Of a stretch of DNA of 64,000 nt, positions 1-64,000 are shown piece after piece. A program made the position numbers and the translations under genes. The notes beneath the pieces were generated by a model that had not been told where the DNA came from, ran no database searches, and saw only the letters and a list, made by a program, of their open reading frames with translations. Position 1 is the first letter of the stretch, and every line of letters begins with the position of its first letter. The DNA comes from a virus (lineage: Duplodnaviria > Heunggongvirae > Uroviricota > Caudoviricetes). The stretch lies in IMG/VR virus record IMGVR_UViG_3300006899_000574; one strand, 5' to 3'.

Positions 1-121
1 CCGCATGTTCGATGATCAATTCGCGCGTAACTTCGACTTCATCGCCGAATAACGTCTGAAATAATTTCAATTGGTCCTCACAGGCCTGGAGTTTTTGTAG
101 TTGTTCGTATGTGATTTTCAT
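1..121 (-). CDS. hypothetical protein, 3' end runs off the window (start ATG at 121-119 overlaps the upstream stop as ATGA)
   Basis: Hand translation of the minus strand gives MKITYEQLQKLQACEDQLKLFQTLFGDEVEVTREIIEHA...; translational coupling to the FliN-like ORF. Confidence 0.3.
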   Translation of the reverse strand, partial: MKITYEQLQKLQACEDQLKLFQTLFGDEVEVTRELIIEHA

Positions 122-489
122 TTCTGGCCCTGCGGAGATTTCCACACCATACTGAACGGCACGAGTTCGTAAATGCTCTGGTATTTAATGCGTTCGTCAG
201 GTGGAATAAGAGATGTAACCCTAACTCCGTAGTGGTCCCTGTCTGCCACGACTTCCCCCTGGGCATAGGGCATGCCGTTGAGTCGGATAAGAACTGGAGT
301 CCCTGCGGGTTGCTGTAGCATTACCAGAGATCCGTCTCCCAGAAGTTTGATTTGTTCCAGCGTGAGATCCGCTGTGCCCATCTCCACGGAGATACGGACC
401 GGCATGGCATTGAGTTGTGCGTCATTCATGGCACACAGCATGAGAAGAGACGCGGAGTTGTCAAGATTTTTCTGCGACACGTCAAGCAC
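118..489 (-). CDS. SpoA (surface presentation of antigens) domain protein, FliN / SctQ-C like
   Basis: C-terminal LTLEQIKLLGDGSLVML..PVLIRLNGMPYAQGEVVADRDHYGVRVTSLIPPDER matches the FliN/YscQ SpoA fold consensus; 123 aa. Confidence 0.65.
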   Translation of the reverse strand: MLDVSQKNLDNSASLLMLCAMNDAQLNAMPVRISVEMGTADLTLEQIKLLGDGSLVMLQQPAGTPVLIRLNGMPYAQGEVVADRDHYGVRVTSLIPPDERIKYQSIYELVPFSMVWKSPQGQK

Positions 490-652
490 GGATTCTCGTC
501 AGAACTGCGGCGCACTTCTCGGAGCACGTAAAGGTTGGACTGAGGTTTCCGCAGATCAGACACGCCCAGGGCTGGGGTCTGGTATAGGCGCGGCGGATTG
601 GATACAGGAGTCTCTTTTTGATAGGCGACTTTCTATGTCTTCAAGAAGGACG

Positions 653-1183
653 TCAAGAAAAATCTGGGAGCACGGCTCGAACGTGCCTACGATAGGCCCT
701 GCCATGTCCTCTATTCCTACCTTTGTAAGTAGACGTCAAACTATGACAATTTGGACATAAGAGGGTCAGATTGTCCTCCACATTATTTAAGTGGTTCCCA
801 TCTATATGGTCTATCTCCAGTGGAATTTTCTGTGTATATGGATTCCTTTCGGACCACCCACATCGGGAACATTTCGCATGATACTTCTCAAATAGATACC
901 TACGTATCATGGACGATACTTGAGAAGCGGTATCTGGTGCCCGGAGGCCTGTCTCATGTCCTGAGTGCCATTTACGTATATACTCGGAATATTGGTGATC
1001 AGCCTGACATTTGTTGGAGCAAAATTTAGGGTTAGCTGTGACACTGAGACACGTCGGGCAAGTTGTGGAAAATGATTTCCTTCGGGTCGGAACTTGATTG
1101 TTTACAGTGGCCGCACAAGAGTGGGAACAATAAAGTCTTTGCTTTTTGGTAAGCGCTTTGGTACAGCATTTGCACGTTGCCAT
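653..1183 (-). CDS. HNH homing endonuclease
   Basis: EIDHIDGNHLNNVEDNLTLLCPNCHSL HNH motif with flanking Cys pairs (zinc-binding). Confidence 0.75.
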   Translation of the reverse strand: MATCKCCTKALTKKQRLYCSHSCAATVNNQVPTRRKSFSTTCPTCLSVTANPKFCSNKCQADHQYSEYIRKWHSGHETGLRAPDTASQVSSMIRRYLFEKYHAKCSRCGWSERNPYTQKIPLEIDHIDGNHLNNVEDNLTLLCPNCHSLTSTYKGRNRGHGRAYRRHVRAVLPDFS

Positions 1184-1234
1184 CCTACGTTAGGAGATGA
1201 TGGGTTAGAGGAGACTACGATAAGGTAGCGTCTG

Positions 1235-1267
1235 AAAACAAAAAAGGCCGGGGTTTCAGTCCCGGCC
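1235..1267 (-). terminator. rho-independent terminator (minus strand)
   Basis: GGCCGGG-gtttcagt-CCCGGCC hairpin preceded on the plus strand by an A-run (a T-run on the minus strand). Confidence 0.55.
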
Positions 1268-1373
1268 TTCCAGAAGATCAAGTGCAGATCGCTCTACATT
1301 GCTTCTCCGGGAAGGCGTGCGGTATCCTCGGCATTCGCCGTATTCTGGAACTGAGCAGTGCGGTCCCGGTGCA

Positions 1374-1643
1374 TCATGTGTCATTAGTAGAGTTGCTGTG
1401 CGCCATGTCAACTCCGATTTCTCTGTTTTCGTATTCGTACTTCTTCAGATAAAAAACCATATCCGTTGGCGCGAGCATGGGCTGGGGCTGGATGTCTTCT
1501 TGTGTGGGCGCGGGGTAATCGGGCTTCCACAAGTCGGGGTCAGTCGGGTAGTCCTGCACTCTGACGTATGCTTCTCGATAGACCTTACCGCGCTTGCGAT
1601 GCAGATACAGGCCATTCTTGACTTCAAGCCGGGGGCCCGGCAC
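1374..1643 (-). CDS. hypothetical protein
   Basis: 89-aa ORF, minus-strand operon context. Confidence 0.3.
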   Translation of the reverse strand: MPGPRLEVKNGLYLHRKRGKVYREAYVRVQDYPTDPDLWKPDYPAPTQEDIQPQPMLAPTDMVFYLKKYEYENREIGVDMAHSNSTNDT

Positions 1644-1690
1644 GCGTGCGACTGAGAACTGTGCTTCCCCCTCTGGCCACAGTGGTTCGT

Positions 1691-1882
1691 CTACGGGAAC
1701 GAAGTCTTTTCTGTGAGTGTGACGGGGATCTTCGCAAGGGCGGCAGTGATGGCCGCAAGACAGCCGCCGCAGTATTCTACGTTGCCTTCATAGGTGCCTG
1801 CGGGAGGCTTGTAACCGCTGTAGGACAGCAGTGCGGTATAGGGTTTGCCGCAGTGCTTACAGTTGCATTTCGCCAGTCTCAT
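1691..1882 (-). CDS. small zinc-ribbon protein (start trimmed to MRLAKC)
   Basis: CNCKHCGKPY ... CGGC four-Cys arrangement. Confidence 0.35.
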   Translation of the reverse strand: MRLAKCNCKHCGKPYTALLSYSGYKPPAGTYEGNVEYCGGCLAAITAALAKIPVTLTEKTSFP

Positions 1883-1886
1883 GCTC

Positions 1887-2336
1887 TTACCTCCGGAGGA
1901 TGCGCCACCACTTCTGCAGTGGTCGCCACCAGGGCTCTGCCGGTGCAACCGGAGGCGGGAATTTTGTGTCCGCCTCTCGGACTATGCTTTCAGCCGTCAG
2001 GCGCTGAAGCGTCTCCCTCTGTCTTGCCTCTTCTCTGGCGTCGTATAGGAGTTCCTCCAGAGTCGACATCAACTCGCGCTCTGCCCTGCAGTTGATCTCC
2101 ACTACGGAGTCAAAGAGGGCCTTGAGTCTCTTGTCTTCCGTCAGTCCAAGAATACGCAGGGCCTCATATACATCGGCACCCCACTCTGTGATGACTTCGC
2201 TGAGGTGTTCACACAACGGACTTTGTATGCTGGACTGGATTCTGCTGTAAATCAGATGTATTTCGTGGGCGGACAGAGCGCGCGCTTTCCGCTCGCTGGA
2301 TTTCCGCTTGCTGGTCTTCTTCTTGTTGGTCTTCAT
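1887..2336 (-). CDS. hypothetical protein
   Basis: 149-aa ORF; its start codon overlaps the stop of the phosphoesterase gene (ATGA). Confidence 0.45.
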   Translation of the reverse strand: MKTNKKKTSKRKSSERKARALSAHEIHLIYSRIQSSIQSPLCEHLSEVITEWGADVYEALRILGLTEDKRLKALFDSVVEINCRAERELMSTLEELLYDAREEARQRETLQRLTAESIVREADTKFPPPVAPAEPWWRPLQKWWRILRR

Positions 2337-2923
2337 TCGTCGCCCTCGTATGTGTGATGGTCATGAGTTGTGATGATCCGTGTCGCCATGACTTTTACTA
2401 CGTGCTCCAGATTCACGGGATACAGACTGTGGCAGTCAACGCCGACGTCCATGACCTTGCGCAGGTAGTAGTCACCTTTCAGCGTGCCATGGCTGTGTCC
2501 GTGGAGACAGATGGCGCCACGATGATGCTTGTTCCACACCAGCATCGGAAAATGACAGACCTCAAACTCATGGCCCAGGGCTTTGAACCACATGAGATTC
2601 TCATTTCGCTGGAACAGCTTCCTGTAGCCGCGCTTGCGGTCGTGATTGCCCGTCACGAGAATCTTCTGGCCCTTCAGCCTCTTGAAGATTTCCTTACTGC
2701 GTTCTTCGTTGTGAAAGCTGAAGTCACCGACGTGATACACGGTGTCACGCTCTCCGACGCAGGAGTTGTAGCGGCCAATGATGTCGTCGTCATGTGCCGC
2801 AAGCGCCTGGCGGAGTTCATCTTCTCCCCAGGTATCGCCGGGTTCCAGGGCACGGAGATAGCCACGCAGGACCGCCATCTTCTTGTGGCCGAAGTGCTGA
2901 TCAGAAGTTGCCCAGATATTCAT
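2333..2923 (-). CDS. calcineurin-like metallophosphoesterase
   Basis: SDQHFGH (DxHxG), VTGNHDR (GNHD) and HGHSHG (GHxH) motifs. Confidence 0.7.
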   Translation of the reverse strand: MNIWATSDQHFGHKKMAVLRGYLRALEPGDTWGEDELRQALAAHDDDIIGRYNSCVGERDTVYHVGDFSFHNEERSKEIFKRLKGQKILVTGNHDRKRGYRKLFQRNENLMWFKALGHEFEVCHFPMLVWNKHHRGAICLHGHSHGTLKGDYYLRKVMDVGVDCHSLYPVNLEHVVKVMATRIITTHDHHTYEGDE

Positions 2924-2968
2924 ACTGCGGAAATCTCTCCTATCGAAATCAGCCCGGCGCCGATGCGT

Positions 2969-3226
2969 TCAGACCTGACACAGCCTGTGCGGGGGAAACT
3001 GCATGAAGAATACATACCGCCAGACGCCGCAGAGTTCGTCAAGTCTATGTCCACGATCTAACAAAAATCTTCTGCACATCTCTACTACTAGAGGCTCTTC
3101 CAGCGGCTCCAGTAGAAGGCTCCCATCGTGGCCGATAGTAGATTTGGGGGTGAAGTAACGGAACTGCCGCACGACCTGCGATTCCGGGAAGCAGAAATAC
3201 GTGTATTCTGACAAGGGCGTGATCAT
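2969..3226 (-). CDS. hypothetical protein (start at internal MITPL, ATGA overlap)
   Basis: ORF; coupling geometry with the upstream gene. Confidence 0.3.
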   Translation of the reverse strand: MITPLSEYTYFCFPESQVVRQFRYFTPKSTIGHDGSLLLEPLEEPLVVEMCRRFLLDRGHRLDELCGVWRYVFFMQFPPHRLCQV

Positions 3227-3693
3227 CTTCTGCCTTCGTGCTGGTCCAGCACCTGCCTGGCAAGGTCTCGCTGTTCCTCGCAATAGGCGATGTAGGATTG
3301 CAAAACGTCAGACGTGATGGGCGTGAGGCTTTTCATCTTCACATCGAGACGCTCTACCCCGGACTCGCGCAGAGCGCAGAAGGCTCCAATGCGTGAGTGC
3401 AGGACCATGACGTTATGTTGTTTTTGCAAGTCGTCGCGGTTGAGTTCGGAGTTGTAATCGTATATCTGTTTTTTGACCTGGTTCCAGATCGCACGAAGTG
3501 TCCAGTGTTTTGTGAGGTCGATTTTCACATAAATGCTACCGCACAGCGGTTCGTGATCCATGTTGGTTGCGCCGCTCCACAGAACAGCGGTCTTCTCCCG
3601 CTTGCTGATCTTGAACCCCATCCAGCGCAGGATGAGTGTTATCTCCTCTTGAGACGTGCGGCCGGCTATCTTGATAAGCTGTTTCATTGTCAT
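3223..3693 (-). CDS. hypothetical protein (start at MTMKQ, ATGA overlap with the AAA gene stop)
   Basis: ORF plus coupling geometry. Confidence 0.4.
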   Translation of the reverse strand: MTMKQLIKIAGRTSQEEITLILRWMGFKISKREKTAVLWSGATNMDHEPLCGSIYVKIDLTKHWTLRAIWNQVKKQIYDYNSELNRDDLQKQHNVMVLHSRIGAFCALRESGVERLDVKMKSLTPITSDVLQSYIAYCEEQRDLARQVLDQHEGRR

Positions 3694-5009
3694 GTCTTGA
3701 TTTTCTCCCACAGCAGTTGTTGCGCCACGTCTCGACACATCTCCTGGAACTCCGCCCCCGACATCCCTTCGCCTTTACTGATAAGATCCTCAAACCAGGT
3801 CTGATGCTCGTCTCCAAGAATTTTCCTTACGATAACCATGCGACCTTCGCGAGACGGAAGAGGGAAGTCGAGCACACGATCAATGCGGCCCGGACGTATC
3901 AAGGCGGGGTCGATGGCAGACTCGTCATTCGTTGTCATCATGGTCAGCACTCCATGCCGTGCTCGGGCTCCATCCAGCACATTCAGCAGGCAGTCGAATG
4001 TAATGGGATTCAGGTCTCCACGGGCCTGCGTATTGACCCTGCCATGGAAGATGTTATCGATGTCTTCAAAAACTGCTACGATTGTCTGGTCTGATGTATA
4101 ACGCTCCCATAGCAAGACCAGATCCGCATTTGTCATAGAACCTAAATCAAATACGATGAGAGGCAACTGCAATGTCTGAGCCAGTGCCCGAATGAAACTT
4201 GTCTTGCCATTCCCGGGTGCGCCCTTCAATAGAAAACCGCGCTTCCAGGGGATGTCGCGAGCCGCATACCAGTCACGGTGGGCGAACCAGAATTTCACTT
4301 CCTCGATCGCCGTTCGCATATCATCTGTCATCGCCAGACTGCACTCAATGGTAAGTCGGTTCTGATCTGCTGGCTGAACGTCCTCGCGGCGATAAGTTAC
4401 AGGAAACAATGTGTTTCCATCGGCGGTAGTGTCTTCCGGTTCTTGGGAGTCAGGCGATTTTGAACCTTTAGTAGAAGGGGAGTTAGCACGTCCTAGCGGA
4501 ACGTTCAGATTCCCGCCTCCAAGACTACCTGTGACTGTGCGTGTCGTGAACCGGCTGATAGCCATATCAGCACTGTCCAGATCCTCCTGAATCTCCCGGA
4601 GCATGCGATGCACGCCAAATCTCAGGGGTCGAAAATAGTACAGACGCGTATGCCCATAATCTCCGTCCGCCAACACGGAAAAAATCCAGGGCGCGCGCCG
4701 AGACAGATGTAACACCGGTAAGTACGTGGTTCTTAGATGATACAAGAATGCACTCACCAGTTTCTGCGTGGGCTTGTAAAACACGCGCCTGGTAAAAACT
4801 CTTGGAGGACTCAAGGAGAATCGGTAGGACGTCGCGCAGAGATACCGGAGAATAGCATTTGCGTCTCCTGAAACCTGCATCTCGGCGATGACAATTGCTA
4901 CTACTTTGCCTGCCCACAGGAGCATCTTCTCCCTGGCGGCGACCATCACAGTCAGTATGCCTCCAAGCCCCGCAGTTGCGGCGAGCGTTGAAAAATCAAT
5001 CGGTCCCAT
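3690..5009 (-). CDS. AAA+ ATPase with N-terminal transmembrane segments (BCS1-like architecture)
   Basis: Walker A GAPGNGKTS, Walker B VFEDID, second region of homology PALIRPGRIDR; hydrophobic N-terminus. Confidence 0.8.
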   Translation of the reverse strand: MGPIDFSTLAATAGLGGILTVMVAAREKMLLWAGKVVAIVIAEMQVSGDANAILRYLCATSYRFSLSPPRVFTRRVFYKPTQKLVSAFLYHLRTTYLPVLHLSRRAPWIFSVLADGDYGHTRLYYFRPLRFGVHRMLREIQEDLDSADMAISRFTTRTVTGSLGGGNLNVPLGRANSPSTKGSKSPDSQEPEDTTADGNTLFPVTYRREDVQPADQNRLTIECSLAMTDDMRTAIEEVKFWFAHRDWYAARDIPWKRGFLLKGAPGNGKTSFIRALAQTLQLPLIVFDLGSMTNADLVLLWERYTSDQTIVAVFEDIDNIFHGRVNTQARGDLNPITFDCLLNVLDGARARHGVLTMMTTNDESAIDPALIRPGRIDRVLDFPLPSREGRMVIVRKILGDEHQTWFEDLISKGEGMSGAEFQEMCRDVAQQLLWEKIKT

Positions 5010-5226
5010 TTATCTCTCCTGTTGTCAAAATACTCAGTGCTTGCTGTGCGTCGCCGTCAGACGCAAACCACGCCTGTAGGATGTCGATCTCCGGTCTCCC
5101 GGTCTGCTCCTTGAGTCTGTGGATACTTGCGTTGGCGCGGTTGACGGCCTCGTGATAAGCATTGCGCTGGTCCTCTGCAACGCGACGTCGAAGCCAGTGT
5201 TCGGCTTGTTCGTAGATATCAGTCAT
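4996..5226 (-). CDS. hypothetical protein
   Basis: 76-aa ORF. Confidence 0.3.
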   Translation of the reverse strand: MTDIYEQAEHWLRRRVAEDQRNAYHEAVNRANASIHRLKEQTGRPEIDILQAWFASDGDAQQALSILTTGEINGTD

Positions 5227-5492
5227 GACTCGCGCTGGGTTCCAGCGTCAGCGCAATCCTGGTGCGTACGGAATTTTGCCACACCCAGGCATACCATTGC
5301 CCGTTCTCCAGCCAGATGATCTTCTGGACCCCCGGCTGATCCCAGGCCGCCCTTACGGAATCCGGAAGTGATACGCGGTGTCCACATCCGCCGCAAAACT
5401 GCGTAGCCCCGCTCCTGCCAGACCAGCGAGAGCTTCTCGTAGGTCTCAAGTCTGGCTTCTTGTTGTTGAATAAAGAACGGTGAAAGGCTCAT
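5223..5492 (-). CDS. hypothetical protein (start at MSLSPFF, ATGA overlap with the ThyX stop)
   Basis: ORF plus coupling. Confidence 0.35.
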   Translation of the reverse strand: MSLSPFFIQQQEARLETYEKLSLVWQERGYAVLRRMWTPRITSGFRKGGLGSAGGPEDHLAGERAMVCLGVAKFRTHQDCADAGTQRES

Positions 5493-7393
5493 GATTTTTT
5501 CTCCAGAATCTTCCTGAATTGTACTACCCCAGCAGGTAGATTGCCTGACATCCATGGGTCAAGAACAATTTTCTTGTCAACTCCCCAGTCGCTACGCGGG
5601 GCCAGCCAGAACGCCAGGTCGGGATGCATGACCTGCATTTCAGCCGGTGAGTTCCCTGACACACAAGTTTTTCCATTTCTACGAACAATGAGTAACCCAG
5701 TCGAAACTGTGGCACAGTAGACCTCTCCTGTATATTTGATCTTAGAGAAGTTCTTACGTAGATGTCTGGAGTCGTTGAGGATCGACGAGGGCCTACGGCA
5801 CAGATTTAAGGAGAACACGGGTTGGGACTTGTGTGAACGTCGGTGTCGGTTCCCTTGTCGTAACGAAAAATTGTATCCATGTAGTGCCCCCAAGGTTTGG
5901 ATCTGATCTGCTAGTTTCGGACTAGTAGTCGCATACGTCCAAGTGTGCCTTTTGATGCTTCCGTCGGAATTTTTCAAGCCGTCCATCAGTGCGTGAACAA
6001 ACTCTGGAGAAGACTCATATATCCCATCAGGGAGACATTTTTGCCGATTGATATCATATAGCAAAGTATGGAATTCCTTAGCGAGACCGTCTCTCGCAAC
6101 CCAATAGGTGTTGTAATGCGGTTTTTCTACTAACTCAAAATTCAGGGTCTTACATATTGCGCGCAGATACGCAATTTTGCGAGGTTTCTTCAAATGGAAA
6201 GTTAACCTGCGGCCTCCGTGTTGCCCTATATCACGGGGGACACTCCCATCTCCAAGAAAAAATCCAACCAGTTTACCGAACTGGGGGTCGTCCTCGCTCC
6301 ACATCAAACAGTCTACATAGTTTGCTTTGGACGTAAGCGCGCAGTTGAGCATTTTTAAAGGAGAGGCCACGACTACTTCAAAAGGCGATTTTGCTACCCT
6401 TTCATTTGCAGGCCTGAGAGAGAAAACCTGACTCCCCCAAGGTTTTGAGGCATAGATCTGATGAGAGGGAGTGATCATCAAATTAAACCGGTGCGAAACT
6501 ATATGATACATCTCTTCATTGATCAGGCTATAGGACAGGAGTTGAGCTGGCCGTTCGAACCCCTGAAATTTTGAATCCCGAGGGTCCACGGTAGCTAAAC
6601 TATCATTTGTCTGAACGTTAGGCCACTTGATGAACCCTCTAGTTGTAAGCACCTCTGTCTCCGCGTCATAACAGGCGTGGATCGGCTGACTGCCGACGAG
6701 CTTCTGGTAGGTCCAGAGGTCATCTGCTATGGTGCTGGGCTTGTTGTTGCGCAGATACGAAACCCTCGCACAGCGTGCCACTGATGTCCGGATGTCTTGC
6801 AGGATCTCCGGTACGTTCTTTTCTACATACAATCTGTACGCATGCGTACGGCGGTCATCCACGTAGGGCAGGTGGATTTCGCGACGTGTCGGCGTGCTTA
6901 CGGCGAACGCATCGGCCATCTTCCGGGCCAATATCTGCATGTCGTGCTGGGCATCGCCATGGAGTCTGAGGTTGAAGAAGTTCTGTAACCCCGGAAGGCC
7001 AGTCGTCATTACAACTCTGACGTAGAGAAAGGGCTCCAGGAGCCTGTTGCAGATTTCCTTGTGGACCCCGAGTGCGTGCAGACATCCGGCGAACATCTTC
7101 GCACAACGCATGGCGGCTTTCCATGTCAGCCTGGCGACGGCATCCCGCCAGCCCGTCATATCAGCCCGAGGTTGCATGCCGGGGCCATTGACGGGGAACT
7201 CCGCCGGCACGTAGCAACAGCTCAATAGCAGAGTCTTGTGTGGCACTGCACGAGATGACGCCGCCGAGCGCGAGAACGTTCTGTGCGTATTGAGTTGCGC
7301 CAATAGGAAGCGCGGGAAGCACAGCTCGAACGTCAGAACGCGGACGCCATTGATGCTGGAGTCCAGGATGAGCTTTGCAGACGTCACGTTCAT
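5489..7393 (-). CDS. thyX: flavin-dependent thymidylate synthase ThyX, interrupted by an intein
   Basis: N-extein FELCFPRFLLAQLNTHRTFSRSAASSRA and NFFNLRLHGDAQHD align to the ThyX core (T. maritima [29 protein letters not shown] / NFLNLRADSHAQWE); the intein is described in the next feature. Confidence 0.6.
   Translation of the reverse strand: MNVTSAKLILDSSINGVRVLTFELCFPRFLLAQLNTHRTFSRSAASSRAVPHKTLLLSCCYVPAEFPVNGPGMQPRADMTGWRDAVARLTWKAAMRCAKMFAGCLHALGVHKEICNRLLEPFLYVRVVMTTGLPGLQNFFNLRLHGDAQHDMQILARKMADAFAVSTPTRREIHLPYVDDRRTHAYRLYVEKNVPEILQDIRTSVARCARVSYLRNNKPSTIADDLWTYQKLVGSQPIHACYDAETEVLTTRGFIKWPNVQTNDSLATVDPRDSKFQGFERPAQLLSYSLINEEMYHIVSHRFNLMITPSHQIYASKPWGSQVFSLRPANERVAKSPFEVVVASPLKMLNCALTSKANYVDCLMWSEDDPQFGKLVGFFLGDGSVPRDIGQHGGRRLTFHLKKPRKIAYLRAICKTLNFELVEKPHYNTYWVARDGLAKEFHTLLYDINRQKCLPDGIYESSPEFVHALMDGLKNSDGSIKRHTWTYATTSPKLADQIQTLGALHGYNFSLRQGNRHRRSHKSQPVFSLNLCRRPSSILNDSRHLRKNFSKIKYTGEVYCATVSTGLLIVRRNGKTCVSGNSPAEMQVMHPDLAFWLAPRSDWGVDKKIVLDPWMSGNLPAGVVQFRKILEKKS
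5651..6673 (-). mobile_element. intein with LAGLIDADG homing endonuclease inside thyX (about residues 241-581)
   Basis: Block A CYDAETEVLTTRG, block B TPSH, two LAGLIDADG motifs (LVGFFLGDGSV, HALMDGLKNSDGSI), block F/G VYCATVSTGLLIVRRNGKTCVSGN followed by Ser. Confidence 0.55.
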
Positions 7394-7605
7394 CTTGCCT
7401 CCTTCTGCGCCAGCGCCGCTATTACTTTTTCTTTTAACGGTTGGAATCTTATATCCTGTTTATTCAGGATGTAGTTCTCATGATGAGACTCGCCGTCAAA
7501 ATGAGGCGTGTCATGGATTTTGTGCATCTTCTTCAGATACGTCCGTAACCGCGCTTCAGACATACGGGAAATCTCGACATCAGTAACAATACGCACGGTC
7601 TTCAT
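7390..7605 (-). CDS. hypothetical protein
   Basis: 71-aa ORF, ATGA coupling on both sides. Confidence 0.4.
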   Translation of the reverse strand: MKTVRIVTDVEISRMSEARLRTYLKKMHKIHDTPHFDGESHHENYILNKQDIRFQPLKEKVIAALAQKEAR

Positions 7606-7973
7606 CTTGATATCTCTACGGCGGCTCGATAGGCCTCAGCGATTTCACGCAGACTGTAGATATCCAGTGGGTTTTCTTCCTGTGCTCCTCTTGCAGTCAA
7701 CATCCTCGGTCTGACGATCTGTTCGATGGCTTCCGTAGTAGGAAGTATCTCAAAGCCCTCGCCCCAGGTTTCGTCGTTGATGTCATCCAGTTCGACGAAG
7801 TTAAACTCATACTTGAACGCCTTCCAGGCGAGATCGGAACTGCTCTCCCATTGCGGCCACTCGTCGTCTTTGCTGACGAACTGCTCGTAAGTGATGGGCG
7901 GCGTGATTACAGGCAAGTCTTTCAGTTTGACGACTCTGCCCTTGAACTTGTCTTCATATGTATTGTAAGTCAT
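7602..7973 (-). CDS. hypothetical protein
   Basis: 123-aa ORF, coupled. Confidence 0.45.
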   Translation of the reverse strand: MTYNTYEDKFKGRVVKLKDLPVITPPITYEQFVSKDDEWPQWESSSDLAWKAFKYEFNFVELDDINDETWGEGFEILPTTEAIEQIVRPRMLTARGAQEENPLDIYSLREIAEAYRAAVEISR

Positions 7974-8461
7974 GCTGGTTTGTCCGTGGATTTCTCCTCT
8001 GAAGTCCGCAGAGCCGGCCAGGGGTATCGTTTATCATTTCCAAGTTCGTCTAACGCCGCTTGTAAGGCGTCGCGCCGGGCAAAATATATCTCTGTGTTTG
8101 TCCGATTCTTAGAATAGCCGCAACATATGTAAGTTTCTCCTACATGATTCAGGTTTAAGTAGTAAGGGTAAGGCACACGGTCGAGATTAGGCGGGTTCAG
8201 CTTATCTGCGTAGTAGCGAATAATCGCCCACGCGATGGCATGCTTGCTGGCCCAGATAACTTGCGCTCGGGTTGTATAGGCCCAGCGCAGGCCGAGTTGC
8301 GGCCCTGTATAGCCGAGACTCGGGTCCAAAAGAAAGCCCGGCACATACCCGGGTGCCCCCCAGGGTAACTCCAGTGCGGGGCTCTTCATCATCAGCCGCT
8401 GGAGTTCCTCCTGTATGTCTTGCAATTGTTTCTGAAGCTCTGCGATTCGTGTTGAGTCCAT
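7970..8461 (-). CDS. hypothetical protein
   Basis: 163-aa ORF. Confidence 0.45.
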   Translation of the reverse strand: MDSTRIAELQKQLQDIQEELQRLMMKSPALELPWGAPGYVPGFLLDPSLGYTGPQLGLRWAYTTRAQVIWASKHAIAWAIIRYYADKLNPPNLDRVPYPYYLNLNHVGETYICCGYSKNRTNTEIYFARRDALQAALDELGNDKRYPWPALRTSEEKSTDKPA

Positions 8462-8464
8462 CTT

Positions 8465-9346
8465 TTACTCCTCGATGACATGCTTGCCGTAGAGCGCAAT
8501 CAAAATCTCCCACCACTTGCGCTTCCACAACGGAAGCCTTTCGCCCACGTGTGTGGCGATCTCTTTGATCTCTCTGGCAGAGAAGAGGTAGAAAACGGTC
8601 GTAGGTTGTTGCACGGGCTCCGAGTGCTCTTGCAGGATGAGTCTCCAGGGATGTATACCGGACTCCACCAGGCCCCGGTATGGCCCTCCTGTGATTACCA
8701 GTTGTCGGAACGTGCGGTGAGCGGGCGGTGGATCTATTTTGACAGGCTGGACTTCCACCCAGGCGTGAGCAAGCAGTTGCGTCGGGTAACTCGTGCGAAC
8801 AATGCGTAATACGTTTTCCGCAGTCACATTACCTTCGGGGGTGACTTTTGATACCGACTCCTGGTGATACTTGCGCTGGTTTTCCAGCAGGGTTTGTGCA
8901 ATGCGCTGTCTTTCGGCTTGACGCTCTGCGCGCCTGCGCTCCTCGTCCTGCCGACGTTCTGCGGACATCGGGACAACAGTGCCCTGGCGTGAGAGCAGGT
9001 GGAAATCCGGTAGTCCGAAACCAAAATTGCCGTCGTTATCCAACTCGACGAATTGATCATCGACGGAAGTCGCAAAGTTTCCGATAAACTCGGGTGTGAT
9101 ATCCGAGTGCTGGAGGGACTCCGTTGGCCAGTAATAGTAGAAACCTCCGATCTCGAATTCAATTTCTTCGGCTGTCTCCGCAGAGGTATCCCAGTGGACA
9201 CTGACCTCGTGGTCTTTGACTGTACGCAGACACAAGCCGTCGCTGTCAATATTGAAAGCCACTCCATTGATCACGCCGGCGTTAATACTGCCGCGCTTGA
9301 TGGCGCCAAAGATGCGCTTACTCGGGTAGTTGATGTCGTCTGGCAT
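8465..9346 (-). CDS. hypothetical protein
   Basis: 293-aa ORF. Confidence 0.5.
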   Translation of the reverse strand: MPDDINYPSKRIFGAIKRGSINAGVINGVAFNIDSDGLCLRTVKDHEVSVHWDTSAETAEEIEFEIGGFYYYWPTESLQHSDITPEFIGNFATSVDDQFVELDNDGNFGFGLPDFHLLSRQGTVVPMSAERRQDEERRRAERQAERQRIAQTLLENQRKYHQESVSKVTPEGNVTAENVLRIVRTSYPTQLLAHAWVEVQPVKIDPPPAHRTFRQLVITGGPYRGLVESGIHPWRLILQEHSEPVQQPTTVFYLFSAREIKEIATHVGERLPLWKRKWWEILIALYGKHVIEE

Positions 9347-9401
9347 GTCGTCCTCCGGGCGAGCGAGGCTTCAGCGTTTCCCGAAGCCCCACTCTGTGTT
9401 C

Positions 9402-10214
9402 TTACTTAATACCGATGAACGGCAGAGGCGCTTGTTCTCCGAGATAAATAGGCATGACACCGTTCCATTTCTTGATGGCTTCCGCCTGATTCATGACGCG
9501 CAGATACTCCAGAGTCTGGCCTCCGGAGCTTTGAGTGCGAAGCCTGTTGGCTTCTGACTCTCCTCGTGCGCGTGCAATGTTGGCTTCTGCTTCTGCCTTG
9601 GCGGCCTCGGCATTTTGTTGCGCCTTCATCTTGTTGTTGAGCGCTTCTTGAACTTCTTCGGGCGCCTGAATGCGGCCGAGGATCGTGACGTTCTCGACGT
9701 CAAACCCCTCAGCAGAGACGGCTTCTTTCACCATACGGTTCACGCGTGCGATGAATTCAGTCTTCTTGGGACCATTGATTTCATCGTATGCCATCGTGGA
9801 GGCCGCTTGATTGAACTTGTCCTGTACGATGTTTCGTAGATAGACATTGGTGATGAAGTCCATGCCGTTGCGGTGACGCTGGAAAATAGCAGATACAGAT
9901 TCCTTTCTGATTGAATACGATACGCCCACATCAACCTTCAGGCTCAAGCCGTTGAAGTCGTTGAAACGAATGGCCTCGTCTCCTGGGTTGCCGTCACTAC
10001 TGTCTGCTGACCATCGCACGGTTTGCACGAAGATCGGAAACGTGTAGAGTTCTGTATTCCAGCTCGGCCAGTAGCGCCCCACACCAAGAACCTCCTGGTC
10101 CACTCCTTTATCACCTCCCAGCTTGTTGACTCTGATGCCAACGTACCCGGGCTCCACGTAATTGCAAGCCGACAGCATGACTGCTGTCATCAGCAATAGA
10201 ATTGATTTTCTCAT
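9402..10214 (-). CDS. SPFH / band-7 family lipoprotein (HflC/prohibitin-like)
   Basis: Lipoprotein signal MRKSILLLMTAVMLSAC; SPFH core followed by an Ala/Glu-rich coiled coil (KMKAQQNAEAAKAEAEANIARARGESEANR). Confidence 0.7.
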   Translation of the reverse strand: MRKSILLLMTAVMLSACNYVEPGYVGIRVNKLGGDKGVDQEVLGVGRYWPSWNTELYTFPIFVQTVRWSADSSDGNPGDEAIRFNDFNGLSLKVDVGVSYSIRKESVSAIFQRHRNGMDFITNVYLRNIVQDKFNQAASTMAYDEINGPKKTEFIARVNRMVKEAVSAEGFDVENVTILGRIQAPEEVQEALNNKMKAQQNAEAAKAEAEANIARARGESEANRLRTQSSGGQTLEYLRVMNQAEAIKKWNGVMPIYLGEQAPLPFIGIK

Positions 10215-10465
10215 TTTGAATCCTCCTCTGGTTTCAGAAATTTGTTATAGATCCAGTAACCCGCCCCCACTGCCCCGAGGATCAGTAGCAGTGCTGGCCA
10301 GACGAACGACAGCACGCTTAACGCCACGGAGCCGATAACCAGTCCGCCGCCTAACTCCACGGCGTCAATCTTCTTCCGGTCGTAAAGACGGAGAAGCAGG
10401 ACAGTGCCGCCTGCAATGGTGGACACTCCGGTTATGATCGCTCCCATCAGCCACCACCAGGGCAT
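10211..10465 (-). CDS. small integral membrane protein (start taken at internal MPWWW)
   Basis: Two to three hydrophobic helices; ATGA coupling. Confidence 0.4.
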   Translation of the reverse strand: MPWWWLMGAIITGVSTIAGGTVLLLRLYDRKKIDAVELGGGLVIGSVALSVLSFVWPALLLILGAVGAGYWIYNKFLKPEEDSK

Positions 10466-10650
10466 CAGGGGCTCTCCCGAAAGAATTTCCGCACTCGGCC
10501 TGCGATCCACGCAATCGCGAGGTAAACCAGAACGATAATAATTCCGGCTCCCGCAACCACAAATTCCGTCTGCTGAGAAGATATGAGTTCGGGCAGGACC
10601 AGGCCCACCAGTATCAGGAGCCCGATTGTCAGTAACAAAATTTTATGCAT
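10465..10650 (-). CDS. small membrane protein
   Basis: 61 aa with two hydrophobic helices. Confidence 0.4.
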   Translation of the reverse strand: MHKILLLTIGLLILVGLVLPELISSQQTEFVVAGAGIIIVLVYLAIAWIAGRVRKFFRESP

Positions 10651-11206
10651 GTGACACCTCCTCTTGGGAGCCGGCGGCCAGTCTGCGGCTCGCGAGTTCC
10701 TGCATTTCTTCCGGTGTTAATTTCGTAACCGGGTGTTCTGCGGCAAACTTCTTGATGGCTTGCGCTAGGTGCCTGCCCTTGGACTTTGCACTCAGCATCT
10801 CCTGGTAATGCTCGTTTGAAACGTTGCTGTATCGATAGACGTGTCCGGAGCGGAATTCCACAAACAGTGTGTTGGCTTCGTGGGCGATGGCCCTGATGTT
10901 GCTGGACTGTACTTCTGTGAATTGAATCATTTGTCCAAACCTCTTTTTTTCTCTTTTTTTCATCCACCAGTCAAAAGCTCTTGCAGGCGGAAAAAATTGG
11001 CGACGCACTACCAGCTTGAGCAGAATAACGGGCAGTATGAGAAACCAGATCAAAGCGAGCATTACATTCTGCTCGTAGTCAATACCACCTCCGTCTCGTC
11101 GCCACCAATCGTAATTTTGGAGATCCAGATAGCAGATCACCCAGTAACCCAGAGTGTAACCTGCCGCATAGATGACGACGATGATAGCGACAACAAGCGC
11201 AGTCAT
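10643..11206 (-). CDS. membrane protein with C-terminal KTSC domain
   Basis: VQSSNIRAIAHEANTLFVEFRSGHVYRYSNVSNEHYQEMLSAKSKGRHLAQAIK fits the KTSC consensus; the N-terminus is hydrophobic. Confidence 0.6.
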   Translation of the reverse strand: MTALVVAIIVVIYAAGYTLGYWVICYLDLQNYDWWRRDGGGIDYEQNVMLALIWFLILPVILLKLVVRRQFFPPARAFDWWMKKREKKRFGQMIQFTEVQSSNIRAIAHEANTLFVEFRSGHVYRYSNVSNEHYQEMLSAKSKGRHLAQAIKKFAAEHPVTKLTPEEMQELASRRLAAGSQEEVSHA

Positions 11207-11466
11207 CACGGCTCCACCACGCACACAATGCTCGTGGCTTCGAAGATATAGAAATTCTTGCCCTCGACTGTGATCGTCGCCATCCTGGCGCCGCGTGCCC
11301 ACATCACTCTGTCTCCAACCGCGATGCCTTCCACTTCTTGCCCTACCGAGACCACGGTAGCAACCCGGGTTTCGTCGGGCTGTAACTCCACGATTCCCGA
11401 TGCCCGTGTGTGTTCGGTCTTTACTTCATCCAGTTCCAGGATGACTCTCTTACCCAGTGCTTGCAT
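11206..11466 (-). CDS. GroES-like co-chaperonin (Cpn10 / T4 gp31-like)
   Basis: 86 aa; the pattern LGKRVILELDEV...ASGIVEL...ATVVSVG...VGDRVMW mirrors the GroES beta-barrel layout. Confidence 0.5.
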   Translation of the reverse strand: MQALGKRVILELDEVKTEHTRASGIVELQPDETRVATVVSVGQEVEGIAVGDRVMWARGARMATITVEGKNFYIFEATSIVCVVEP

Positions 11467-11478
11467 TTGTGTATCCTC

Positions 11479-12933
11479 CTACTGCATGCGGAAGGCTCCC
11501 TGGATGGCGTTGATCATTGACCGCTGGCCATTTGCATACAGGAGACAACTGCTGTGAAGCCAAGAAGATGCGTGACCCTTTGTGTAGTCAAGATTTAATC
11601 TTGTTGTGGTGCCCACCACCCAGAGCGGTGACAGGATCTGTGGAGAGTGGAAGTGCCCGCAGATCGCCGGCCCAATGTTGCGCAGACTCTGCACGCCGCC
11701 ACGACTGCCGTTGGGGCCCTTGTCGCCGTGGCTTGCAAGCTGAATGCCGCAGACCTTGTAGTCCTGGTCGCGGCGCAACCACGTCGTCTTTTCGTCTTTG
11801 AAGCCCCGCTCCTTCAGGAACCACTCGATGGGATTGGAATGTCCGCTGAACATTGCTTCCAGCATGCGGTTACCGATGCGCAAGTTGTGGTCTTCCTTGA
11901 AGTGCTTGAGTGCCAGGATATGACGGTCCAGGAATTCGTTGTGGTTGGAGGCCACCATGAGGAACTCCGGTTTGGGAAACTTCCTTCTCCATAACTCCAG
12001 CGTGCTCTGCACGGCTTCGATCTCGGTCTCAATGCTTCTGAACTTCTCGGGCCTGCTGAGTCTCGCCACGACGTTGTGCTCCAGATGGTGGTTGGTAGAC
12101 AGCTGGTCAGCGAAGTCGTGAAACGCGATCCTGCGGGGCTTCACAAGCGCCGCGAGTTCTTGCCAGGCGAGGACCGCCATGGGGTCTTCACTGCCAACGT
12201 GGTAGTCGCCAATTACGAGAGCCTCCACTACAGCAGGCTTCCTCGTGTTTTCGACATAATAGGTTTCGAGATCATTGAAGCCACCGCTTTCATCCGCCTG
12301 GATCTGCCGGACGTGGAACAACACATTGTCCTCTACCTCCACGATGAGGCCGCCTACGACGTGGTCCTGCTCCGCCAGCATCCCCGCTCGTGTGCGGGCG
12401 TAGTTGTCGGCTACCGTGATGGCGCCTGTAGACAGCAGGAGATGCGGAGTGGCGAGATTGCTCACGGGCGTTGTGCGCATGTGCTGTTTGGGGTGCGCGA
12501 CGATCAGCGAGCGGTCTTTCTGACCCAGGCGGTCGAGTCCCAGGAGCGGCTGTTGTTGCTGTGGATACAGCATGAGATCCAGCGCCTTCAGGTTGGAGTT
12601 CAACACGTAGTCACTGACGAAGTGATTGGCGAATTGCTGAAGCTCCCGTGGATACATCTGGTTGGTCTTCGAAACCCCGCGCATCGGCAGGATAACGAGC
12701 TGTGCCTGTCTGTGCTTGCAGTAAGCCTGGGCTGTAGCAAAAAAGGCGTGATGCAGGGCCTGGCCGCCTACGGCCGATGCAAGGAGATAACGGCGGCGAG
12801 ATTTTCTCCGGCTGTCGTCTCGACTGACGTCAAACTCCTGACGACTGAAAGGCTGATCTTCTACTGGGATGTCTTCTGATTGAGGGGTAGGCTTCTTGTT
12901 GGAGATTGTCGATTTCGGCTTCTTCCCGCGCAT
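11479..12933 (-). CDS. calcineurin-like metallophosphoesterase (SbcD/Mre11-class fold, function unknown)
   Basis: VIGDYHVG, ASNHNEF and ICGHFHSP motifs. Confidence 0.55.
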   Translation of the reverse strand: MRGKKPKSTISNKKPTPQSEDIPVEDQPFSRQEFDVSRDDSRRKSRRRYLLASAVGGQALHHAFFATAQAYCKHRQAQLVILPMRGVSKTNQMYPRELQQFANHFVSDYVLNSNLKALDLMLYPQQQQPLLGLDRLGQKDRSLIVAHPKQHMRTTPVSNLATPHLLLSTGAITVADNYARTRAGMLAEQDHVVGGLIVEVEDNVLFHVRQIQADESGGFNDLETYYVENTRKPAVVEALVIGDYHVGSEDPMAVLAWQELAALVKPRRIAFHDFADQLSTNHHLEHNVVARLSRPEKFRSIETEIEAVQSTLELWRRKFPKPEFLMVASNHNEFLDRHILALKHFKEDHNLRIGNRMLEAMFSGHSNPIEWFLKERGFKDEKTTWLRRDQDYKVCGIQLASHGDKGPNGSRGGVQSLRNIGPAICGHFHSPQILSPLWVVGTTTRLNLDYTKGHASSWLHSSCLLYANGQRSMINAIQGAFRMQ

Positions 12934-13017
12934 GCGTCCTCCGCACTTAACGTGCGTTTACTACACACAACTAGCGGAATCTCTGATAGCCTGTCAACGC
13001 ATATCTGTTGAAATTGT

Positions 13018-13758
13018 TTAGTTTTTTTTACGATCTGGTGTGTATGTGATCATCGCGCTCACCTGGTCGTCGTGCGCATCTCCGTAGATCACGCCATCTG
13101 AGGCCACGATCAAGTTGTCGCCAGGATTCAAAGACATCGATAACGGCATCAGTGAGATGTCCTGTTTGCCAATGATAATGTGGTGCGTCGGTAGCTCCTC
13201 CACGGGGCCGCCGGTGCACCGCTGGACGAATAATCTGTCGATACCGCCGGCATACAACACCTGTCCATCTGCGCGTAACCACATCACCAGAGCCAGGGCT
13301 TCTCCGCCATTTTCTCTGCCGATATCATACAGTCCGCGATTCATGGCCTTGAGGATTTCTACCGGGTCTTTCTCCCGTAGCGCGAGGAACACCACCAGAC
13401 ATGCAAAGGCCCCGGGGAACACATTCTCGCCATGACTGATGACGTCGCCCGCCACCACGAGCAGATCGCCGCCGGGGATTTCCTTGATGCGGAAAAAGTC
13501 TCCGCCCGGTAGCTGAGTGCGCGCACTGCTCCGAATATAGCAAAAAGCCGTGTAGTTGGAATAGGAGGACAGATCCTCGGGCTGAAGAAGAGACTTATGC
13601 GCCCCCGACAGCAGGGACAGCGCACGCAGGCGCTGAGCGTCGGGCAGTAATGCGGGTGACACGGGCGTCGTGCTGGCACTTGAGTCCCCAGCCGTTTTCG
13701 AGAATAGAGATAAAACCGAATCCACCCCTCTCTTTACTGCGCTCCAGAATTTTTCCAT
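13018..13758 (-). CDS. PP2C-family Ser/Thr phosphatase (SpoIIE/RsbU-like)
   Basis: GDVISHGE (DVSGHG-type motif) ... ASDGV; fold length fits a PP2C domain. Confidence 0.6.
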   Translation of the reverse strand: MEKFWSAVKRGVDSVLSLFSKTAGDSSASTTPVSPALLPDAQRLRALSLLSGAHKSLLQPEDLSSYSNYTAFCYIRSSARTQLPGGDFFRIKEIPGGDLLVVAGDVISHGENVFPGAFACLVVFLALREKDPVEILKAMNRGLYDIGRENGGEALALVMWLRADGQVLYAGGIDRLFVQRCTGGPVEELPTHHIIIGKQDISLMPLSMSLNPGDNLIVASDGVIYGDAHDDQVSAMITYTPDRKKN

Positions 13759-14032
13759 TTTGCTTCTCGTCCACTACCTGCTGAGCCGTGTCTATCTTTT
13801 GTGCTATAGCAGGCCCCATAGTAGTGTCGATCTCAGAAATAACCTCACTGCCGTTGACCTCGATTTCCCCCTTTTCTCCTGCTTTTGCTATATTCGAGGC
13901 CAGCTCAGCGGCAACGTAACGGGTATCCAGAGCAGTGTGAGGGAAGTCCCGGATCGTGCGTTGCATGTCCTGTACATCGGAGATTCCGTCAATACGGAAT
14001 CTCGCACGGTCACCTGATTTCCAGAGTAACAT
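13595..14032 (-). CDS. probable N-terminal region of the PP2C gene, separated from it by a +1 frame change at a T5 run (13750-13754)
   Basis: Removing one T from the T5 run joins ...VVDEKQNGK to FWSAVKRG... in frame; the 3' overlapping tail of this ORF is low-complexity. Confidence 0.35.
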   Translation of the reverse strand: MLLWKSGDRARFRIDGISDVQDMQRTIRDFPHTALDTRYVAAELASNIAKAGEKGEIEVNGSEVISEIDTTMGPAIAQKIDTAQQVVDEKQNGKILERSKERGGFGFISILENGWGLKCQHDARVTRITARRSAPACAVPAVGGA

Positions 14033-14600
14033 TGGACTCTTTCCCCTCTTCTGGTTTGAAATAGCTCAAGAGCTTCTGCTGGTCTTCACTGCACACCACC
14101 GTGATGGCCGGTAGCTTACGCGCTTTGGAATCTATGATGGAGATGATAGGGCTTGTGATGTTGGCGTTGACGAGGTTGATGTGAGTTTGCGTGCTCCACT
14201 GATCTTCGAGCTTCTGGTAGCCTTCGTCGCTCACGCGGTCACTGCCCCACATATCGCCGAAGATGAAGATCGCGCCTCGTGGTACCGCAAAGCCGATGTA
14301 GTCTCCCGGGCGGTCTCCCACGGGCTTTGTCCAGGCACACTGGATGGCCTGCAAGGCGGCTTCGTGCTCGCGCTTCAGCGCCTGCAACTCGGCTTCCAGT
14401 GCAGTGAGTTTCTGTGCGTGATCTCCGGCCTTGCTGATTTCCAGCGGGCCGAGTTTAATACTGGCTGAAGTCCGCAGGATCTTCCAGACCGCTACTCCGG
14501 CAACCACTACGGCGGCCAGCATGACGATCGAAGTAACCCGGGCCCCCCATGCTGAGATCATTACGTCCCAGAAAGCTTCCGGCATGCCCACAGATTCCAT
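14010..14600 (-). CDS. membrane-anchored hypothetical protein
   Basis: N-terminal TM helix followed by a coiled-coil segment. Confidence 0.45.
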   Translation of the reverse strand: MESVGMPEAFWDVMISAWGARVTSIVMLAAVVVAGVAVWKILRTSASIKLGPLEISKAGDHAQKLTALEAELQALKREHEAALQAIQCAWTKPVGDRPGDYIGFAVPRGAIFIFGDMWGSDRVSDEGYQKLEDQWSTQTHINLVNANITSPIISIIDSKARKLPAITVVCSEDQQKLLSYFKPEEGKESNVTLEIR

Positions 14601-14620
14601 CCTGAGGTTAGTGCGGACGG

Positions 14621-16627
14621 CTATTGGATTTGCATCACTTTGAATGCCTGTCGTGCGGCATCTATCCGTTTGCGGAAATCGACGTCCGCAAAATCCGGCT
14701 TCTTGCCGCTGGCCTTATATGCCAGGCGCGTCTGTTGCTGTTCATAGCTCACCGATGGCATGTAGCCGACTTTGTGTATGCTGAAGGCGGCGTGTGCCAT
14801 GGCATCACTGACGTCCTTTGCGTGAACTCCGCATTTCGAATTCTCGAAGTCACCTCTGTAGTCGTTGACTCTCATGCCCTTGCTGTGATCAATCTTCTCC
14901 GGGCCCCTTTTGTTCTTTGCTCTCGTGCGGTAGAGGCTGTCGAGATTGTTCCTGACGAAAACATTGGGCCCCACTTTGAGTCTGCCGCTGAGCATTCTGG
15001 AGTAGAGCTGTGTATAGGGCTGGATGTCGATATCCACCGAAGACCTTACGGCATTGATGTCGTTCCTCACCAGATACTGGATGAGGTTGGCGCTTTGGTA
15101 CTGGTCAACACTGACCTGCTCGATGTGAACTCTGCCTTTGTCCCGGAGATCACGGATGAACATCTGGATGGCTTCGAGGTTGATGCCGTTGGGGCCCGGT
15201 GCCACCGCAAATGCGAAGTCGAAGATCGTCGTGGCGGTACCATCTTCCATTTGTTCCTCGTGAGCCATGGCGATGCCTGCGACGTCTCCTCGAACGCTGG
15301 TTGCCAGATCCACTCCGATGTAGCGCGGCGCTGACGGCGCGCGGATCAGCGACAGATCAACTCCGTTCCCTTTTGAAAAGAACAGGTGGCTGACGGCGTT
15401 CCAGATCAAATCCTCCGGGATGGACTTGCTGTCGGCCACAACTGAGGCTTCGACGTTGGGAAGCGTGGGGTCGAAGATCGACGCAATCAGACTGCGTTGT
15501 TGCAGGAACTTGCTCTCGCTGGTGGCGGGCTGGCCCGCGATGTCTTTGATGGACTTCAGCAAGTTGTCTTCAAAAGCCTGTTTGACATCAATTGGAGGGG
15601 ATACCACCAGACCGGGGGCGTAGTTGTGTTCCTCTCCGGGTTCCAGGATACGAGCGGGAGTCTCGCCATCCCCCACGCAGACATGGAAGACCTGGGAGTT
15701 GTCTTTGTGGTATGCGGGGAAAAACTTCTCACAGAGTTCCGGAGCATCCCACTGCTTGCGCCAGCGGAAGTATACCTCTGGCCGGTATTGCATCTTGCTG
15801 ATGATGTGCTGTTCGATCTGCGACTCCGCCAGGTTTGCCGACGTATCCAGCAGTGTGAACGCCAGGTAGTTGTTGCCAACAGTGCCTCGAATACGACTGA
15901 CGGTATCGGTGTAGATGCGGAAAATCTGCTCCTCGGTGGCCCCGGCTTTCTCGATAAAGAAGCCGATCTCTGAGATGAAGGCGCAGATGATGTTGGCGCC
16001 GATGATTGACAGCGCGTCGTCATTACCCGTCACGAGTTGCAGGCCAGATGCCAGCGTGATCTCCCCGACTCTCGCGGCCTCTGAATACACGATGATGTCG
16101 TCTCCAGCGGCTTCCTGCTCTTCTCGCACGTTGTCGCGGAAGTGTGTCTTCTGGAACCTCGGGCTCTGCTCTAGAATCTCGAACAGCGGCTGAATGTAGA
16201 GTTCATACACCTTCTCATACTTGAAGCTCATCAAGTAGATGGAAAGCGCGGAGGTTGAGATCAAATTGTAGGCCCCCGCCATGCTGGTAAGGTGGTGCAT
16301 GTAGACTATGACATACGCCATGAGCAGGACAGATCCCACGCTTTTTCCCATACGGACAGCGCCGTATAACGCCACCTGCGAATACTTTCCGCTGAGGATA
16401 TTACAGAAGTCCTCCTTGACGTGTGCAAAGAGTTTGTTGGCCACTCCCTCCGGAAGCCAGCCGTTGCGGGGGTCGAGGAACTCCTCCGGGCTGGGGGGCG
16501 GTTTGCGAAATGTGTGTCCCTGCAACTGGCGGAGCAACGCAGTGTTGCCGCCGAGGATCTCCTTCACTGCCTGCTGTTCGACGGCACTGAGCTTGTTGAA
16601 ATCAGCGGCAAGATTTTCTGGCAACAC
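14621..16627 (-). CDS. terL: terminase large subunit
   Basis: Walker A-like ATPase GAVRMGKS, C-terminal nuclease-like YIGVDLA..D; 668 aa, a gp17-like size. Confidence 0.85.
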   Translation of the reverse strand: MLPENLAADFNKLSAVEQQAVKEILGGNTALLRQLQGHTFRKPPPSPEEFLDPRNGWLPEGVANKLFAHVKEDFCNILSGKYSQVALYGAVRMGKSVGSVLLMAYVIVYMHHLTSMAGAYNLISTSALSIYLMSFKYEKVYELYIQPLFEILEQSPRFQKTHFRDNVREEQEAAGDDIIVYSEAARVGEITLASGLQLVTGNDDALSIIGANIICAFISEIGFFIEKAGATEEQIFRIYTDTVSRIRGTVGNNYLAFTLLDTSANLAESQIEQHIISKMQYRPEVYFRWRKQWDAPELCEKFFPAYHKDNSQVFHVCVGDGETPARILEPGEEHNYAPGLVVSPPIDVKQAFEDNLLKSIKDIAGQPATSESKFLQQRSLIASIFDPTLPNVEASVVADSKSIPEDLIWNAVSHLFFSKGNGVDLSLIRAPSAPRYIGVDLATSVRGDVAGIAMAHEEQMEDGTATTIFDFAFAVAPGPNGINLEAIQMFIRDLRDKGRVHIEQVSVDQYQSANLIQYLVRNDINAVRSSVDIDIQPYTQLYSRMLSGRLKVGPNVFVRNNLDSLYRTRAKNKRGPEKIDHSKGMRVNDYRGDFENSKCGVHAKDVSDAMAHAAFSIHKVGYMPSVSYEQQQTRLAYKASGKKPDFADVDFRKRIDAARQAFKVMQIQ

Positions 16628-16734
16628 CTGGTATTAGGGAATTTGTTTGACAGCTCGGTGTGCTGTCGTTGTAGTGCAAACCATGAATCAAGACGCAATC
16701 AGCTTCGGAACCTACCGGGGCTTCCACATCACGC

Positions 16735-17052
16735 ATGACAGAGACCCTCCGCGCATCCGTGGATCTGCACTACAAATCCCGGCTCACGGCCAGAGAGCAG
16801 AAAGTCTTTCGACTTACCCGCGAAGGAAAGCTCCAGGCTGGGAAGCTCACCAGCTACATCTCGCGAAAAAGCACATGGCGCGACGGACAGGACTTCACTT
16901 TTCGGGTTCTCTGGGGCACAAGTAAGGCCGCCTGTCAGGAAGGCTATCTTCAATCGTGCATCGACGAATTCTCCTGGAGATTTTCAAATCGAAAAAACGA
17001 GAATATTTTCCACGATTACATGAAGCGGACGGTGCTTGTTAAAACAGCGTAA
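16735..17052 (+). mobile_element. IS1595-family (ISXO2-like) transposase C-terminal tail remnant, copy 1
   Basis: YLQSCIDEFSWRFSNRKNENIFHDYMKRT matches the IS1595 Tnp C-terminus (Y.dEFxFRxNxR). Confidence 0.5.
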
Positions 17053-17056
17053 GAAA

Positions 17057-17611
17057 CTATCTAAATTCATCAATTCCGATGGGTATTGCTTTTGAAGAAT
17101 GGACACGAACTTGATTTATGCGACCGTAAGTATCTTCTACTTTTGGATGCACAGGCAAATCGCTTCGTCCGCCAAATCTGTTCCTATCATTCTTCCTGTA
17201 ATGCTCCCAATCTGGGCCATCGTCTGGTTGTAGATCGCTTTTTCTTGCTTTGAAAACAAGAAATACAGGATCACGCCCAGCGTGAGCTAAGTATGTTCCA
17301 AGACCATTCTTAGAACCAAGAAAAATAAACTGCCCAAGTGGATTCTTCCACACAGATTTTTCTGTTGCAACATCTCTATTCCAGCCAGAATCCAAAATTG
17401 CCTGAGCGTTCTCTCTGCTTGTCGCATGGTATAGAGCTACATAATTATCATCTGGAATGCTGGCTAATCGTTTCCAGTTTCCATTTGGATCGATTGCACC
17501 GTCAATGATGTAGTACCTACCAAAATCATCGTGTTTTTCAATTCGAGAAAAATTTGCTTCATACAGCGATCCGCCGCTCTCATAAAGCCTTTGCAATTCT
17601 ACCAGACGCAT
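17057..17611 (-). CDS. putative H-Y-E class ADP-ribosyltransferase fold protein (PARP/Tpt1-KptA/DarT-like); cargo 1
   Basis: VALYHATSRENAQAILDSGW resembles the HG(S/T)...IL..G NAD-binding motif of PARP/Tpt1/DarT; N-terminus MRLVELQRLYESGGSLYE is shared with the ORF at 18583-18957. Confidence 0.45.
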   Translation of the reverse strand: MRLVELQRLYESGGSLYEANFSRIEKHDDFGRYYIIDGAIDPNGNWKRLASIPDDNYVALYHATSRENAQAILDSGWNRDVATEKSVWKNPLGQFIFLGSKNGLGTYLAHAGRDPVFLVFKARKSDLQPDDGPDWEHYRKNDRNRFGGRSDLPVHPKVEDTYGRINQVRVHSSKAIPIGIDEFR

Positions 17612-17681
17612 ACCTGTATCTTTAGTGATCTGAGGCGATTCTAATGCGTCATAAGCCTGTGTACACTGAGGGATAATTCCG
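17612..17681 (-). promoter_or_regulatory. conserved upstream region of cargo gene 1, including a candidate sigma70-like promoter (TGTACA-16-TAGAAT) and the GGGATAATTCCG motif
   Basis: About 85% DNA identity to the region upstream of cargo gene 2. Confidence 0.3.
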
Positions 17682-17682
17682 T

Positions 17683-17707
17683 AAAAAAAAGGCGGAGGTT
17701 ATCCGCC
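17683..17707 (-). terminator. rho-independent terminator
   Basis: GGCGGA-ggtta-TCCGCC hairpin with an A8 run on the plus strand (T8 on the minus strand). Confidence 0.5.
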
Positions 17708-17733
17708 TCTTGAACAATGGACCGCTCTGCCTG

Positions 17734-18348
17734 TCAGCCGTAGATGACCTCCCCGAAAATCGAGAGTTGCAGTGCGACATCCGCCATAACGGCATCCCAG
17801 TCTCCGGCGTCGTAGAAGCTCGCGGGAGCATCGCCGCGCCACTTACCGTTCTGGATCATGAGGTGGTAGAGTTCGAGGCCCTTGGCGAAGCTCGCGTAGG
17901 TCACCGTCCAGAGCTTCAAGCCCGTCCGCTCATCGGTTTCCTCAACATGCTGGGCCACAGACGCTTTGTAGTCCATAAACTGATCTACTGTGGTCATGTC
18001 CTTTGTGGCGTCTGCGCAGGAGGAGCACAGGCACAGCGCAACGTCGGCCCAGGGCTGACCGTCGCTCCCCTTGCAATCCGAAAGCGGATGTGAGTGGTAG
18101 AGCGAGCCTCCGGGCTCATCAGCGGCGTCTTTACCGCAGGCATAACAGGTGAATTCCGCCCCCAGAGTCTCCTGATCGTGGAACTTAAATCTGCCTTCGC
18201 CTTCGTAGGAGAACTCTGTGCAGATCATGCAGAAACTGTATTCCGGGTAGTTCTCCATGACGTCTTTCGCGAGCTGGAGATAGGTCATGCCTCCCTGACG
18301 TTCTTCCGCAATGCGCTGATCAATTGTTTTTGTCGCTGTTGTTTCCAT
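17734..18348 (-). CDS. Cys-rich hypothetical protein (possible zinc-binding)
   Basis: 204 aa; CMICTE, CYACGK and CLCSSCAD clusters; bracketed by an inverted GGGATAATTCCG pair. Confidence 0.5.
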   Translation of the reverse strand: METTATKTIDQRIAEERQGGMTYLQLAKDVMENYPEYSFCMICTEFSYEGEGRFKFHDQETLGAEFTCYACGKDAADEPGGSLYHSHPLSDCKGSDGQPWADVALCLCSSCADATKDMTTVDQFMDYKASVAQHVEETDERTGLKLWTVTYASFAKGLELYHLMIQNGKWRGDAPASFYDAGDWDAVMADVALQLSIFGEVIYG

Positions 18349-18402
18349 GGAGACACCATATCCCCCGGCACAAAGTTGTCAACACAAAATGCAAAAAAAA
18401 AA

Positions 18403-18414
18403 CGGAATTATCCC
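18403..18414 (+). repeat. GGGATAATTCCG motif in inverted orientation (also at 17670-17681 and 19028-19039)
   Basis: Exact 12-mer three times within 1.4 kb. Confidence 0.6.
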
Positions 18415-18419
18415 GAAAC

Positions 18420-18572
18420 ATGAAGCGTGGGATTATCGGCTCGTATCACCACATCAGCCCGAAGTACCTGCAAGCATACATCGACGAATTTTCCTGGAGG
18501 TTCAGCAATCGGAAGAACGAGAACATCTTTCACGATTTTATGAAGCGAACTTTGCTGGCTACTGCGGCGTGA
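18420..18572 (+). mobile_element. IS1595-family transposase C-terminal tail remnant, copy 2 (50 aa)
   Basis: MKRGIIGSYHHISPKYLQAYIDEFSWRFSNRKNENIFHDFMKRT is the canonical IS1595 Tnp tail. Confidence 0.55.
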
Positions 18573-18582
18573 ACTGGTTTGG

Positions 18583-18957
18583 TCAGTTTACAGTATGATT
18601 TCCAGAGTTCAGTTCGTCCATTTCGGTACCTTCTTTGATCTCAAGTTTATGTTTTCGTGCTATTGTTTCAATAGCTTTTTTCTGCACCTTATTCAAGTGA
18701 TCCCATCTCATTCGCAACCACAGTTTTTTATCATTGGTAATGATGAAATCACGCCAGCCAATGGCTCTCGCATCTGCTCTTATTGAATCATGAAGATTAT
18801 CATTTTTATCTCGATTAAGAATTGTAAAAGCACCAAGACGATGATTCTCCCATTTTGACACTTCACCTTCTGGTGAAAGCCAGAACGATTCATAAGTAAA
18901 AGATTCATACAATGATCCGCCACTCGCATAAAGTCGTTGTAGTTCTACCAGTCTCAT
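18583..18957 (-). CDS. hypothetical protein; cargo 2 (N-terminus shared with the ART-like gene)
   Basis: MRLVELQRLYASGGSLYE then divergent sequence; 124 aa. Confidence 0.5.
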   Translation of the reverse strand: MRLVELQRLYASGGSLYESFTYESFWLSPEGEVSKWENHRLGAFTILNRDKNDNLHDSIRADARAIGWRDFIITNDKKLWLRMRWDHLNKVQKKAIETIARKHKLEIKEGTEMDELNSGNHTVN

Positions 18958-19039
18958 GTCCTTTGTATCTTTAGTAAACAGGCAGGCGATCCAGTTCGAT
19001 CAGACGACATAACTGGATGTACTCTGCGGGATAATTCCG
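18958..19039 (-). promoter_or_regulatory. conserved upstream region of cargo gene 2 with the GGGATAATTCCG motif
   Basis: Duplicate of 17612-17681. Confidence 0.3.
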
Positions 19040-19072
19040 AAAAAAAATCCCCCGGCTGTGACCCCGGGGGAT
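19040..19072 (-). terminator. rho-independent terminator downstream of the capsid gene
   Basis: TCCCCCGG-ctgtga-CCGGGGGA hairpin with an A8 run on the plus strand. Confidence 0.55.
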
Positions 19073-19097
19073 TGCTCAAGTAGGCTCTTCAGAGGGA

Positions 19098-20654
19098 TTA
19101 CTTGATGTTGTTGATTTGCAGGAGCTTGATGAAGCCCGGCTGAATCACGTTTTCGCCCTCAACATGCGCGAGGACAACTTCACGATACATCTGTGGGTAG
19201 TCCAGACCAGCACTGAGTTCTGTCAGTGTGCCGAACGCCAGAGACGGTTCGCCTTCTTCTTGCGCGTTTTTGTATACACAAATCGCTTCTCCAGAAGATG
19301 AAGTTCCCGCTACTGTTGTGGAGTGACTTGGAGTCACGTAGACGTCGATGTCCGCAAGTTTACCCGCGAGATAGGAAGCGCCAACCTTCTGTTGAGAAGA
19401 AGCGGATTTCCACTGGAGGTTCTTACGGAAGTAGTTCACGGCTTTCGGGTTGCCCACGATTTTCGTGATCTCACCACGTTGCAGTGCATCGAAGATATCG
19501 CCACCGATGTTATCGATGGTTGTCAGGATACGCTGAGCGTGGTTAAAGTCGTTGTCGTCGTTTCCACTTGCCGGATCTGCGTCGAACACATATGGAGTGC
19601 TCTGTCCCGCTACGCGTCTTGCGAGCTGGAAGGCTTTGAAGTCACGGCGTTTTGCCATCTCGTCGCCTGCGCGCTTGATGATCTGCTCGTCGAAGTCGCC
19701 GAGTCCAGTGGTCTCGAACGTCAGTTCGGACATCTTGGAGTAAGCGATGCGAATCGGATGCATCATGAGGTGGAATGGACGCTTGTAGACTTTCAGCTGA
19801 ATGTCGTTGTAAGACGAGTAGTTCGCGCTGTTTTCTGCATCCCATACTGCCTGCGCACGGATTTCAACACCAAGTGCTGGAGCCGTAGTCAGAGTCACAG
19901 AGAATGTTCCCGCTGTGTAGCTCACGGTTCCCGAAGACACAGTGGCTGTTGTGCCGCCGCTACCGTTCGGAGTTCCGATGAGGTTTCCCGCACCGTCGTC
20001 TGTGCCCACAAACGCATTACCTACAACGATTTGCACGCTGTGTGGCTTGATATTTGTAGGAGAGAATGTTCCTGTGAACGTTGTAGTCGCGCCGTCACCT
20101 GTGGAAGGTGTGCCGTTGATGGTCTGGAAAGCTCCGCCGTAATCCGCAGTTACTGCGCCGTAATCGTAGATACGATTGCCAGCTGTAGCGCCGCGAATAG
20201 ATGTTCCGTAGACTCCGTCTACATAGAAGAGCGCGTCGTTTACAGACGTAAGTGCCCATTCTGTGAAGACGTCAGCACGGTTGCTGTTCGCCACGCCGAT
20301 GCGGACGATGCGCAACACGTTCTCTGGAGACGTGCCGAAAGCCGAGGAGATTTGGGTTCCGGATTCCCGGATGTGAAGCATGTGTCTGCGCTGGTTTTCC
20401 AGGAGCAGTGCTGTGTTCCGTGCAATGGTAGGAGACTTGGCGTAAACGCTTTCCAGATATTGTCCTTCTGGTCTGCGGTTCCATTCTTCTACAAGACGGT
20501 CCAGAGCTACAATGCGTTTTTCGATGTACTGCTCGCGAGACGCGGCAGGACGATTTTCAGTCAGTGACTGCTGTGCAGGAAGTCGGCGTCCGTGCTTGTA
20601 GGCAACGGGTGCTGGGAGACGACCGGCAACAGGCGCATTTCTGAGTCGTTGCAT
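19098..20654 (-). CDS. putative major capsid protein
   Basis: 518 aa; the ORF is bracketed by strong terminators at 19040-19072 and 20792-20826 (the upstream one separates it from the scaffold-like gene); Gly/Thr-rich insertion domain; lies downstream of a scaffold-like gene. Confidence 0.5.
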   Translation of the reverse strand: MQRLRNAPVAGRLPAPVAYKHGRRLPAQQSLTENRPAASREQYIEKRIVALDRLVEEWNRRPEGQYLESVYAKSPTIARNTALLLENQRRHMLHIRESGTQISSAFGTSPENVLRIVRIGVANSNRADVFTEWALTSVNDALFYVDGVYGTSIRGATAGNRIYDYGAVTADYGGAFQTINGTPSTGDGATTTFTGTFSPTNIKPHSVQIVVGNAFVGTDDGAGNLIGTPNGSGGTTATVSSGTVSYTAGTFSVTLTTAPALGVEIRAQAVWDAENSANYSSYNDIQLKVYKRPFHLMMHPIRIAYSKMSELTFETTGLGDFDEQIIKRAGDEMAKRRDFKAFQLARRVAGQSTPYVFDADPASGNDDNDFNHAQRILTTIDNIGGDIFDALQRGEITKIVGNPKAVNYFRKNLQWKSASSQQKVGASYLAGKLADIDVYVTPSHSTTVAGTSSSGEAICVYKNAQEEGEPSLAFGTLTELSAGLDYPQMYREVVLAHVEGENVIQPGFIKLLQINNIK

Positions 20655-20791
20655 ATAGTAACCTTTTGGTTTGTTTGATTGAGGGCCGAACTCACTCTCT
20701 CAGCCTGCGAGCCTTGGTCCGAAAATCTTAGCCGGGCTGTCGGATTCAGCCCCCTTGCGCTTTTAGTGTGGGAAGATTTCAGAGATCAGGG

Positions 20792-20826
20792 CAAAAAAAA
20801 AGCCCGGGGCAACCCGGGCTTTTCGT
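20792..20826. terminator. bidirectional rho-independent terminator
   Basis: A9-GCCCGGGG-caa-CCCCGGGC-TTTT. Confidence 0.55.
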
Positions 20827-20836
20827 CTGCCGACAT

Positions 20837-22699
20837 TTACAGTCGGTCTCTGAGCCAGGATGGTCGATTCGCCGCCCGGCTGGACTCCGTGAAGCTGGTT
20901 CCACTGTCTTCGCTGGCGCGAATCACGGGGTCTTCACCATTCCTTGTCATGGCTTCCACTACGCGCACGGCTTCGAACAACGTCTTGCTGTTCAGCACGG
21001 CATCGCGATGGCGCTGGAGTGCGGGGTATTCTGCGGCTTTCTGCTCGTAGAAGCTCCGGATCTCGTTGCGCACCACGGACTCCTTGATTCCCTCAGCAGG
21101 CGCTTTGCGAGAAGCAGAGTTTGCGCGCTCACCCATTGTGTAGCCCCGAGAACTTGCCTGACGGCGCATGGCGGGACTTGCGGTCTCCTGTCCCTTGCCT
21201 TCGGAATTTTCCTGCGGGAACCTGGGGTTAACAGCACGCGGAGCCCCGATGACTTCCGCATACGGATCGTCTTCCAGGCCGGCTTCGCGCAGTCTGTTGC
21301 GAAGGATAGCAATGCTCTCCTCTGCGACTGCGAGGTCTTCCGTGAGGTTGGTCACGCTGGCCACGAGCTTCAACACATCGCCTTCCATAACCATGCGGTC
21401 TTTGAGGGATTTCTTGATGTCGCCGTCGCGAGCCTCAAGTTGTTTCACCAGGAATTCGTTGTCGGCCACGAGTTCGCGGTTTTCGCCTTCGTAGACCTTG
21501 TTGTCTTTGGAGATTTTGTTGATTTCCTTCTCGTAAATCTGAAGATCAGCGTCTTTGATTTTTTCGTTGAGCTTGTATTTGGCTTCATTGGCCTTGAAGG
21601 TCTCGATGGACTCCGCCATGTCGTCAACTACCTTGAGCTTGTCCAGAGTCTCTGGAGTTCCGCCCAGGCGTTCGATTACCGCCACCATCTGCTTGTTGGC
21701 CTTGCGGGCTTCCACCAGCATCTGCTCGGCAAGAGCGAGTTTTTTTGCCGTGCCCTGGAGCGCTACCTGAGCGTCCTGACCCTTGAGAGCGGCTTCGCTG
21801 ATTGCGGCTTCCAGTTGCTCGCGGGCTTCTGCGATCTTCTGGCGTTCAGCCGGCATGCTTTCGACTACGACCGCAAAGCCTTTGAGGTCTTCGAAACGCT
21901 CTGTGAGTTCTTGCAGATCGCCGGACTTCAGAGCTTTGTTTGCGAGCTTCACGCGCTCGGATGTCTGGTACTTTGCATTGCCTTCAAGCAGTTTTACTTG
22001 ATCCATATTATTGCTGTTCCTCGCTTCTGATTTAGAAGTACTTCTGTCATTAGTATTTTGATTTTCCCGAAATCCCGTGTTTTCACCGAGATTTGCGATG
22101 GTTGCAAATACTCCCTGACTGGGCTGAAACACGCAGTCCGTGCGCTCATAGATGAAGGTCTCGGGATCAACAACTCCCTCAAGGATGAAGCCGTTGGCGT
22201 CGTAGTAGTTCTCCTTGATCTGGCCGAATCCCACTGTTGACAGCCCCACGCCTTTGGCGCCGGCTTGCAGGGTTTCGAGGATGAGCTTGCCGATGGGGCC
22301 CACGAGATACCAGTCCACGTATCCACATTCCTCTCCCAGCCTGGCGTTGTGGAAGACGCCGCAGATGCGCTCCATACTGCCGTCGCCGCTGTGCGGGTGG
22401 TAGTTGGTGTTCTCCAGTGGATGGTCGCAGAACGACAGACTGCCTTCGATGGTCTCCAGCACGCGTTGCCATAGCTCTCTGAGATACGTGCGGCCGTTGC
22501 GGTTGCGTGTGAACCTCGTGAACGGCACGTTGCGTACGATTGCGAGTGCCTGGTATTTGCCCTGCGTGCCTTCAGTCAGGACTCCGGGCTCACAGCGTTC
22601 AATGGTTACTCCGGTGTCGCCAAGGCTCACCTGAGATGATTCTACGAGCACGCGTAAACCGAGTTTAGCCGCTCTGGACTCCAGATATGTGGTGGTCAT
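20837..22699 (-). CDS. putative prohead scaffolding protein with long coiled coil (N-terminal globular domain, possibly a protease)
   Basis: About 300 aa of heptad-rich E/K/A/L sequence in the centre; position just upstream of the MCP. Confidence 0.4.
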   Translation of the reverse strand: MTTTYLESRAAKLGLRVLVESSQVSLGDTGVTIERCEPGVLTEGTQGKYQALAIVRNVPFTRFTRNRNGRTYLRELWQRVLETIEGSLSFCDHPLENTNYHPHSGDGSMERICGVFHNARLGEECGYVDWYLVGPIGKLILETLQAGAKGVGLSTVGFGQIKENYYDANGFILEGVVDPETFIYERTDCVFQPSQGVFATIANLGENTGFRENQNTNDRSTSKSEARNSNNMDQVKLLEGNAKYQTSERVKLANKALKSGDLQELTERFEDLKGFAVVVESMPAERQKIAEAREQLEAAISEAALKGQDAQVALQGTAKKLALAEQMLVEARKANKQMVAVIERLGGTPETLDKLKVVDDMAESIETFKANEAKYKLNEKIKDADLQIYEKEINKISKDNKVYEGENRELVADNEFLVKQLEARDGDIKKSLKDRMVMEGDVLKLVASVTNLTEDLAVAEESIAILRNRLREAGLEDDPYAEVIGAPRAVNPRFPQENSEGKGQETASPAMRRQASSRGYTMGERANSASRKAPAEGIKESVVRNEIRSFYEQKAAEYPALQRHRDAVLNSKTLFEAVRVVEAMTRNGEDPVIRASEDSGTSFTESSRAANRPSWLRDRL

Positions 22700-22729
22700 A
22701 CCTGAAGTTAGTGAAGACCGTAGTTGGCT

Positions 22730-23113
22730 TCAGGCCTGAAGCGTGCAGGGAGTCGTCATCAGAGATGAGAAGCTCAAGGCATGTGCGGTGACGTTTCGGA
22801 GGCCGCGCAGTGCTTGTTGTTGCCGCAGGCGGCCCGAGGGGTTCATGGAGTGCAACACCACAACAGCGGGGCACAACAGTTCGTGCGCCTCCATCCACAA
22901 CGTGACTTCGTAACCGGTGTTCTCCACCCTGGTCACCATGACTTCACCACCGAGATCGTGATCGAGAAACGCGATGTCGAAACTCTGGGACGTCAGTGCC
23001 TGTATGGCTTCAGCCGCTGTGTGAACAAAGACAACGTCGTGTCCGGGCGTCAGCCATCTGCTGAAAGCCCGGTGCCGGTTGTCATCATCGTCAAGAAAAA
23101 GGATGCGCATCAA
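22730..23113 (-). CDS. stand-alone CheY-like receiver (REC) domain protein
   Basis: ILFLDDDD acidic pocket, phospho-acceptor FLDHDL, VVLHSMNP; 127 aa. Confidence 0.55.
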   Translation of the reverse strand: MMRILFLDDDDNRHRAFSRWLTPGHDVVFVHTAAEAIQALTSQSFDIAFLDHDLGGEVMVTRVENTGYEVTLWMEAHELLCPAVVVLHSMNPSGRLRQQQALRGLRNVTAHALSFSSLMTTPCTLQA

Positions 23114-25305
23114 TCTTTCAGCGGCTTCTGCGCGTCTCTCATCATGGAGTTGATTTTCATTCTGGCTTCATGCCAGGAGTTGGCTTTCGCCAGGGGTTCC
23201 GCACCTCTCATGGACTTGTCGAAGATGCCGAACTTCCCGCCGGCAAGCATGCGGATTTCCATTACCTGACGTGCGAGTTTCTCCTGGACTTTCTCGCCTG
23301 CCTTCTCGGCTGATTGAGTCTCAACCACGCGCTGGAGCTGAAACAAGGGTTCTCTGGTTTCGGCGTCATTGATGCCGATGTCGTTCTCCCCCAGGTCTTC
23401 GACTTCGATCTGATGGGCTTTGACGTCACGCCTCAGCTCACCTGCGGCAATCAGGATGTCAACGAGCTGTTGCTCTTCTTCTTCTGTAATGCCCATCGCC
23501 ACTTCTGGAGGAAGTTCTACGAACCTGCCGGTATGATGCGCGTCATTGACTTCAAAACCTTCTTCTGCATTTCCCCAGACATCAAGCCAGATGACTTCCC
23601 ACCGGTTGTTGCCTTCTGTGGATTCCCGGATACCTCCTCCTGCGGGCTGAGTGCTTACGTCTACAGACACGTAGTAGTAGAGATCGCCGCCTTCGTCTTG
23701 CAGAACGTCTTCGATCATCCCCTCTAACTCATCTGCTTTGTCTTCATAGACATCGTCGGTTTCTGGATCTATAAACTCTGGATTTTCCGCCAGGATTTCG
23801 TCGCGAATTTGTGTTTTCAACTCCTCCACTGCGGATGAAGATGCGCCAGCGCTTGCGGCTTCTGTTGCGATTGCGGACTCGATCTGACTTAAATCCCAAT
23901 CATCTGAAGCCAGTTGATCAAGTGCGTCTTCCAGAGCGTCTTCAAATGTGTCTCCGGCTCCAGTTGCGGTGTCCTCCATATCGGAATGCGCGAGACCGTG
24001 GCCCCGGAAATATTGCGCGTGATCAATTCCGTGATCGTGGATGACATAGCTACGAGCTACTTTGCCTTCTGTGGATTCCTGAAGCATGGAGGTGCCATTA
24101 GAAATGCGAGAGATGATGTCTTCAGCAACATTGAAGAGAGTTACGTCCAGTCCTTTCACTTGTGGGCGAGGAGAACCCACCTCCTTGTAAACCGTTGCCA
24201 GAGCGGGATCATCTGTAGGGCCTACGCCATGATTGAGGATCGGACCCATTATTACCAACCACAGTGCTCGATCATCTACGTCCTGGAGTTTGCCCAGGTT
24301 TTCGGAGCCAATTTGTTCTGCAATTTGTCTCACGAGTTCTTCGACTGGCGCAATGTAACTATCTATGTCAATCCCGTGTTCTTGCAACCCTATAGGCACA
24401 GTTTCCGTAATGTCTTCCTGAGACCTGACAAAATCGGATAGCGCGTCATGGTTTTCGCGTTCCAGCGCATCCGCTACCGACATAGAAATAAGATCGCGTG
24501 CTACTTCTTTGATCAGTAAGGATGATCCTTCTACGGATTCCTGAAGCGAGGATGGATCATCACCAGAGAGTCTGTCTCCGTCTTCGTTAACCCGCGCGCC
24601 GGAGGGAACCATGTCCCGCTTCAATTGCGAAGTGATGGAGGTCCGAGCTTTCTGGAACCCGCGTCCATTTGCTGACATCTTCGGAGCGCCTGCAATCTGC
24701 CACTGGTAAGTATCACCCTGTTTGGAGAGGTTGATATCAATGCCGTAGTCATCCAGAACTGCGGAGAGTTGCTTGAAGTTTTTTGCCGCGTTCATGCGGG
24801 CTTCGAACTCAGCGGGGTCAATTGAACTCAGTTGTTGCTGAACATGCGTCAGTGACTCGTTCCATCGCGGGGCCGGAGACTGTGCCACTCTAGCGGATTC
24901 CATCATGCCGTCTTCTGCTTCGCCCTTGCTGGAGTAGATGACGGTGTCGTTTTGCATATGCTTTGCGGCGAGATCAGCGGCCTCGTAGCCGTCGCCTACG
25001 CTGGAGGAGGCCTCGGAGTTCGTGAAGCTCAGAAGGTCTTGTGCTATGGCCGCAGGGAACGTGGCCTGCACGATGTCCATGCCTTCATCTACCCCGGCCC
25101 AGTAGCTGGGGGATCTTGCGGCGTCGTTGTCGCTGACGCCATACAGGTAGCCGTCGCCGATGTAGCAGAGGTAGAGTTGAACGGTTTGACCTGACTCAAG
25201 ATTTTCCACCACCTGGCGTTCTTGTAGCACGCGCTGAGCGCCGGCTACAGCACGAAGGTATCTCTGGTATTGAGGATCACGGGGGTCACGAGTAGAGGGA
25301 GTCAT
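23110..25305 (-). CDS. large highly acidic hypothetical protein (portal or virion protein candidate)
   Basis: 731 aa, D/E-rich; positioned upstream of REC, scaffold and MCP. Confidence 0.45.
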   Translation of the reverse strand: MTPSTRDPRDPQYQRYLRAVAGAQRVLQERQVVENLESGQTVQLYLCYIGDGYLYGVSDNDAARSPSYWAGVDEGMDIVQATFPAAIAQDLLSFTNSEASSSVGDGYEAADLAAKHMQNDTVIYSSKGEAEDGMMESARVAQSPAPRWNESLTHVQQQLSSIDPAEFEARMNAAKNFKQLSAVLDDYGIDINLSKQGDTYQWQIAGAPKMSANGRGFQKARTSITSQLKRDMVPSGARVNEDGDRLSGDDPSSLQESVEGSSLLIKEVARDLISMSVADALERENHDALSDFVRSQEDITETVPIGLQEHGIDIDSYIAPVEELVRQIAEQIGSENLGKLQDVDDRALWLVIMGPILNHGVGPTDDPALATVYKEVGSPRPQVKGLDVTLFNVAEDIISRISNGTSMLQESTEGKVARSYVIHDHGIDHAQYFRGHGLAHSDMEDTATGAGDTFEDALEDALDQLASDDWDLSQIESAIATEAASAGASSSAVEELKTQIRDEILAENPEFIDPETDDVYEDKADELEGMIEDVLQDEGGDLYYYVSVDVSTQPAGGGIRESTEGNNRWEVIWLDVWGNAEEGFEVNDAHHTGRFVELPPEVAMGITEEEEQQLVDILIAAGELRRDVKAHQIEVEDLGENDIGINDAETREPLFQLQRVVETQSAEKAGEKVQEKLARQVMEIRMLAGGKFGIFDKSMRGAEPLAKANSWHEARMKINSMMRDAQKPLKD

Positions 25306-25341
25306 GCTGGTTTAGTCTCCTTCTGCCGCTGGAGATCGTAG

Positions 25342-25650
25342 TCAGAACAGCAGAGATTCCCTTATAGCCTGACACGTATTTATGTCAAGCGAGAAAAACA
25401 ACAGGCCCTGGATCTTGGCGTCATTGCATTGCAACACCACCCAGCCGGCTTTCCAGTCCCAGGCCTTGACGTCACACCGAAAGCCATTGAGCGCGTGAGC
25501 CGGAGACAGCTTCTTCGTGCCCGCCATTGCGGGGATACATTCTCCTGTCTTTCCGTTGAACACAAACCAGTCGTGATTGTCCTGGGGTTCCTCCTGAGCG
25601 CTGAGGGCCATAGGCCACAACAGCGCCAGGGTAAGAAGCAGGGCTTTCAT
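25342..25650 (-). CDS. small secreted protein
   Basis: Signal peptide MKALLLTLALLWPMALSA. Confidence 0.45.
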   Translation of the reverse strand: MKALLLTLALLWPMALSAQEEPQDNHDWFVFNGKTGECIPAMAGTKKLSPAHALNGFRCDVKAWDWKAGWVVLQCNDAKIQGLLFFSLDINTCQAIRESLLF

Positions 25651-27251
25651 TACTTTCGGACCTCGCGGAACTTGGCGTGACGGCTGGACTCTGTCTTACT
25701 GAGCAGTTTGTTTAAGACAGAACGGACTTTCTTCACGGCCATAACCAGGCGATCTTCAAGATTATTGACTGCACCTTCATTCTTTTGAATGATTGCTGTC
25801 CATTGCGGTAAGCGAGTGCTGGGTAACGCTTCCAGACTGTATCGCATCTCGCCTCCTGGTAGCTTCTGAATTTTGACGTCCAGTTCGACTGGAGCAAATC
25901 TAGGCCCTAGCCCTGAAGGCTGAATCTGAATGCTCATGATCGCGAATGGCAGACCGAGTTCCTTGTTATGGCCTGCACTCTTTAACTCAAAGCTGACGTC
26001 GTCCTCGTTGAAAAACGTACGCTCCAGAAAGTCGATTGCGTTATCCAGGTCGATATAGAGCGTATCCACTGGAGACGCTTCCCGGAACTTGAAGCGGTTC
26101 TTCACAAGAGCGTCGTAGATGTCCTTGCGGCTTCCCGACGCCAGGCGAACATCCTTACCGTCTGGAGTCTTTGTCCAGAGGTCGAGATATCCGTAGGAGC
26201 CAGCGAGACGGAAGTCGGAGCCCTCCGCATTGAACCTCGCGATCATGTCTTCGAGATCGGCTTGTGACACCCGGCGGTTCTCCTTCAGATCCTCGGGGTA
26301 GTCTACGATGAAGTAAGCGGTTCCCTGTGGTTGGAACTTCAGCTTCGCTGTGGTGAGAACAGATTTGACTTTGTCCGCCCAGGTCTTCTCTTCCGCTTGC
26401 TCCAGTGCTTCTGCGGGCTTCACAACGGCTTGCTTATCGGTGTTGGGCTCCACAATTGCCTTGAGGTTCTGGGGGCCAAGGAGACCAGAGATCCGGTTCT
26501 GAAGCGCAGTGACTTTCTTGTCATCGGCTTCCTGGAATCCGCTCCAGTCATCACTACCTGCTGGAAGTGTGCGCTGAGCCGCGCCACCTCTACTGCGGTT
26601 CTTCTTGTGGATGAAGTTCATGTAGAAGTCCTTGAGTTCCTGCACGGCCCTGGGGTCTGCGGCGATCTCCGGAATCGACTTGTGGTGTGCGGCATCTGCA
26701 TTTCCGTTGGTCTGGATGCCCACTGCGCGGTTGGCGCCTTTGGAAATCGTTACGCGCCAGTTGCCATTGACATCGAATCCACTGTCGTGGATGTAGAATC
26801 CGTCGCCAATGTCTGTGCTCCGGCGTGCTTCTCCGATCCACTTCGCGGCACGACTTCCTCGCGGATACGGAGCATGGCCGCCAACAGAGGGCCTCCGTGC
26901 TTCTGCGTCGTATTTGGCATCCAGACGCTTCCGTTTCCGATCCCAGTTCAGGGCCTGTCCAGCCGGGTATTCTTCGCTGGTCTCCCAGCGGCCATTGTGT
27001 AGAACCTCTACCGTAACCTGGTTGTTGTAAGGCGCGCCATCGGCTTTCTTCATGCGCGACAGCCACACACGAGTCCTGCCATCATCAAACTTCAGATTGT
27101 CGGCCTGACTTTGACTGAGAGTAGGCATGGCACGGAGTTCATCCAGAGTGTAGTGACTGTGTTGGCCTTCGATAAGCTTGCGTTCCTGGAGTGCCCAGAG
27201 TTCGTCTTTAAGGGGCTGTTGGAATTCGGACGACAGATGACTGAAGTTCAT
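25650..27251 (-). CDS. hypothetical protein
   Basis: 533-aa ORF. Confidence 0.5.
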   Translation of the reverse strand: MNFSHLSSEFQQPLKDELWALQERKLIEGQHSHYTLDELRAMPTLSQSQADNLKFDDGRTRVWLSRMKKADGAPYNNQVTVEVLHNGRWETSEEYPAGQALNWDRKRKRLDAKYDAEARRPSVGGHAPYPRGSRAAKWIGEARRSTDIGDGFYIHDSGFDVNGNWRVTISKGANRAVGIQTNGNADAAHHKSIPEIAADPRAVQELKDFYMNFIHKKNRSRGGAAQRTLPAGSDDWSGFQEADDKKVTALQNRISGLLGPQNLKAIVEPNTDKQAVVKPAEALEQAEEKTWADKVKSVLTTAKLKFQPQGTAYFIVDYPEDLKENRRVSQADLEDMIARFNAEGSDFRLAGSYGYLDLWTKTPDGKDVRLASGSRKDIYDALVKNRFKFREASPVDTLYIDLDNAIDFLERTFFNEDDVSFELKSAGHNKELGLPFAIMSIQIQPSGLGPRFAPVELDVKIQKLPGGEMRYSLEALPSTRLPQWTAIIQKNEGAVNNLEDRLVMAVKKVRSVLNKLLSKTESSRHAKFREVRK

Positions 27252-27294
27252 AGAGGTTTAGTGCGAACCCTCATCGTGATTTGTCACGCCCTTT

Positions 27295-27606
27295 TTACAA
27301 AGTGTCCCTGCACCAGGCCTTTCTTAATCGCGAGTTGCAGAGCCTGTTGGCCGGGGCGAGCAGATTGTCTTCCTGGCGTGGGGCCGGCAATCTGGCGCCG
27401 TGCTTTCGCAGATAGTCGTCATCGCTGACGCCTGATGTGCGCGGCGAAGCTAGTGGATTTTTGGACGCCAAGTTCTGAAGATTGGTTGGCGTATGTTTGT
27501 AATCCATTACGCCTTCGCGTAGTGCGCGCATCTCGCGGTCAGTATCTCCCTCGCGAAGGAAACGCATGTCTGCGGCGTATCTGGAGTCGATCATAGTCTC
27601 TCTCAT
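27295..27606 (-). CDS. hypothetical protein
   Basis: 103 aa; ATGA coupling. Confidence 0.3.
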   Translation of the reverse strand: MRETMIDSRYAADMRFLREGDTDREMRALREGVMDYKHTPTNLQNLASKNPLASPRTSGVSDDDYLRKHGARLPAPRQEDNLLAPANRLCNSRLRKAWCRDTL

Positions 27607-29096
27607 ACGTAACGCGCAAGTTCGCCAAATACCCAGCGTTTGGCATCATAGCCGTCAATCTGCCAGTATTCTCCGGGCTCAACCCACTCATCGCCGTCTT
27701 CGAAGCCTTGCGGCTCGTCGGTCATTACTTCTCCGGTTTGCTCGTCGTAATAGACATCGAAGATATTGGCGTCTGCCCATTCCTTGACAATTGCCGTGTT
27801 GCTCTGGAAGGTGCCCTCTCCGGCGGAGGGACCGTGCATGAGATTGGCGCTGGCGTTTGCCCAGGCCTGCTGGACTTCTTCTGGCATTTTCGCTGTGAAG
27901 TACGCCACGACGTCTTTCTTCAAGGTGTCCTGCGCGCTCTCGGTGAGAGATGACATGATTTCGCTCACGTCATCAGGGGAATACAGAAATCGATAGAGCC
28001 CTTTTGAGGCCTGCTCCATAAGTGTAACGCCCTTCAGAAACTGTTCTGAAGTTGCCTGATAAACGGTTTCCAGCTCACTTACATAAGTGGGCTGTGAGGT
28101 GGCGTCTGCCAGATGTTTCTCAGCGGTTGCCGCCAGGTCTCCAAATTTCTGGACCGCGTCTGCTGTGCGCTTCTGTAAGGCAGGGACATCTGCATGAGCC
28201 TCCACGTATCGCGCCTTGCTTTGGACCATGAACAGTGTGCGACTTTCCTCTACTTTGGTGTCCTGCACGCTCTCAGTAAGTTCCTCTTCGTCATCAAAAC
28301 TATCGAGGACTGCGTACAGTCCCTTCACGTCTTCGGATGGATACCAAGTCCACAAGTTGGATTCTTCCTGAACAATCATGTCGTGCCCGTAGGTTACTTC
28401 CACGGAGAGAAATGCTGAAGAAGTACTTCCACCGGGCGTAGAGACACTGTCGGGAAGTGGCTTGCGAATCCAGCCGCCACTCACTACGAAGCCATGCGAC
28501 TCAGCATGGGTGATGCGAATAGTCTGGCTGAACTTCTTTGTGGTGAGTTGCTGTTCGCTACGCATTTTCTGGCGCAGTTCTTTCACAACTTCAGGATGTA
28601 ATTTGACTTTGATGGTGCCGAGGTCAATCTCGTCGTTCCTCTCGTCTTCTGAGGAGATTGAATCGTTGTAAGATATCAGTTGGATTTCTCCTCGCATGGA
28701 GTAAGTGTCGGGTTTACCAGCTGGCGTGAGGTGCGCTTTGAAAAACACCTGGACGCCGGCACCGCCGCCTTCCTGTAATTTTCCTTTGGCTTCCACGTAT
28801 CGCGCCTTGCTTCGGACATCCACAACCTCCGAGAAGCCCCGCATGGCGGCGATCTCAAAGCCGTGCTGAAGGGACTCCAGAGTTGCGATCTTCTGGCCCC
28901 TGGCATTGAAAGCCTGCCGGCCGTCGATAAACAGCGTGCGACTTTCCTCGACTTTCTCCGGAATATCGGCGCCGGCTTTACGCGCCATGGTGAGGCCCGC
29001 CGCCAGGCGTTGCTCGGGCTTCATTTTCTTCCCGTGCTTGCTGTGTTTGAGATGAGAGATGTTTTTCCCCGGATCGCGGGAGGCTTGGAATGGCAT
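27603..29096 (-). CDS. hypothetical protein
   Basis: 497-aa ORF. Confidence 0.5.
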   Translation of the reverse strand: MPFQASRDPGKNISHLKHSKHGKKMKPEQRLAAGLTMARKAGADIPEKVEESRTLFIDGRQAFNARGQKIATLESLQHGFEIAAMRGFSEVVDVRSKARYVEAKGKLQEGGGAGVQVFFKAHLTPAGKPDTYSMRGEIQLISYNDSISSEDERNDEIDLGTIKVKLHPEVVKELRQKMRSEQQLTTKKFSQTIRITHAESHGFVVSGGWIRKPLPDSVSTPGGSTSSAFLSVEVTYGHDMIVQEESNLWTWYPSEDVKGLYAVLDSFDDEEELTESVQDTKVEESRTLFMVQSKARYVEAHADVPALQKRTADAVQKFGDLAATAEKHLADATSQPTYVSELETVYQATSEQFLKGVTLMEQASKGLYRFLYSPDDVSEIMSSLTESAQDTLKKDVVAYFTAKMPEEVQQAWANASANLMHGPSAGEGTFQSNTAIVKEWADANIFDVYYDEQTGEVMTDEPQGFEDGDEWVEPGEYWQIDGYDAKRWVFGELARYV

Positions 29097-29111
29097 GTAG
29101 CTTTAGTGGGC

Positions 29112-29140
29112 AAAAAAAATGCCCGCTATGTCTAGCGGGC
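29112..29140 (-). terminator. terminator hairpin (first of about four hairpins in the 29097-29277 spacer)
   Basis: A8 run then GCCCGCTATGTCTAGCGGGC. Confidence 0.4.
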
Positions 29141-29277
29141 GGAGACAACATCCCCGGGGTCGTAACCCCGAGGGGACCGGAGAATCTCCGGCGACGACAG
29201 CAGAAACCCCGGCGTGGAATTTCGCGCTCCGCACCATAGCGCGGAGGTTTTCAGATCATTAGGAGTAGGAGGCGCCC

Positions 29278-30075
29278 TCATTCCCAGTCAGGCTTAGACC
29301 CCCGCCAGGTTAACACACACGTCATGGCAATCAGCAGGCCCGCAAGTCCGTGCTGGAATTCACTGCGTTGTTCCACTGACAACCAGATGGGGTCGCCGGT
29401 CTGGTCAGACTTCCTGACGTGGAAATCTCTCATCCGCTGGCCGCAAAACATAGTGTGACCGAGATCAAACTCCAGGCCCAGCCGCTGGCATTCGGAGTCC
29501 AGTGCGTCAAGCGATGTCAACAAGGCCTCCGCTGGCAACTGACTCTGCGATACCGCCCGGTAGGCGGCTACCAGCTTCTGGGGGGCGAAGTCCGCATAGT
29601 CACAGAGTTCCTGCAACAAGCCGGACTCCTGCAATGCGTGCAACTTATCTATGTGACTGGGCTTTCCGGGTTTGCTCATTTCTTCGCCGACTCCTTTCCA
29701 CGGGGAAGCCTTCCCGTGGACTCGTAATAGAGTCGCGCGCGGCCGCAGGCCTGCCCCTGTACGGATTTCTCGCTGAAGCCCGCGCAGTCCCTGTAGCCTG
29801 CGCCATTCATAGACTTCGAGTTGAGGCTCACAGGTAGTCACGCGCAACTTCAAGGAATGGTCTGCGCACTCATCAATGATGTCTTCTTTCTGCTCCAGCT
29901 GAGCCGCTGAGGTTTGCAGTGATGACGTCTGAGTCTTCACACAATCCAGAATCCACTGGCGCCGTGATATCACGCTGTCAGCTGTCTCGGTTTCCCTGCA
30001 AGTCAAAGCCGTTGCGGGCTCCTCTTGACAGGTTATGCACAGCGCAAGGAACACAATCAGGGAGAAAGATTTCAT
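29278..30075 (-). CDS. secreted hypothetical protein
   Basis: Signal peptide MKSFSLIVFLALCITC; several Cys residues. Confidence 0.5.
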   Translation of the reverse strand: MKSFSLIVFLALCITCQEEPATALTCRETETADSVISRRQWILDCVKTQTSSLQTSAAQLEQKEDIIDECADHSLKLRVTTCEPQLEVYEWRRLQGLRGLQREIRTGAGLRPRATLLRVHGKASPWKGVGEEMSKPGKPSHIDKLHALQESGLLQELCDYADFAPQKLVAAYRAVSQSQLPAEALLTSLDALDSECQRLGLEFDLGHTMFCGQRMRDFHVRKSDQTGDPIWLSVEQRSEFQHGLAGLLIAMTCVLTWRGSKPDWE

Positions 30076-30557
30076 TTCGGCTCTCCTGCTGAGGAACGTC
30101 TCGCTCTCCCACGCTTGACCTTCACTACGGGGCCCGGTACGGACTGGGATTCTTCTACCGGCGAGTTATACTTCGCCCTGACTTTTGCCTGCGCCCAGTT
30201 CCTCTTTATCCAAAGAAGAAACTCCCTGATCCAGCCAGGGAAGAAGTCTTTCACTAGGAGCACGGCGAGTAGTGCAAGGACCGACATGCTGAAGATCAGG
30301 GTGGCAACGATTGGTAGCAAGAGCACTCTGAGGAGAAGAAACTCCAGCCAACCCGAGTCTCCGCAATTGGGGCACTTTAGCTCGCTCCCCATGTATTCTA
30401 CGGGGATCAATATCCCGATATAGAGCCAGAGCCACCAGGTCTCCCTGAGTTTCTGCTCTGCGAAATAGATCACTGCTCGTAACAGACTGTAATCACGCTT
30501 CATTACTCTTCTCCTGCTGTGCTCTGAGGGGCCCACAGTTCGTGTCATGGGTTTCAC
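30072..30557 (-). CDS. integral membrane protein
   Basis: Multiple hydrophobic helices. Confidence 0.45.
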   Translation of the reverse strand: MKPMTRTVGPSEHSRRRVMKRDYSLLRAVIYFAEQKLRETWWLWLYIGILIPVEYMGSELKCPNCGDSGWLEFLLLRVLLLPIVATLIFSMSVLALLAVLLVKDFFPGWIREFLLWIKRNWAQAKVRAKYNSPVEESQSVPGPVVKVKRGRARRSSAGEPK

Positions 30558-30986
30558 TCATTGAGGTTCTCCCGGATAGACAGTATCGTAGTTTTCCAGA
30601 TATATCGAAAATCCCGCCTCGTTATCTCCCTCGTCAAGACCGCGATTCAAACTGCGATGCTTTGTCATAACAAAGGAGTAATAACCATGAATCTCACTGG
30701 ACGAATCTTCAGGAAGAACGATAACATTTGTCGCAACCACGGGAAGCGGCAACCTGAGTTCGCTTTTCTTGTAGCACGCCAGCTTTCTGACATAGGTCAT
30801 CACACGGGGCGAGACTTCGATATTCGCAAAGAGCGGGTAAGCAAAAGGCTGATGGTATCGAATCCTACCCAACAGAATTTCGAAAGCCTCCATCAAAACA
30901 GCGTATAGCTTCTGCGCATGGCTGAAGTCGTTGTCCTCGCCTGCCGCCTTGAAGTCCACATCAAATGTGTAATGGTAGTGCTTCAT
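30558..30986 (-). CDS. hypothetical protein
   Basis: 142 aa. Confidence 0.45.
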   Translation of the reverse strand: MKHYHYTFDVDFKAAGEDNDFSHAQKLYAVLMEAFEILLGRIRYHQPFAYPLFANIEVSPRVMTYVRKLACYKKSELRLPLPVVATNVIVLPEDSSSEIHGYYSFVMTKHRSLNRGLDEGDNEAGFSIYLENYDTVYPGEPQ

Positions 30987-31297
30987 GATTTATATCTCTG
31001 CACTACGAGATCACGATCGAGAGACTCTGGCAGAGGACACCACTTAGGCAGTGTATCGTTGTCATAAAACTTCGTGACATTCTTGTCACGACGGGAACCC
31101 GGTAATCCACAAAAGACGTGTTCCGGGTCTATGATACGAAAGGGACAGTTGGAGCAAGAGGAGATCGAGAAGGGCGATGATATGGTAAGCGACGGTTCTC
31201 CTGCGGGCTCCTCGGTGTTGTAGCCTTCCATCATGCCGCTTACCCAGCGTTGCTCCTTCTGGAGCAAGCGCAATAGGAGTTTACGGATTGCTTTCAT
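30983..31297 (-). CDS. Cys-rich hypothetical protein (start at MKAIRK, ATGA overlap)
   Basis: CSNCPF..C..C pattern. Confidence 0.35.
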   Translation of the reverse strand: MKAIRKLLLRLLQKEQRWVSGMMEGYNTEEPAGEPSLTISSPFSISSCSNCPFRIIDPEHVFCGLPGSRRDKNVTKFYDNDTLPKWCPLPESLDRDLVVQRYKS

Positions 31298-32022
31298 CGG
31301 CGATCTCCTTCCTTGATTTCTTCGAAGACCACTCTTTCCACAATCCCAAAGCCGCATGCGGCGTTGAGAACTGTGAGATCGGAGTTGCCCACAATGCGGT
31401 CGCGAAACAATTTTTCTACTTCTTCCGGGGTGACGTCGATACCTCCCACAAGTTTACCCGGTATGCGAAAACGAGGAGTCAGTCTGTCGTCATGGGTAAC
31501 GGATACGTATCCAAACAACTGTGCCAGCTCCTGCGCCGAGTCTGCAATGGTTTCCCGATCGATCTGCTTCAGCACCACGTCTGAAACCCTGTGTGTTTGT
31601 GTGAACATTTTGTTTTCTCCTTTATTTTTTGTTTCAGATAGATTAAGGTTCGCGTCAGATGGCGCATCCTCAATGAGGTGCCAGTCACCGCTGAGATAGA
31701 ATGTACCTCGTTTGCTCTCTGCGCGGAACAGCTTCATGGTAGCTCTGTTATACCAGAGCTGTCCGGGTTTGAATTCTATGCGTGGGAGGGATAGTAATTG
31801 CCACACCTCCGATTTCGTGGGGACTTCGAAGACCAGCGCGCCGCCTGCTGGAGTAGGGTGGCCATAGCTACCACCAAGTCGCATGATAGAGACCTCGGAT
31901 AAAACTAGCCATATCACATCGAGAGTAAGCTCGTCATAACGGGAGTGCTTGACGATCTCCCGCCAGACCTGACCGACTTCGACTTTATCAGGACGAGGCG
32001 GGAGGTGAGAGGTGTAATCCAT
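31294..32022 (-). CDS. hypothetical protein, paralogue of 50911-52032
   Basis: Shared VGQVWR N-terminus and FGY..(8-9 aa)..PGKLVG.(1-2 aa)..VTPE...LFR.RI block. Confidence 0.5.
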   Translation of the reverse strand: MDYTSHLPPRPDKVEVGQVWREIVKHSRYDELTLDVIWLVLSEVSIMRLGGSYGHPTPAGGALVFEVPTKSEVWQLLSLPRIEFKPGQLWYNRATMKLFRAESKRGTFYLSGDWHLIEDAPSDANLNLSETKNKGENKMFTQTHRVSDVVLKQIDRETIADSAQELAQLFGYVSVTHDDRLTPRFRIPGKLVGGIDVTPEEVEKLFRDRIVGNSDLTVLNAACGFGIVERVVFEEIKEGDRR

Positions 32023-32059
32023 GCGGACACCCTATCTCCGCCGTGGTTTTTTGTCAACC

Positions 32060-33067
32060 CTATTTCAGTTTGCTCTGGATGTCCTTCAGAAGCTGTCCGG
32101 GATAGCGAGTGAGCTTGGTTGTCATCGCCATGCCGTGCTTGCAGAGATTGGCGCCGCGCGGTTGTCCACTGCGCTGAGCCCAAACTGGATCAGGAATGTT
32201 GGTCTTGTAGATCGCTGTATTGGTCTGTGTGTTCTGATACTTCAGCATAAAGTGCCAGGCAGGACACGAGCAGAAGAACTGCACGTCGCAGACTTTGAGG
32301 AAGTCCTTAAACTCCTCCAGAGTTACCTTGCGCCAGTCCTCAAACCAGGATTTAAAATCTACGAAGCGCACTTCGAGTGTGTAAGCCGAAGTCGCTCCTT
32401 TTGGGTTTCCTTGAAAATCCAATTCGTCGGCACTGAATTTCCTGGTAGGCTCTGCGAGGAAATACGCTATCCCCAATAGAGGATCAAAGTTCACGAACTG
32501 CAAGCCGCGCTCCATCACGCCCTTGATCTTACGACGCTCGCCTGCGGTGCGCTTGATGACTTGATTGACGCGCTTCTGCAAGTCGTATATCGTGAACTCC
32601 TCGATCTTCTTGATCTCTGTGTAGTAGATGGGGTTCTCCAGAAGATGTGAGGCGGCGATCCTCGCGGCGGTCAGCCACTCCTCACTGCCTCGGCCCGGAA
32701 TTACGTCCAGGTCTCCTGCGGTGTCGCCGTGCTCCTTCAATTCTGCCATGATGCCTTGCCAGAGCTGAGCCAGCGAGATGTCGGCGTAGGCCGGCCCCAG
32801 GGTGTCGCGGAGTTGTCTTGCGTCTTCGAGTGTGGGAGCCCTGCGAAACGCTGGCTCCCCGGGGTCATCTGCAACTACGTGACGACTGAGGATCATGCCG
32901 TTGGTGAGGCCCACCATGTAGTCGTCGTAGTTCCAGTTGCCGTCGCGGAGCTGGACCTTCAGGAGTTCATCCAGAGAATTCAGGTCTTCCCGGGTCTTGA
33001 ATAAGCCCCTGGGTTTCTGTTTGCCGACAGAACTCATTTTCTGATTTCTTTTACGATCAGGTAGCAC
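32060..33067 (-). CDS. hypothetical protein with C-terminal SWIM-type zinc finger
   Basis: CSCPAWHF...CKH (CxCxnCxH). Confidence 0.4.
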   Translation of the reverse strand: MLPDRKRNQKMSSVGKQKPRGLFKTREDLNSLDELLKVQLRDGNWNYDDYMVGLTNGMILSRHVVADDPGEPAFRRAPTLEDARQLRDTLGPAYADISLAQLWQGIMAELKEHGDTAGDLDVIPGRGSEEWLTAARIAASHLLENPIYYTEIKKIEEFTIYDLQKRVNQVIKRTAGERRKIKGVMERGLQFVNFDPLLGIAYFLAEPTRKFSADELDFQGNPKGATSAYTLEVRFVDFKSWFEDWRKVTLEEFKDFLKVCDVQFFCSCPAWHFMLKYQNTQTNTAIYKTNIPDPVWAQRSGQPRGANLCKHGMAMTTKLTRYPGQLLKDIQSKLK

Positions 33068-33333
33068 ACCAGCATGCAGACAACGAAGACCCAGCCTCCT
33101 GACTGCGCAGTAGTGGAGACGAACTCCAGAACTTCTTTGCCTACGCCAATCAAGAACTTGATGACACCAAAGCGTCCGATAGTCACGGCGTCTGCTGTTA
33201 TCATCACAAGCGTCGCGGCTACTGCGATTTCCTGCGGCGTATCAAGGCGCTTGATCTGCGCTGTTGCCCAGTCAAGAACGGTGTGCAACATTACTTCGAG
33301 TTTCGCACCTACGGCTTTCAGTTTTTCCATCAT
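33034..33333 (-). CDS. small membrane protein
   Basis: 99 aa, hydrophobic. Confidence 0.4.
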   Translation of the reverse strand: MMEKLKAVGAKLEVMLHTVLDWATAQIKRLDTPQEIAVAATLVMITADAVTIGRFGVIKFLIGVGKEVLEFVSTTAQSGGWVFVVCMLVCYLIVKEIRK

Positions 33334-33356
33334 AACAACATCACCTCTCTTCTGTC

Positions 33357-33758
33357 TTAGTCGGGTTTGAAGAGGCTCAACTGCTCCCGGGGTTGTGTAA
33401 CGGCTTTCTTCATCGCTGACTGCGGTGCCACGGCATCTGGCTTGCTGTTGGGCTCCGGGGCGCCGACAAGCTCGGGTTGCACGTCCTGTCCGGATTTGCT
33501 CGCAATTCCGGCGCCGGACAGCGCCGCCACAGCCGCATCTCGTTTGCTGTCGTCGTAGAACACGAAGAAAACCTTGTCGTGTACGTTGCGCTCCTCGTCA
33601 GCACTGCCAATGAGCTGGCGTGCGGCTCTCTTGTCTTCAAGATCAACTCTGATGTAGAAACGATCTCTGAAGTCCTGCACGGACTCCTTGCGACTGCCGC
33701 CGTTGGCTTCGAAGACGGGTTTGTAATCTGCTGGTGGTTTTCCCGGAGAGTAGTTCAC
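33357..33758 (-). CDS. hypothetical protein
   Basis: 133 aa. Confidence 0.45.
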   Translation of the reverse strand: MNYSPGKPPADYKPVFEANGGSRKESVQDFRDRFYIRVDLEDKRAARQLIGSADEERNVHDKVFFVFYDDSKRDAAVAALSGAGIASKSGQDVQPELVGAPEPNSKPDAVAPQSAMKKAVTQPREQLSLFKPD

Positions 33759-35443
33759 GCCGCTTCCTCGTCTGCTTTGGGCTTGAGTTCCACGATGTTG
33801 GCGTCTCTGTCGTGCGCGCGGTTCATCGCCTGGATCTGATTCAGGATGATCTTGCGGAATTTCTTGCCAACGCGCTGTGCGATCTGCTGGCCCTCTGGAG
33901 TCTGTCTCCAGTTACGGAACCTCTCGTCAGCGGCATCAAGAGTCTCGTCTTTCTGCACGTAGGGGGAGAACTCCGGAAACTCGGGGTTCTCTGCCCGGGC
34001 TTCTTTGACAGTGTCTTCGATCATCAGCGCATATTCATCGGCAAGCAATACGAAGGTCCGGAAGTCGAACTGCTTGAGTTCTCCCTGGTCGGAGAACTTC
34101 TTGAGGATGTTGCGGATGCCAGTCAGCACAACAGGTGGCAGGTGCGGCAGGTCGTTGCTCTGAATCTTTGGCAGGATATCCCGGAGTCTGTCGAACAGCT
34201 GATCCAGCGAGAGATAGAGTCCGTAAGACGCCGAGCGCGTGCGGATGGCGTCGTCGAAATCCCTGGGAGTGAGGTTGGTGGTGATCACCATGCGGCCGGA
34301 GTACCAGAAGCTGTCGGGCAGGATGAAGCCGTTGATCTCCGCAAAGCCCGACTTACTGCCGGAAGACAGTCGGCGGAACTGCTTGTTATCGGTGACGATC
34401 TTCATCAATGGGTTGGACTTCGACAGGAAGTAGTCGCCTTCGTCGATGAATGTCGTAGCGGCGTTGCTGACATAGCACTGGAAGTAGAGGTCTTCATTGG
34501 ACATCTCGTTTGGAGCTTCCATCCAGCCATTCTCCTGGTGGTAGGGTTGCTTGGCGTCGTCGCCGCTGAGCTTCTTGAGTTTCTCCACGGGATCGCTTGC
34601 GGTCTTCTTGACGCGAGTTCCGTGACCTTCCACGTCGTCTAACGTAAGTTCATATCCATAGAGCTGATCCTTCAGGACGTCCTTCACCTTCTCCAGAGCT
34701 TTGTTCTTGAGATCGGCATCGGTTTCCGGAACCAGTGTGTCTTCTTTTCTCGACAACGTGTAGTTGTGCAGATAACGTGTGTAGAGATTACGGGCTTGAT
34801 CTCGTGCCTGGTTGGCGGCCATTCTGACCTTGAAGTCCTCGGGATCAAATGCGATGGATTGTTTGAGACGTTTGTGGATTTCCGCACTGCTGGTCTCTGC
34901 TCCGCACTCCGCAAGCAGAGCTTCGCGTGCCGCAATCGACTTACCCACGCCAGCCTGGCCGTATAGTACAAACAGCTGTTGCTTGCCAAGGCCTCCTGCT
35001 CCTCGAAGGAACAGTCGTATCTTGCGCTCGGCATCCTTGAAGACATCGCTACCGCGCAAAATGTCCTTCGCATAGGCGTCGGATTTCAGAACAGGAAGCT
35101 CGGGCTCGACTGCGGCATCCTTTGCGGCGGCTTTTTGTTTTCCCAGGAGGTTGTTCACAAACCCCGAAACCCCCGATGCTTCAGTGATCTTGCGGGTGGC
35201 AACACGCTGGCCGTCCTGGAGTTCGGCGATCCTGAATGGCGTTCTGCCATGCGGAAGGAAGTCCACCGCGACCTTCCGACCTTCGCAGAGAAACACCACG
35301 CGGTTGAAGTCGGTATCGCCGCGATAGCTGTGCAGGCTGTGGCCGCCGGATACTCGCCCACGGTAGCCACGCAATATCTGTCTTGCGGCTTCAAGCTGGG
35401 TTTGACTGAGATCGCGGGTTGCGCGGTGAAGATTACGTGCCAT
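33755..35443 (-). CDS. P-loop NTPase of unknown function
   Basis: Walker A GQAGVGKS. Confidence 0.55.
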   Translation of the reverse strand: MARNLHRATRDLSQTQLEAARQILRGYRGRVSGGHSLHSYRGDTDFNRVVFLCEGRKVAVDFLPHGRTPFRIAELQDGQRVATRKITEASGVSGFVNNLLGKQKAAAKDAAVEPELPVLKSDAYAKDILRGSDVFKDAERKIRLFLRGAGGLGKQQLFVLYGQAGVGKSIAAREALLAECGAETSSAEIHKRLKQSIAFDPEDFKVRMAANQARDQARNLYTRYLHNYTLSRKEDTLVPETDADLKNKALEKVKDVLKDQLYGYELTLDDVEGHGTRVKKTASDPVEKLKKLSGDDAKQPYHQENGWMEAPNEMSNEDLYFQCYVSNAATTFIDEGDYFLSKSNPLMKIVTDNKQFRRLSSGSKSGFAEINGFILPDSFWYSGRMVITTNLTPRDFDDAIRTRSASYGLYLSLDQLFDRLRDILPKIQSNDLPHLPPVVLTGIRNILKKFSDQGELKQFDFRTFVLLADEYALMIEDTVKEARAENPEFPEFSPYVQKDETLDAADERFRNWRQTPEGQQIAQRVGKKFRKIILNQIQAMNRAHDRDANIVELKPKADEEAA

Positions 35444-35468
35444 TACGGCAATTAGTTACAAAGCAGGC

Positions 35469-35921
35469 CTACGGAAACCAGGTGTGAGGCCTGGGTTTAT
35501 TCTTGTCTCTGCCCTTCCCTCGCTTTCCGTGGATAACACGGAGCGGGTCAAAGCCCGTAAGCCGGGCACGAAGCTTATCTATAAACGCAGTGGGAGCGTT
35601 CTCCCGACGTATGCGCTCGATCTCCGCCTGCCCGGGTTTGATGTTGGGGTTGATCTTCAGCAGATCATCCAGCGTGGTGGCAAGAGTTGTGGCGCGGTAG
35701 TCCGGCGGCGGCTCAACTTCCCAGGAGCCGTCCGGAAGCACAGTGATTTTCTCAAAGCTGTCTACCGCGTCTTTCAGGCCCCAGAAGTTTGCCACGAAGA
35801 AGTGGGTTTGCAGGAACCTCAAGAACTCCCAGTAGGGCAGAGTATCTGGAGACTCCATGTCAGATGTCTGGTACTGCACAAGCCCGCCTCTGGGCATTTG
35901 CTGGCAGATGATGTATTCCAT
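35469..35921 (-). CDS. hypothetical protein
   Basis: 150 aa. Confidence 0.45.
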   Translation of the reverse strand: MEYIICQQMPRGGLVQYQTSDMESPDTLPYWEFLRFLQTHFFVANFWGLKDAVDSFEKITVLPDGSWEVEPPPDYRATTLATTLDDLLKINPNIKPGQAEIERIRRENAPTAFIDKLRARLTGFDPLRVIHGKRGKGRDKNKPRPHTWFP

Positions 35922-35925
35922 CTGC

Positions 35926-36291
35926 CTATACGTCGGCGGACGCCAGACGCTCTGCGAAATTCCCGTTGATCTTCGCCTTGAGATACTTCTTCACCTGAGT
36001 CTCGCGGCCCGCCAGGGTGTCGTGGAGCACGCTGGATACCAGCGTGTTGGGCTTGACGAATATCTGCTCCGCGACTTCGAACTCGCCGTTCTGTAGCGGA
36101 ATCTTTTCGTAGGCCAGCTTGAAGTCCCCGAAGAACGGGATGCTGACCTGGTTGGTGCCGCGCTGAATGTTCTGCGACAGTTCGAAGAGTAGTGCCATGA
36201 ATACGGAGTTGACCTGTGCCTGCGTGAGACGCGTCGCAATGCAGACAGACTCCACTACGTGTTTTTCGAGATCGTTCAACTTTATCGTCAT
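35926..36291 (-). CDS. hypothetical protein
   Basis: 121 aa. Confidence 0.45.
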   Translation of the reverse strand: MTIKLNDLEKHVVESVCIATRLTQAQVNSVFMALLFELSQNIQRGTNQVSIPFFGDFKLAYEKIPLQNGEFEVAEQIFVKPNTLVSSVLHDTLAGRETQVKKYLKAKINGNFAERLASADV

Positions 36292-36566
36292 CTGCTCCCC
36301 GAGCCTCAGCTCTTCAGTTTATCGAGTTTGCGAAGCCCGCCGTCGTCTTCCTGTACCAGCCGGATCTCACTCTGTGCCTCGCGTTCCCGCAGGGCCCGAA
36401 GCTCGTCCTCGCTGATCTCCCGACTCTGATCGCCTTCTTTCAATACAATTCCCATGGCACATTAGGCCGACTCCCGGCTTTCATGTCTCCCCAGGCTACC
36501 ACGGCCTGACTTGCATTTCATGTTATTTTTATCGACGCCTGTGACTTTTTTCTTCAGGTTGACGGT

Positions 36567-36944
36567 ATGCGTATTCACAAAGACCTGGGGACGTGGTTCG
36601 GACTGTCCTACGCCTCCTTCTGCGTAATGCCTCGCGTGCTTATGGAGGACATGCCAGAGACCTGGCAACAACGGATGGCGGAATTGCTCCACGAATTTGA
36701 TCATGCCTTCGATGGGCATGCTTTCACGGAATTGACGGGAATCGACGGATGGCAGGTGCGCGCTACGGCGCGCAGGAAACTAGTCTCTATCCCTTCTTCC
36801 CTGAAGAACTACCGCCATCCGGAGATGTCATTTATCCAGAAGATCCGCCATACGCGCTATTGGAAGGCACAGGATTACCTGGCGCGACGGCGAGCAAGGA
36901 AAGAGGGAGAGCCTCCGCAGGCGGACAGCTCTCCCTCGGTTTGA
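36567..36944 (+). CDS. hypothetical protein (isolated plus-strand gene)
   Basis: 125 aa; divergent from the minus-strand block. Confidence 0.45.
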   Translation: MRIHKDLGTWFGLSYASFCVMPRVLMEDMPETWQQRMAELLHEFDHAFDGHAFTELTGIDGWQVRATARRKLVSIPSSLKNYRHPEMSFIQKIRHTRYWKAQDYLARRRARKEGEPPQADSSPSV

Positions 36945-37035
36945 GAGGATATATCATTTCTTCATATAGCTACCCTCCTCCCCGCATGGGGCACTTGCGA
37001 CTATATAACTGCCTGCTATTTTTGTCAAGATTTTT

Positions 37036-37248
37036 TCACAGGGAGACAACCACCCAGGGGCGCTTGATGCCAATCAGGAGTTCATCTGCGTGCCTGTCAC
37101 AGAGGCGGGTTTCGGTACGCAGGCCGTCCTCATTGAGATAGCGAATTTTCCAGCGTGACTCGTGGGTGCAGTCGTAGTCAAAGCACTGGTCGTTCTCCAG
37201 CTTCTTGTGGAGCTGTGACATCTTGAATTTTCGTTTGTTTGCGCTCAT
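37036..37248 (-). CDS. hypothetical small protein
   Basis: 70 aa. Confidence 0.3.
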   Translation of the reverse strand: MSANKRKFKMSQLHKKLENDQCFDYDCTHESRWKIRYLNEDGLRTETRLCDRHADELLIGIKRPWVVVSL

Positions 37249-37420
37249 CTCGGGTTCCTGTGAAGAGTAAATCTGCCAGTCTGCGGTTGGCTTCGCAAAT
37301 CTCTGCGGGGGTTAATGCAAGCCAGAGCCGATCCAGTAAATCATTTACTCTGTCTCGCTCATCATCGGGCAGATTGCGACTACGAAATGTCAGCGCGACG
37401 TATTTGTCTACTCTGGTCAT
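37178..37420 (-). CDS. hypothetical protein
   Basis: Start trimmed to MTRVDK, ATGA coupling. Confidence 0.3.
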   Translation of the reverse strand: MTRVDKYVALTFRSRNLPDDERDRVNDLLDRLWLALTPAEICEANRRLADLLFTGTRDERKQTKIQDVTAPQEAGERPVL

Positions 37421-38034
37421 GCTCTGCCCCGCAGATTGAACAGGATTTTTTTGATCATACGTGATTGGTTCCGTTTGTAGAACTGCCGGAACTCCGTTGA
37501 GCTGTAAAGCCATTTTACAACTGCGGATTCGGTTTTCAGTTTCCCCTGGGCGCGACGGCGCAGGATGTCTATGAAGAAGTCCTGCGTCCAGGGCTCGACC
37601 TCATCGCGGTCGTTAAAATACGCCCGTGTGCGCACCAGAGTGTCGCCTCCATAGGGCCGTGAGGCCTCCTCATCTTTGCGCGCCAGCAAGAACTGCACGA
37701 TGTGAACGAGTTCATGTGCAAGGATCTGCACGCGCCGCGCTCTACGTCTGACAAAGAACCCCCGGTACAGGATGATCTCGTGTTCCAGGGTCTCTGCTGT
37801 CCACCAGGACTGCTCGACGTCCGGCTTCACGACGATGCGGAATTTTTCCCGAAGGTTCCGGAGCCTGCGCGTGCGATCGGGGATCTTGCGCTTTGTGCGC
37901 CGCAGATAGGCGTCGAACAGCTCGCGGAACCCCGTGTCTTCGAAGGGCCGGATGACTGCGGTTTTCCTGAACTCCAGCATGTCGTAGATGCGCTCCGGCA
38001 TCCCGGTATCGACTCCCAGCAGGAACTTGGACAC
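37417..38034 (-). CDS. putative zinc metalloprotease (HExxH)
   Basis: ILAHELVHIVQF. Confidence 0.45.
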   Translation of the reverse strand: MSKFLLGVDTGMPERIYDMLEFRKTAVIRPFEDTGFRELFDAYLRRTKRKIPDRTRRLRNLREKFRIVVKPDVEQSWWTAETLEHEIILYRGFFVRRRARRVQILAHELVHIVQFLLARKDEEASRPYGGDTLVRTRAYFNDRDEVEPWTQDFFIDILRRRAQGKLKTESAVVKWLYSSTEFRQFYKRNQSRMIKKILFNLRGRA

Positions 38035-38062
38035 GGCAGACCTCCGCCGCTAGCCAGGCTTT

Positions 38063-40285
38063 TCAGGAGTCCAGACTGGGGTCCGGAGACAGGGTATCCG
38101 GAGGGATGGTGGGTTCCCCCTCCCCTCTGGCCGCGTATGTCTCACGGTATTGCTGGTCCCGGGCTTCGCGGTTCTCCCTTAGTTTGCGGTCCCTGGCCTC
38201 TTTGGCCTCTCTGAGCTTGGCGCTACGCTTCTTCAGGACGTCGATATACTCACGCTTGCCGTCTTCCAGGGGATTCTCAACCTCTTGGCCGAACATCCAC
38301 ATATCGCGTTTGTGCGCGGCCAGGCGGTGCTCTTCAGTCAGCCTGGCGATGCGCTCATCCTTGAACTGCCACAGCATTTTGGGATCGAAGCCCCCCACGG
38401 GTTTGTTGCGCGAGGAATAGAAGTGCCGGCCGCCTATACTGCCCTCAGACATCACGCGGTTCTTGGCTTTGAAAACTTCTTCACTCACGGCTTCGTTCAA
38501 GATCACGGGGTCAACGGTCTCGAAGAACTTGCGGATCTGTTTCTGCGTCGGCCTTCTGCTTCTGGTGCTCTCCTGCGCTTCGCCGCCGAGTCCCAGCGCT
38601 CCGGCTTCTTCCGGCGGCTGTTCGCCTTCAGGAGCTGGAGTTTCTCCAGGTGGCGGGGCTTCTGCGCCGCCCGCAGGTGCAGGGCCTCCGCCGCCTCCGC
38701 CTCCCAGGGGTTCGCTTTGTGGCGCCGGAGCGCCGCCTGCGGCCGGCTGGTCACCGAGATCAATGCGGGACACCAGAGCGGAGTTCATCCAGCGCTTGAT
38801 GGTGTCGCCGTCCCATGGCAGGATCTTGGTAAGCACCTGCCGCACGAGATCCGGAGGAAGCAAGGCATTGGGGTCGCCAACAATACGCTGGCCAACCATA
38901 TCAAAGATTTTGTTGCTGAGGTCCAACAGGTCACCCTGCGCGCCGATCATGTCGCGGTCAATCTGTGACTCGGGGTACGGCATCGTCAGCTGGAATTCAA
39001 TTTCTTCTTCCTTGAATTTGCCGCTGAGGATGAGATGAATCTTGTCCATCTGCGAAATGCCTTCGAGAAGGATTTGCTGGACTCTGTAGACGCGTCTTCC
39101 GAATGGCCGGAACTGTTGTGCCAGAGCGTATCCCGAATTTCCGAAGCTTCCTTTGTTGGCATCGAGGAAACTGCGTGGCAAGCCCGTAGCCATGTCGAGT
39201 CCGTCCAGCAGGGCCTCGATGTCATCCATTCTGCCGAGGTCGATGTCAGGCGTCTCCTGCGTGTAGTCGTAGAGGCCTTTGATTGTAACAACGTGTTCTC
39301 CTACTCCGGGCTCTTCTTTTCTGCTGTCCAGCATACCTGACTGCTGAAGAAGATTCACGAACCTCACGGCATGCGCTAGTTTGTCGCTGGGCGGCACATT
39401 GGGGAGATCAATTTCGTGCTTGAAGATTGGAAACCTGGCGGATCTCGCGGCTACCTGAAGCGTCATCGCGGCGTCGTATTGACGATAGGGAGCGATGGCG
39501 TGCAGAAACATCGGCTGACCGAAGGGCGCAAAGGGGCTGTTGTTGATGAGATTGCGGAAATGAATGAACTTCCATGGCGGCAGAATGAAGTCTCCTACCT
39601 GGAATCCGAACAGGTAGGTTTCGAGATATGTCTCGACATTCGTGGTCTTCAGCACGTTGTCAATCAGCATCTTCATCTTCTGTGAGTTCGTCATGCGATA
39701 GATGTTGGATTTCGTGTCTTTGATCTTCTGCCTCAAATGATGAGCGCTGAACTCAATGCGGTCCACGAGATCGAAGATATTGATGGGGATGATCTTGGAG
39801 ACTCCGGTGTCGTTGGTCCCCAGCACCCAGCCGTGATTTCCGTACTTGACAATACTATCTGCGGCATCGGGGATGTGCTGTTCGAGGCCGATGTTGTCGT
39901 GGTGCTCCAGAAGAAAGTCTCTTACTCTTGGACTTGCGTCTACGCCGATGGTCTTGAAATTCGCATCAGCCTGATAGGATTCATCTCTGGTGATGTCAAT
40001 CCCGCGCGACAGGATCGGACTGTTGAGATAGATCATGTCGATGTCGCTGTACAGCAGTTCGCGGTTCTCGAAACTCGCGGCGTCGTCATGACAGCTGTTC
40101 ATCCAGTAGTCATAGAACTTCTGTGTCTGTGGCGGCAGGTCGAAAAACGTAGTATGGCCAACATTGTTGCCGTCAGTCGTCTTCTGCGTGGGGCGCAGTT
40201 CGTTGCGGCTCTTGTCCAGCCCGAGGTTGAAAAACTTGAAAATGCGGTTCAGGATTGTACGCTTATTTTCAACAGAGGCCATTGA
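38063..40285 (-). CDS. large hypothetical virion protein (portal candidate) with Gly/Pro-rich linker
   Basis: About 740 aa from MASVENK; low-complexity GGGGGGPAPAGGAEAPPPG; charged C-terminus. Confidence 0.45.
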   Translation of the reverse strand, partial: SMASVENKRTILNRIFKFFNLGLDKSRNELRPTQKTTDGNNVGHTTFFDLPPQTQKFYDYWMNSCHDDAASFENRELLYSDIDMIYLNSPILSRGIDITRDESYQADANFKTIGVDASPRVRDFLLEHHDNIGLEQHIPDAADSIVKYGNHGWVLGTNDTGVSKIIPINIFDLVDRIEFSAHHLRQKIKDTKSNIYRMTNSQKMKMLIDNVLKTTNVETYLETYLFGFQVGDFILPPWKFIHFRNLINNSPFAPFGQPMFLHAIAPYRQYDAAMTLQVAARSARFPIFKHEIDLPNVPPSDKLAHAVRFVNLLQQSGMLDSRKEEPGVGEHVVTIKGLYDYTQETPDIDLGRMDDIEALLDGLDMATGLPRSFLDANKGSFGNSGYALAQQFRPFGRRVYRVQQILLEGISQMDKIHLILSGKFKEEEIEFQLTMPYPESQIDRDMIGAQGDLLDLSNKIFDMVGQRIVGDPNALLPPDLVRQVLTKILPWDGDTIKRWMNSALVSRIDLGDQPAAGGAPAPQSEPLGGGGGGGPAPAGGAEAPPPGETPAPEGEQPPEEAGALGLGGEAQESTRSRRPTQKQIRKFFETVDPVILNEAVSEEVFKAKNRVMSEGSIGGRHFYSSRNKPVGGFDPKMLWQFKDERIARLTEEHRLAAHKRDMWMFGQEVENPLEDGKREYIDVLKKRSAKLREAKEARDRKLRENREARDQQYRETYAARGEGEPTIPPDTLSPDPSLDS

Positions 40286-40314
40286 GGTCTTAGTGAGGCC
40301 TCCGGGAATCACGA

Positions 40315-41634
40315 CTAGACGAGGTCTTGCTGTATTTTTGCGAGCGTCCGGGTGCCGGTGTTGATTTTCATGCCACTTCGCACGAGTTCCATCTGCGTCA
40401 TCAGCAGACGCTGGTCTCCGGTGAAGACATGCCGGCTCGCGCCGATCAGCCATTTGCCGGCGTACATGGAGTGCTTTCCGGAGGGCCCTTTGATGTCGAT
40501 TTCCATCGTGCGGCCCGCAACAGCTTCCTGGTTGAAATGCACGACTGCCCGCAGACGGTGCGCGGTGAGCGCCGACAGGTGCCGGCTCGCCATCCAGCCT
40601 TCGTAGTTCTTCTGGTGGTTCTTGTTGTCCAGGACGCCATAGGTCTCGATGTTTCTGAGGAGCCCGAGATCGGTGTTGCGCACCATGTAGGTGCGATCGC
40701 TGGTGCCGATTTCCCGGGGCTGAACCGTGGGCGCCACGTAGGATGTCTTCGGAGTGGCCTCGACCAGCTCATAACCGCCATCCGGCCGCAGGGCGTAGAA
40801 TTGCGACCGATACACGCTTTCGCCAAAGGGAACGCCGGCGTGAACCACACCGTATTCCTGGATCTGTGAGGTGTCGAGTTGTCGGTCAGGCGTGATGCTC
40901 ATCTTGTAGCGCAGTTGCGGCATGACCTTCTGGCTCTCCAGATTCTTCAACGAATCAAAGTAGAACTCTCCCCGAAGATTTATGAATGTCAGGTAGGGGC
41001 TGTTGTTGGAGTTCACGGCGATATCTGCATGTCTGGCGAGAAATTCGAAATCGAATTCGTTGCACTGATACCAGAGATCGGAGTTCAGGATGCCCCCGGG
41101 ATTACCCAGGCCGTCAATCTGTACTTTGGAGAAATCGTAGTCAGAAACGATGGTGTTGATGACGGTCTTCAATGGTGTGCCGAGAGCCGACGCACTGCTG
41201 TAGCCAAAACTTCGACTATGGCCGCCATCTAGCTTGCGGTAGCGCGACAGCAGTGTCCACAGCTGAGATCCGGAGATGTGATCGGAAGCCACGGTATCGA
41301 GAATCTCTGAAGTCGCCCAGTAGAAGTCGTGGCTGATGCTCTGGTTGTAGCGCAGTTTGCCGAACATCACGCCGAGATTCAGAGACTCGATGAACGGCCA
41401 GTTCTCTGCCAGCTCGCCGGTGGCGTCCCGCAGAAGCAGGGTGCCGTGCGGAAACGGGAAGCCATCGGCCCTGTAGATGCTGTCGGAGAACGACGCCTCG
41501 GTAAAAAGACCTGCCTCTCCATCATTGAAGAAGAAGTAGTCGGGGTCGTCGATAAATCCAAACCGCGCGCCGGTGCCTATGCGTAGCGTTGCGCCCTGCG
41601 CGTTGAGCTGTGTCTTGGGAGTGTTGACGGGCAC
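40315..41634 (-). CDS. hypothetical structural protein
   Basis: 439 aa. Confidence 0.5.
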   Translation of the reverse strand: MPVNTPKTQLNAQGATLRIGTGARFGFIDDPDYFFFNDGEAGLFTEASFSDSIYRADGFPFPHGTLLLRDATGELAENWPFIESLNLGVMFGKLRYNQSISHDFYWATSEILDTVASDHISGSQLWTLLSRYRKLDGGHSRSFGYSSASALGTPLKTVINTIVSDYDFSKVQIDGLGNPGGILNSDLWYQCNEFDFEFLARHADIAVNSNNSPYLTFINLRGEFYFDSLKNLESQKVMPQLRYKMSITPDRQLDTSQIQEYGVVHAGVPFGESVYRSQFYALRPDGGYELVEATPKTSYVAPTVQPREIGTSDRTYMVRNTDLGLLRNIETYGVLDNKNHQKNYEGWMASRHLSALTAHRLRAVVHFNQEAVAGRTMEIDIKGPSGKHSMYAGKWLIGASRHVFTGDQRLLMTQMELVRSGMKINTGTRTLAKIQQDLV

Positions 41635-41640
41635 CTGGTC

Positions 41641-42183
41641 TTAGGGCTCAGGCTGACTCTGGGCGTAGTGTCGCCGCAACTCCTGTAACTCCTCGCGCAA
41701 AGCCGAGAATCGCTGGTTGTTGAGATGCGCCTTCAGGCTCCAGATGCGCATGGCCGCCAGATGGTAGAGATGCGCCTTCATATCCGCAGGCAGTGGCACT
41801 GCGTTGCGGTTCAGCTTTGCCTGGCGCTCCCAGCGCGCGACGCATATGCCGCGAAAATCTCTTTTCACAGAGATGATGCCGGCCCGCTCCGGGACATCAG
41901 CGCGGACTTTCTCCATTACGTCTTCCGGCATGGCATACGACAACTTGCGGAGATAGATGCTGTCGTGGCTGTGGTTTTTCTTCAGGTCGGCGCGGAAGTC
42001 CGCAACGCTGATCTTGAGTTCGATCTCCGCAAGGTAGCCGCTGTCGGGATTCAGCACCACGAGATCACACTCGTGCCGAAAGCCCAGTCCCCAGGAGACG
42101 TTGGGTACGATGGTCTGACGACGGTAACCTATGAGGCCAACGACGGCCAGCTCAAGCTCAGGAGTTGAGATTTTCTTCCGCAC
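41641..42183 (-). CDS. hypothetical protein
   Basis: 180 aa. Confidence 0.45.
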   Translation of the reverse strand: MRKKISTPELELAVVGLIGYRRQTIVPNVSWGLGFRHECDLVVLNPDSGYLAEIELKISVADFRADLKKNHSHDSIYLRKLSYAMPEDVMEKVRADVPERAGIISVKRDFRGICVARWERQAKLNRNAVPLPADMKAHLYHLAAMRIWSLKAHLNNQRFSALREELQELRRHYAQSQPEP

Positions 42184-42259
42184 TGGCCGTCAGTTCTGGC
42201 GCCATAATCCGCTCTGGCAATCGGTTTTTGAAGCCGGTATCTGCCGGGACTAACACGCT

Positions 42260-43378
42260 GTGGCTGAAAGATACTACCCGGATTCCGACCAGACTCCTCA
42301 GATCGTAAAACTCGTGCTTTACCGCGTGTTGCTGTTCGTGGCCGAAGTGCTGTATCCATCTGAATACGACCCCAGCAATCCCGACTGCCGGGCCAACAAG
42401 CGCGTCATGGCGTCGTCCATGCAGGGCGGCAATGACTTCCATATGAGAAGAAGCGTGGAGGCCAACGCGCTGGACCCCATACAAACTGCCGTAGCACAGT
42501 TCGACAACTTCATGCAAAACGACGTCTTCCCCTTCACGGCCTACAGTGTGGCGGAAGAGCAAGACGGTGAGATCAAGAACTGGCTGGCGCAGAGCGGCAC
42601 GGTATGGATTGACGAGATCGGCCGCTATGGCGGCGCAATCCACCGAACCATCACGTTTCCCATGGTGACGTTCTTCGCGCGCGAAGCCGATTACCACACG
42701 GCTATCAACGCACTGCGCTTCAGCAACTCCGTGCTGACAAGACTCGATGTGCCAATTGTGTTCAATAAAGAACTCGATGCCGTGAGCCCGCAGAAGCAGG
42801 CCAAACGGCTGTCGAAATTTCCTATCGACATCAGCATCGAAATCTCCCAGGGAGACTATGCCTACGACTTCCAGGCGTATCTAACGAAGAACAAAATCTG
42901 GGACGTCAAGCATGACATCAAGATACGCTTCTACGATCTGAACTTCGGCGCCTACCTGGCAGATCAAACGATCAACGACATCATGTTGAACCTCTGGGAA
43001 ATGCACACCGGTGCGGCGGATCTGCTGACGTTCAGCACAACGATCGACTCCCAGCAACCCGTGCTCACAAGTTCCAATCCGGCGAACGGCGCCACAGCTG
43101 TTGTTGTGAACCCCGCGAGCATCGACTTTGTCTTCAGCCAGCCCATGGACATGGCGGCACTTGTGAAAATCGCCACCGTGAGCCCTGCTATCGAAGCCGA
43201 TGTGAGCTACAGTGATGACCACCTCACGCTGTCCTACGTGCCGCAGGAAAATCTCCTCGCCAGCACCACCTACACCTTCACGTTCCCCGGGCCCTCCGGC
43301 AACAAGAAGGGCACGACGAACTACTGGGGCAGGCCGGTTGCAGACAGTATTGTCGTTGGCTTCAGCACGGCACCGTAG
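42260..43378 (+). CDS. hypothetical protein with C-terminal bacterial Ig-like (Big/SbsA-type) domain
   Basis: TIDSQQPVLTSSNPANGATAVVVNPASIDFVFSQPMD... Confidence 0.5.
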   Translation: MAERYYPDSDQTPQIVKLVLYRVLLFVAEVLYPSEYDPSNPDCRANKRVMASSMQGGNDFHMRRSVEANALDPIQTAVAQFDNFMQNDVFPFTAYSVAEEQDGEIKNWLAQSGTVWIDEIGRYGGAIHRTITFPMVTFFAREADYHTAINALRFSNSVLTRLDVPIVFNKELDAVSPQKQAKRLSKFPIDISIEISQGDYAYDFQAYLTKNKIWDVKHDIKIRFYDLNFGAYLADQTINDIMLNLWEMHTGAADLLTFSTTIDSQQPVLTSSNPANGATAVVVNPASIDFVFSQPMDMAALVKIATVSPAIEADVSYSDDHLTLSYVPQENLLASTTYTFTFPGPSGNKKGTTNYWGRPVADSIVVGFSTAP

Positions 43379-43391
43379 CGGACTAACAAGC

Positions 43392-43673
43392 ATGTCAACT
43401 GTGCGAATCCACTCACCTCTCTATGAATACGACAGCCGCCAGGGGCAGGACGTCATCAGCACACAGGTTCTTGACATCCGCAGAAACAAGAAGCGAGCCA
43501 TTACCATGACACGCGCGGATTTTGAGAACGACGACAGTCTGCGCGGCATTCTGCAAAGCAACAGCATTCTCGACAGCAGTGATGAAGAGATCCAGATGAC
43601 AAGGCCGACAGACAACAGCGCCGATGTTCGCGAAGGCAATGACCTCATCCTGCGGGTGATCAGAACGACATGA
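43392..43673 (+). CDS. hypothetical protein (start at MSTVRIH)
   Basis: The ORF follows the stop of the preceding gene. Confidence 0.35.
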   Translation: MSTVRIHSPLYEYDSRQGQDVISTQVLDIRRNKKRAITMTRADFENDDSLRGILQSNSILDSSDEEIQMTRPTDNSADVREGNDLILRVIRTT

Positions 43674-44251
43674 AGTCAGCTCTGGACAAACTCTCCGCCT
43701 ACCTGGCACCGGCTATCCGCACCATGGGCGACTTTGAGATCGACCTCACGGGAACCGAAACCTGTGTGGTGCGCATCAAGAAAGAAACAGTAGACGCCTG
43801 GGCAGGCAACTCATCGGAACACGGCAAGCGCGATGTCTTTGGCGACGCCGATGAGCGCGCAGTGGGCGCCGCAATCATCGACAACATCATCATCAACTAC
43901 AACGGCTACGATAAGATCGAAGCCTTCGGAAAAGCCCCGGGGAAAACCAGTCCGCGCCTGAATGTGAAAGACCCGGAGAAGCCCATCGAATTCCTTCTGC
44001 GGATCTCGGGTCAATACCTGGAGAACCCCGTGAGCCTGGGGGAAGGTGATCTGCTGGTGGATCACTTTATAGACGAACGCGGTGCCGCAATTCCCGTGTA
44101 CCTCCAGGTGGGTCCGGTGTCAGCGAGCTTCTTTGCCAAGCACCTCGTGGCAAAGCAAGGCGTTCTGGTGCCCTACCACGGCAGGATGGAGAAATCCATA
44201 CGCCAGGCAATTGAAGTCTACGTCAGGAAGATCCGCGCCGGCCTGCTGTGA
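43670..44251 (+). CDS. hypothetical protein
   Basis: 193 aa, ATGA coupling. Confidence 0.45.
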   Translation: MKSALDKLSAYLAPAIRTMGDFEIDLTGTETCVVRIKKETVDAWAGNSSEHGKRDVFGDADERAVGAAIIDNIIINYNGYDKIEAFGKAPGKTSPRLNVKDPEKPIEFLLRISGQYLENPVSLGEGDLLVDHFIDERGAAIPVYLQVGPVSASFFAKHLVAKQGVLVPYHGRMEKSIRQAIEVYVRKIRAGLL

Positions 44252-44290
44252 AATAAAAAAGCCGCGCCTTGTGGGACGCGGCTTTTTGCG
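44252..44290. terminator. bidirectional terminator between convergent genes
   Basis: AAATAAAAAA-GCCGCG-ccttgtggga-CGCGGC-TTTTTG. Confidence 0.55.
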
Positions 44291-44309
44291 AAAGTAAGAA
44301 AAAAAGCGC

Positions 44310-44729
44310 TTACGCTCCTTCTTCCTGGGAGACGTCCTCCAGAATACTGCGCGCGACTTCATACCAGTCAACCTGGCTGAGACCGGCATTCATCAGATCC
44401 TGATAGACGCCTGGAAGTTCCGGCAACTCAGCGTCTGTGTCGTAGTGTGACTTCAGCTGATCGGCAAGCACGCCTTCTGCTTCTCTGCCTTCGTGTGCGG
44501 GGTCATCCATGTTAGCGAGAACCGCGCGAGCTTCTTCCAGCCAGAATTCATACGTCTCACGGCCGTCGTAGTTGCCACCTACCTCCATGGCCATGACCCA
44601 GGTTTCGTAATTTTTCCAGCCGTTGTAGCTCTGATCGTTTTCCTTGACCTTCGCCGCTGGTGCGTTTGCCTGGGGCTTACGCGGTGCTGATCCAGATGGT
44701 TTTACGTGACGTCTTTGATGAACTCTCAT
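44310..44729 (-). CDS. acidic hypothetical protein
   Basis: 139 aa; NGWKNYETW motif. Confidence 0.45.
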   Translation of the reverse strand: MRVHQRRHVKPSGSAPRKPQANAPAAKVKENDQSYNGWKNYETWVMAMEVGGNYDGRETYEFWLEEARAVLANMDDPAHEGREAEGVLADQLKSHYDTDAELPELPGVYQDLMNAGLSQVDWYEVARSILEDVSQEEGA

Positions 44730-45469
44730 TCCTGCTCTCCTTCGTCTCCGGATTCTTCGTCGCCTTCTTCCTCTTCGTCTTCAGACTCCTCTTCGCCTTC
44801 GGATTCGTCGCCTTCTTCAGACTCTTCCTCTTCTTCGCCTTCCTTGGACTCTTCTTCGACTTCGTCGAGAAGTGCTTTGCGCTCTTCATCGCTCAGGGAC
44901 TTCAAGAATTCAATTGCCTCTACGCGCTGGCTTTCCTGCTCGGCGTCTTCTTCGCCTTCTTCGCCTTCTGCGCCGGGCTCGCCTTCCTGTCCTTCGGGAG
45001 CAAGGTCTCCGGTCTCGGACTCCATGCCCACTCCGATGTCCTGGTCGTCGGAAAGAAAGTCATCCTGCTGATCGAGGTCAAAGTCCTCAGCGTGTTGCTC
45101 CACCAGAACGTAGCGCTTGCCTGCGGCTTCAATCATGGGAAGCTCGCCCTGGTGCTTCATGCCCGGCATGCCGGGATAGTTGCGAACCTTTGTCGCCATG
45201 GCGGACTGGTATTTATGGGGCTTGAGTTTCACACCGGGGCGCGGACTGCGGTTACCGGTTTTTGCTCGGGTCTGGACCGTGGCGCCAGTAACGGCACGTT
45301 TTTCCGCCGAACCCTTCTTGCCGAAGTTTGAGGCGTCGGCGCCCGTGCCGGCTTTGTCTTTGCCGTCTACGGTGTAAGAACCGACTCCGGCTTCTTTGTA
45401 GAAGCTGAGGTTCTCCGACAGCTTGCCGCCAGCAAACAGAGATATCCAGGTAGTAAGAACAGGTTTCAT
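44726..45469 (-). CDS. hypothetical protein with poly-acidic C-terminal tail
   Basis: About 70 C-terminal residues almost entirely E/D/S/G. Confidence 0.5.
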   Translation of the reverse strand: MKPVLTTWISLFAGGKLSENLSFYKEAGVGSYTVDGKDKAGTGADASNFGKKGSAEKRAVTGATVQTRAKTGNRSPRPGVKLKPHKYQSAMATKVRNYPGMPGMKHQGELPMIEAAGKRYVLVEQHAEDFDLDQQDDFLSDDQDIGVGMESETGDLAPEGQEGEPGAEGEEGEEDAEQESQRVEAIEFLKSLSDEERKALLDEVEEESKEGEEEEESEEGDESEGEEESEDEEEEGDEESGDEGEQE

Positions 45470-45501
45470 ATACTGGGATTAGTGACGCCGGGGCGTTGAA
45501 A

Positions 45502-45915
45502 TCACTTCTTCTTTTTCTTCTTTTTCTTCGCGGTAGTGATCCTTACCACGCCGCCGCTGTTTTCCGGCACGGCTCCAATGCTCGCCGACACCTGCACGCC
45601 GTCTTCCAGAAGCTCTTGCACGCCGGCATCAGACGTCAACCAGCGCTCCACTACGGACTTCAGGCCGCGCCTGAGATTCAATACATCCTTCAGGCTGGTG
45701 TCGGGCCCCAGGATCTCCCTGACCTCTGGTGACCGCCATTCGATCTCAAACTGCCGCAGAGCCTCACGTCTCACTGCCTCGTCGTCAGTGGTGTCTACTC
45801 CCTTGCGGCCTTGAAGCTGGTCGATGACGTCCGTCAGTAATTGCTCCGTGGTCATGGAGTTGAGATGCTGAAGCGCATCGCTGTAGCCCGGGTAGTGTGT
45901 TTCTTCTGCCGTCAT
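45502..45915 (-). CDS. hypothetical protein ending in a K9 tail (AKKKKKKKKK)
   Basis: C-terminal lysine run encoded by CTTCTTTTTCTTC repeats. Confidence 0.4.
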   Translation of the reverse strand: MTAEETHYPGYSDALQHLNSMTTEQLLTDVIDQLQGRKGVDTTDDEAVRREALRQFEIEWRSPEVREILGPDTSLKDVLNLRRGLKSVVERWLTSDAGVQELLEDGVQVSASIGAVPENSGGVVRITTAKKKKKKKK

Positions 45916-46283
45916 GGAGTGTTAGTCCCGAGCATCAGTAACGCCGTGGAGGTTTTGACTCGCGTGCGGCAATTCCTGCAAGTCTTATAGAATTCACCGG
46001 GCTTGATTTTATGAAAATCGGGCTTGTGACAACACAAGGGCTTCGGTAATGGATTCGGACAGCCCCGAGCCTCTCTCGTCATGCAAACAAGTCTGAGACT
46101 CTTGTGGTAGCTCGTATAGCCGCGACCAGGAGAATACGAACCTTTGTCTTGATGGACATGCAGACAACTGCGATGCAGGCAATGCACATCGCAGACCTCC
46201 ACGTCACCTCTCTCGTGTCTGACAATCACTCTATCGGCCTCCACTGTGATGGGTAGTGTCTCCAGCCCTCGACGTCTGTCCAC
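45912..46283 (-). CDS. Cys/His-rich hypothetical protein
   Basis: 123 aa. Confidence 0.4.
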   Translation of the reverse strand: MDRRRGLETLPITVEADRVIVRHERGDVEVCDVHCLHRSCLHVHQDKGSYSPGRGYTSYHKSLRLVCMTREARGCPNPLPKPLCCHKPDFHKIKPGEFYKTCRNCRTRVKTSTALLMLGTNTP

Positions 46284-46549
46284 TGAACTCCATCGTAATC
46301 GGCTGTAAAGGGCTCATACCATCCGCCGGAGGTTTTGCCCACGCGCACCAGAACGGTTACACAGATCATGTTGGCAGTCGGAGGCTCGGTCTCGCAGTCT
46401 CGCCACCTCAATTTGTCGCGTTCGGCATCCAGCGCGGCCAGCAGTTCTCCTCGGTGTAAGTGAATGTCCCAATGAGCGGCATGAGAGCGTAAGCCGTGCT
46501 CTTGATGATGCGCGTGGGCTTCTCGGATTTCCTTCTCACGTTTTGTCAT
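46226..46549 (-). CDS. hypothetical protein
   Basis: 107 aa. Confidence 0.35.
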   Translation of the reverse strand: MTKREKEIREAHAHHQEHGLRSHAAHWDIHLHRGELLAALDAERDKLRWRDCETEPPTANMICVTVLVRVGKTSGGWYEPFTADYDGVQWTDVEGWRHYPSQWRPIE

Positions 46550-46848
46550 CTTCTATGATCTCCCCGGGGGTCATTCTGTCCCTCTGTTCCGAAAAAATCG
46601 TTATTTAACATATCGTCCAGTATATCGTTAAGGCTCTCGAACCAGCACTGTCTGCGATCGTTGTCCCCATCTGCGATCTGCTTCGCTATGTTATCCAAAA
46701 CTTTTCTGTAGTTCTTCCCATTGATCTTCATGTGTGAGCCTCTCGTCCTCCCATTACTACCATCATAAATGCGCTGTCGAGATTCCAAGGTCTGAGAAGA
46801 TAATCTGATACTCCGCTTCCGACAACGGCCAGAGATCCCTGAAATCAT
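46546..46848 (-). CDS. hypothetical protein
   Basis: 100 aa. Confidence 0.35.
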   Translation of the reverse strand: MISGISGRCRKRSIRLSSQTLESRQRIYDGSNGRTRGSHMKINGKNYRKVLDNIAKQIADGDNDRRQCWFESLNDILDDMLNNDFFGTEGQNDPRGDHRR

Positions 46849-47101
46849 CTCGACTGAGATTTTTGGCCGCGAAATAGGCCAGCAGAATGGCGGGTTGTCG
46901 GAATAACGGATTGCTGGAGTGACGGATTACGACTTTGTCCCAAATCCACGAGTGATCTGCGCTGAACATCTGAAGTTGATCTGCGGTCGTGAGTCCAGAG
47001 ACAAACTCCAGAAGCAAGTCATTGAGCACGTTGGGGTCCGCCGGTAGAGCGGACATTTTTCCGTATAGCTTTGATAGAAAATCCATCATCTCGACCTTCA
47101 T
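46763..47101 (-). CDS. hypothetical protein
   Basis: 112 aa. Confidence 0.4.
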   Translation of the reverse strand: MKVEMMDFLSKLYGKMSALPADPNVLNDLLLEFVSGLTTADQLQMFSADHSWIWDKVVIRHSSNPLFRQPAILLAYFAAKNLSRDDFRDLWPLSEAEYQIIFSDLGISTAHL

Positions 47102-47355
47102 TTACGGATCTCCTCTGCCACGCCCATTGCTATCAATTTCTCTGCAAGAGTTCGCGTGAAATAAAACTCCACTCCAGCCGCAACCAGCTTCCTACCTGAT
47201 TCTCCCAGGATGCCGGTCAGAAATATCGCTTCCGGGTCGGTAATGCGTATCCGCAGGGGGTCGCGAACTACTGCACGGCGGGAAAGTTCTTCGGGGACCA
47301 CCATGAAATCGAGTTCTATCATTTCTCCAGATCCTTGCGCCAGCATCAAAGTCAT
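47098..47355 (-). CDS. hypothetical protein
   Basis: 85 aa. Confidence 0.4.
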   Translation of the reverse strand: MTLMLAQGSGEMIELDFMVVPEELSRRAVVRDPLRIRITDPEAIFLTGILGESGRKLVAAGVEFYFTRTLAEKLIAMGVAEEIRK

Positions 47356-47525
47356 TTACGGGCCTCCCACCTTCTCATCGTAACCGGAACCCCTGAAGCC
47401 GGGCATCCCTTGGTGCAACACTTGACAGTCTCATCCCAGGTGTCCCAGCGGTAAGGTCGTTTACCGCAGAACGGACACAGTTTTGCATTCAGCACTCGAT
47501 CATTCTTGTCTGTTTGGATCTTCAT
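47352..47525 (-). CDS. small zinc-ribbon protein (57 aa, below the ORF-track cut-off)
   Basis: Hand translation MKIQTDKNDRVLNAKLCPFCGKRPYRWDTWDETVKCCTKGCPASG... Confidence 0.3.
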   Translation of the reverse strand: MKIQTDKNDRVLNAKLCPFCGKRPYRWDTWDETVKCCTKGCPASGVPVTMRRWEARK

Positions 47526-48513
47526 ACAGTCCTCCTACTGGGATAAATTCCACAACCCAGACCCACGGGTTTGATTCCCATGATGCGCGATCTTTGTTGA
47601 TTGAATCCCACAGCGCACGAAAGGCTCCGGTAGCTGTCGCATACCCATGCGGTGCGCCGCCAGCAAATCCATAAGCCAGACCGTCCTGCCACGGCCAGGA
47701 CACCAGACCTTCAGCTAATGCATCTTTTTCGCTGATGTCCTGCAAGCGCTCCATTCTTACGTCAGTGATTTCTAACGTTATGCGGGATGCCCAGCGAGGC
47801 GAACAATCTATTCTATTATCGAAAGGAATCCATGTCTCATTCTTCAGTATGCGGGCTATCGTCTTGGGTGATAGATTATATTCTTTCGAGAGAGTCCATG
47901 CGCTTTTACCGGACACCCGCATTTCTTCAGCCTTTTGCATGGTGCATTTAGCATTATGATGGTCTTCATGGATTCCTCGCCCATGGGCTTTTCTGTCCAA
48001 CCAATTGCTTTCGTAATTACCCCAGTCAAGGTTTTCCGGGGCGTTGTCCAGCCTGTCCCCACTCAGATGGCGAACGCATGGCTTAACTATTGACTTTGGT
48101 GCTGGTCCATACCATGCCTCACATACAACAACATGGACACTTACGTTTACGTCTGCGCCACCTTTTCGAAGAGTAGTTCGCTCATACCCAGAGTTCGAGA
48201 TATGTGATTTTATTGGTTTCCAAATGCCTGTAGATTGCGACCACAATCGTCCTTTAATATCTGCCGCATACTTAGCATCGTAACCGGTTAAGACCATCGC
48301 TGGGATCAGACGATCGCCTTGCTGGCCGTAAGGGCAGACGATGCGTGAGCCCAGACCGTGATTAAACCTGTCTACCTCGTCATTGAAATAGCCATCATCT
48401 GCGATCCGCCGCGTCTGCGTCTTGCGTCCTTCGAGAATTGCGCGGACCATCGGCCCGGAGAATAAGATTGGTCGTTCCTTCATTTCGAAGGATGCTCCTT
48501 CGCACGGACACAA
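47500..48513 (-). CDS. ASCH-domain protein interrupted by an in-frame HNH endonuclease domain
   Basis: N-terminus ILFSGPMVRAILEGRKTQTRR and C-terminus ITLEITDVRMERLQDISEKDALAEG...VWVVEF form an ASCH fold; the central VHVVVCEAWYG...VRHLSGDRLDNAPENL is an HNH_3-type nuclease. Confidence 0.55.
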   Translation of the reverse strand: MCPCEGASFEMKERPILFSGPMVRAILEGRKTQTRRIADDGYFNDEVDRFNHGLGSRIVCPYGQQGDRLIPAMVLTGYDAKYAADIKGRLWSQSTGIWKPIKSHISNSGYERTTLRKGGADVNVSVHVVVCEAWYGPAPKSIVKPCVRHLSGDRLDNAPENLDWGNYESNWLDRKAHGRGIHEDHHNAKCTMQKAEEMRVSGKSAWTLSKEYNLSPKTIARILKNETWIPFDNRIDCSPRWASRITLEITDVRMERLQDISEKDALAEGLVSWPWQDGLAYGFAGGAPHGYATATGAFRALWDSINKDRASWESNPWVWVVEFIPVGGLYEDPNRQE

Positions 48514-48683
48514 TCTATCCCTGTCTCAGTCATCAACTTCCAAAATGCCGCGTCTATAGCTTGATCTTGAGTCCAATTGTTGTCCCGCATGATCTGCTCT
48601 TTCAACATCCACGACACTTCAGCACGAAGCCTGCGAGACCACTCCACAAACTCTTGCTTCTCAAACGCAACATACTGTTTCAT
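48480..48683 (-). CDS. hypothetical small protein
   Basis: 67 aa. Confidence 0.3.
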   Translation of the reverse strand: MKQYVAFEKQEFVEWSRRLRAEVSWMLKEQIMRDNNWTQDQAIDAAFWKLMTETGIDCVRAKEHPSK

Positions 48684-49023
48684 TTCGGGTTCTCTCTCTC
48701 TTCATCATCGTGGAAAAGGCCTCTGCGAATCTCTGGTCTCTGATATTCCGCGCATCTCTCAGAGATGCCTCGATGTCGTAGTGTGCAACCCGCTTCCTGC
48801 TTTTCTGTAGCGTATAGCCGTGGCTCGCCATGAACCAGAGAAAGCAGTCTACGGTGTAGATATGCGCGTCTACCCAGGTGACAGCGTTGATCGAGGTCTC
48901 CGAGGCTTCACTTTTATACGCTTCATGTATCGTCTTGAACAAATCCTTCTGGTCGTGGAAGTCCCGCATGAATTTTGGCAGATACTCTCCGCTCTGCCTC
49001 CAGGCTTTATTGTCGTTGCTCAT
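48661..49023 (-). CDS. hypothetical protein
   Basis: 120 aa. Confidence 0.4.
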   Translation of the reverse strand: MSNDNKAWRQSGEYLPKFMRDFHDQKDLFKTIHEAYKSEASETSINAVTWVDAHIYTVDCFLWFMASHGYTLQKSRKRVAHYDIEASLRDARNIRDQRFAEAFSTMMKRERTRNETVCCV

Positions 49024-49382
49024 GACTCTCGGCGAAGCACAGGAATACGCTCCATTACCTGCGGGGAGATTACGGATACGGTTTCAAGCGCGCTGTCGAA
49101 CAGACTCTGCTGGGCCTCGCGCTGTTCCCTGCGAGTCATCCTGCGCGGCGGGCGCGGGCCCATGATGAAAACTGACTTGCGCAACTCCAGGATGCGATCT
49201 TCGTAATCGCTGTAATCGGCACCGTGGAACGCAACTATCATGTCCACAAGGGCGATGTCCGCCTGGCAGGTGATGACGATGAAATCCAATGGCTGTCTGG
49301 CCACAACTGCGGGCAGAGTGGAGCGGATCTCCCGTCTGGCGTCCGCTGTCAAAAGTTCTGTTGTAACGACTCCGATGAGCAT
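49020..49382 (-). CDS. hypothetical protein
   Basis: 120 aa. Confidence 0.4.
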   Translation of the reverse strand: MLIGVVTTELLTADARREIRSTLPAVVARQPLDFIVITCQADIALVDMIVAFHGADYSDYEDRILELRKSVFIMGPRPPRRMTRREQREAQQSLFDSALETVSVISPQVMERIPVLRRES

Positions 49383-49454
49383 AAAGTTCTCCTTGTGTAA
49401 GGGATACTACCGGCCCACCTGTTATTGTCAAGCAGGAAAAGAAAGAAATTTCCT

Positions 49455-49922
49455 CTACTCGTTGTCCCGGACTGAGGAAGCCCGGTCGATGTAGAGCACG
49501 CCATCGAGATGGTCGATTTCGTGCTGGATCACGGTGGCATCCCAACCCGTCAGTGTTTCACGGCGGTGCTCCCCCAGAACATCGTAGTACATGAGGTCTA
49601 CGGTCTCCCGCCGCCTCACCCAGCCGTGCTTGCCGGGAACCGATAGGCAGGCTTCCCAGTTTCCCATCAGCTCGCCGCTGATTTGCGTGACCACGGGATT
49701 GACGTAGACATATGCCTTGTCCGCTCGAACGACAACCACAACACGCAGGAGTACGCCGATCTGCGGCGCCGCGAGACCAATGCCGCCGGCGTTTCGCATG
49801 ACTGTAATCATGTGGGTCGCCAGGCGCATGAGCGGCGCACCGAACCAGGGCCGCGCTACCTCTACGGCCTGTCGTCTGAGAGTCGGATGCTCAGAACTCA
49901 GGATGATGTTACTGTAAGTCAT
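49455..49922 (-). CDS. def: peptide deformylase
   Basis: GIGLAAPQIG, EACLSVPG and HEIDHLDG motifs; start taken at MTYSNIIL. Confidence 0.8.
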   Translation of the reverse strand: MTYSNIILSSEHPTLRRQAVEVARPWFGAPLMRLATHMITVMRNAGGIGLAAPQIGVLLRVVVVVRADKAYVYVNPVVTQISGELMGNWEACLSVPGKHGWVRRRETVDLMYYDVLGEHRRETLTGWDATVIQHEIDHLDGVLYIDRASSVRDNE

Positions 49923-50344
49923 GGACTGCGGTTCCAGACGAACAGAAGATCGAGTTTGGTTTGTTTCCAGTCTGAGCCAGTAGAGCGATACGGAGTGGAG
50001 ACGCCGCACAACGTGTTGGCGCACTTGATGCGTAAGCCCTTCCAGAAACTTTCGTCATACCGGGCATCGCACCCGCAGTGCTTGCAGGGGCTCGGGCGAG
50101 AATAGTCTGCGGGTGTCGGGGAATCTTTCCCGAGGCTCTCTGCTCGCAACTTCCAGTGGTCGCGGGCCGTCTCCAGTTCGAGGATTACATGCCCGATGCG
50201 GAGTCTCGTGGTCAATGACAGCGGCGACAGGTCCAGATACCTGTTGAGCGCTTCCAGTGCGGCTTGCTCTTTTTCCGTGAAGAGCCGCAACCTGCGGTCG
50301 TAATCACGGTCCACCATTTCGTCTTCATTTAGAGGTGTATTCAT
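49919..50344 (-). CDS. hypothetical protein (start at MNTPLNE)
   Basis: ATGA coupling; C-terminal CKHCGC...C..C. Confidence 0.4.
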   Translation of the reverse strand: MNTPLNEDEMVDRDYDRRLRLFTEKEQAALEALNRYLDLSPLSLTTRLRIGHVILELETARDHWKLRAESLGKDSPTPADYSRPSPCKHCGCDARYDESFWKGLRIKCANTLCGVSTPYRSTGSDWKQTKLDLLFVWNRSP

Positions 50345-50706
50345 TCCGGGTTCTCCCTGTCGGCATAGATTCGCTTGTTGATGATGTCTTGCTGATATCT
50401 GCGCAGAGCGTCCGACGTATTGATAACATAACGGAGCATCTTCTTGCGGTCTGCTCTTCTGCACTGCCGGAATGGTTTCCCATATACCAGCGATGCCACT
50501 TGAAGCTCACTTTTAAGAATCTGTTTGCAGGAGAGTTCCCGCATAAACATCGATATGACTTCCGCCGGTAGTCCGTCAGGCGCACTACAGAACTTCGTGG
50601 CCTGCGGATGCATGTCGCGAATCAGCGCCTTCTCTTCAGGAGATAGGATCAGCATAATGGGCTGATCGTTGGAATCATAGATTTTATTTCCGATTTTGAC
50701 TCGCAT
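50341..50706 (-). CDS. hypothetical protein
   Basis: 121 aa. Confidence 0.4.
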   Translation of the reverse strand: MRVKIGNKIYDSNDQPIMLILSPEEKALIRDMHPQATKFCSAPDGLPAEVISMFMRELSCKQILKSELQVASLVYGKPFRQCRRADRKKMLRYVINTSDALRRYQQDIINKRIYADRENPE

Positions 50707-50914
50707 CTCTCACCCTCTGCACTGCTTCCTGTCTTACAACTACATCGCATAGATACAAATCATAGACGGCACACCTGTTCGCTTCTCGCATGGCATGCTC
50801 ATAAAAACGATCCGTGATCCGTAACTGTCTGCGAGTGGTGCGCAGACGTTCCGCTGTGCGCTGGCGCGCTTCTGCATTCCAGAACGTGTCTCCGCGAACC
50901 GCGATTCGTTTCAT
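50684..50914 (-). CDS. hypothetical small protein
   Basis: 76 aa. Confidence 0.3.
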   Translation of the reverse strand: MKRIAVRGDTFWNAEARQRTAERLRTTRRQLRITDRFYEHAMREANRCAVYDLYLCDVVVRQEAVQRVRDASQNRK

Positions 50915-52032
50915 GAGAGGTCGTCCTCAAACTCCAGTGTTCCGAGATCCTCTGGAGCACGGGGGATCAGGATGTGCTGAGAGAGGATCTCCTTGATACG
51001 CTCCCGCGCACGATTGACAGACAGCGAAACCTGGGCTGGGGCCTTGCTGTAGCAGTCCTCCTCTACTCCGGTAAGGAGGTGAAGAATCTCGTCAGCGGGC
51101 TTGTCGAGTCTGCTGTCGCGGCCACAGCGGCCACAGCGATAGCCAGCGGTATAGAAGGCCTGACCGCAGTTCTTACAGGTGTAAAGGTAGCTACTGCTTG
51201 GTGACACAAAGCGACCTCCAGTAAGAACGCCGCACTCGATGGCGAAGGTGATAACGTTTGGATCGCCTTCTGTAATACGCTTACGGAAAAGCTCTTTTAA
51301 GGATTCCGGAGTGACTTCAAATTCTCCTACCAGTTTCCCGGGAGTGCGAAAATAAATCTTCCCGTCCACTTCTTCTCCGGAATATCCGAATGCATTTGCC
51401 AGTGAGTCGTATCTGGCTTTGATGATAGAAGGCTTGACATCCTCCAGTGTTACTTCCGTGATCTTTAGTCTGTTCATGTTGTCTTCTCCAGTGTTGTTTA
51501 AGGCGTCATTTTTCCAGAATTCAAGTGGCAACCCCGCAAGTTTCAATAATTGCTCCCGGTAAGCAGAGATATCATCGAAAGACGAAGTATCATCCGGGGC
51601 GCTCTCTACTCGTAGAGACGCCTGTCCGCGCATTTCGTTCTCCGTTGCCTCTCCAAGATATCTCAGGAATTCAAGAGGCTGTTGTAAATGAGTTCGGCAG
51701 TGGTTTTGCAACGAGGTCTCTGAATACTGATCAAGAGGAAGTTGTCCCTCGGGAAGCTTCGGGTAACAGGAGTGATCAATGGTGAATTCTACCCAGTTAC
51801 CGCAAGAGCCGGGCCGCCATTCCCATCTCTGCCCCGGTCGTAGTTTGCCGTCCCACTCAGAGAGGAGGTAGTGGTCCTGCAAATTCTGGAGCAGATCAAA
51901 ATCATATACTTCTCCCTCATTGTTGCGGAGTTTAGGAACACCAGTTCTGCCAAACCCCACAATCAGCCAGTCCTGCACGGGAGGCGAGTGGGTTTTGTAT
52001 CTCCATACCTGACCAACTTTCAATTTGGCCAT
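50911..52032 (-). CDS. hypothetical protein with C-terminal zinc ribbon; paralogue of 31294-32022
   Basis: KVGQVWR...FGYSGEEVDGKIYFRTPGKLVGEFEVTPESLKELFRKRI; CKNCGQ...CGRC. Confidence 0.5.
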   Translation of the reverse strand: MAKLKVGQVWRYKTHSPPVQDWLIVGFGRTGVPKLRNNEGEVYDFDLLQNLQDHYLLSEWDGKLRPGQRWEWRPGSCGNWVEFTIDHSCYPKLPEGQLPLDQYSETSLQNHCRTHLQQPLEFLRYLGEATENEMRGQASLRVESAPDDTSSFDDISAYREQLLKLAGLPLEFWKNDALNNTGEDNMNRLKITEVTLEDVKPSIIKARYDSLANAFGYSGEEVDGKIYFRTPGKLVGEFEVTPESLKELFRKRITEGDPNVITFAIECGVLTGGRFVSPSSSYLYTCKNCGQAFYTAGYRCGRCGRDSRLDKPADEILHLLTGVEEDCYSKAPAQVSLSVNRARERIKEILSQHILIPRAPEDLGTLEFEDDLS

Positions 52033-52036
52033 CTGA

Positions 52037-52696
52037 TCAGTCCTCGACCTTCATTTGTCCTATCAGGTCAAAGTCAAACAAGCTCGCGTCCTCCACAAGC
52101 TGGTCGAACTCTTCGATGCGGGCTTCCGCATAACGCTGAACAAGTTTTCGCGCGGCCTGAATGACTGCCACATCTACCGACTTCAGTACGTAGAGGATAT
52201 CTCGATGATCCTTTTCGCGCCCCGCGATTATCTTCATTGTCAGCAGGACTTCTGGTGCGACCACTTTTACCAGTGCGCCGTCCAGAGACATTGCGCGAGC
52301 ATCAGCTATGCCCTGACGAGACAGGGAGTCGCTGGCAATAGCGATGTCTACTTCCTGCGTGGCGTCAGCGGGTCCGCTGGTCCCATAGGCAAACACCAGC
52401 CAGGATTTCCCGTCAAAGTCATTGTGGCGCATAAAGACGAACCCCTGTGCGCGCATTGCCGCAGATACAAACTCTACTTCGGTATCGCTAACCAGCAGGT
52501 CCATGTCATTCCTGGAGATCGTTCTGCGTCCGCCGGAATACAGCGAAACCGCACCTCCTCCAATCAAAGCATAGGAGAGCCCCTGAATTGCTTGAAGCAA
52601 GGCCGCGACTATCTGAGGCTGTGCTGTGTATTCCAGAAGTCGATAAAGAAGAGCGGTCTCTTGTCGCTCTGAGATCCTGAAGTTCATTCGTCTCAT
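52037..52696 (-). CDS. nucleotidyltransferase-fold protein (AbiEii/DUF1814-like)
   Basis: LIGGGAVSLYSGGRRTISRNDMDLLV (GGxAL...R.S.D.DL pattern). Confidence 0.4.
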   Translation of the reverse strand: MRRMNFRISERQETALLYRLLEYTAQPQIVAALLQAIQGLSYALIGGGAVSLYSGGRRTISRNDMDLLVSDTEVEFVSAAMRAQGFVFMRHNDFDGKSWLVFAYGTSGPADATQEVDIAIASDSLSRQGIADARAMSLDGALVKVVAPEVLLTMKIIAGREKDHRDILYVLKSVDVAVIQAARKLVQRYAEARIEEFDQLVEDASLFDFDLIGQMKVED

Positions 52697-52744
52697 AGAA
52701 ACAACTATATCTCTCGTAGAGATTTTGTCAACACTTTCCCGAAG

Positions 52745-53074
52745 CTAGTAGAAAAGATCGAGGTAGAGCGTGGGGTCCGCTTCTAGTTGCTTCAACAGAT
52801 ATGTCCAGCGATCCATGTTGTGGATAGAAAATTCCGGATGCCGGTATAACGCCTCCCACACGGTTTCAAAATTCCTTGGGCGCCAGATCGACCCCAGCTC
52901 CCCTTCGGCCTTGATCTCAGAGTTGCCGCCGCGACATACCTCACACAACCAGTCATAGAACTCTTCTTCCAGAGCGCATATCGACACCGGCTCCGCCAGA
53001 ACAAAGTTTCCCCGGGAAAATCGAACAAGTTGTAGTTGCATAAAAAACCTCCTCTCCGGGAGGTTTCCCGCCAC
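52745..53074 (-). CDS. hypothetical protein upstream of the NTase (possible cognate partner)
   Basis: 109 aa; R-x6-H (YRHPEFSIH) weak HEPN-like motif. Confidence 0.35.
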   Translation of the reverse strand: MAGNLPERRFFMQLQLVRFSRGNFVLAEPVSICALEEEFYDWLCEVCRGGNSEIKAEGELGSIWRPRNFETVWEALYRHPEFSIHNMDRWTYLLKQLEADPTLYLDLFY

Positions 53075-53120
53075 GGAGAGTAGTGAAGTGACCCAGCTAA
53101 ACTCAAACGTTGAAAGAGGA

Positions 53121-53417
53121 CTACCGCCGGGATTTTCTGCCCTGTCGCGCCGCCCTTTTGGCGATGCGTTTCTGGCTCAGGGTTTTGACAGCTGGCTTGC
53201 GGGACACCGCTGGAACAATCGGCTCGCGACGAAATTCGGACCACAGTAAAGTCGGGAAGTTCTGAAATCTAACCGCCTGCACAATGTGCCGGTAGCGCCC
53301 GTCTTCTCTGGTTTTCTGTACACGCGCGAGAGTAGACGACGCCGCTGTGTATTCCAGCGCAAATGACCGCTCGTTCAACCGCTTCCACAGGCGCCGTGCG
53401 AATGCCCTGGCTCTCAT
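53121..53417 (-). CDS. basic hypothetical protein
   Basis: K/R-rich C-terminus. Confidence 0.35.
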   Translation of the reverse strand: MRARAFARRLWKRLNERSFALEYTAASSTLARVQKTREDGRYRHIVQAVRFQNFPTLLWSEFRREPIVPAVSRKPAVKTLSQKRIAKRAARQGRKSRR

Positions 53418-53773
53418 TGGGCAACCTCCAACGGAGAGCTGTCGCGCGATGCCGTCCCCATTTGCTCCAGCAACCATGCTTTCTGCAAAATCAGGTAGCA
53501 CAGTGCGTCTCCAAATTTTTCATCGATCACCGCAGGCGTGGCTGGCGTAACTCCTGTAGTGATGTCGTAAATGGATGTCCAGTGCTTGCGCGCCATACCC
53601 ATGAGAGCTTGACCCGGGGAATCGTCTGAGCCCATGGGGAACTGCTTATGAGCATTCTTGAAATTGTGCAAGACATCTCGATCTGTCGCGTATTCCCCGC
53701 GCTTAGCGCGCATGGTTGTATTGATTAGATTCAGAGTGTTGTCCAGTATCGCATTGAACTCGTCTACCTTCAT
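53414..53773 (-). CDS. hypothetical protein
   Basis: 119 aa. Confidence 0.4.
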   Translation of the reverse strand: MKVDEFNAILDNTLNLINTTMRAKRGEYATDRDVLHNFKNAHKQFPMGSDDSPGQALMGMARKHWTSIYDITTGVTPATPAVIDEKFGDALCYLILQKAWLLEQMGTASRDSSPLEVAQ

Positions 53774-54543
53774 GCTTTTGCCCTCCCCGGTTTGTCTAAG
53801 ATTTCCATGACCTTCTGCGTCTCGTGTTGAAGAGACCTGACGTCGTCCTCAAACAACAAGGGCAGACAATGTCTGTCCAGCAACGCAAAAATCCCCCGAG
53901 ACCACGCCCTGGATTTCTCCAGCTCAACGTTGGAGAGGAAAATCGTTCGGCGACCGTTGGAAAGACGACTTCGCAACATCCTGTCCCAGGCCGCAATCAT
54001 TTTACTTCGGTTCTGATATAAAAACGACTTGGTTTCATCAAAGACTTCGTCGATGATCAGCAGGTCCACCAGCTCTGCCGCACGCAGATCCTGCTTGAGA
54101 TCCTGTGCTTCATATGAGAAGCTCTCATGGAAGAGGAGCGCGAGGTCTCCGGCCAGCACGTAGCGCACACTCAGGCTGGCTTTCAGAAACCCCCGGCCGA
54201 TAGCGCATGCCACGCTGGTCTTCCCGCTGTTATTTGGCCCCCAGAGATACAGGGATTTCTTCTGTACTGCGGGGTCGTGCAGATGGCGGATGTAGTTCAT
54301 GGCCCGCAGGAAGCTCTGCTTCGACTTCACAAAATTCTTACGGATGTCTACAAATTCCAGATTGTGATACTCGCGCGGGATGCCGCTCTTCTCTAAGAGA
54401 GATTTGTAGAATTGCTTTGGGGGATTGAAGTTCGGGTTCCGCGCGGAGTAGGTCTCGCCAGTGGCGGGATCAATTTCGTAGATGTAGGGCTCATCAGATT
54501 TTGTCCGGGATGCTGTAGTCATATTTGATTCTCGCGAGTGCAA
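53770..54543 (-). CDS. DnaC/IstB-like AAA+ helicase-loader ATPase
   Basis: Walker A LWGPNNSGKTS, Walker B LLIIDEV. Confidence 0.55.
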   Translation of the reverse strand: MHSRESNMTTASRTKSDEPYIYEIDPATGETYSARNPNFNPPKQFYKSLLEKSGIPREYHNLEFVDIRKNFVKSKQSFLRAMNYIRHLHDPAVQKKSLYLWGPNNSGKTSVACAIGRGFLKASLSVRYVLAGDLALLFHESFSYEAQDLKQDLRAAELVDLLIIDEVFDETKSFLYQNRSKMIAAWDRMLRSRLSNGRRTIFLSNVELEKSRAWSRGIFALLDRHCLPLLFEDDVRSLQHETQKVMEILDKPGRAKA

Positions 54544-54925
54544 AGTTCATACGTTCAGGACTGATCTCGTTCTTCCCTCTGGCCAGGCTGGCTTCAGGAA
54601 CCGGGATCTCCTTGCCGTTGATGGTAATAGTACTGGCCGGCAGGTAAACACATTTCCAGTCGTTGCTTAAGGAGTTGACTGTCGCACGGTTCACCGGCGC
54701 ATTCTGCTGGCGAAGAACCCAGGACACATACATGAACCAGATGTTGCGCTGAATGTCCTCTATTTCTTCCGTGCGCTTGGATAACTTTACCTCGAAGCTC
54801 AACAGCCCTGGCTCATCGACCAGCTTCATGATGTCGGCAATCGTGTCCTCGGTCAGGAACGCGAGATCCAGAATCAGCCGCTGTTTCTCCAGATCAAATT
54901 CACGTCCTGCGGCATGAATCTTCAT
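54494..54925 (-). CDS. hypothetical protein
   Basis: 143 aa. Confidence 0.4.
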   Translation of the reverse strand: MKIHAAGREFDLEKQRLILDLAFLTEDTIADIMKLVDEPGLLSFEVKLSKRTEEIEDIQRNIWFMYVSWVLRQQNAPVNRATVNSLSNDWKCVYLPASTITINGKEIPVPEASLARGKNEISPERMNFALARIKYDYSIPDKI

Positions 54926-55554
54926 CTCTCTTCTGCCGCCTTGATGAAAGTTGAATTGAGCAGGATAAAATCTCTTCGTTCGCGCTCATCCTGAATCTTC
55001 CGCACGGCCTTGAGAAACATGATCACGGGTTGATGTGCGATGCGGATCTCTTGCCTGTCGTCATCTCCAGTGAAACTGCGAGCCAGCAGGAACTTATCAT
55101 TCATCCAGATGAACATAATACGGCCGGTCTCAATTCGTGGCACCTCACGCTTTTGATTGAAGATATCTTCAGCGTGGATCTCCCCCGAGCGCACCATCTC
55201 GGCAAGTTCGGCGGCATCCAGCAGAACAGCAACTGTTTCTCCAGTGTCTACACGATAATGCGGGAACCGGTCCTCAAACGCCGATGTGAGTTTCTGGTGT
55301 ATGTCCTCAGGAGCCGGATTGTCTTGCAGATTGATGTCGTACGTATAGGGGCCTACATTGCACCGGATCACTCGATTGCTGTTGTCATAGGTGGTTACCA
55401 GTGGAACCGGGAAGCCGCTGACACATCGCTTGACTTCGTGCGCCACGCTTTGCAGGTAGTCGCGATCCAGTCCGCGCCTGGAGTTGAGGTATGCCTCATC
55501 CGATAGCCAGGAGTTTTTCGGCGGCGTTTCTTCTGGTTTGCCGTGTCGTGTCAT
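54922..55554 (-). CDS. hypothetical protein
   Basis: 210 aa. Confidence 0.45.
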   Translation of the reverse strand: MTRHGKPEETPPKNSWLSDEAYLNSRRGLDRDYLQSVAHEVKRCVSGFPVPLVTTYDNSNRVIRCNVGPYTYDINLQDNPAPEDIHQKLTSAFEDRFPHYRVDTGETVAVLLDAAELAEMVRSGEIHAEDIFNQKREVPRIETGRIMFIWMNDKFLLARSFTGDDDRQEIRIAHQPVIMFLKAVRKIQDERERRDFILLNSTFIKAAEER

Positions 55555-56648
55555 TTGCGGAACCCCATCACGAAATAAAAATTCTCATCATCTCGATGTA
55601 TCCGTGTGGCATGAATGTGGTGCCCGGGATCACGAAGATGGAATACGATGTTTCCACTCCCTTTCTTCAGGGCGCCTAACGCTCGTTTAAGATACAGGCC
55701 CGGAATTGCTCTATCGAAACCAGTCAGCGCGTCGAGATCCCCGCTGGCCTGTAACTGCTCGGACGCGAATGATTTCGAGCTTCGATGCTCCAGTGCTACA
55801 CCTTCCGGCCTGATCGTCAGAAACAGCTGGTGGTCCATGCTTTTGTCTGCGGCCACCAGCAAGCGCGTAAGTGCAGTGACAGTGCTGTCGTATGAGAGAC
55901 ACAGTCTGGATGGATGATCGAATATCTGTCTGCGCTCGTCAGCCGGCGTGTTCTGAATCGCAAGAGTTTGCCGAAGTGGAAACCAGAATTCCATCCCTTC
56001 GGCACTGAAGTTTTGTATCACGGTGTCTGCGGCTCGCAGGTAGTTCACCGTCACGGACTCCGTGAGTCCCAGAGCCGCCAGGGTCTTGATAATCTCCACG
56101 CCGTATAATACGGGTTGCGCCACCTTGTGCCCGGTATGTTGCCTGACTACAGCCAGTGTGCGGCTGTCGCTGGCAATAGCGGTTTCGTCGCAGAACAGCG
56201 CGACACCGGCATAGCCATGCGTTTTTCCGGTAAACGGTAACAGGTCTGCAAGGCTCTTCACGTCGGCCAGATGGTCGGTCTGGAACGGCACCAGAGTCTC
56301 CAGAACATCACATAACGACTTCTCGGGGTAGCGCATCTTGAAAGCCGGCATGCTGTAAGTGGCTCCGGAGAACTTCAGATCGCGCACCCCCAGCGTCACC
56401 AGCTCCTGGTGCGCATCAGTCAGTCGGCTCAAGGAAGCCAGGGTGGCTACCGGATAGATGGCTTCGAACGGCGTAGCGGTCTCATGCGGCGCGGTGTAGC
56501 GCACGATCGCCGCCGCAGACAGCAGTTGAATTTGCAATTGCTGTTCGGTTACTCGAACACGGATACGATTGTGATGAGCCTGTAGCTGATCCGCCAGGCG
56601 CGACATCACAGCTACCACTCGTGCCAGAACTTCTGCTCGGATTTTCAT
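55551..56648 (-). CDS. hypothetical protein immediately downstream of the SbcC-like gene (not Mre11-like; clamp-sized)
   Basis: 365 aa; no DxH/GNHE phosphoesterase motifs. Confidence 0.45.
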   Translation of the reverse strand: MKIRAEVLARVVAVMSRLADQLQAHHNRIRVRVTEQQLQIQLLSAAAIVRYTAPHETATPFEAIYPVATLASLSRLTDAHQELVTLGVRDLKFSGATYSMPAFKMRYPEKSLCDVLETLVPFQTDHLADVKSLADLLPFTGKTHGYAGVALFCDETAIASDSRTLAVVRQHTGHKVAQPVLYGVEIIKTLAALGLTESVTVNYLRAADTVIQNFSAEGMEFWFPLRQTLAIQNTPADERRQIFDHPSRLCLSYDSTVTALTRLLVAADKSMDHQLFLTIRPEGVALEHRSSKSFASEQLQASGDLDALTGFDRAIPGLYLKRALGALKKGSGNIVFHLRDPGHHIHATRIHRDDENFYFVMGFRK

Positions 56649-58516
56649 TCCACAACCTCCCCGTTGCGTAACTCCACAACATGGGCCCCAAAGTCGGAGA
56701 CCAGCATGTCAACGGTGTCCTGCCGATGCGTCACAATGATCCACTGCTTGACGCCTGGAGCGAAAGCCACCGCATTGGCGAACAGTCTGGCACTGTTGCT
56801 TTCAGTCGTGCTGGCGTCAACTTCATCAAGAATGATGAATTCCGACCCCTGCAATGCGCAGAGCGCGAGCCGGAACGCCATGGAAAGGATCTGTCGGTAG
56901 GCGCCGCCCAGCAAAACAGCTGGCGTGAACTGGCCGTCTCCACTGCTGAAGAAGAACTCCACGCTCTTATGGTCGCGCTTGATGCTCACGCGATGGTCGC
57001 TAAACCTCGCGAAGAACTCATTCATACGTTTCTCCACGAATGCCAGGCCAGACTCCAGCAGGTAGGCACTGAACTCTTTCTCCAGCAGGCCACGGGATTT
57101 TTCCGCCACTGTCTGGGCCTGAGTGAGTTCCTCCAGTTCCGCAGTCTTCAGCGTGATATCTGCGGCATTCCGCAGGCGCTGTTTCTCTTGCGCGAGGTTG
57201 AAGTCCAGTGCGGCTCTTACCTCGCGTTCGAAATCCCGATAGGCACGGGCACGCGCTTCCAGTTTACGATAGCCTTCGATATCAAATTCCGGCGGCGGGG
57301 GATAGGATAGAGGCTCCTGAGTTGGAGCACCTCCGGGGTCGGGAAGCGCTTGTAATTCCTTGCGCAGTTTCTCCAGCTCAACCTGTGCTTGTTGAATCAC
57401 GGCCCGCACCTGCTGATTCTTAACGTACGCCGCGCGCAGGGTCTTGATCTCCGCACTCAGAACTTTCACCCTGGGTTGCAACACCTGGAGTTCCGAGCGA
57501 AGCTCCTCAACCTGCTTTTGCAACGGCAGGGGATCGCCGATGTAGTCCTGCGCGCACTGCGAGCATTTTCCGGAGGCGATGAGCTTGAGCTTCGTTTCAC
57601 ATGAAACGATCTCTGACTGGATCTGCTGTATGCGCAAGGTGGCTGTGCGTTCTTCTGTTTCCAGAGGCTGGACATCCGCTATCGCAACCAGCTTGACTTT
57701 CTCCGACGCCAGCAGGGAAGCCTTCGATGCCACGGCGTCCTGGGCTTTTTTGTAAGCACGGCACTGACTGTCGTGCGCCTGCCTGGCTTTCTCAAACTCC
57801 TGTCGCTTCTGGTCTACGGCCGCAATGGCCTTTACGTGTTCTTCTCTGAGTTTCAGATACTCTTCGTAGGCCTTCTGCGCTTCCTGAAAGCGATCGATCA
57901 CCTGTGGGTCTTCCCGGGACTCCGGGATCTGCATGTCGTCAAACCGCATGGCCTGAAGGGTCTTCAGGACCGCCCGGGCTTCGGACGCATTGTCTTTGCA
58001 GGTCTTGGCACGGGCCTTCAGGAGTTCAACTGCCTTGCTTACGGTGTCCATCCCCAGTACGGACTTCAACCGCTGAAGACGTGGCGCGGCGTCATCAAAG
58101 ATGACGGATGTCGTGCGATGCTGGAGCGCAATGCTTCCGTACAGTGCGAGGTCTGTATCCATCAAGGTACCGAGAATCTCATTCACTGCTGTGGCGCCTT
58201 CGGCCAGCAACTCTCCGTTGCGCGAAAGAGTTTTTTTGGTGCGCTCAACACCGGCCTGGAGGTACAGCGCGTAGTCAGCTCCGTCTTCGACGAAATCTGT
58301 CTCTATCTCGTAGGTTTTTGCTCCACTGCTGTCATTGACGAAATCCGCCAGATTGGACTCGGCGTAGCCAGTGACAGCCAGGGTGAGCCCCTCAATGGAG
58401 GAAGTTTTCCCGCTGTTGTTGTCCCCGCGCAAGACGTTCACGCCTGGCCGGAGGAGGATGTTTACCTCCCCCGGAATGCGTTTGAATCTCCGCAGACTCA
58501 GGCGACGGAAGATCAC
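56645..58516 (-). CDS. Rad50/SbcC-like ABC ATPase with zinc hook
   Basis: N-terminal Walker A GDNNSGKTS; central coiled coil with GKCSQCAQ (CxxC hook); C-terminal signature and Walker B FIILDEVD. Confidence 0.7.
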   Translation of the reverse strand: MIFRRLSLRRFKRIPGEVNILLRPGVNVLRGDNNSGKTSSIEGLTLAVTGYAESNLADFVNDSSGAKTYEIETDFVEDGADYALYLQAGVERTKKTLSRNGELLAEGATAVNEILGTLMDTDLALYGSIALQHRTTSVIFDDAAPRLQRLKSVLGMDTVSKAVELLKARAKTCKDNASEARAVLKTLQAMRFDDMQIPESREDPQVIDRFQEAQKAYEEYLKLREEHVKAIAAVDQKRQEFEKARQAHDSQCRAYKKAQDAVASKASLLASEKVKLVAIADVQPLETEERTATLRIQQIQSEIVSCETKLKLIASGKCSQCAQDYIGDPLPLQKQVEELRSELQVLQPRVKVLSAEIKTLRAAYVKNQQVRAVIQQAQVELEKLRKELQALPDPGGAPTQEPLSYPPPPEFDIEGYRKLEARARAYRDFEREVRAALDFNLAQEKQRLRNAADITLKTAELEELTQAQTVAEKSRGLLEKEFSAYLLESGLAFVEKRMNEFFARFSDHRVSIKRDHKSVEFFFSSGDGQFTPAVLLGGAYRQILSMAFRLALCALQGSEFIILDEVDASTTESNSARLFANAVAFAPGVKQWIIVTHRQDTVDMLVSDFGAHVVELRNGEVVE

Positions 58517-59181
58517 CGCAGATCCTTACGAAGCGCGTTGATACGCTTGTGGTCCTGCTTGATGACGGCCTGAAGCGCCACGATCCTCTCTTCATTGACT
58601 GCGATGCGCGTGGTCAATCGCTGAATCATGGTCTGCGGAGACACGACGTTTTTCACTGCCCGAAGTTTGCCATGCGCGGTCATGATGAAGTGACTCTCGG
58701 GGATCTTGTGTTCCTTGATGAGTTGAGCGCGTATGCTCTCCACGATTTTTGGATATACGCCGCATGCTCTGGCAATCGGCCGGTTTCCCTGCATGTAATA
58801 CTCCATGAGCATAGCTCTAACGAGCCCGCGCTTGCTCTCAATGGTCATCTGCCGGCGATGAGTATTTTCCGTCGCCGCAAAGAATGCTCTTTGTTCGCCT
58901 CCGGCGATTTCTACTTCCTCACATGGAAGTTTGATCCCGGCTTTAATGGCGCCCTCACGTCGCGTCCAGCCCGACAAAATGAAGAACGTGTTGTCCTTGA
59001 AATATCCCTTGACCGAGTCTCTTACGCGGCCTTCGCGTGCGATCGACTCAAAGATCGACTCCTTGTCTTCGGGCGCAGTTGGCATGGCCTTCTGGATGCG
59101 GGCGAGTTCCGGCGCGAGCCGACACTTCGCGGGATCTAGTAGAAAGACCTTGCGTGTTTCAGTTTGTGTCTTGGTTGTCAT
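58513..59181 (-). CDS. ParB-like nuclease N-terminal domain protein (tentative)
   Basis: FFILSGWTRREGAIKAGIK resembles the ParB/Srx motif. Confidence 0.35.
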   Translation of the reverse strand: MTTKTQTETRKVFLLDPAKCRLAPELARIQKAMPTAPEDKESIFESIAREGRVRDSVKGYFKDNTFFILSGWTRREGAIKAGIKLPCEEVEIAGGEQRAFFAATENTHRRQMTIESKRGLVRAMLMEYYMQGNRPIARACGVYPKIVESIRAQLIKEHKIPESHFIMTAHGKLRAVKNVVSPQTMIQRLTTRIAVNEERIVALQAVIKQDHKRINALRKDLR

Positions 59182-59386
59182 TTACTTGCTCCTTATTTCG
59201 CTGAGACTTCAGGACCAGCGGTTTGACATATCCGCTCTGCCTGTATTGCTTGCTCAGAAAACTCTTCTGAATGTTTTTACGAAATTGTTCCGGTGTCAAG
59301 CCGGATTTTCGTTTCTCTCTGTGTTTCATCAGTGACCCTCTTCTATAATTTGGCTCGTCCTGACAGATAGGCGATGTAATCCTCAT
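59159..59386 (-). CDS. hypothetical small basic protein
   Basis: 75 aa. Confidence 0.3.
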   Translation of the reverse strand: MRITSPICQDEPNYRRGSLMKHREKRKSGLTPEQFRKNIQKSFLSKQYRQSGYVKPLVLKSQRNKEQVNDNQDTN

Positions 59387-60311
59387 CTGTCAGTAAAAAT
59401 CCTGCGGCGGCGCGGTGCCCACCGCCACCATACTGGCGCGCGATGGTATTGACGGCGACATCGGGCCGTGATGTGCGAAGACTGAACTGATTGCGGTCGT
59501 TATTCAGCATGAGCTTCACACACGCATAGTCGGCCTCAAGGAACTCCTGCTGAATCAGATAGGCCATCAACGATGCCTGTGCGCGTTCCGCTTCTATGTA
59601 GACATAGGGCCGGCCGGAGCGATCTTCTTTCATAACAGCAGTGCGCTTAACGCGCTTAAAGGACTGATTTTCTTTCTGACGAGCATTGTGAATGATGTAA
59701 TCCTCAGCATCTGTGAAATACCACTCGTCCTGGAATCGGACTTTCTCCAGCTGGGTTTCTACGAAACGATTCAAACCGTCCGGATTGCGATCCGTGTAGA
59801 AGTACAGGATGTTGTTGAGATCCAGCGCCGCGCGAAAATCCGGACTGCCCGACTGCCAGGTGTCGTAGACCTGAGTGAGTTCTACCAGACGACGTAACAC
59901 GGGGTTTGTGTCGTCCGCCATCCAGTTGTATACCAGCATTGCGCTACAGTGCTCCGCCGACCAGAAGACGTCGGGACTCTGGAGAATTTCTGGCGCACGA
60001 GGATGGTGATCCCAGAGCCAGAGGCGAGATTTATTCTGTCGGTCACGTAGATCACTCCAGTGCTCGGGCGTCACGCATAGATCCACGAAGCCGATGCTTC
60101 CATAGCCCACAAGAGAAGAGCTACGCACCACCTCATCTACCTCGGCGGCATGAGTCTGTATGATCTCGCATGGCATGCAGAAATACTGGAAGCACAAACG
60201 TCCCACTGTGCCGTCGAGATCACTGTCGCAGAACAACAGTGTTTGCGTATAAAATCTGCCGTTCATCGTCTGAGAATCAGGGCGACTCGTCTTCTGACGC
60301 ATGGTCTTCAA
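59343..60311 (-). CDS. DHH/DHHA1 phosphoesterase (RecJ/NrnA-like)
   Basis: FCDSDLDG (motif I), LWDHH (DHH) and GGGH (DHHA1). Confidence 0.7.
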   Translation of the reverse strand: MKTMRQKTSRPDSQTMNGRFYTQTLLFCDSDLDGTVGRLCFQYFCMPCEIIQTHAAEVDEVVRSSSLVGYGSIGFVDLCVTPEHWSDLRDRQNKSRLWLWDHHPRAPEILQSPDVFWSAEHCSAMLVYNWMADDTNPVLRRLVELTQVYDTWQSGSPDFRAALDLNNILYFYTDRNPDGLNRFVETQLEKVRFQDEWYFTDAEDYIIHNARQKENQSFKRVKRTAVMKEDRSGRPYVYIEAERAQASLMAYLIQQEFLEADYACVKLMLNNDRNQFSLRTSRPDVAVNTIARQYGGGGHRAAAGFLLTDEDYIAYLSGRAKL

Positions 60312-60645
60312 GGCGAGCAGACTGAGAAGGTTTCGAATTGAAACGTATATTACTGGCTCGCAGGGCCCAGCTGTATTGCCTCTTGCCCTCCTGGTCCTGC
60401 CAGGACCGCTGAACCATGCTCCCCGTTACCGTCACGGAACTGCCTTTTTTCAAATACTGTGCGGCCGCTTCTCCGGGCTTCCCCCAGACCTCAACCTTGA
60501 AATACGAAACATCTGGCTTATCTGACCACGATCTGAGATTATTGGCAACAGTGAAGTTGCAGACCGCCGATGAGCTGGAGACGTGTTTGTATTCCGGGTC
60601 GGCCGTCAGATTTCCGTCGATGACGATGAGGTTCAGGTTTTCCAT
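60277..60645 (-). CDS. ssb: single-stranded DNA-binding protein
   Basis: OB fold resembling bacterial SSB (LIVIDGNLTADPEYK...FKVEVWGKPGEAAAQYLKKGSSVTVTGSMVQRSWQDQEGKRQYS); acidic C-terminal tail. Confidence 0.65.
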   Translation of the reverse strand: MENLNLIVIDGNLTADPEYKHVSSSSAVCNFTVANNLRSWSDKPDVSYFKVEVWGKPGEAAAQYLKKGSSVTVTGSMVQRSWQDQEGKRQYSWALRASNIRFNSKPSQSARLEDHASEDESP

Positions 60646-60680
60646 GAACGCACTTATGTCCCGGAGACCTGGGTTGTCTA

Positions 60681-60839
60681 CTTCTTTTTGTCGAGTTCCT
60701 GAGCTATCCGGGATGACAGCCGTTGCAGGAAATCACTTTCGCGGAGCAGTTTTCGAGCTTTGACTTCGTCATCGACATGGTCCTTGATTTCGGCAAAGAT
60801 GCAGTCCAGCATCTCTTCAAATACTTCATCTTTCATCAT
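60681..60839 (-). CDS. small acidic hypothetical protein (52 aa, hand-found)
   Basis: MMKDEVFEEMLDCIFAEIKDHVDDEVKARKLL...; ATGA coupling with the upstream stop. Confidence 0.25.
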
Positions 60840-61123
60840 ATCTTGTGCTTCGCCTCGCGCTTCTCGCGCTCTGCCGCACGTAGTTCGAGATACTCCAGTC
60901 GATCCGCAACTTTTTTGCTGAAGCCTGCGATAAATTTGTCATCCGTAAGAATACCGTGAATCAGGCTCTTGAAGATGTAGTAGGTTGCTACAGTGCCCCC
61001 CACAATTTTCAATGCCTTCACCACACCGGCCGAGAACTCCTGCAACCGCTCTGGTTCTCGGATCTCATCGCGGATGCACGCTTCTACAACGGACCTGATT
61101 TCTTCGCTACGCATGCCTTGCAT
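60836..61123 (-). CDS. hypothetical protein
   Basis: 95 aa. Confidence 0.4.
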   Translation of the reverse strand: MQGMRSEEIRSVVEACIRDEIREPERLQEFSAGVVKALKIVGGTVATYYIFKSLIHGILTDDKFIAGFSKKVADRLEYLELRAAEREKREAKHKI

Positions 61124-61126
61124 TAG

Positions 61127-61996
61127 TTACCGGGTGGGAATTTGGAGTCCGCCTCCTCGCTCGAAGACATCCGGGGTATCGCCGACATCAACGCCTCGAT
61201 TCGGTGCCTGCGCTGTTCGGCGGGCCTTACTTTCGGCGCTGGTTTGTTTTGCGCGTTGGAATTTTTTTTTTACTCTGGGACTACGAACGGGAGCAACCTG
61301 AAGTGCGGGAGCATTCTCCTGATGAGGTTCCTCCTCATCAGGCTCCCCCACGGGAGTCGTTTCCACATATACTTCGGGGGAGACCGTCGTTACGGACTTC
61401 TCTCTCAAGTCCTTCATGCCGGCACGCTGTAATTTACGTGCATCCCTTACGGCCTTCTGCTCAGCCAGCCTGCGTTGCTTGGCCTCCTGAATGCGCAACG
61501 ACATCTCCTCGGATTTCAGACGCTGGTGGAATTGTGATCTGAGAGACGACATCGTGATGATCATGATTGGCAACACCACAGAAAACAACAGGGACGACAA
61601 AATCTTGAGACCGTCGATCATCTGCACGTCTTTCCACACCAGCTGTTGAACGTCCGCGATGTTGGCGAGCGTATAGGATGCATTGCCGTAGAAGTTGACG
61701 ACGGTAAAAAATCCCAGGGACCAGTAGAGCCCCTGCGCACTCTCTCCTCTGCGCTTGCGGTCAGCGATACCGGAGGAGATGAACAACACTCCGGATTCCA
61801 CCGCGATGGCGAAGATCCATGCGGTGAGCCCCGGCGGTAGCCAGCCCTCGGCGACTTCATACGCCGCAACAGCTACTGACAGGTGATAGAGTGACACCGC
61901 CAGAGCGGAAATCAGCGACACCACCATGCCCCAGTATAGCCACCAGGTTGTGCGCAGAGACGAAGGCGATACAGAGAGAGCGACTTTCTTTGCCAT
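61127..61996 (-). CDS. membrane protein with basic cytoplasmic tail
   Basis: Five to six hydrophobic helices, then a K/R-rich region. Confidence 0.45.
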   Translation of the reverse strand: MAKKVALSVSPSSLRTTWWLYWGMVVSLISALAVSLYHLSVAVAAYEVAEGWLPPGLTAWIFAIAVESGVLFISSGIADRKRRGESAQGLYWSLGFFTVVNFYGNASYTLANIADVQQLVWKDVQMIDGLKILSSLLFSVVLPIMIITMSSLRSQFHQRLKSEEMSLRIQEAKQRRLAEQKAVRDARKLQRAGMKDLREKSVTTVSPEVYVETTPVGEPDEEEPHQENAPALQVAPVRSPRVKKKFQRAKQTSAESKARRTAQAPNRGVDVGDTPDVFERGGGLQIPTR

Positions 61997-61999
61997 AAC

Positions 62000-62398
62000 T
62001 TATTCCTTGGGCAGATACTTCTGCTGTTCCTGGATGATCTTCCTTACCAGCATGTCGGCCTGCGCTCCTCGGGTTGTGATGTCGAGCTTATGCGCGATTT
62101 CCAGTAACTCCTCGCGCGTCATTACGCCAAGCTGGTCTCTGGTGTAAATGATCGTAGGCGGCGTGAGCGCTGGAGTGGCGTACACCTCTCCCGTGAAGGG
62201 GTCAAACTCCTGCATCTCAACAAGCCCTTTTGGATTGTTCAGAGACCTGACGTGTTTTGTCAGGCGATCAATTCGGGTTCTTGAGATAAGCCACTCCGTC
62301 TGACTCAGGTTGGTGCCATCAACTCCCATACGAGAAGCCGGAGCCATGCCGTCATCTCTGAGTTTGTAACGATAATAAACAGTTTTGCTGTTAGCCAT
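62000..62398 (-). CDS. hypothetical protein
   Basis: 132 aa. Confidence 0.45.
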   Translation of the reverse strand: MANSKTVYYRYKLRDDGMAPASRMGVDGTNLSQTEWLISRTRIDRLTKHVRSLNNPKGLVEMQEFDPFTGEVYATPALTPPTIIYTRDQLGVMTREELLEIAHKLDITTRGAQADMLVRKIIQEQQKYLPKE

Positions 62399-62413
62399 AG
62401 AGAGTTAGGAAGA

Positions 62414-63544
62414 CTACCAGCTATCGTCTGCGAGGAATCTATCCATTTCCTCAAGGCTCCGCCGCAAGGCCTCGTCTTCATGCGCCTGCAAAGTGTCTCG
62501 GGGAGCGTTCACCATTACAGCATGCCCCCCAAAAGGATCGTCCCAGCCCTCCCAGTCGTCATCGGCCGGCGGCAGAGCGGCGGATTCAGGAGCCTGTGCG
62601 GCCTTACGACTGCTCGATATATCACTCTCTTTTTCGTCATGCTTTTTGAAAGCCGTTGATTTCCACTGCATGCCTGAAGGAGGTGTAGGTGATTTTTCAG
62701 ATTCTCTGCTTCTGAAAGCTTTCGGTACACGTACACTTCTTGTGTTTGTCCAGTTTTTCGCGATTAGGAACAACATCTTTTTGTTTAAGAGTTTGGTACC
62801 AGTACGTGTGGTGGAATAGATTTTGTCCGCGTGCCGGTAGAGCCGATCCGCAAGCTCCGCCAACATTTCTGACTCGCAGGGCGCGAAATACTGCCGGGCG
62901 TAGCGGTAACCTTCTCCCCAGCACCAACCCTGCTTGTTGTGTTTGATCTGGTGATGAAACAGGACTGCCGTGAGCAGAAGGTGCTCCTCGCGGCAATCGG
63001 TGTGTAAATCATGGTATTCGTTGATGCGCTTGTGGAATTCCAGACCGAGCATCACATCATTCTCCAGCGCTCGCGCCTTGACTTCTCCGATGCGAGCCTC
63101 AACATCTGCCCTGATTGATCGCGGATTGCCTGCGTAGACGTGTCTGGCTTTCCCCACAATTTCGCAGGCCCTCAGATACAACGATCGGTTCTTCGTGTCG
63201 TAACGACGGTGCCCTGGCCGACCATATCTGACACATAGCAGATCTACGATACGCTTGAGGTTGTGTTTGTCGGACTCGCTGAGGAGCTTGATGTTGGACA
63301 CGAACTCTCCGGAAAATCCGGATGATTGGAATGGTCCCGGGATGCCGGGCATCGGGGCCAGTTGCTTACCAGGTGATTGTTTGCGGCGCCTGTCTTCTTC
63401 GTCCTCGGGATCGGGGTCTGGAAGAACGCGGAGTTCTCCGGTTTCCGGGTCCACCTCATTGAGGCCATCGCATTGAGGCTCGTCAAGGTGAGCGGGCCGT
63501 AATCGCTTGAGCTTGAGGGAGTAAGGACTCACGGAAGGAATCAA
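62414..63544 (-). CDS. hypothetical protein
   Basis: 376 aa. Confidence 0.5.
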   Translation of the reverse strand: MIPSVSPYSLKLKRLRPAHLDEPQCDGLNEVDPETGELRVLPDPDPEDEEDRRRKQSPGKQLAPMPGIPGPFQSSGFSGEFVSNIKLLSESDKHNLKRIVDLLCVRYGRPGHRRYDTKNRSLYLRACEIVGKARHVYAGNPRSIRADVEARIGEVKARALENDVMLGLEFHKRINEYHDLHTDCREEHLLLTAVLFHHQIKHNKQGWCWGEGYRYARQYFAPCESEMLAELADRLYRHADKIYSTTRTGTKLLNKKMLFLIAKNWTNTRSVRVPKAFRSRESEKSPTPPSGMQWKSTAFKKHDEKESDISSSRKAAQAPESAALPPADDDWEGWDDPFGGHAVMVNAPRDTLQAHEDEALRRSLEEMDRFLADDSW

Positions 63545-63758
63545 AGTTACTACCAGCGCCTGGTGTCAAGTTCTTTTACTGCAATAGCAAACTCTTAAAT
63601 GAAATTCTGCAAGCCACGCGCATTTCCAGGGGGTTTTCACGAAGATCAGCTCTATTCGCGAGCAAACGCTTTTATGAGTTGACGTCGGGTAGAATTGTTC
63701 CGCTACTAACACCGTGGACTCATGATGAGTTCAACTTTAACACAGGAGGTGGGCAAGA

Positions 63759-64000
63759 TGTCCACAACACAATCACAGGAACAGCTCCTGGCCAAATTCA
63801 AGGCCGCCGCTGATCAGAAAAAACAAGCCGAGGCTGAATCGAACAAAAAGTCAGAACAGCCGAAGGATAAAAACACAGATCGCACCAGAATTTCTGTGCT
63901 ACCAATCCACCACGCCGACCACGCCAAGGAGTTCACGACGTTTCGAATCCTCGGGCTTCCGGCATCTGTCCGCGAACTCCCTACGGATGCCAAACGTATC
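63759..64000 (+). CDS. hypothetical protein, 3' end runs off the window (start of a plus-strand block)
   Basis: Good RBS AGGAGGTG 6 nt upstream of the ATG; MSTTQSQEQLLAKFKAAADQKK... Confidence 0.45.

Follow-up and report, generated by a model that had tools for sequence, protein, structure and literature searches.

The left end of the 64-kb stretch of DNA analyzed here, which is referred to as the window, carries the following features:

2..121, minus strand: downstream gene that runs off the edge, represented by its first 40 codons (begins MKITYEQLQKLQACEDQLKLFQTLFGDEVEVTRELIIEHA)
118..489, minus strand: FliN-like SpoA-domain gene, 123 aa, GTG start
490..652, minus strand: intergenic spacer between the HNH and SpoA genes
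653..1183, minus strand: free-standing HNH homing-endonuclease gene, 176 aa
1242..1271, minus strand: intrinsic-terminator-like hairpin and T-run (11-bp stem with 7 G-C pairs, loop of 8, tail TTGTTTTCAG)

Within the product of the SpoA gene, the SpoA domain spans residues about 25-95 and is followed by a subfamily-specific C-terminal tail (residues 96-123) with the motif YELVPFSMVWK at residues 107-117. The original prediction had placed a SpoA-domain protein at 118-489, and the profile and structure searches bear this out. The Pfam family FliMN_C (PF01052) is matched with an E-value of 4.8e-18 and a score of 65.3 bits (gathering cut-off 23.8), covering 71 of the 73 model positions. The best solved relative, determined using phmmer against the PDB, is Salmonella FliN (E 5.6e-15), with approximately 41% identity over residues 20-102, and identity to any cellular FliN is only about 41%. 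The SpoA fold is a small beta-rich domain known from FliN structures such as 1YAB and 1O6A. When an AF2 model of the protein was searched with Foldseek, the top 15 matches were FliN chains, followed by FliM/FliY and then by SctQ-type proteins; the model is of moderate quality, with a mean pLDDT of 66.2 (72-85 in the core and below 50 in the tail).

With the NCBIfam equivalog_domain model for fliN (TIGR02480) the protein scores 56.3 bits, under the cut-off of 84.05, and so does not qualify as a FliN orthologue by that model. Nor is it located as in a flagellar cluster, with fliM upstream and fliO/P/Q/R downstream; an HNH endonuclease lies upstream and nothing flagellar is found in the 40 aa downstream. 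The SctQ model (TIGR02551) gives 44.6 bits against a cut-off of 100.8 (E 1.7e-11), and the match to YscQ-C (3UEP, 2e-4) is weaker than that to FliN. FliY is a FliN joined to a CheC-like phosphatase, with the CheC-like domain on the N-terminal side; of the FliY model only the last 74 of 376 positions match, and there is no CheC Pfam match.

The window protein is thus FliN-like in having a single SpoA domain, in its top structural match and in size (123 aa, compared to 137 aa for the Salmonella PDB chain). Unlike bacterial FliN, it is phage-encoded without a flagellar operon and ends in some 28 additional residues that form a conserved tail (VPFSMVWK), and the long N-terminal region of enterobacterial FliN is missing. 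The SpoA fold is also common to SctQ/YscQ/SpaO/Spa33 of the injectisome sorting platform, with weaker matches. SctQ proteins are about 300 aa in length, hold two SpoA domains and are encoded in T3SS clusters, whereas the window protein has one SpoA domain, no T3SS context and a better score against FliN. In the PDB alignment FliN residues L68, A93, V111 and V113, which we take to be the FliH-binding patch, align with M37, A62, V80 and A82, and the FliN 'VVVV' reads 'VVAD'. Given this VVAD and the sub-cut-off FliN score, the binding surfaces of the window protein may have changed.

The stop codon of the SpoA gene shares bases with the start codon of the gene that follows (ATGA at 121-118), a translational coupling that agrees with the earlier observation of a coupled gene leaving the window after 40 visible codons. 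These 40 aa have no Pfam match and only weak PHROG matches (E 0.05). By eye, their '...RELIIEHA' resembles the '...LL.gEHPQ' motif of FliG_M; this resemblance was dropped when an HMM made from the FliG_M sequences of phages, E. coli and T. maritima gave the 40 aa a score of -0.8 bits. Because no word-sharing protein was found for the 40 aa in a database of 5.8 billion proteins, we suggest that the source contig ends at window position 1.

Upstream, the spacer at 490..652 presumably holds the ribosome-binding site of the SpoA gene and perhaps its promoter as well, and a consensus scan of the spacer found no sigma-70-like site. The HNH protein matches the Pfam HNH family (PF01844; 1e-05, 26 bits against a gathering cut-off of 21.4), phrog_1271 HNH endonucleases (1.1e-23) and a PADLOC homing endonuclease (8.4e-16). 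For the SpoA protein, searches of PHROG and PADLOC gave no counterpart. Immediately upstream of the HNH start, in the intergenic gap, sits the hairpin at 1242-1271, by far the strongest of three sites in a terminator scan that is itself not significant (3 sites against 2.6 expected in shuffles). It looks like an ordinary same-strand terminator, which would stop transcripts of the upstream genes (1374-1643 and beyond) ahead of HNH. An HNH gene and a terminator, then placed at 1235-1267, had been proposed to separate the SpoA gene from the phage block. Both elements are indeed present, but they are co-oriented with both neighbours and therefore mark no boundary.

The window represents a previously unseen, novel tailed phage. 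Of its 79 ORFs 75 are on the minus strand, and only 13 Pfam families could be assigned across them. Phage-type products include a Portal_T4-like protein, a tail protein, a sliding clamp, ThyX, an SbcC-like protein and several HNH proteins, as well as a T5 A1-like DNA-transfer protein matched at 1e-94. An IMG/VR scan with the AAA-ATPase found no close relatives of the phage.

One of the two readings originally offered was that positions 1-1270 are bacterial chromosome beside an integrated prophage, making the SpoA gene a host FliN or SctQ. We consider this very improbable. The segment does have a low GC content (0.486, among the bottom 3% of 1270-bp windows) and a tetranucleotide distance that ranks 4th of 99, and there is a terminator at its inner end. 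However, it is the HNH gene that lowers the GC content (GC 0.451, GC3 0.42, window mean 0.538), and this is a phage-type homing endonuclease, while the SpoA gene itself is ordinary in composition (GC 0.526, 36th percentile; GC3 0.585) and within the range of the phage genes. The SpoA gene also shares its strand and its tight packing with the phage genes, scores under both the FliN and the SctQ equivalog cut-offs, and overlaps a gene that is not fliO/P or any flagellar gene as judged by its first 40 aa. Neither an integrase family nor any flagellar/T3SS Pfam family beyond FliMN_C was found among the 79 ORFs. Comparison with host genomes and a search for att repeats had been suggested along with the composition check, and these too gave no sign of host DNA: no close relative of the SpoA gene is found in 185,579 species-representative (GTDB) genomes, and among the 20 largest of 57 direct repeat families listed for the window none has a copy within 1-1300, although a right-hand att site would fall outside the window. 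The nearest relatives are instead found among ORFans, an RtcB gene, baseplate-like genes and a portal gene; most of them are on contigs of 1-6 kb, where viral origin is inferred from the ORFan content and a few phage-type neighbours. It is therefore the other original reading, a phage that itself carries a C-ring component, that the relatives and their flagellar gene cassettes (below) support, and the SpoA gene is a genuine phage-borne gene kept by selection rather than host DNA.

Database searches were carried out to find further copies. A protein identical to the window SpoA protein (P0001) is encoded on a 75,336-bp contig from JGI, and two further contigs encode this protein as well. Exact protein look-ups of the SpoA protein (with M and with V start), of P0001 and of the HNH protein returned no record, and no match was obtained when IMG/VR, JGI metagenomes and GTDB genomes were scanned with peptides or when viral and metagenome contigs were scanned for exact 49-nt stretches of the DNA. 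GenBank phage records yielded no reliable counterpart of the SpoA gene. A FliM/FliN match in 'Microcystis phage MaAM05' was rejected, as this 100-120 kb record is annotated with murJ, glyS, fabI and pomA and looks like bacterial DNA. Matches in Listeria and Salmonella 'phages' are to short unannotated fragments, assumed to be host flagellar DNA, and a match in MT835480 is to an unannotated, unverified scaffold.

On sequence grounds the window SpoA protein is a member of a rare phage-borne subfamily, characterized by a short N-terminus and the conserved C-terminal tail. The tail motif, VPYxxhK or [VIL]P[YF]xx[VILMK], lies approximately 20 residues past the SpoA core. Of the 241 SpoA proteins examined, 7 have it, all of them belonging to this subfamily, and the remaining 234 do not. 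The gap in profile scores by which the subfamily stands out is partly circular, since the profile was built from the same sequences, and an alignment of all 8 subfamily members proved too divergent to be used for scanning loci. Two further candidates were set aside, namely a lone 213-aa SpoA protein adjoining RNase_T and GerE genes (P0155) and a protein whose gene adjoins FliO (P0027).

The SpoA gene is under strong purifying selection. In comparison with its relative L001 (84% identical) codons 1-63 have a dN/dS of 0.02 and codons 64-118 one of 0.11, and the tail motif is identical even though synonymous sites are saturated in the 3' part of the gene. The ORF downstream of the L001 gene (82 aa) has no Pfam match, yet it contains a 20-residue stretch resembling the EHPQ region of FliG_M (13.5 bits), which looks like a remnant.

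In three other relatives the FliN-like gene heads a FliN-FliG-FliM cassette, in which the following Pfam domains were found above gathering cut-offs:

L002: FliG_N+FliG_M and FliM
L003: FliG_M and FliM
L004: FliG_M

The third gene of L004, which is cut by the contig end, is without a Pfam match and aligns with FliM-like proteins in our own alignment only. Cassette FliG-like proteins always have the FliM-binding middle domain but lack the N domain, which binds FliF, or the C domain, which generates torque. The FliM-like proteins retain at their N-terminus the peptide LSQDEIDALL, the CheY-P-binding site of bacterial FliM. The L002 cassette adjoins baseplate-like genes. A distantly related IMG/VR phage, L011 (IMGVR_UViG_3300027904_000443), encodes FliG_M+FliG_C together with a FliM::SpoA (FliN) fusion. 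Beside its flagellar genes are a portal-like protein with 29% identity over 565 aa to the window portal and a phosphoesterase that is 33% identical to that of the window. The cassette is not universal in the subfamily, as the genes downstream in members L012 and L014 are unrelated to FliG. Within the window the FliN-like gene is the only part of the cassette seen; no FliG- or FliM-like ORF, and no FliM-like gene with the N-terminal LSQDEIDALL peptide, was found in the 64 kb, though a FliM-like gene may lie past the left edge.

To our knowledge, flagellar C-ring proteins have been taken to belong to cells alone, as components of the motor and its export gate. Flagellar genes have been noted on viral contigs, for instance motA/motB in the glacier-ice vOTU D25_22_20338 (PMC8290583) and 'rotary motor' AMGs (PMC13079714). 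These resemble the present case in being motor genes of viral contigs whose function is speculated upon, but they are stator genes or unspecified KEGG hits, unlike the FliN-like gene of the window. Neither a phage FliN subfamily nor FliN-FliG-FliM cassettes turned up in a literature search.

SpoA domains associate as intertwined homo- or heterodimers, such as FliM_C with FliN (PDB 4YXB), FliN docks FliH (4YXC), and FliN is reported to exchange and turn over in working motors (PMC4161238). From this we infer that the protein would pair with another SpoA domain and interfere with the host C-ring. We lean modestly toward the explanation that this is a selected FliN-like gene of a tailed phage, whose product serves as a decoy or poison subunit against the host C-ring or the docking of flagellar export. 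The protein would be made during infection and would pair with the C-terminal domain of host FliM or with host FliN at the base of the C-ring, where subunits exchange, or might occupy their partner FliH. Such a subunit could stall or re-bias the flagellar motor or block flagellar export. The phage might gain by saving proton-motive force, or other flagellum-dependent phages as well as its own progeny might be kept off infected cells. A more tentative and broader proposal is that a phage lineage carries a minimal soluble switch complex, consisting of the FliG middle domain, a FliM with an intact CheY-P-binding peptide and the tailed FliN, as a host-takeover module, of which the window gene would be the FliN-only version. 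Such a module would soak up CheY-P, or would insert into and poison the host C-ring, so that motor and flagellar export would be shut down or locked. This would make it a new class of phage weapon against the flagellar motor, and dominant-negative switch proteins could be drawn from it as natural products.

If the SpoA fold were a mere dimerization scaffold for some non-flagellar phage process, or if the gene were the last piece of a decayed FliN-FliG-FliM cassette that itself does little, the lack of FliG or FliM partners in 64 kb, the score under the FliN equivalog cut-off and the subfamily-specific tail would be readily understood, as would the FliG_M-like stretch in the 82-aa ORF of L001 and the cassette-less L012 and L014. 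We find this doubtful. The low dN/dS and the preservation of the tail motif across saturated synonymous sites argue against decay. Against a non-flagellar role, the partners, where present, are exactly the two switch proteins that bind FliN, and the FliM-like proteins keep the CheY-P peptide, which indicates that the role of the family is directed at the flagellum or at chemotaxis. It seems less probable still that the phage supplies extra FliN in support of the host, keeping motor and export running during infection. Surveys that report flagellar 'AMGs' on viral contigs suggest a benefit to host motility (PMC8290583; PMC13079714), and FliN, as mentioned above, turns over in working motors. 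Approximately 41% identity and a score under the equivalog cut-off are, however, unlikely for a drop-in replacement, and FliG-like proteins without an N or C domain fit decoys better than working parts. Lytic-type phages also seldom gain when a doomed cell stays motile.

A decoy or poison subunit thus remains the reading we prefer, and the selected FliN-like gene suggests that some phages act on the motor from its cytoplasmic side. The relatives with all three switch proteins, truncated and decoy-like, point the same way, and together they suggest that phages with these genes tamper with the host flagellar motor. If so, this would be a new kind of host-takeover function, could account for exclusion among flagellum-dependent phages and would offer natural inhibitors with which to dissect C-ring assembly, subunit exchange and CheY-P signalling. 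Care should also be taken in annotation, as a FliN match at a contig edge is not proof of host DNA.

The HNH gene may account for a further feature of the comparison with L001. DNA identity between the two is 100% across window positions 465-824 and declines with distance from the HNH gene, and similarity stops just short of the off-edge gene at 2..121. An antisense ORF at 272-760 on the plus strand is fully conserved in L001 and was dropped as a gene, as its conservation is explained by the identical DNA at 465-824. Spread of the homing endonuclease by gene conversion would explain the gradient from 100% to 0%, and judged from composition and this gradient only, the HNH gene is probably a mobile insertion. 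By blastn it is 75% identical over 85 bp to an HNH gene of the 110-kb Escherichia phage vB_EcoS_HZ_ZJUN2 (PP216084). It resembles the free-standing phrog_1271-type homing endonucleases known from large phages, T5-like ones among them, in its profile match, its low GC, its intergenic placement and the flanking tract of perfect identity with a related contig, an identity that decays with distance.

The left end of the window holds four features, all of them on the minus strand:

118-489, minus strand: SpoA gene, GTG start, 123 aa; Pfam FliMN_C (SpoA), E 4.8e-18, 65.3 bits
121 to the window end, minus strand: downstream gene whose ATG overlaps the SpoA TGA (ATGA at 121-118), 40 codons visible
653-1183, minus strand: HNH endonuclease gene, 176 aa; Pfam HNH, 26 bits against a gathering score of 21.4
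1271..1242, minus strand: hairpin with an 11-pair stem, 7 of the pairs G-C, and a T-run after it

The SpoA match exceeds the Pfam gathering score of 23.8, and the original prediction of a SpoA-domain gene coupled to a downstream gene running off the window is borne out by this score and by the overlapping codons. The HNH endonuclease expected beside it was recovered, with further matches to phrog_1271 (1.1e-23) and to a PADLOC homing endonuclease (8.4e-16), and the hairpin, predicted at 1235-1267, is an ordinary terminator, the genes on either side of it having the same orientation. One JGI contig, 75,336 bp long, encodes proteins identical to the SpoA product (P0001, listed as starting with V) and to the HNH protein (P0003). 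In a collection of 5.8 billion proteins nothing corresponds to the first 40 aa of the off-edge gene, which suggests that the source contig stops at position 1 of the window.

The region 1-1270 had been proposed to be either host DNA flanking a prophage or part of a phage carrying its own C-ring component. Its GC content (0.486) is within the lowest 3% of windows, as host flanking DNA might be. However, this low value is caused by the HNH gene (GC 0.451, GC3 0.42), while the SpoA gene (GC 0.526, GC3 0.585) does not stand out from the other phage genes, whose GC3 spans 0.555-0.717. None of the 20 largest repeat families listed, out of 57, placed a direct-repeat copy, and hence a candidate att repeat, in 1-1300, and close relatives were absent from scans of 185,579 species-representative genomes. 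The reading as a phage-host junction is therefore not supported and was rejected; that 1-1270 is host DNA we regard as very improbable. The region is part of the phage, the SpoA gene lying within a window whose minus strand holds 75 of the 79 non-overlapping ORFs and having relatives in phage-like contigs. The other proposal, a phage with a C-ring component of its own, is supported.

Phage functions encoded in the window include a T5 A1-like DNA-transfer protein (phrog_1745, 1e-94), a Portal_T4-like protein (38066-40453), a tail protein, an SbcC-like nuclease subunit, a sliding clamp, a DHH phosphoesterase, a phosphoesterase matching phrog_547 (5.5e-46) and further HNH genes. Only 13 Pfam families were matched among the 79 ORFs (E<=1e-6); no integrase family and no second flagellar or chemotaxis family was found in that search. 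The phage is therefore novel: its A1-like protein shares no more than 31% identity with any GenBank phage, and its portal matches none of them at 1e-10.

The SpoA protein belongs to a distinct subfamily; it resembles FliN and carries a new, conserved tail. When 1.84 billion representative proteins were searched exhaustively with phmmer, 6002 SpoA matches came back, of which the best (P0005, P0006 and P0007, and also P0033, P0042 and P0049) are short proteins aligning through the C-terminal extension of the window protein. The tail motif, [VIL]P[YF]xx[VILMK], lies about 20 residues past the SpoA core and was present in 7 of 241 SpoA proteins examined, all seven falling in this subfamily. A subfamily profile scored members at 133-158 bits and ordinary FliN at 99 bits or less, a gap with some circularity in it, since these sequences themselves went into the profile. 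Among curated models the closest was TIGR02480 (FliN), with a score of 56.3 bits, which is below its cut-off of 84.05; the SctQ model was further off (44.6 bits, cut-off 100.8). The best solved relative is Salmonella FliN (E 5.6e-15, about 41% identity over residues 20-102), with T. maritima FliN likewise among the best, and FliN chains ranked first in Foldseek when queried with a predicted structure of moderate quality (AF2, pLDDT 66).

The nearest relative, a 2.1-kb Logan contig (L001), encodes a protein 84% identical to the window SpoA protein, and its positions 1-360 align with window 465-824. DNA identity declines away from the HNH gene as follows:

824-465: HNH 3' end, spacer and first SpoA codons, 100%
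464-305: SpoA, 90-95%
304-185: SpoA, 48-70%
184-145: C-terminal tail, 87%
beyond 145: SpoA end and downstream gene, none

Such a gradient beside an HNH gene resembles the co-conversion tract of a homing endonuclease. An antisense ORF at 272-760 (plus strand) was dismissed as spurious, its perfect conservation in L001 only reflecting the 100%-identity tract. The SpoA protein is under strong purifying selection: dN/dS is 0.02 over codons 1-63 and 0.11 over codons 64-118, the latter with saturated dS (about 2.2). Different small genes follow the SpoA gene in L001, and then RtcB; this RNA ligase gene is at 1962-2141, 1.2 kb past the SpoA gene. Directly 3' of the SpoA gene an 82-aa ORF (706-954) contains 'ICELLAVESPQVQAV' and has a 20-residue likeness to the FliG_M EHPQ region (13.5 bits with our own HMM; no Pfam match), and may at best be a decayed FliG_M remnant.

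Other relatives differ in what lies 3' of the FliN-like gene:

L002 (6 kb, P0007): FliG_N+FliG_M protein (72 and 49 bits), then FliM protein (103 bits); other neighbour a baseplate-like gene (phrog_975, 5e-8)
L003 (4.2 kb, P0042): 101-aa FliG_M protein (26.6 bits against 25), then 321-aa FliM protein; neighbours ORFans
L004 (1.9 kb, P0005): FliG_M protein, then a partial gene, truncated at the contig end and alignable with FliM-like proteins, without Pfam match on record; neighbours small ORFs without Pfam match
L012 (P0033): unrelated small gene; neighbours small ORFs without Pfam match
L014 (P0049): unrelated small genes; neighbours small ORFs without Pfam match

All of the FliM-like proteins start M(A/S)E(V/I/M)L(S/N)QDE(I/V)D(A/S)LL, an LSQDEIDALL-type motif by which bacterial FliM binds CheY-P. 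An IMG/VR pattern scan with these proteins returned one viral fragment, the 39-kb IMGVR_UViG_3300027904_000443 (L011), in which positions 9300-11272 encode a 234-aa FliG_M+FliG_C protein with no N domain and a 423-aa FliM::SpoA (FliM::FliN) fusion scoring 265.6 bits, above the NCBIfam FliM equivalog cut-off of 219.6. These genes adjoin a portal-like protein 29% identical to the window portal over 565 aa, a phosphoesterase 33% identical to that of the window, a Dam-type methylase and a cytidyltransferase. L011 is thus distantly related to the window phage and carries all three switch proteins. Across the relatives the FliG-like proteins lack the FliF-binding or the stator-facing domain and always keep the FliM-binding middle domain. 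In relatives the FliN-like gene is linked to genes for both proteins contacting FliN in the switch complex. HMMs built from the relatives' proteins found no FliG- or FliM-like ORF in the 64-kb window, and the visible 40 aa of the off-edge gene do not resemble FliG_M (-0.8 bits against the FliG_M HMM).

The phage itself encodes the SpoA gene, and purifying selection maintains it. Products of the FliN-FliG-FliM cassette could form, or join, switch-complex-like assemblies, and might serve as decoys or poison subunits that affect the host's motor or its chemotaxis output. The FliN-only version in the window would act most simply through SpoA-SpoA pairing with host FliM_C or FliN; competition for FliH is an alternative. 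That the window protein is instead a re-purposed scaffold or a remnant is the less probable reading, though one to be taken seriously: the window has the FliN-like gene alone of the cassette. Its low dN/dS values argue against decay, and the relatives' linked genes, those of the switch complex, against re-purposing. A supportive auxiliary role seems rather unlikely.

Neither the SpoA protein nor the cassette proteins matched PHROG or PADLOC, and GenBank 'phage' matches to them were rejected as contaminated or unverified records. One of these records, the 274-kb MW495066.1 ('Microcystis phage MaAM05'), is annotated at 100-120 kb with murJ, bioD, glyS, fabI, mtgA, pomA and fliM; this part looks like bacterial chromosome, and the record is probably misassigned or chimeric. 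The literature searched yielded viral flagellar genes only at survey level, namely motA/motB (PMC8290583) and 'rotary motor' AMGs in viral contigs (PMC13079714). No description of a phage FliN subfamily or FliN-FliG-FliM cassette was found there, absence from it not being proof, and the phage C-ring component proves to belong to a wider pattern that seems to be undescribed.

Several other features of the window were noted. At 5489-7393 (minus strand) a 634-aa ThyX (Pfam Thy1, 8e-14) is apparently split by an intein with a LAGLIDADG-type endonuclease; by eye the ORF reads 'HACYDAETEVLT...' and 'FFLGDGS...', then ThyX sequence again. A 439-aa AAA+ ATPase at 3690-5009 (minus strand), in the early region, matches PADLOC IetA models (1.1e-17) as well as phrog_7485 and phrog_3757, and may be defence-like or counter-defence. 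The Pfam census of the 79 ORFs adds a peptide deformylase, an SPFH/Band_7 protein, a SpoIIE-type PP2C phosphatase, a KTSC protein and a cREC_REC (cyclic-phosphate-processing receiver) domain protein. Direct repeats pair 16945-17050 with 18465-18570 (75%) and 17647-17689 with 19005-19047 (79%), and enclose two ORFs where the GC of the window is lowest (0.418 in ORF 17057-17611); repeated regulatory modules, or an insertion that is duplicated or mobile, could account for them.

Follow-up and report, generated by a model that had tools for sequence, protein, structure and literature searches.

Organization of the locus

The window, which is the entire stretch of 64,000 nucleotides of viral DNA that was analysed, encodes on its minus strand a protein that carries the motifs of a ThyX-like thymidylate synthase and, within them, those of a LAGLIDADG intein (Table 1). 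The start codon is preceded by a GGAGG sequence and overlaps the stop codon of the preceding open reading frame (ATGA), and an identical copy of the protein is found on three metagenome contigs, including JGI 3300005039 Ga0068519_1000062. The Pfam Thy1 profile matches the precursor at residues 19-168 (8e-14; profile positions 58-190), and LAGLIDADG_3 matches at residues 466-521 (5e-4) with a score of 20.6 bits, slightly under the cut-off of 22.5; the PHROG 85 "thymidylate synthase" profile (1.5e-60) matches in two stretches that cover both exteins. In translation, the insert begins with CYDAETEV and ends with VSGN, and the C-extein tail contains a GNLxxGxxQ[FY]RK motif that is conserved in the family alignment. 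The set of motifs in this open reading frame is no chance pattern. The preliminary description of the locus had given lengths of 240, 341 and 53 aa for the N-extein, insert and C-extein, which are exact in the translation, and all of the motifs that it had listed (blocks A, B, F and G and two LAGLIDADG motifs) were found and their coordinates verified; it had not mentioned that the gene is on the minus strand.

Table 1. Features of the ThyX-like precursor gene and its insert (a slash marks a splice junction or insertion point, here and in the text).
Feature	Coordinates	Strand	Details
Precursor open reading frame	5489..7393	minus	634 aa; ATG start; stop codon 5489-5491; uninterrupted
N-extein	6674..7393	minus	aa 1-240; ThyX core and relocated ARCARVSY...PIHA module (Pfam, family alignment)
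Variant ThyX signature NTHRTFSRSAASSRA	7247..7291	minus	canonical form RHRxxSxxxxSxRY
SVARCARVSY helix	6755..6784	minus	equivalent to the canonical N-terminal AARVSF helix, here after the core (hhalign, Pfam)
QPIHA	6674..6688	minus	end of the N-extein (five residues); includes H239, invariant His of HxSPxEH
Intein	5651..6673	minus	aa 241-581, 341 aa; HINT splicing domain and LAGLIDADG endonuclease domain
Block A CYDAETEVLTTRG	6635..6673	minus	Cys1 nucleophile
Block B NLMITPSHQIYAS	6446..6484	minus	TPSH at aa 308-311; Thr B:7, His B:10; B:12 is Ile, not Trp
First LAGLIDADG motif LVGFFLGDGS	6242..6271	minus	catalytic Asp present (GDG)
Second LAGLIDADG motif ALMDGLKNSDGS	5957..5992	minus	catalytic Asp present (SDG)
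Block F GEVYCATVSTGLLIVRRNG	5672..5728	minus	Cys at F:4 (Asp in most inteins)
Block G plus +1 residue, KTCVSGN/S	5648..5671	minus	penultimate Gly580, terminal Asn581, +1 Ser582
C-extein	5492..5650	minus	aa 582-634, 53 aa; SPAEM (remainder of HxSPxEH) and family-specific tail

The insert and an intein-free allele

The product of splicing in silico, i.e., the precursor minus residues 241-581 (293 aa), is colinear over its full length with intein-free homologues: it matched 2,046 proteins, and among the best 120 the majority have lengths of 265-345 aa and query coverage of 80-100%. Excision restores the invariant motif P-x-H-A/S-P-A-E at the HA/SP junction, where H239, S241, P242 and E244 of the spliced product are invariant columns of the family; the joined exteins read ...QPIHA-SPAEMQVMHPDLAF... 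in protein and ...CAGCCGATCCACGCC/TCACCGGCTGAAATG... in DNA. An intein-free allele, which the preliminary description had proposed to seek in related phages, was found: it encodes a protein of 291 aa (P0001) that is 78% identical over 99% of the spliced product, on a contig syntenic with the window, and its DNA, which reads CGGCCCGGGCATTTC/AGTCCAGCAGAGATG at the same point (L001), aligns colinearly and without a gap at the junction. The joined exteins, examined through this allele, are predicted by modelling to adopt the ThyX fold.

The insert itself is predicted to fold as an intein bearing a homing endonuclease domain. In the AF2 model of the precursor (pLDDT 89), a HINT fold is predicted on either side of the endonuclease domain, and the best Foldseek matches of the model are the endonuclease-bearing inteins TliVMA, PhoVMA, PI-SceI and PI-PfuI (E 2.6e-15 to 1e-8), followed by the ThyX of T. 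maritima (E about 5e-7); a phmmer search of PDB sequences with the intein gave no meaningful match. In-silico excision and the predicted folds of exteins and insert thus bear out the earlier identification of a ThyX-like gene with a complete LAGLIDADG intein.

The penultimate His and the block-F Asp are absent, as might be expected if the insert were a fused, non-splicing endonuclease domain and the 634-aa protein the final product. The location of the insert, one residue past the His of an invariant active-site motif, makes this extremely improbable, since the enzyme would be broken if left unspliced. Furthermore, HINT structure is predicted on both flanks of the endonuclease domain; the gene belongs to a translationally coupled operon, as does its intein-free counterpart; and every one of the 119 members of the intein clade has Cys1, TxxH, the terminal Asn and a +1 nucleophile, in a set for which the search pattern partly imposed Cys1 and Asn, but not the block B His or the block-F Cys.

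Splicing residues and class

The insert has the Cys241 nucleophile, TxxH and Asn581/Ser582 of a class 1 intein, with Gly580 in place of the penultimate His, a residue that is common but not obligatory. The preliminary description correctly identified the Gly-Asn ending and called it unusual, but within the clade it is the rule (118 of 119 members). Splicing without the penultimate His is on record (PMC5050341, PMC7664689), and one phage intein with a penultimate Gly splices completely and is slowed when Gly is replaced by His (PMC5050341). Each of the two LAGLIDADG Asp residues is conserved in 116 of the 119 members, and Cys at F:4 in all of them, with Ser or Cys at G:5. With Gly in place of the penultimate His and Cys in place of the usual block-F Asp, the chemistry may differ in detail from that of textbook class 1 inteins.

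Class 3 inteins are defined by a WCT triplet (Trp B:12, Cys F:4 and Thr G:5), usually without an N-terminal nucleophile (PMC2807308, PMC5050341). Assignment of the insert to class 3 was rejected on the basis of this triplet, as the insert has Ile at B:12, Cys at F:4, Ser at G:5 and a Cys1. Another route, in which the block-F Cys acts together with or instead of Cys1 as in a class 1/class 3 hybrid, or forms a disulfide with Cys1 that makes splicing redox-dependent, draws on the universal F:4 Cys of the clade, in which G:5 is Ser or Cys, and on the role of F:4 Cys as the obligate first nucleophile of class 3 inteins (PMC2807308). We consider it very unlikely, given that the class 3 signature is incomplete throughout the clade, whose members have Ile or Met instead of Trp at B:12, lack Thr at G:5 and invariably carry Cys1.

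The reading that we prefer, with a probability of roughly 0.8, is that the open reading frame encodes the precursor of a phage ThyX-like flavin-dependent thymidylate synthase, split one residue past H239 by a mobile, class-1-type LAGLIDADG intein, for which we infer both splicing and endonuclease activity. After translation, Cys241 would form a thioester at the Ala240-Cys241 bond; the N-extein would then be transferred to Ser582; cyclization of Asn581 would free the intein; and an O-to-N shift would join Ala240 to Ser582, rebuilding ...PIHA-SPAEM... in an enzyme of 293 aa. As the intein interrupts a motif of the flavin/folate site, the unspliced precursor is expected to lack activity. In homing, intein-free alleles would be cleaved by the endonuclease domain where their DNA encodes this motif and would acquire a copy of the intein when the break is repaired.

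A rearranged family of ThyX

The phage family of PHROG 85, to which the host protein belongs, is not colinear with canonical ThyX: the canonical N-terminal ARVSF...GHxSPxEH module lies at the C-terminus. In the spliced product, Pfam Thy1 (PF02511) is matched with 57.3 bits, against a gathering score of 24.8, at profile positions 58-190 only; when the module is moved in silico, the match widens to positions 10-190, and the match to PDB 6j61 improves from E 0.19 to 8e-4. A second hhalign alignment pairs the relocated module with canonical ThyX (E 1.7e-5), aligning the family's GH-x-SPxEH with the canonical GH/SSPxxH; the latter aligns with GHxxxLEH in the C. glutamicum and M. tuberculosis enzymes, whose structures are solved. 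The C-extein, as the preliminary description had suggested, does not align to ThyX C-termini, because the ARVSY...HxSPxEH module, N-terminal in canonical ThyX, is at this end of the protein in the phage family; within its own family, the C-extein does align well.

Compared with ThyX profiles after removal of residues 241-581, as had been proposed, the exteins score above the Pfam Thy1 gathering threshold but below the cut-off of the NCBIfam TIGR02170 thyX equivalog (51.8 versus 87.9 bits). In the ThyX signature, here THRTFSRSAASSRA, Thr stands in place of the first Arg and Ala in place of the Tyr; the His, the second Arg, the two Ser and the final Arg are unchanged. Both substitutions are family-wide, and the family conserves T36/H37/R38, S46 and R48. 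The protein of the window has Met in place of the family His in SPAE[H]. Its predicted fold is that of ThyX, and it has most of the ThyX catalytic residues. Most likely, the host enzyme serves phage DNA synthesis by converting dUMP to dTMP.

A ThyX-derived synthase with a product other than dTMP, one that stops at 5-hydroxymethyl-dUMP, for example, or acts on another pyrimidine nucleotide, would account for the score under the TIGR02170 cut-off, for THR...SSRA in place of RHR...SxRY, and for the rearranged architecture with its conserved extra C-terminal tail (GNLxxGxxQ[FY]RK); moreover, the UMP/dUMP methylase PolB is among the top five structural neighbours, from which it follows that the fold tolerates a change of substrate. 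Such chemistry is nonetheless quite unlikely, as the family shows no variation at the positions aligned with the catalytic His of HxSPxEH, the phosphate-binding Arg of SxR and the Arg within NLR-x-x-x-AQ. It occurs in 1,063 phage records and is routinely labelled thymidylate synthase. We know of no lineage bearing this family that has modified thymine. About 45 open reading frames of the window were compared with Pfam or PHROGs, and among them there was no kinase or transferase family of thymidine hypermodification pathways. The first enzyme of the known pathways is a ThyA-type dUMP hydroxymethylase (PMC8989533), and no support was found for the role in base hypermodification that the preliminary description had raised. 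Taken jointly, it is unlikely that either the rearranged ThyX has chemistry other than dTMP synthesis or the intein clade splices by a class 1/class 3 intermediate or redox-gated route; if splicing were of the latter kind, thymidylate supply during infection would be conditional on it.

Base composition and mobility

The intein is of foreign origin, its base composition (GC 46.2%, GC3 48.1%) differing from that of the exteins (GC 57.0%, GC3 69.6%); GC3 of 13 long open reading frames in the window averages 63.7 +/- 5.4%. A megablast search of 50,697 phage records with positions 5000-8000 of the window gave no match. It is possible, if somewhat unlikely, that the intein splices but is a resident, vertically inherited element, its endonuclease inactive or without a target. 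The closest relatives of the intein are only 37-44% identical; searched with the precursor, IMG/VR and JGI metagenome contigs gave no relatives and no second copy of the allele; and in the sole close allele that lacks the intein, 13 of the 24 bases spanning the insertion point are different, so that it may not be cleavable. Against this, both LAGLIDADG catalytic Asp residues and the entire 341-aa frame are intact, and the GC3 of the intein shows no shift towards the phage value, an argument for recent arrival. In addition, at a second intein site the pattern in a related phage is reversed, such that the two related phage contigs bear reciprocal intein-plus and intein-minus alleles at the ThyX-like gene and at a P-loop protein; inteins thus appear to be moving in this lineage, and the contig pair should be useful for studies of homing.

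Comparison with known ThyX inteins

The intein of the window is an ordinary case, one more allele of a known ThyX-targeting clade, and for this reason the intein alone matters little. A full HMMER search with the intein returned 108 representatives at E ≤ 1e-30, and in a word-indexed search, among the 120 of 186 matches listed, all those with a precomputed Pfam domain carry Thy1. An intein at the HxSPxEH site is also present in at least 20 further representatives of the permuted family.

Gp22 of Corynebacterium phage P1201 (NC_009816.1, "contains hypothetical intein") belongs to the same clade (tblastn, 27% identity over query residues 185-585): its intein is of the LAGLIDADG type with a penultimate Gly, shares the block F/G signature VYCATV...VRRNGK..SGN/S, and occupies the same motif, directly before S-x-x-E-H (KHH/C...SGN/SVLEH). 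The two phages are unrelated, and in P1201 the interrupted protein is a colinear ThyX of the canonical type, with the motif about 90 aa from the N-terminus, followed by RHRHFGFSQESQRF, whereas in the window the motif occupies residues 239-245 of 293. Acinetobacter phage vB_AbaM_B9 (AB9_121) and Escherichia phages 19-1-2, 24-2-1, 18-1-2 and TH18 (Vequintavirinae) have both the permuted family and the intein clade in common with the window (VYC[VA][TS]V...VRR[DE]G...SGN; 28% identity over 87% of the precursor), but their inteins lie at another site, YPRFI[LH]/CEL.TH[KR], before the THR signature near the N-terminus, with a +1 Cys. The records of these phages are labelled "thymidylate synthase" only and do not mention an intein. 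By description, the intein of the window also resembles the mycobacteriophage inteins (cluster C1 ThyX-like TdS; Bethlehem gp51 RDF), which reside in active-site motifs of nucleotide-metabolism proteins and often have Gly for the penultimate His, one such penultimate-Gly intein being known to splice (PMC5050341); unlike the window phage, their hosts are actinobacteriophages.

Cyanobacterial ThyX inteins (Synechococcus elongatus, Microcoleaceae, Okeania, Nodularia and Calothrix) are of the same clade, with 30-33% identity in full-length alignment, and interrupt the same ThyX motif (GHYG/C...GN/CLEHP); their hosts differ in being cellular, canonical ThyX proteins with a +1 Cys and an insertion point shifted by about one residue within the motif. 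Their distribution is patchy, cyanobacterial ThyX genes being both intein-bearing and intein-free, with intein-free orthologues in sister genomes. The ThyX of Okeania has, in addition, a second, unrelated mini-intein of the HN type at RTHRIGC/C...VVHN/S. The sole experimentally spliced ThyX intein that we traced is that of Ter ThyX (PMC3620165), which probably represents another intein, inserted elsewhere in the protein. Since Okeania, a close cyanobacterial relative, carries both kinds of intein, Ter ThyX cannot be used in support of the clade of the window and was dropped as evidence; genome contigs searched with an intein-bearing ThyX from cyanobacteria yielded mainly cyanobacterial ThyX without an intein, and Trichodesmium was absent both from these results and from those of a protein search.

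In comparison with canonical ThyX (PF02511, TIGR02170; T. maritima TM0449, PBCV-1 A674R and M. tuberculosis ThyX), the enzyme of the window has its module after the core, a THR...SSRA signature, an extra conserved C-terminal tail and a score below the TIGR02170 cut-off. The literature yielded nothing relevant on a permutation of ThyX and no report of the architecture or assay of the permuted family. That the intein clade of the window interrupts one and the same motif in canonical and rearranged enzymes is independent evidence for equating the C-terminal HxSPxEH module of the phage family with the canonical N-terminal module. Beyond the window, more than 1,000 sequenced phages carry this rearranged ThyX, which is annotated simply as thymidylate synthase.

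Precursor gene and clean insertion

The ThyX-like precursor is encoded by a single unbroken ORF. GGAGG precedes its ATG, which shares the sequence ATGA with the stop codon of the ORF before it; coupling downstream is equally tight, according to the gene predictions for an identical metagenome contig. Translation reproduces exactly the lengths and boundaries of exteins and insert in the preliminary description. Pfam assigns the precursor a Thy1 domain (8e-14) and, near threshold, LAGLIDADG_3, and PHROG 85 'thymidylate synthase' matches it in two stretches (1.5e-60).

Features of the window and of the related contig L001
Feature	Coordinates (strand)	Residues	Remarks
Precursor ORF	window 5489-7393 (-)	634 aa
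N-extein	window 6674-7393 (-)	1-240	ends QPIHA
Intein	window 5651-6673 (-)	241-581 (341 aa)	CYDAETEV...CVSGN
C-extein	window 5492-5650 (-)	582-634 (53 aa)	begins SPAEM
Met in SPAE[H] motif	window 5636-5638 (-)	586	spliced residue 245
Interval, phrog_1745 homologue to ThyX-like gene	window 7602-11302 (-)		KTSC-domain, SPFH/Band 7 and several unknown ORFs
Same interval in L001	L001 8486-9999		RNA ligase and one small ORF
P-loop protein	window 14621-16627 (-)	668 aa	YGAVRMGKS, intein-free
P-loop protein with intein	L001 2240-5335	1,031 aa	363-aa HN-type LAGLIDADG intein
HNH endonuclease ORFs (two, free-standing); peptide deformylase gene	window 653-1183 (-), 47500-48513 (-), 49455-50024 (-)		deformylase, Pfam 3.6e-42

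The 293-aa product spliced in silico matches 2,046 proteins; of the best 120, most are 265-345 aa long and cover 80-100% of the query, and none has an insert. The junction HA|SP falls within the motif P-x-H-A-S-P-A-E-H, of which H239, S241, P242 and E244 are invariant in a 14-sequence alignment and likewise in 120 sequences. The intein-free allele that the preliminary description proposed to seek in related phages was found: the homologue P0001 (291 aa) is 78% identical to the spliced product over 99% of the query, and its gene lies on an 18.9-kb Logan contig (L001) that has much gene order in common with the window (P-loop protein, SpoIIE-like phosphatase, phrog_1745 homologue, ThyX-like gene and AAA ATPase). 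The spliced coding sequence and the L001 gene are 70% identical in nucleotides, gapless at the junction. The two contigs differ in the genes that separate the phrog_1745 homologue from the ThyX-like gene (table).

P0001, modelled with a 120-sequence alignment as a stand-in for the spliced product (pLDDT 93.5, pTM 0.91), has as its top five structural neighbours PBCV-1 ThyX (4fzb), H. pylori ThyX (3ah5), PolB (4p5a), M. tuberculosis ThyX (2af6) and T. maritima ThyX (5chp); with four ThyX structures among them, the model argues against the possibility, raised earlier, that the joined exteins lack a ThyX fold. The best PDB matches of the precursor model (pLDDT 89) in Foldseek are the endonuclease-bearing inteins TliVMA, PhoVMA, PI-SceI, PI-PfuI and PI-TkoII (E 2.6e-15 to 9e-9), followed by T. 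maritima ThyX (E ~5e-7). Clean excision, the intein-free allele and the ThyX and intein folds thus bear out a ThyX-like gene with a LAGLIDADG intein. The finding is real, and the earlier interpretation of it was right. Both the clade to which the intein belongs and the ThyX site where it is inserted were known already; new are the allele and the phage lineage. This lineage has few PHROG or Pfam matches, and most of its large proteins match no family; a scan of IMG/VR with the precursor found no relatives. The long ORFs of the window are nearly all on the minus strand, and it contains no tRNAs.

A clade of Gly-Asn inteins

A word-indexed search with the intein returned 186 proteins, and among the 120 listed every one with a precomputed Pfam domain has Thy1; a full HMMER search returned 5,577 representatives at E <= 1e-3, of which 108 reach E <= 1e-30. 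In both searches the nearest relatives are only 37-44% identical. Inteins of the clade share the window's HxSPxEH site in canonical ThyX, both cyanobacterial (GHYG|C...GN|CLEHP) and from Corynebacterium phage P1201 (gp22, for which an intein is annotated; KHH|C...SGN|SVLEH), and in no fewer than 20 other representatives of the rearranged family described below. A second site, YPRFI[LH]|CEL.TH, is used in Acinetobacter phage AbaM_B9 and four Escherichia phages, and a third, NE|CSRRY, in ThyX proteins. RpoB-like giant proteins (2,500-3,200 aa; P0415, P0420, P0421, P0347) contain several copies of more distant clade members, at sites resembling the RpoB motif GDKL|S.RHG.KG, so the clade extends beyond ThyX.

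Block B His and Cys at block F position 4 are present in all 119 aligned clade inteins, each LAGLIDADG Asp in 116, and the +1 residue is Cys in 73, Ser in 38 and Thr in 8; the invariance of Cys1, block F Arg-Arg and terminal Asn is partly by construction, because these residues were in the pattern that located the inteins. The penultimate Gly is found in 118 of the 119, so that Gly-Asn, previously regarded as an oddity of the window's intein, is a hallmark of the clade and no defect of this copy. A phage intein with penultimate Gly splices to completion, and a Gly-to-His change slows its splicing (PMC5050341). A class 3 assignment was rejected, since the class signature (Trp B:12, Cys F:4 and Thr G:5, without an N-terminal nucleophile) is not matched.

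Splicing of the Ter ThyX intein has been shown experimentally (PMC3620165). An Okeania sp. ThyX (P0248, 898 aa) contains two different inteins, the first of the LAGLIDADG Gly-Asn type of the window's clade (GHYG|C...CGN|CIEH) and the second of HN type (RTHRIGC|CLSGNTKV...VVHN|SFDVQSYRY). The Ter intein is probably of the second, HN-type kind rather than of the window's clade.

Indications of mobility

The base composition of the intein (GC 46.2%, GC3 48.1%) differs sharply from that of the exteins (57.0%, 69.6%) and of 13 long window ORFs (54.7 +/- 1.6%, 63.7 +/- 5.4%; mean +/- sd). Cyanobacterial ThyX orthologues include both intein-bearing and intein-free forms. In L001, where the ThyX gene has no intein, another intein lies inside the Walker A motif of the P-loop protein (YGATR|CHGAG...VTHN|CGKT), and the 91% identical window homologue is uninterrupted, the reverse of the ThyX locus. 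This window protein, which has no Pfam or PHROG match, is possibly the large terminase.

The two alleles have 11 of 24 bases in common around the ThyX insertion point, and identity reaches 90-95% in segments that lie ~60-150 nt upstream of the junction; the L001 allele reads PGHF|SPAEM, versus PIHA|SPAE in the window and the family consensus. This divergence fits either an allele escaping cleavage or flanks co-converted during homing. The availability of intein-free and intein-bearing alleles makes the homing site directly testable.

A rearranged ThyX-like family

The spliced product matches only the last two thirds of Thy1 (positions 58-190) and TIGR02170 (60-206), within residues 19-169, and its C-terminal region, SVARCARVSY...DDL.TYQKLVGS.PIHASPAE, is similar to what canonical ThyX has in its N-terminal part. 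Rearrangement was tested in four ways. When residues 195-247 are placed before residue 16, the Pfam match grows to positions 10-190 (57.3 to 62-63 bits) and the match to PDB 6j61, E 0.19 over residues 19-165 before the move, reaches 8e-4 over residues 10-203. In a profile-profile comparison between the family and 104 in-silico spliced canonical ThyX exteins, the cores align (E 2e-17), and a further, non-colinear match pairs family columns 229-270 with canonical columns 31-74 (E 1.7e-5, probability 78%). Finally, the intein sits in the same motif of both kinds of host. By these comparisons, the window's enzyme is a member of a large phage family whose ARVSF...GHxSPxEH module follows the core, versus preceding it in canonical ThyX.

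The C-extein comprises the second half of the HxSPxEH motif and a family-specific tail, GN[LF]xGWxQ[YF]RK. The earlier statement that it does not obviously align to ThyX C-termini holds for the canonical order, where the motif is N-terminal, but not within its own family, where it aligns well. By tblastn, the family occurs in 1,063 of 50,697 phage records, usually annotated 'thymidylate synthase', with hosts including Escherichia, Pseudomonas, Vibrio, Klebsiella and Caulobacter. A literature search found no paper describing this module rearrangement, the most interesting by-product of the analysis, which is general rather than specific to the window.

Predicted function and comparison with canonical ThyX

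A role in base hypermodification, suggested in the preliminary description, gains no support: none of ~45 window ORFs scanned matches known hypermodification-pathway families, and known thymidine hypermodification starts with a ThyA-type hydroxymethylase (PMC8989533). Judged from its sequence, the enzyme most likely performs ordinary flavin-dependent dTMP synthesis. With the motif interrupted by the intein one residue past its His, the precursor would be inactive until spliced.

Family-invariant residues matching the canonical catalytic set are the motif His (H239), S46 and R48 of the signature, and R143, the Arg of NLRxxxDAQ; R117, also invariant, lies near the position aligned with EVAR of T. 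maritima ThyX. From the alignments, we take H239 to correspond to T. maritima His53, and PDB entries of the H53A and H53D mutants are among the Foldseek matches of the precursor model. The last residue of the SPAE[H] motif is Met in the window protein and P0001, and His in >90% of the family. The TIGR02170 score of the spliced product (51.8 bits) is below the cut-off of 87.9, and the signature departs from the canonical one at two positions: in the window's enzyme, Thr replaces the first Arg of RHR, and Ala the signature Tyr.

Follow-up and report, generated by a model that had tools for sequence, protein, structure and literature searches.

The region from position 9402 to 11466 of the window (the whole 64,000-nt stretch of tailed-phage DNA that was analysed) extends exactly from the stop codon of a gene for an SPFH lipoprotein to the start codon of a gene for a GroES-like protein. 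All five genes are present on the minus strand as originally described, and a Shine-Dalgarno site was found for each. In order of transcription the features are as follows.

11206..11466, minus strand: gene for a GroES-like (Cpn10) protein, 86 aa (Pfam Cpn10, 2.2e-7); a neighbour in the same transcription unit, outside the conserved cassette described below
10643..11206, minus strand: gene for a TM-KTSC membrane protein, 187 aa (Pfam KTSC, 5.3e-16); lineage-specific architecture
10465..10650, minus strand: gene for a 61-aa SPFH partner with 2 TM segments (phrog_1130, 1.5e-5; partner HMM, 9.3e-12)
10211..10465, minus strand: gene for an 84-aa ORFan membrane protein with about 3 TM segments (codon score; one 96%-identical variant)
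9402..10214, minus strand: gene for an SPFH/prohibitin-like lipoprotein, 270 aa (Pfam Band_7, 4.2e-24; phrog_200, 1.7e-63)
9361..9394, minus strand: 14-bp stem-loop with no U tract, directly 3' of the SPFH stop codon (folding energy)

Stop and start codons overlap at the four junctions by 1, 8, 1 and 4 nt in this order. Upstream of the first gene the TAG stop of an A1-like gene is followed by AGGAGGA, 7 nt and the ATG at 11466. The GroES-like and KTSC genes meet in a TGATG at 11206 (1-nt overlap) with GGAG upstream, and from this overlap and ribosome-binding site the KTSC protein is taken to be 187 aa long and not the product of a 219-aa GTG ORF. The KTSC gene runs 8 nt into the 61-aa gene at ATGCATAA, preceded by GAGGAGG, a second TGATG at 10465 joins the 61-aa and 84-aa genes (1-nt overlap), and the last junction is an ATGA (4-nt overlap) with GAGGAGGA upstream. 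The 84-aa product was likewise preferred to a 99-aa GTG ORF, in agreement with an independent gene call of its 96%-identical counterpart, and the annotated frame had the best codon-usage score for all five genes. The translational coupling that had been proposed is borne out by the four overlaps and the Shine-Dalgarno sites, read from the minus strand. Overlap alone is nevertheless weak evidence for a unit, since the window has overlaps at about 25 of its 67 same-strand junctions (about 37%, from crude gene calls) as well as other runs of 3-7 overlaps. The clustering of membrane proteins, on the other hand, is unusual for the window: just 5 of about 78 genes encode two or more TM segments, and three of the five lie consecutively at this locus. 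By Kyte-Doolittle scan the 61-aa and KTSC proteins each have 2 TM segments and the 84-aa protein has 3.

The stem-loop at 9361..9394 has a minimum free energy of -26.5 kcal/mol (z = -3.1; 0 of 200 shuffled sequences folded as well) and was not called by a scan for terminator consensus. It may mark the 3' boundary of the transcript, stabilise the RNA or be a site of processing. Matches to promoter and terminator consensus were fewer than shuffled sequence gave, and no claim can therefore be made for internal signals of either kind. No match was obtained with Rfam in positions 8000-13500 or by megablast of the region against phage records. Viral-contig scans for close relatives with the SPFH, KTSC and GroES-like queries returned one distant locus and otherwise none, and the A1-like gene, used as a route to related phages, led at best to jumbo phages with at most 31% identity and no synteny in common. 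A PADLOC scan of the five proteins gave no defence-system match beyond a chance-level Cas7e hit (0.0085).

The SPFH lipoprotein and its small partner

The identities proposed for the five genes proved correct, with Pfam matches to Band_7, KTSC and Cpn10 all above their cutoffs and with the lipobox and TM scan in agreement. The SPFH protein matched Band_7 over residues 20-211 (86 bits, cutoff 23.6) and phrog_200 over residues 5-269. Its N-terminus, MRKSILLLMTAVMLSAC, includes the lipobox L-S-A-C with Cys17; this cysteine is nearly invariant across the phage SPFH family, and there is a weak match to Pfam LPAM_1 (0.044). The residue after the cysteine is N here; across the family S or T predominates, with Y or D in some members. 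In enterobacteria N, S or T in this place would route a lipoprotein to the outer membrane, which counts against an inner-membrane location, but such rules are host-dependent.

After the lipobox and SPFH domain come a long coiled-coil helix and, at the C-terminus, a conserved KWNGxLP motif. An AlphaFold2 monomer model (mean pLDDT 87) placed helices at residues 186-229 and 232-249, and a Foldseek search with this model aligned 245-285 columns to prohibitin (8rrh), HflK/C (7vhq and 7wi3), erlin, stomatin, QmcA-YbbJ (8z5g) and flotillin. With phmmer, residues 143-256 aligned to stomatin over its wall and cap region; the stomatin entries hold at least 16 chains. As modelled, the protein has a cage-type architecture nearly from end to end, consisting of an anchor, an SPFH domain, a long helix and a C-terminal segment. 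It was rejected as an orthologue of HflK or HflC, scoring 23.8 bits with TIGR01933 (hflK; cutoff 159.4) and 17 bits with TIGR01932 (hflC; cutoff 134.4); scores so far under the equivalog cutoffs mean that any mimicry of HflK/C would be at the level of the fold only. Relatives occur in 369 phage records and at least 526 viral contig loci, the closest at 46-48% identity and none above 48%.

The 61-aa protein has two TM segments, a predicted N-in/C-in topology and a periplasmic loop with the motif LPELISSQQTE, which in the partner family takes the form P-x-L-[IV]-S-[SA]. A profile built from the partners at other loci, with the window sequence left out, matched it from end to end (44 bits). In each of 80 of the 85 viral loci this profile picked out a single frame, and it matched nothing else among 11,615 frames; the matching frame was always on the SPFH strand and in 70 cases directly upstream of SPFH. 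Bacterial-genome loci gave 54 of 80, and the loop motif was found in 53 of 57 non-redundant ORFs upstream of SPFH genes. The suggestion that small membrane proteins partner the SPFH protein therefore stands for the 61-aa protein, with its 80 of 85 viral loci, and fails for the 84-aa protein. A likeness of the small proteins to NfeD was not upheld: neither gave a Pfam NfeD match at E<=0.1 and both are nearly all TM, and in the case of the 61-aa protein there is also no room for an OB-fold, so that it is not an NfeD homologue.

From these comparisons the conserved unit at the locus is a cassette of two genes, one for the 61-aa protein (10650..10465) and one for the SPFH lipoprotein (10214..9402). 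The pair was found in unrelated phages, among them a Vibrio phage, a Ruegeria phage, the N4-like phage Piffle and SSU5. In other phages and contigs it adjoins genes for DNA polymerase, recombination, ThyX or primase. An E. coli lambdoid prophage has it within the early-left region, and in one instance it is carried on an integrative mobilisable element, adjoining a relaxase. The two genes are split here by an inserted gene of 255 nt and are likewise split in nine other loci. There are also natural in-frame fusions of partner and SPFH (P0002, P0007, P0039, P0041, P0058 and P0034). P0034 has no lipobox cysteine and recurs unchanged on three contigs, each from a different sample. Some of the fusions may be artefacts of gene calling, the frame running on because a stop codon is absent by chance. 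For a fusion to be topologically sensible, both parts have to sit at the inner membrane and the SPFH part has to face the periplasm.

The three neighbouring genes

The 84-aa protein had one match among 1.84 billion representative proteins, the 96%-identical variant of the same length. When the window was compared with the contig of this variant (L091), all seven substitutions fell inside the 84-aa gene and none in 566 flanking bases; three amino-acid changes and three synonymous changes were counted in the gene. The annotated frame of the gene had a codon score of +0.225 bits per codon, and each of the remaining five scored below zero. Descent from a duplicated partner was considered and rejected, the 84-aa protein having no partner motif, another predicted topology and no match to the partner HMM. 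The gene is a fast-changing ORFan wedged between the two cassette genes, and would be accessory, having entered a junction where several lineages tolerate insertions.

In the KTSC protein the domain occupies residues ~98-155 (58.5 bits, cutoff 25), with a match to the KTSC domain protein in PDB 7x8c (2.2e-6), and is preceded by TM segments at residues 1-19 and 48-66. The charge distribution suggests, by the positive-inside rule, that the domain is cytoplasmic. The central Y-x-Y motif, YRY within HVYRYSNV, is held in common with other KTSC proteins (PF13619, 7x8c and the C-terminus of the HerA-domain protein 8wiv), from which the present protein differs in the fusion to two N-terminal TM helices. 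Neither the viral-contig scans nor a word-based homologue search returned a full-length relative of this architecture. It would be a separate membrane protein outside the cassette.

The GroES-like protein aligned with Cpn10 over residues 2-84, corresponding to positions 3-93 of the 93-position profile (31.3 bits, cutoff 21.1), and matched phrog_3188 (co-chaperonin GroES, 6.5e-11) and phrog_931 (head morphogenesis, 8e-6). The NCBIfam GroES models were matched over their full length, but at 35.3 bits at best against a cutoff of 109, so that the equivalog level is not reached. Compared with what we take to be the E. coli GroES sequence it is colinear, with 28% identity that includes the GIV stretch of the mobile loop (A-S-G-I-V against A-G-G-I-V). 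The AlphaFold2 model, made from the single sequence with no homologues for an alignment, is all-beta, but its pLDDT of 43 is too low for the model to be used. Apart from itself, no relative was found by tblastn of phage records, phmmer of the PDB or a word-based search of 5.8 billion proteins. With GroES and phage co-chaperonins (T4 gp31; PHROG 3188 and 931) it shares the Cpn10 domain, full colinearity, the GIV stretch and a VGD motif; it differs in its length of 86 aa, a shortened roof hairpin and scores far below the NCBIfam GroES cutoffs. It would be a stand-alone co-chaperonin, presumably acting with host GroEL.

That all five genes form one integrated membrane machine, as the original prediction of a five-gene module implied, is very improbable. 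The idea draws on the four consecutive overlapping junctions, each with its Shine-Dalgarno site, on the run of three of the window's five multi-TM genes adjoining a lipoprotein gene and on the strong hairpin that closes the block. The KTSC/61-aa/84-aa order is also kept in L091, although this contig is of the same lineage at 99% identity. Against these points, the synteny is not conserved: in 165 related loci (85 viral and 80 bacterial) no homologue of the KTSC, GroES-like or 84-aa gene was found at a distance of up to 4-5 kb from SPFH, and none lay beside the closest SPFH relatives at 46-48% identity. Overlapping junctions are frequent in the window, no promoter or terminator marks an upstream boundary, with only 12 nt to the A1-like gene, and the established role of GroES homologues is cytoplasmic, with GroEL. 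The missing synteny largely refutes a five-gene machine. As membrane proteins translationally coupled to the cassette, the 84-aa and KTSC proteins could still be extra subunits of it in this one lineage.

Membrane location and possible role of the pair

The explanation to be preferred, on balance, is one genuine pair unit within a long co-directional operon of early type in an uncultured phage, with unrelated lineage-specific genes on its flanks and between its members. The two proteins probably form a cage at the cell membrane. The SPFH protein would be exported and lipidated at Cys17, would rest with its SPFH domain directly on the inner membrane from the periplasmic side, and would oligomerise via the long coiled-coil helix and the C-terminal KWNGxLP into a closed dome like those of HflK/C, prohibitin and stomatin. 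The 61-aa partner would lie within or at the rim of the enclosed patch of membrane, where its P-x-L-[IV]-S-[SA] loop would touch the membrane-proximal SPFH domain. Made early in infection, such a cage would corral or shield host inner-membrane components. We infer the oligomerisation, the inner-membrane location, the contact between both proteins, the timing in early infection and any client. Precedent speaks most for an FtsH-type protease as the candidate client, HflK/C forming a 24-subunit cage that encloses FtsH and prohibitins associating with m-AAA proteases (PMC12624060); the main alternative would be the blocking of competing DNA entry.

Other roles for the pair have to be weighed against the preferred membrane cage. 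Were the SPFH lipoprotein sorted to the outer membrane, it might act in exclusion or receptor masking in the manner of T5 Llp, Cor and TraT, or as a lysogenic-conversion surface factor, with the 61-aa protein as an accessory. The prevalence of S or T, not D, after the cysteine in the family is in keeping with such sorting, as would be, if it is homologous to this family, the HflK/C-like protein of a Pasteurella multocida prophage, which was detected in vesicles of the outer membrane and has TLR1/2 as its signalling route (PMC9872710). Mobilisable elements like that with a cassette beside its relaxase often carry exclusion functions, and the partner family is placed by PHROGs in the category 'moron, auxiliary metabolic gene and host takeover'. 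The fusions tell the other way, in that joining SPFH to a 2-TM helical protein, in one case with a TM anchor replacing the lipobox, places it at the inner membrane; some family members moreover have D or Y after the cysteine, and every solved SPFH cage sits on its anchoring membrane. Only about 3 residues separate the lipidated cysteine from the first SPFH strand, and we know of no tethered outer-membrane lipoprotein with so short a spacing. Outer-membrane sorting is accordingly regarded as unlikely.

Control of lysis by the cassette, whether as a holin/antiholin-like or as a spanin-like envelope-spanning pair, is extremely improbable. Class II holins are small proteins with two TM segments, both termini inside and a charged C-terminus, a size and topology to which the 61-aa protein conforms, and a lipoprotein together with an inner-membrane protein formally recalls the spanins. 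No lysis-family match was found, however, among the neighbours of the cassette in the window, to which that comparison was confined, and in annotated phages and contigs the cassette has replication, recombination and nucleotide-metabolism neighbours. Its occurrence in early, replication and nucleotide-metabolism regions, and not in lysis cassettes, argues against a part in lysis timing, which had originally been suggested along with superinfection exclusion or an assembly platform. The SPFH protein is moreover a 270-aa globular protein and not a short proline-rich o-spanin, and the 61-aa protein has no periplasmic coiled coil. It is also quite unlikely that the cassette is a widespread host-takeover device, a lipid-anchored, periplasm-facing HflK/C or prohibitin mimic that, with its 2-TM partner, cages host FtsH or another inner-membrane machine early in infection. 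Sigma-32 is an FtsH substrate and its stabilisation raises GroEL. If FtsH were sequestered, substrates such as sigma-32, and hence GroEL, would be stabilised, which would provide a reason for the adjacent GroES-like gene; if host takeover were indeed the function, the 84-aa ORFan would be a lineage-specific specificity or counter-defence subunit.

Relation to known SPFH systems

The nearest known counterparts are phages with members of PHROG 200 and PHROG 1130, such as SSU5 of Salmonella (SSU5_062/SSU5_061), Piffle of Stenotrophomonas (gp89/gp90) and phi1026b of Burkholderia (gp48). They likewise have a lipobox and a small 2-TM gene immediately upstream, usually overlapping, and hold in common with the present pair a C-S/T-K-V-P-A-G-Y-V-G N-terminus, the C-terminal KWNGxLP and the P-x-L-I-S-S loop of the partner. 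The present locus differs in its identity of at most 48%, in the 84-aa insertion between the genes and in the N after the cysteine. With E. coli HflK/HflC-FtsH (7vhq, 7wi3 and 9cz2) there is a full-length fold match and an SPFH domain on the periplasmic side, predicted in the case of the phage protein, but HflK and HflC are two paralogues with an N-terminal TM helix, whereas the phage has one SPFH gene and a putative lipid anchor. The best structural match was to prohibitin PHB1/PHB2 (8rrh and 9o9z; E 2.7e-13), the topology of which, on the intermembrane-space side of the inner membrane, would be equivalent, and phage relatives are annotated as 'prohibitin family protein'; prohibitin differs in being eukaryotic, heteromeric and TM-anchored, with 18-19% identity to the phage protein. 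The SPFH-NfeD operons (QmcA-YbbJ, 8z5g; YqiJ-YqiK) also combine an SPFH gene with a small polytopic gene, and QmcA gave a fold match. They differ in that the phage partner is without NfeD homology or a soluble OB-fold and that, whereas QmcA faces the cytoplasm, the phage SPFH protein is predicted to be exported.

SPFH cages, including those of HflK/C, prohibitin, stomatin, flotillin and erlin, are a very active structural topic, and the phage-encoded versions have so far been noted in genome annotations only. The literature found on their function consists of annotation-level remarks and speculation on lysogeny through HflKC (PMC4936722, PMC10269572, PMC13239085), and a 2026 paper states that why such a gene occurs in a phage genome 'remains unclear' (PMC13239085). 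For the window itself the outcome is mostly corrective, with one conserved pair and three unrelated neighbours in place of a five-gene module. The analysis shows that the phage SPFH protein belongs to a cassette of two genes, the second encoding a small membrane partner dedicated to it; both families had already been catalogued in PHROGs. This cassette is spread over many diderm bacterial lineages, with at least 526 viral contig loci, 369 phage records and at least one mobilisable element.

The five-gene block and its surroundings

Five genes run along the minus strand from 11466 to 9402, encoding in order a GroES-like protein, a membrane protein with a KTSC domain, a 61-aa protein, an 84-aa ORFan and an SPFH lipoprotein. 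The limits are exact, 11466 being the start of the 86-aa ORF and 9402 the stop codon of the 270-aa ORF. Each gene is preceded by a Shine-Dalgarno-like GGAG or AGGAGG, and the annotated frame scores best in codon usage for all five.

Junctions and 3' end of the block
GroES-like/KTSC junction: TGATG at 11206, minus strand
KTSC/61-aa gene junction: ATGCATAA, minus strand
61-aa/84-aa gene junction: TGATG at 10465, minus strand
84-aa/SPFH gene junction: ATGA, minus strand
9394..9361, minus strand: 14-bp GC-rich hairpin with no U tract, directly after the SPFH stop (-26.5 kcal/mol, z = -3.1)

The junctions together with the Shine-Dalgarno sites give true products of 86, 187, 61, 84 and 270 aa, and the fourth protein was likewise 84 aa long in a 96%-identical variant whose gene was called independently. 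Longer GTG-initiated ORFs (219 and 99 aa) were rejected, as they would run ~100 and ~45 nt into the genes upstream. Band_7 (86 bits), KTSC (58.5 bits) and Cpn10 (31.3 bits) all exceeded their curated Pfam cutoffs, and hydropathy revealed two transmembrane (TM) segments in the 61-aa protein, three in the 84-aa protein and two in the KTSC protein. From the positive-inside rule and the distribution of charges, the KTSC domain would be cytoplasmic and the short loop of the 61-aa protein periplasmic. The original prediction was therefore right about the genes themselves, with coordinates, families, TM proteins and overlapping junctions all confirmed on the sequence. The overlaps are no more than expected by chance, since genes overlap at ~25 of the 67 same-strand junctions of the window and other runs of three and seven occur (crude gene calls). 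The clustering of membrane proteins is unusual; proteins with at least two TM segments come from only five of ~78 genes, three of which follow one another in the block, beside the lipoprotein gene. A consensus scan found neither a sigma-70-like promoter nor a canonical terminator inside the block or just upstream, where the gap to the next gene is only 12 nt. The hairpin at 9394..9361 may mark the 3' end of the transcript, stabilise the RNA or serve in its processing.

The window holds ~78 genes, mostly on the minus strand, with a G+C content of 50-57% and no tRNA genes. Some of the neighbours could be assigned to families.

Neighbouring genes
11479-12933, minus strand: T5 A1-like metallophosphoesterase ('DNA transfer protein'; phrog_1745, 1e-94)
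13018-13758, minus strand: PP2C/SpoIIE-like phosphatase (Pfam, 4.5e-7)
5489-7393, minus strand: 634-aa ORF with an N-terminal ThyX domain (Pfam Thy1, 8e-14; phrog_85, 1.5e-60)

The nearest relatives of the A1-like gene are in jumbo phages, at no more than 31% identity, and the presence of this gene and the phosphatase gene directly before the block points to an early host-takeover region. The ThyX ORF carries a ~390-aa extension with a weak LAGLIDADG_3 match (5e-4), possibly a homing endonuclease fusion or an insert resembling an intein. Most neighbours (e.g. the ORFs at 8465-9346, 7970-8461, 7602-7973, 14010-14600 and 14621-16627) had no Pfam or PHROG match, as had many of the larger ORFs of the window (500-800 aa), and no relative of the window was found at the nucleotide level among 50,697 phage records. 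Reference collections represent this phage very poorly. Elsewhere in the window, two large minus-strand ORFs flank an inverted repeat (GGCAAAAAAAAAGCCCGGG / CCCGGGCTTTTCGTCTGCC) at 20790-20831 that resembles an intrinsic terminator acting in both directions.

The SPFH lipoprotein and its partner

The SPFH protein begins with a lipoprotein signal peptide (MRKSILLLMTAVMLSAC) with the lipobox LSAC and matches phrog_200 at 1.7e-63. Relatives are present in 369 phage records, with hosts including Pseudomonas, Klebsiella, Erwinia, Burkholderia, Caulobacter and Vibrio, and at no fewer than 526 viral contig loci; identity to those in phage records was always below 40%, the best metagenomic relatives reaching 46-48%. 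From 52 family sequences, AlphaFold2 modelled the protein (mean pLDDT 87) as a signal helix, a beta-rich SPFH domain beginning ~3 residues past Cys17, and two further helices, one of 44 residues (186-229) and one at 232-249, before a tail of low confidence. When the model was compared with the PDB using Foldseek, every solved cage-forming SPFH protein was recovered (E ~1e-13 to 1e-9, 245-285 aligned columns): prohibitin (8rrh, 9o9z), HflK/C (7vhq, 7wi3, 9cz2), erlin, stomatin, flotillin and QmcA-YbbJ (8z5g). In phmmer, residues 143-256 aligned with the wall and cap region of stomatin. Orthology to HflK or HflC was rejected, as the scores of 23.8 and 17 bits lay far below the respective cutoffs (159 and 134). 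Among the residues invariant across the family are the lipobox Cys and, in a C-terminal KWNGxLP motif, W250, G252 and P255; the region of this motif may be the counterpart of the crown in solved cages.

Four unrelated annotated phages each have a small ORF (45-79 aa) immediately 5' of the SPFH gene, and wherever this ORF carries an annotation, it is called a membrane protein. At 75 of 86 loci (85 other viral loci and the window), the SPFH start is no more than ~30 nt from the end of a TM-containing ORF. The loop motif P-x-[LMF]-[LIVFM]-S follows the first TM helix in 53 of 57 non-redundant upstream ORFs, typically as G-x3-P-x-L-I-S-[SA]-x-[SD], with V-x2-G in the second helix. An HMM built from the partners at other loci, with the window sequence left out, matched exactly one frame per locus at 80 of the 85, always on the SPFH strand and directly adjacent upstream of the SPFH gene in 70, with no further match among 11,615 stop-to-stop frames. 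As the 61-aa protein matches both this HMM (9.3e-12) and phrog_1130, its gene is the canonical SPFH partner, from which the 84-aa gene separates the SPFH gene. Such intrusions are found elsewhere: small TM ORFs (one of them 47 aa), soluble ORFs or exported proteins of 236-308 aa occupy the partner-SPFH junction at other loci (L009-L011, L013, L021, L050, L055, L069, L119, L142 and L144), with an IS element there in E. coli and Shigella chromosomes. In several lineages this junction is a hot spot for insertions. At two loci (L026 and L031) the order is reversed, with the partner following the SPFH gene.

The two-gene cassette also occurs at 54 of 80 bacterial-genome loci, where the named hosts are all diderms (Leptospira, Bacteroidota, Dyella, Cupriavidus, Enterobacterales and others). 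The copy in E. coli VR50 belongs to a lambdoid prophage at mlrA, whose early-left region has the cassette flanked by repressor-type HTH genes on one side and by ead/Ea22, xis and int on the other. In-frame fusions of partner and SPFH were found among database proteins (P0002, P0007, P0039, P0041 and P0058). A further fusion of 403 aa (P0034), identical on three contigs from three samples (loci L173-L175), has a plain third TM helix replacing the lipobox cysteine and a ~40-residue linker. Flanked by a NikA-like gene and a relaxase gene, it is part of an integrative mobilisable element (integrase, pRha), which shows that the cassette also occurs outside phages. In such a fusion, a coherent topology requires an N-in/C-in partner and an SPFH domain on the periplasmic side of the inner membrane. 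Taken as Rosetta-stone evidence, the fusions suggest that partner and SPFH protein work together in the inner membrane.

Genes outside the cassette

Within 4-5 kb of the SPFH gene at 165 loci (85 viral and 80 bacterial), tblastn found no match to the KTSC protein, the KTSC domain alone, the GroES-like protein or the 84-aa protein, and no homologues of the three were found at the nearest relatives, L086 and L089. The proposal that all five genes form one membrane module is thus refuted on synteny as a conserved unit, and the main result on the block is corrective: the sequence comparisons speak much more strongly for a smaller unit, the pair of partner and SPFH protein.

Only the KTSC domain of the KTSC protein is common to other proteins, and it is also C-terminal in a HerA-domain protein in the PDB. 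No full-length relative was found in viral contigs, phage records or a word-indexed set of 5.8 billion proteins, a word-based search that also missed the window's own KTSC protein. The GroES-like protein had no relative detectable by BLAST or word search and gave a single-sequence AlphaFold2 model with a pLDDT of only 43. It matches phage co-chaperonin PHROGs and is colinear with E. coli GroES (28% identity), with which it shares the VGD motif and the A-x-G-I-V stretch of the mobile loop; most simply, it would be a co-chaperonin for host GroEL. The 84-aa protein had one match in 1.84 billion representative proteins, the 96%-identical variant. That variant is on an 821-nt contig from another sample (L091), 99.1% identical to 11012..10192 of the window. 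The contig differs at seven positions, every one of them within the 255-nt 84-aa gene at 10211-10465, minus strand (T16A, V43S, L61V and three synonymous changes), and none in the 566 flanking bases; under an even spread of substitutions the probability of this is (255/821)^7, ~3e-4. The ORFan gene is a substitution hot spot. As its frame is kept it is probably real, with selection relaxed or diversifying.

Possible role of the cassette

In the literature searched, phage SPFH genes had only annotation-level mentions and speculation on lysogeny (PMC4936722, PMC10269572). A 2026 paper states that why such a gene occurs in a phage genome 'remains unclear' (PMC13239085), and neither phages nor lipoproteins come up in a survey of how SPFH proteins evolved in prokaryotes (PMC2636767). 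Since both families are catalogued in PHROGs, the cassette of the window is a new, divergent member of a known, uncharacterised kind; as far as we found, earlier descriptions cover neither the regular pairing of the genes nor the loop motif nor the natural fusions.

The cassette would be expressed early. Its neighbours are DNA polymerase, recombination genes, ThyX, primase, ligase or a lambdoid early-left region; ThyX lies within ~1-5 kb of the SPFH gene at nine other viral loci, and in the window the cassette sits between the A1-like metallophosphoesterase and ThyX. Control of lysis is unlikely, as the genomic context counts against it, and membership of the block proteins in a defence system found no support in a defence-model scan (PADLOC). 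Sorting of the lipoprotein to the outer membrane is possible: the amino acid following the Cys is S or T in most of the family and N in the window protein, and a Pasteurella multocida prophage protein described as HflK/C-like was detected in outer-membrane vesicles (PMC9872710).

In the inner-membrane mechanism we propose, the SPFH protein would be exported and lipidated at its lipobox, and the predicted fold would assemble as a dome on the periplasmic face. The conserved periplasmic loop of the partner would touch the SPFH domain near the membrane, either within the enclosed patch or along its edge, and the cage would sequester or shield host inner-membrane components. The characterised SPFH assemblies on the periplasm-equivalent side (HflK/C, PHB1/2 and erlin1/2) all serve membrane protein quality control, in association with FtsH, m-AAA proteases and ERAD respectively (PMC12624060). 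Because these assemblies work with such machinery, an FtsH-type client has the best precedent, and as the target of the phage cage it is a tentative and rather improbable candidate. Exclusion of incoming DNA is an alternative of comparable standing, since the cassette is found on a mobilisable element and in prophages.
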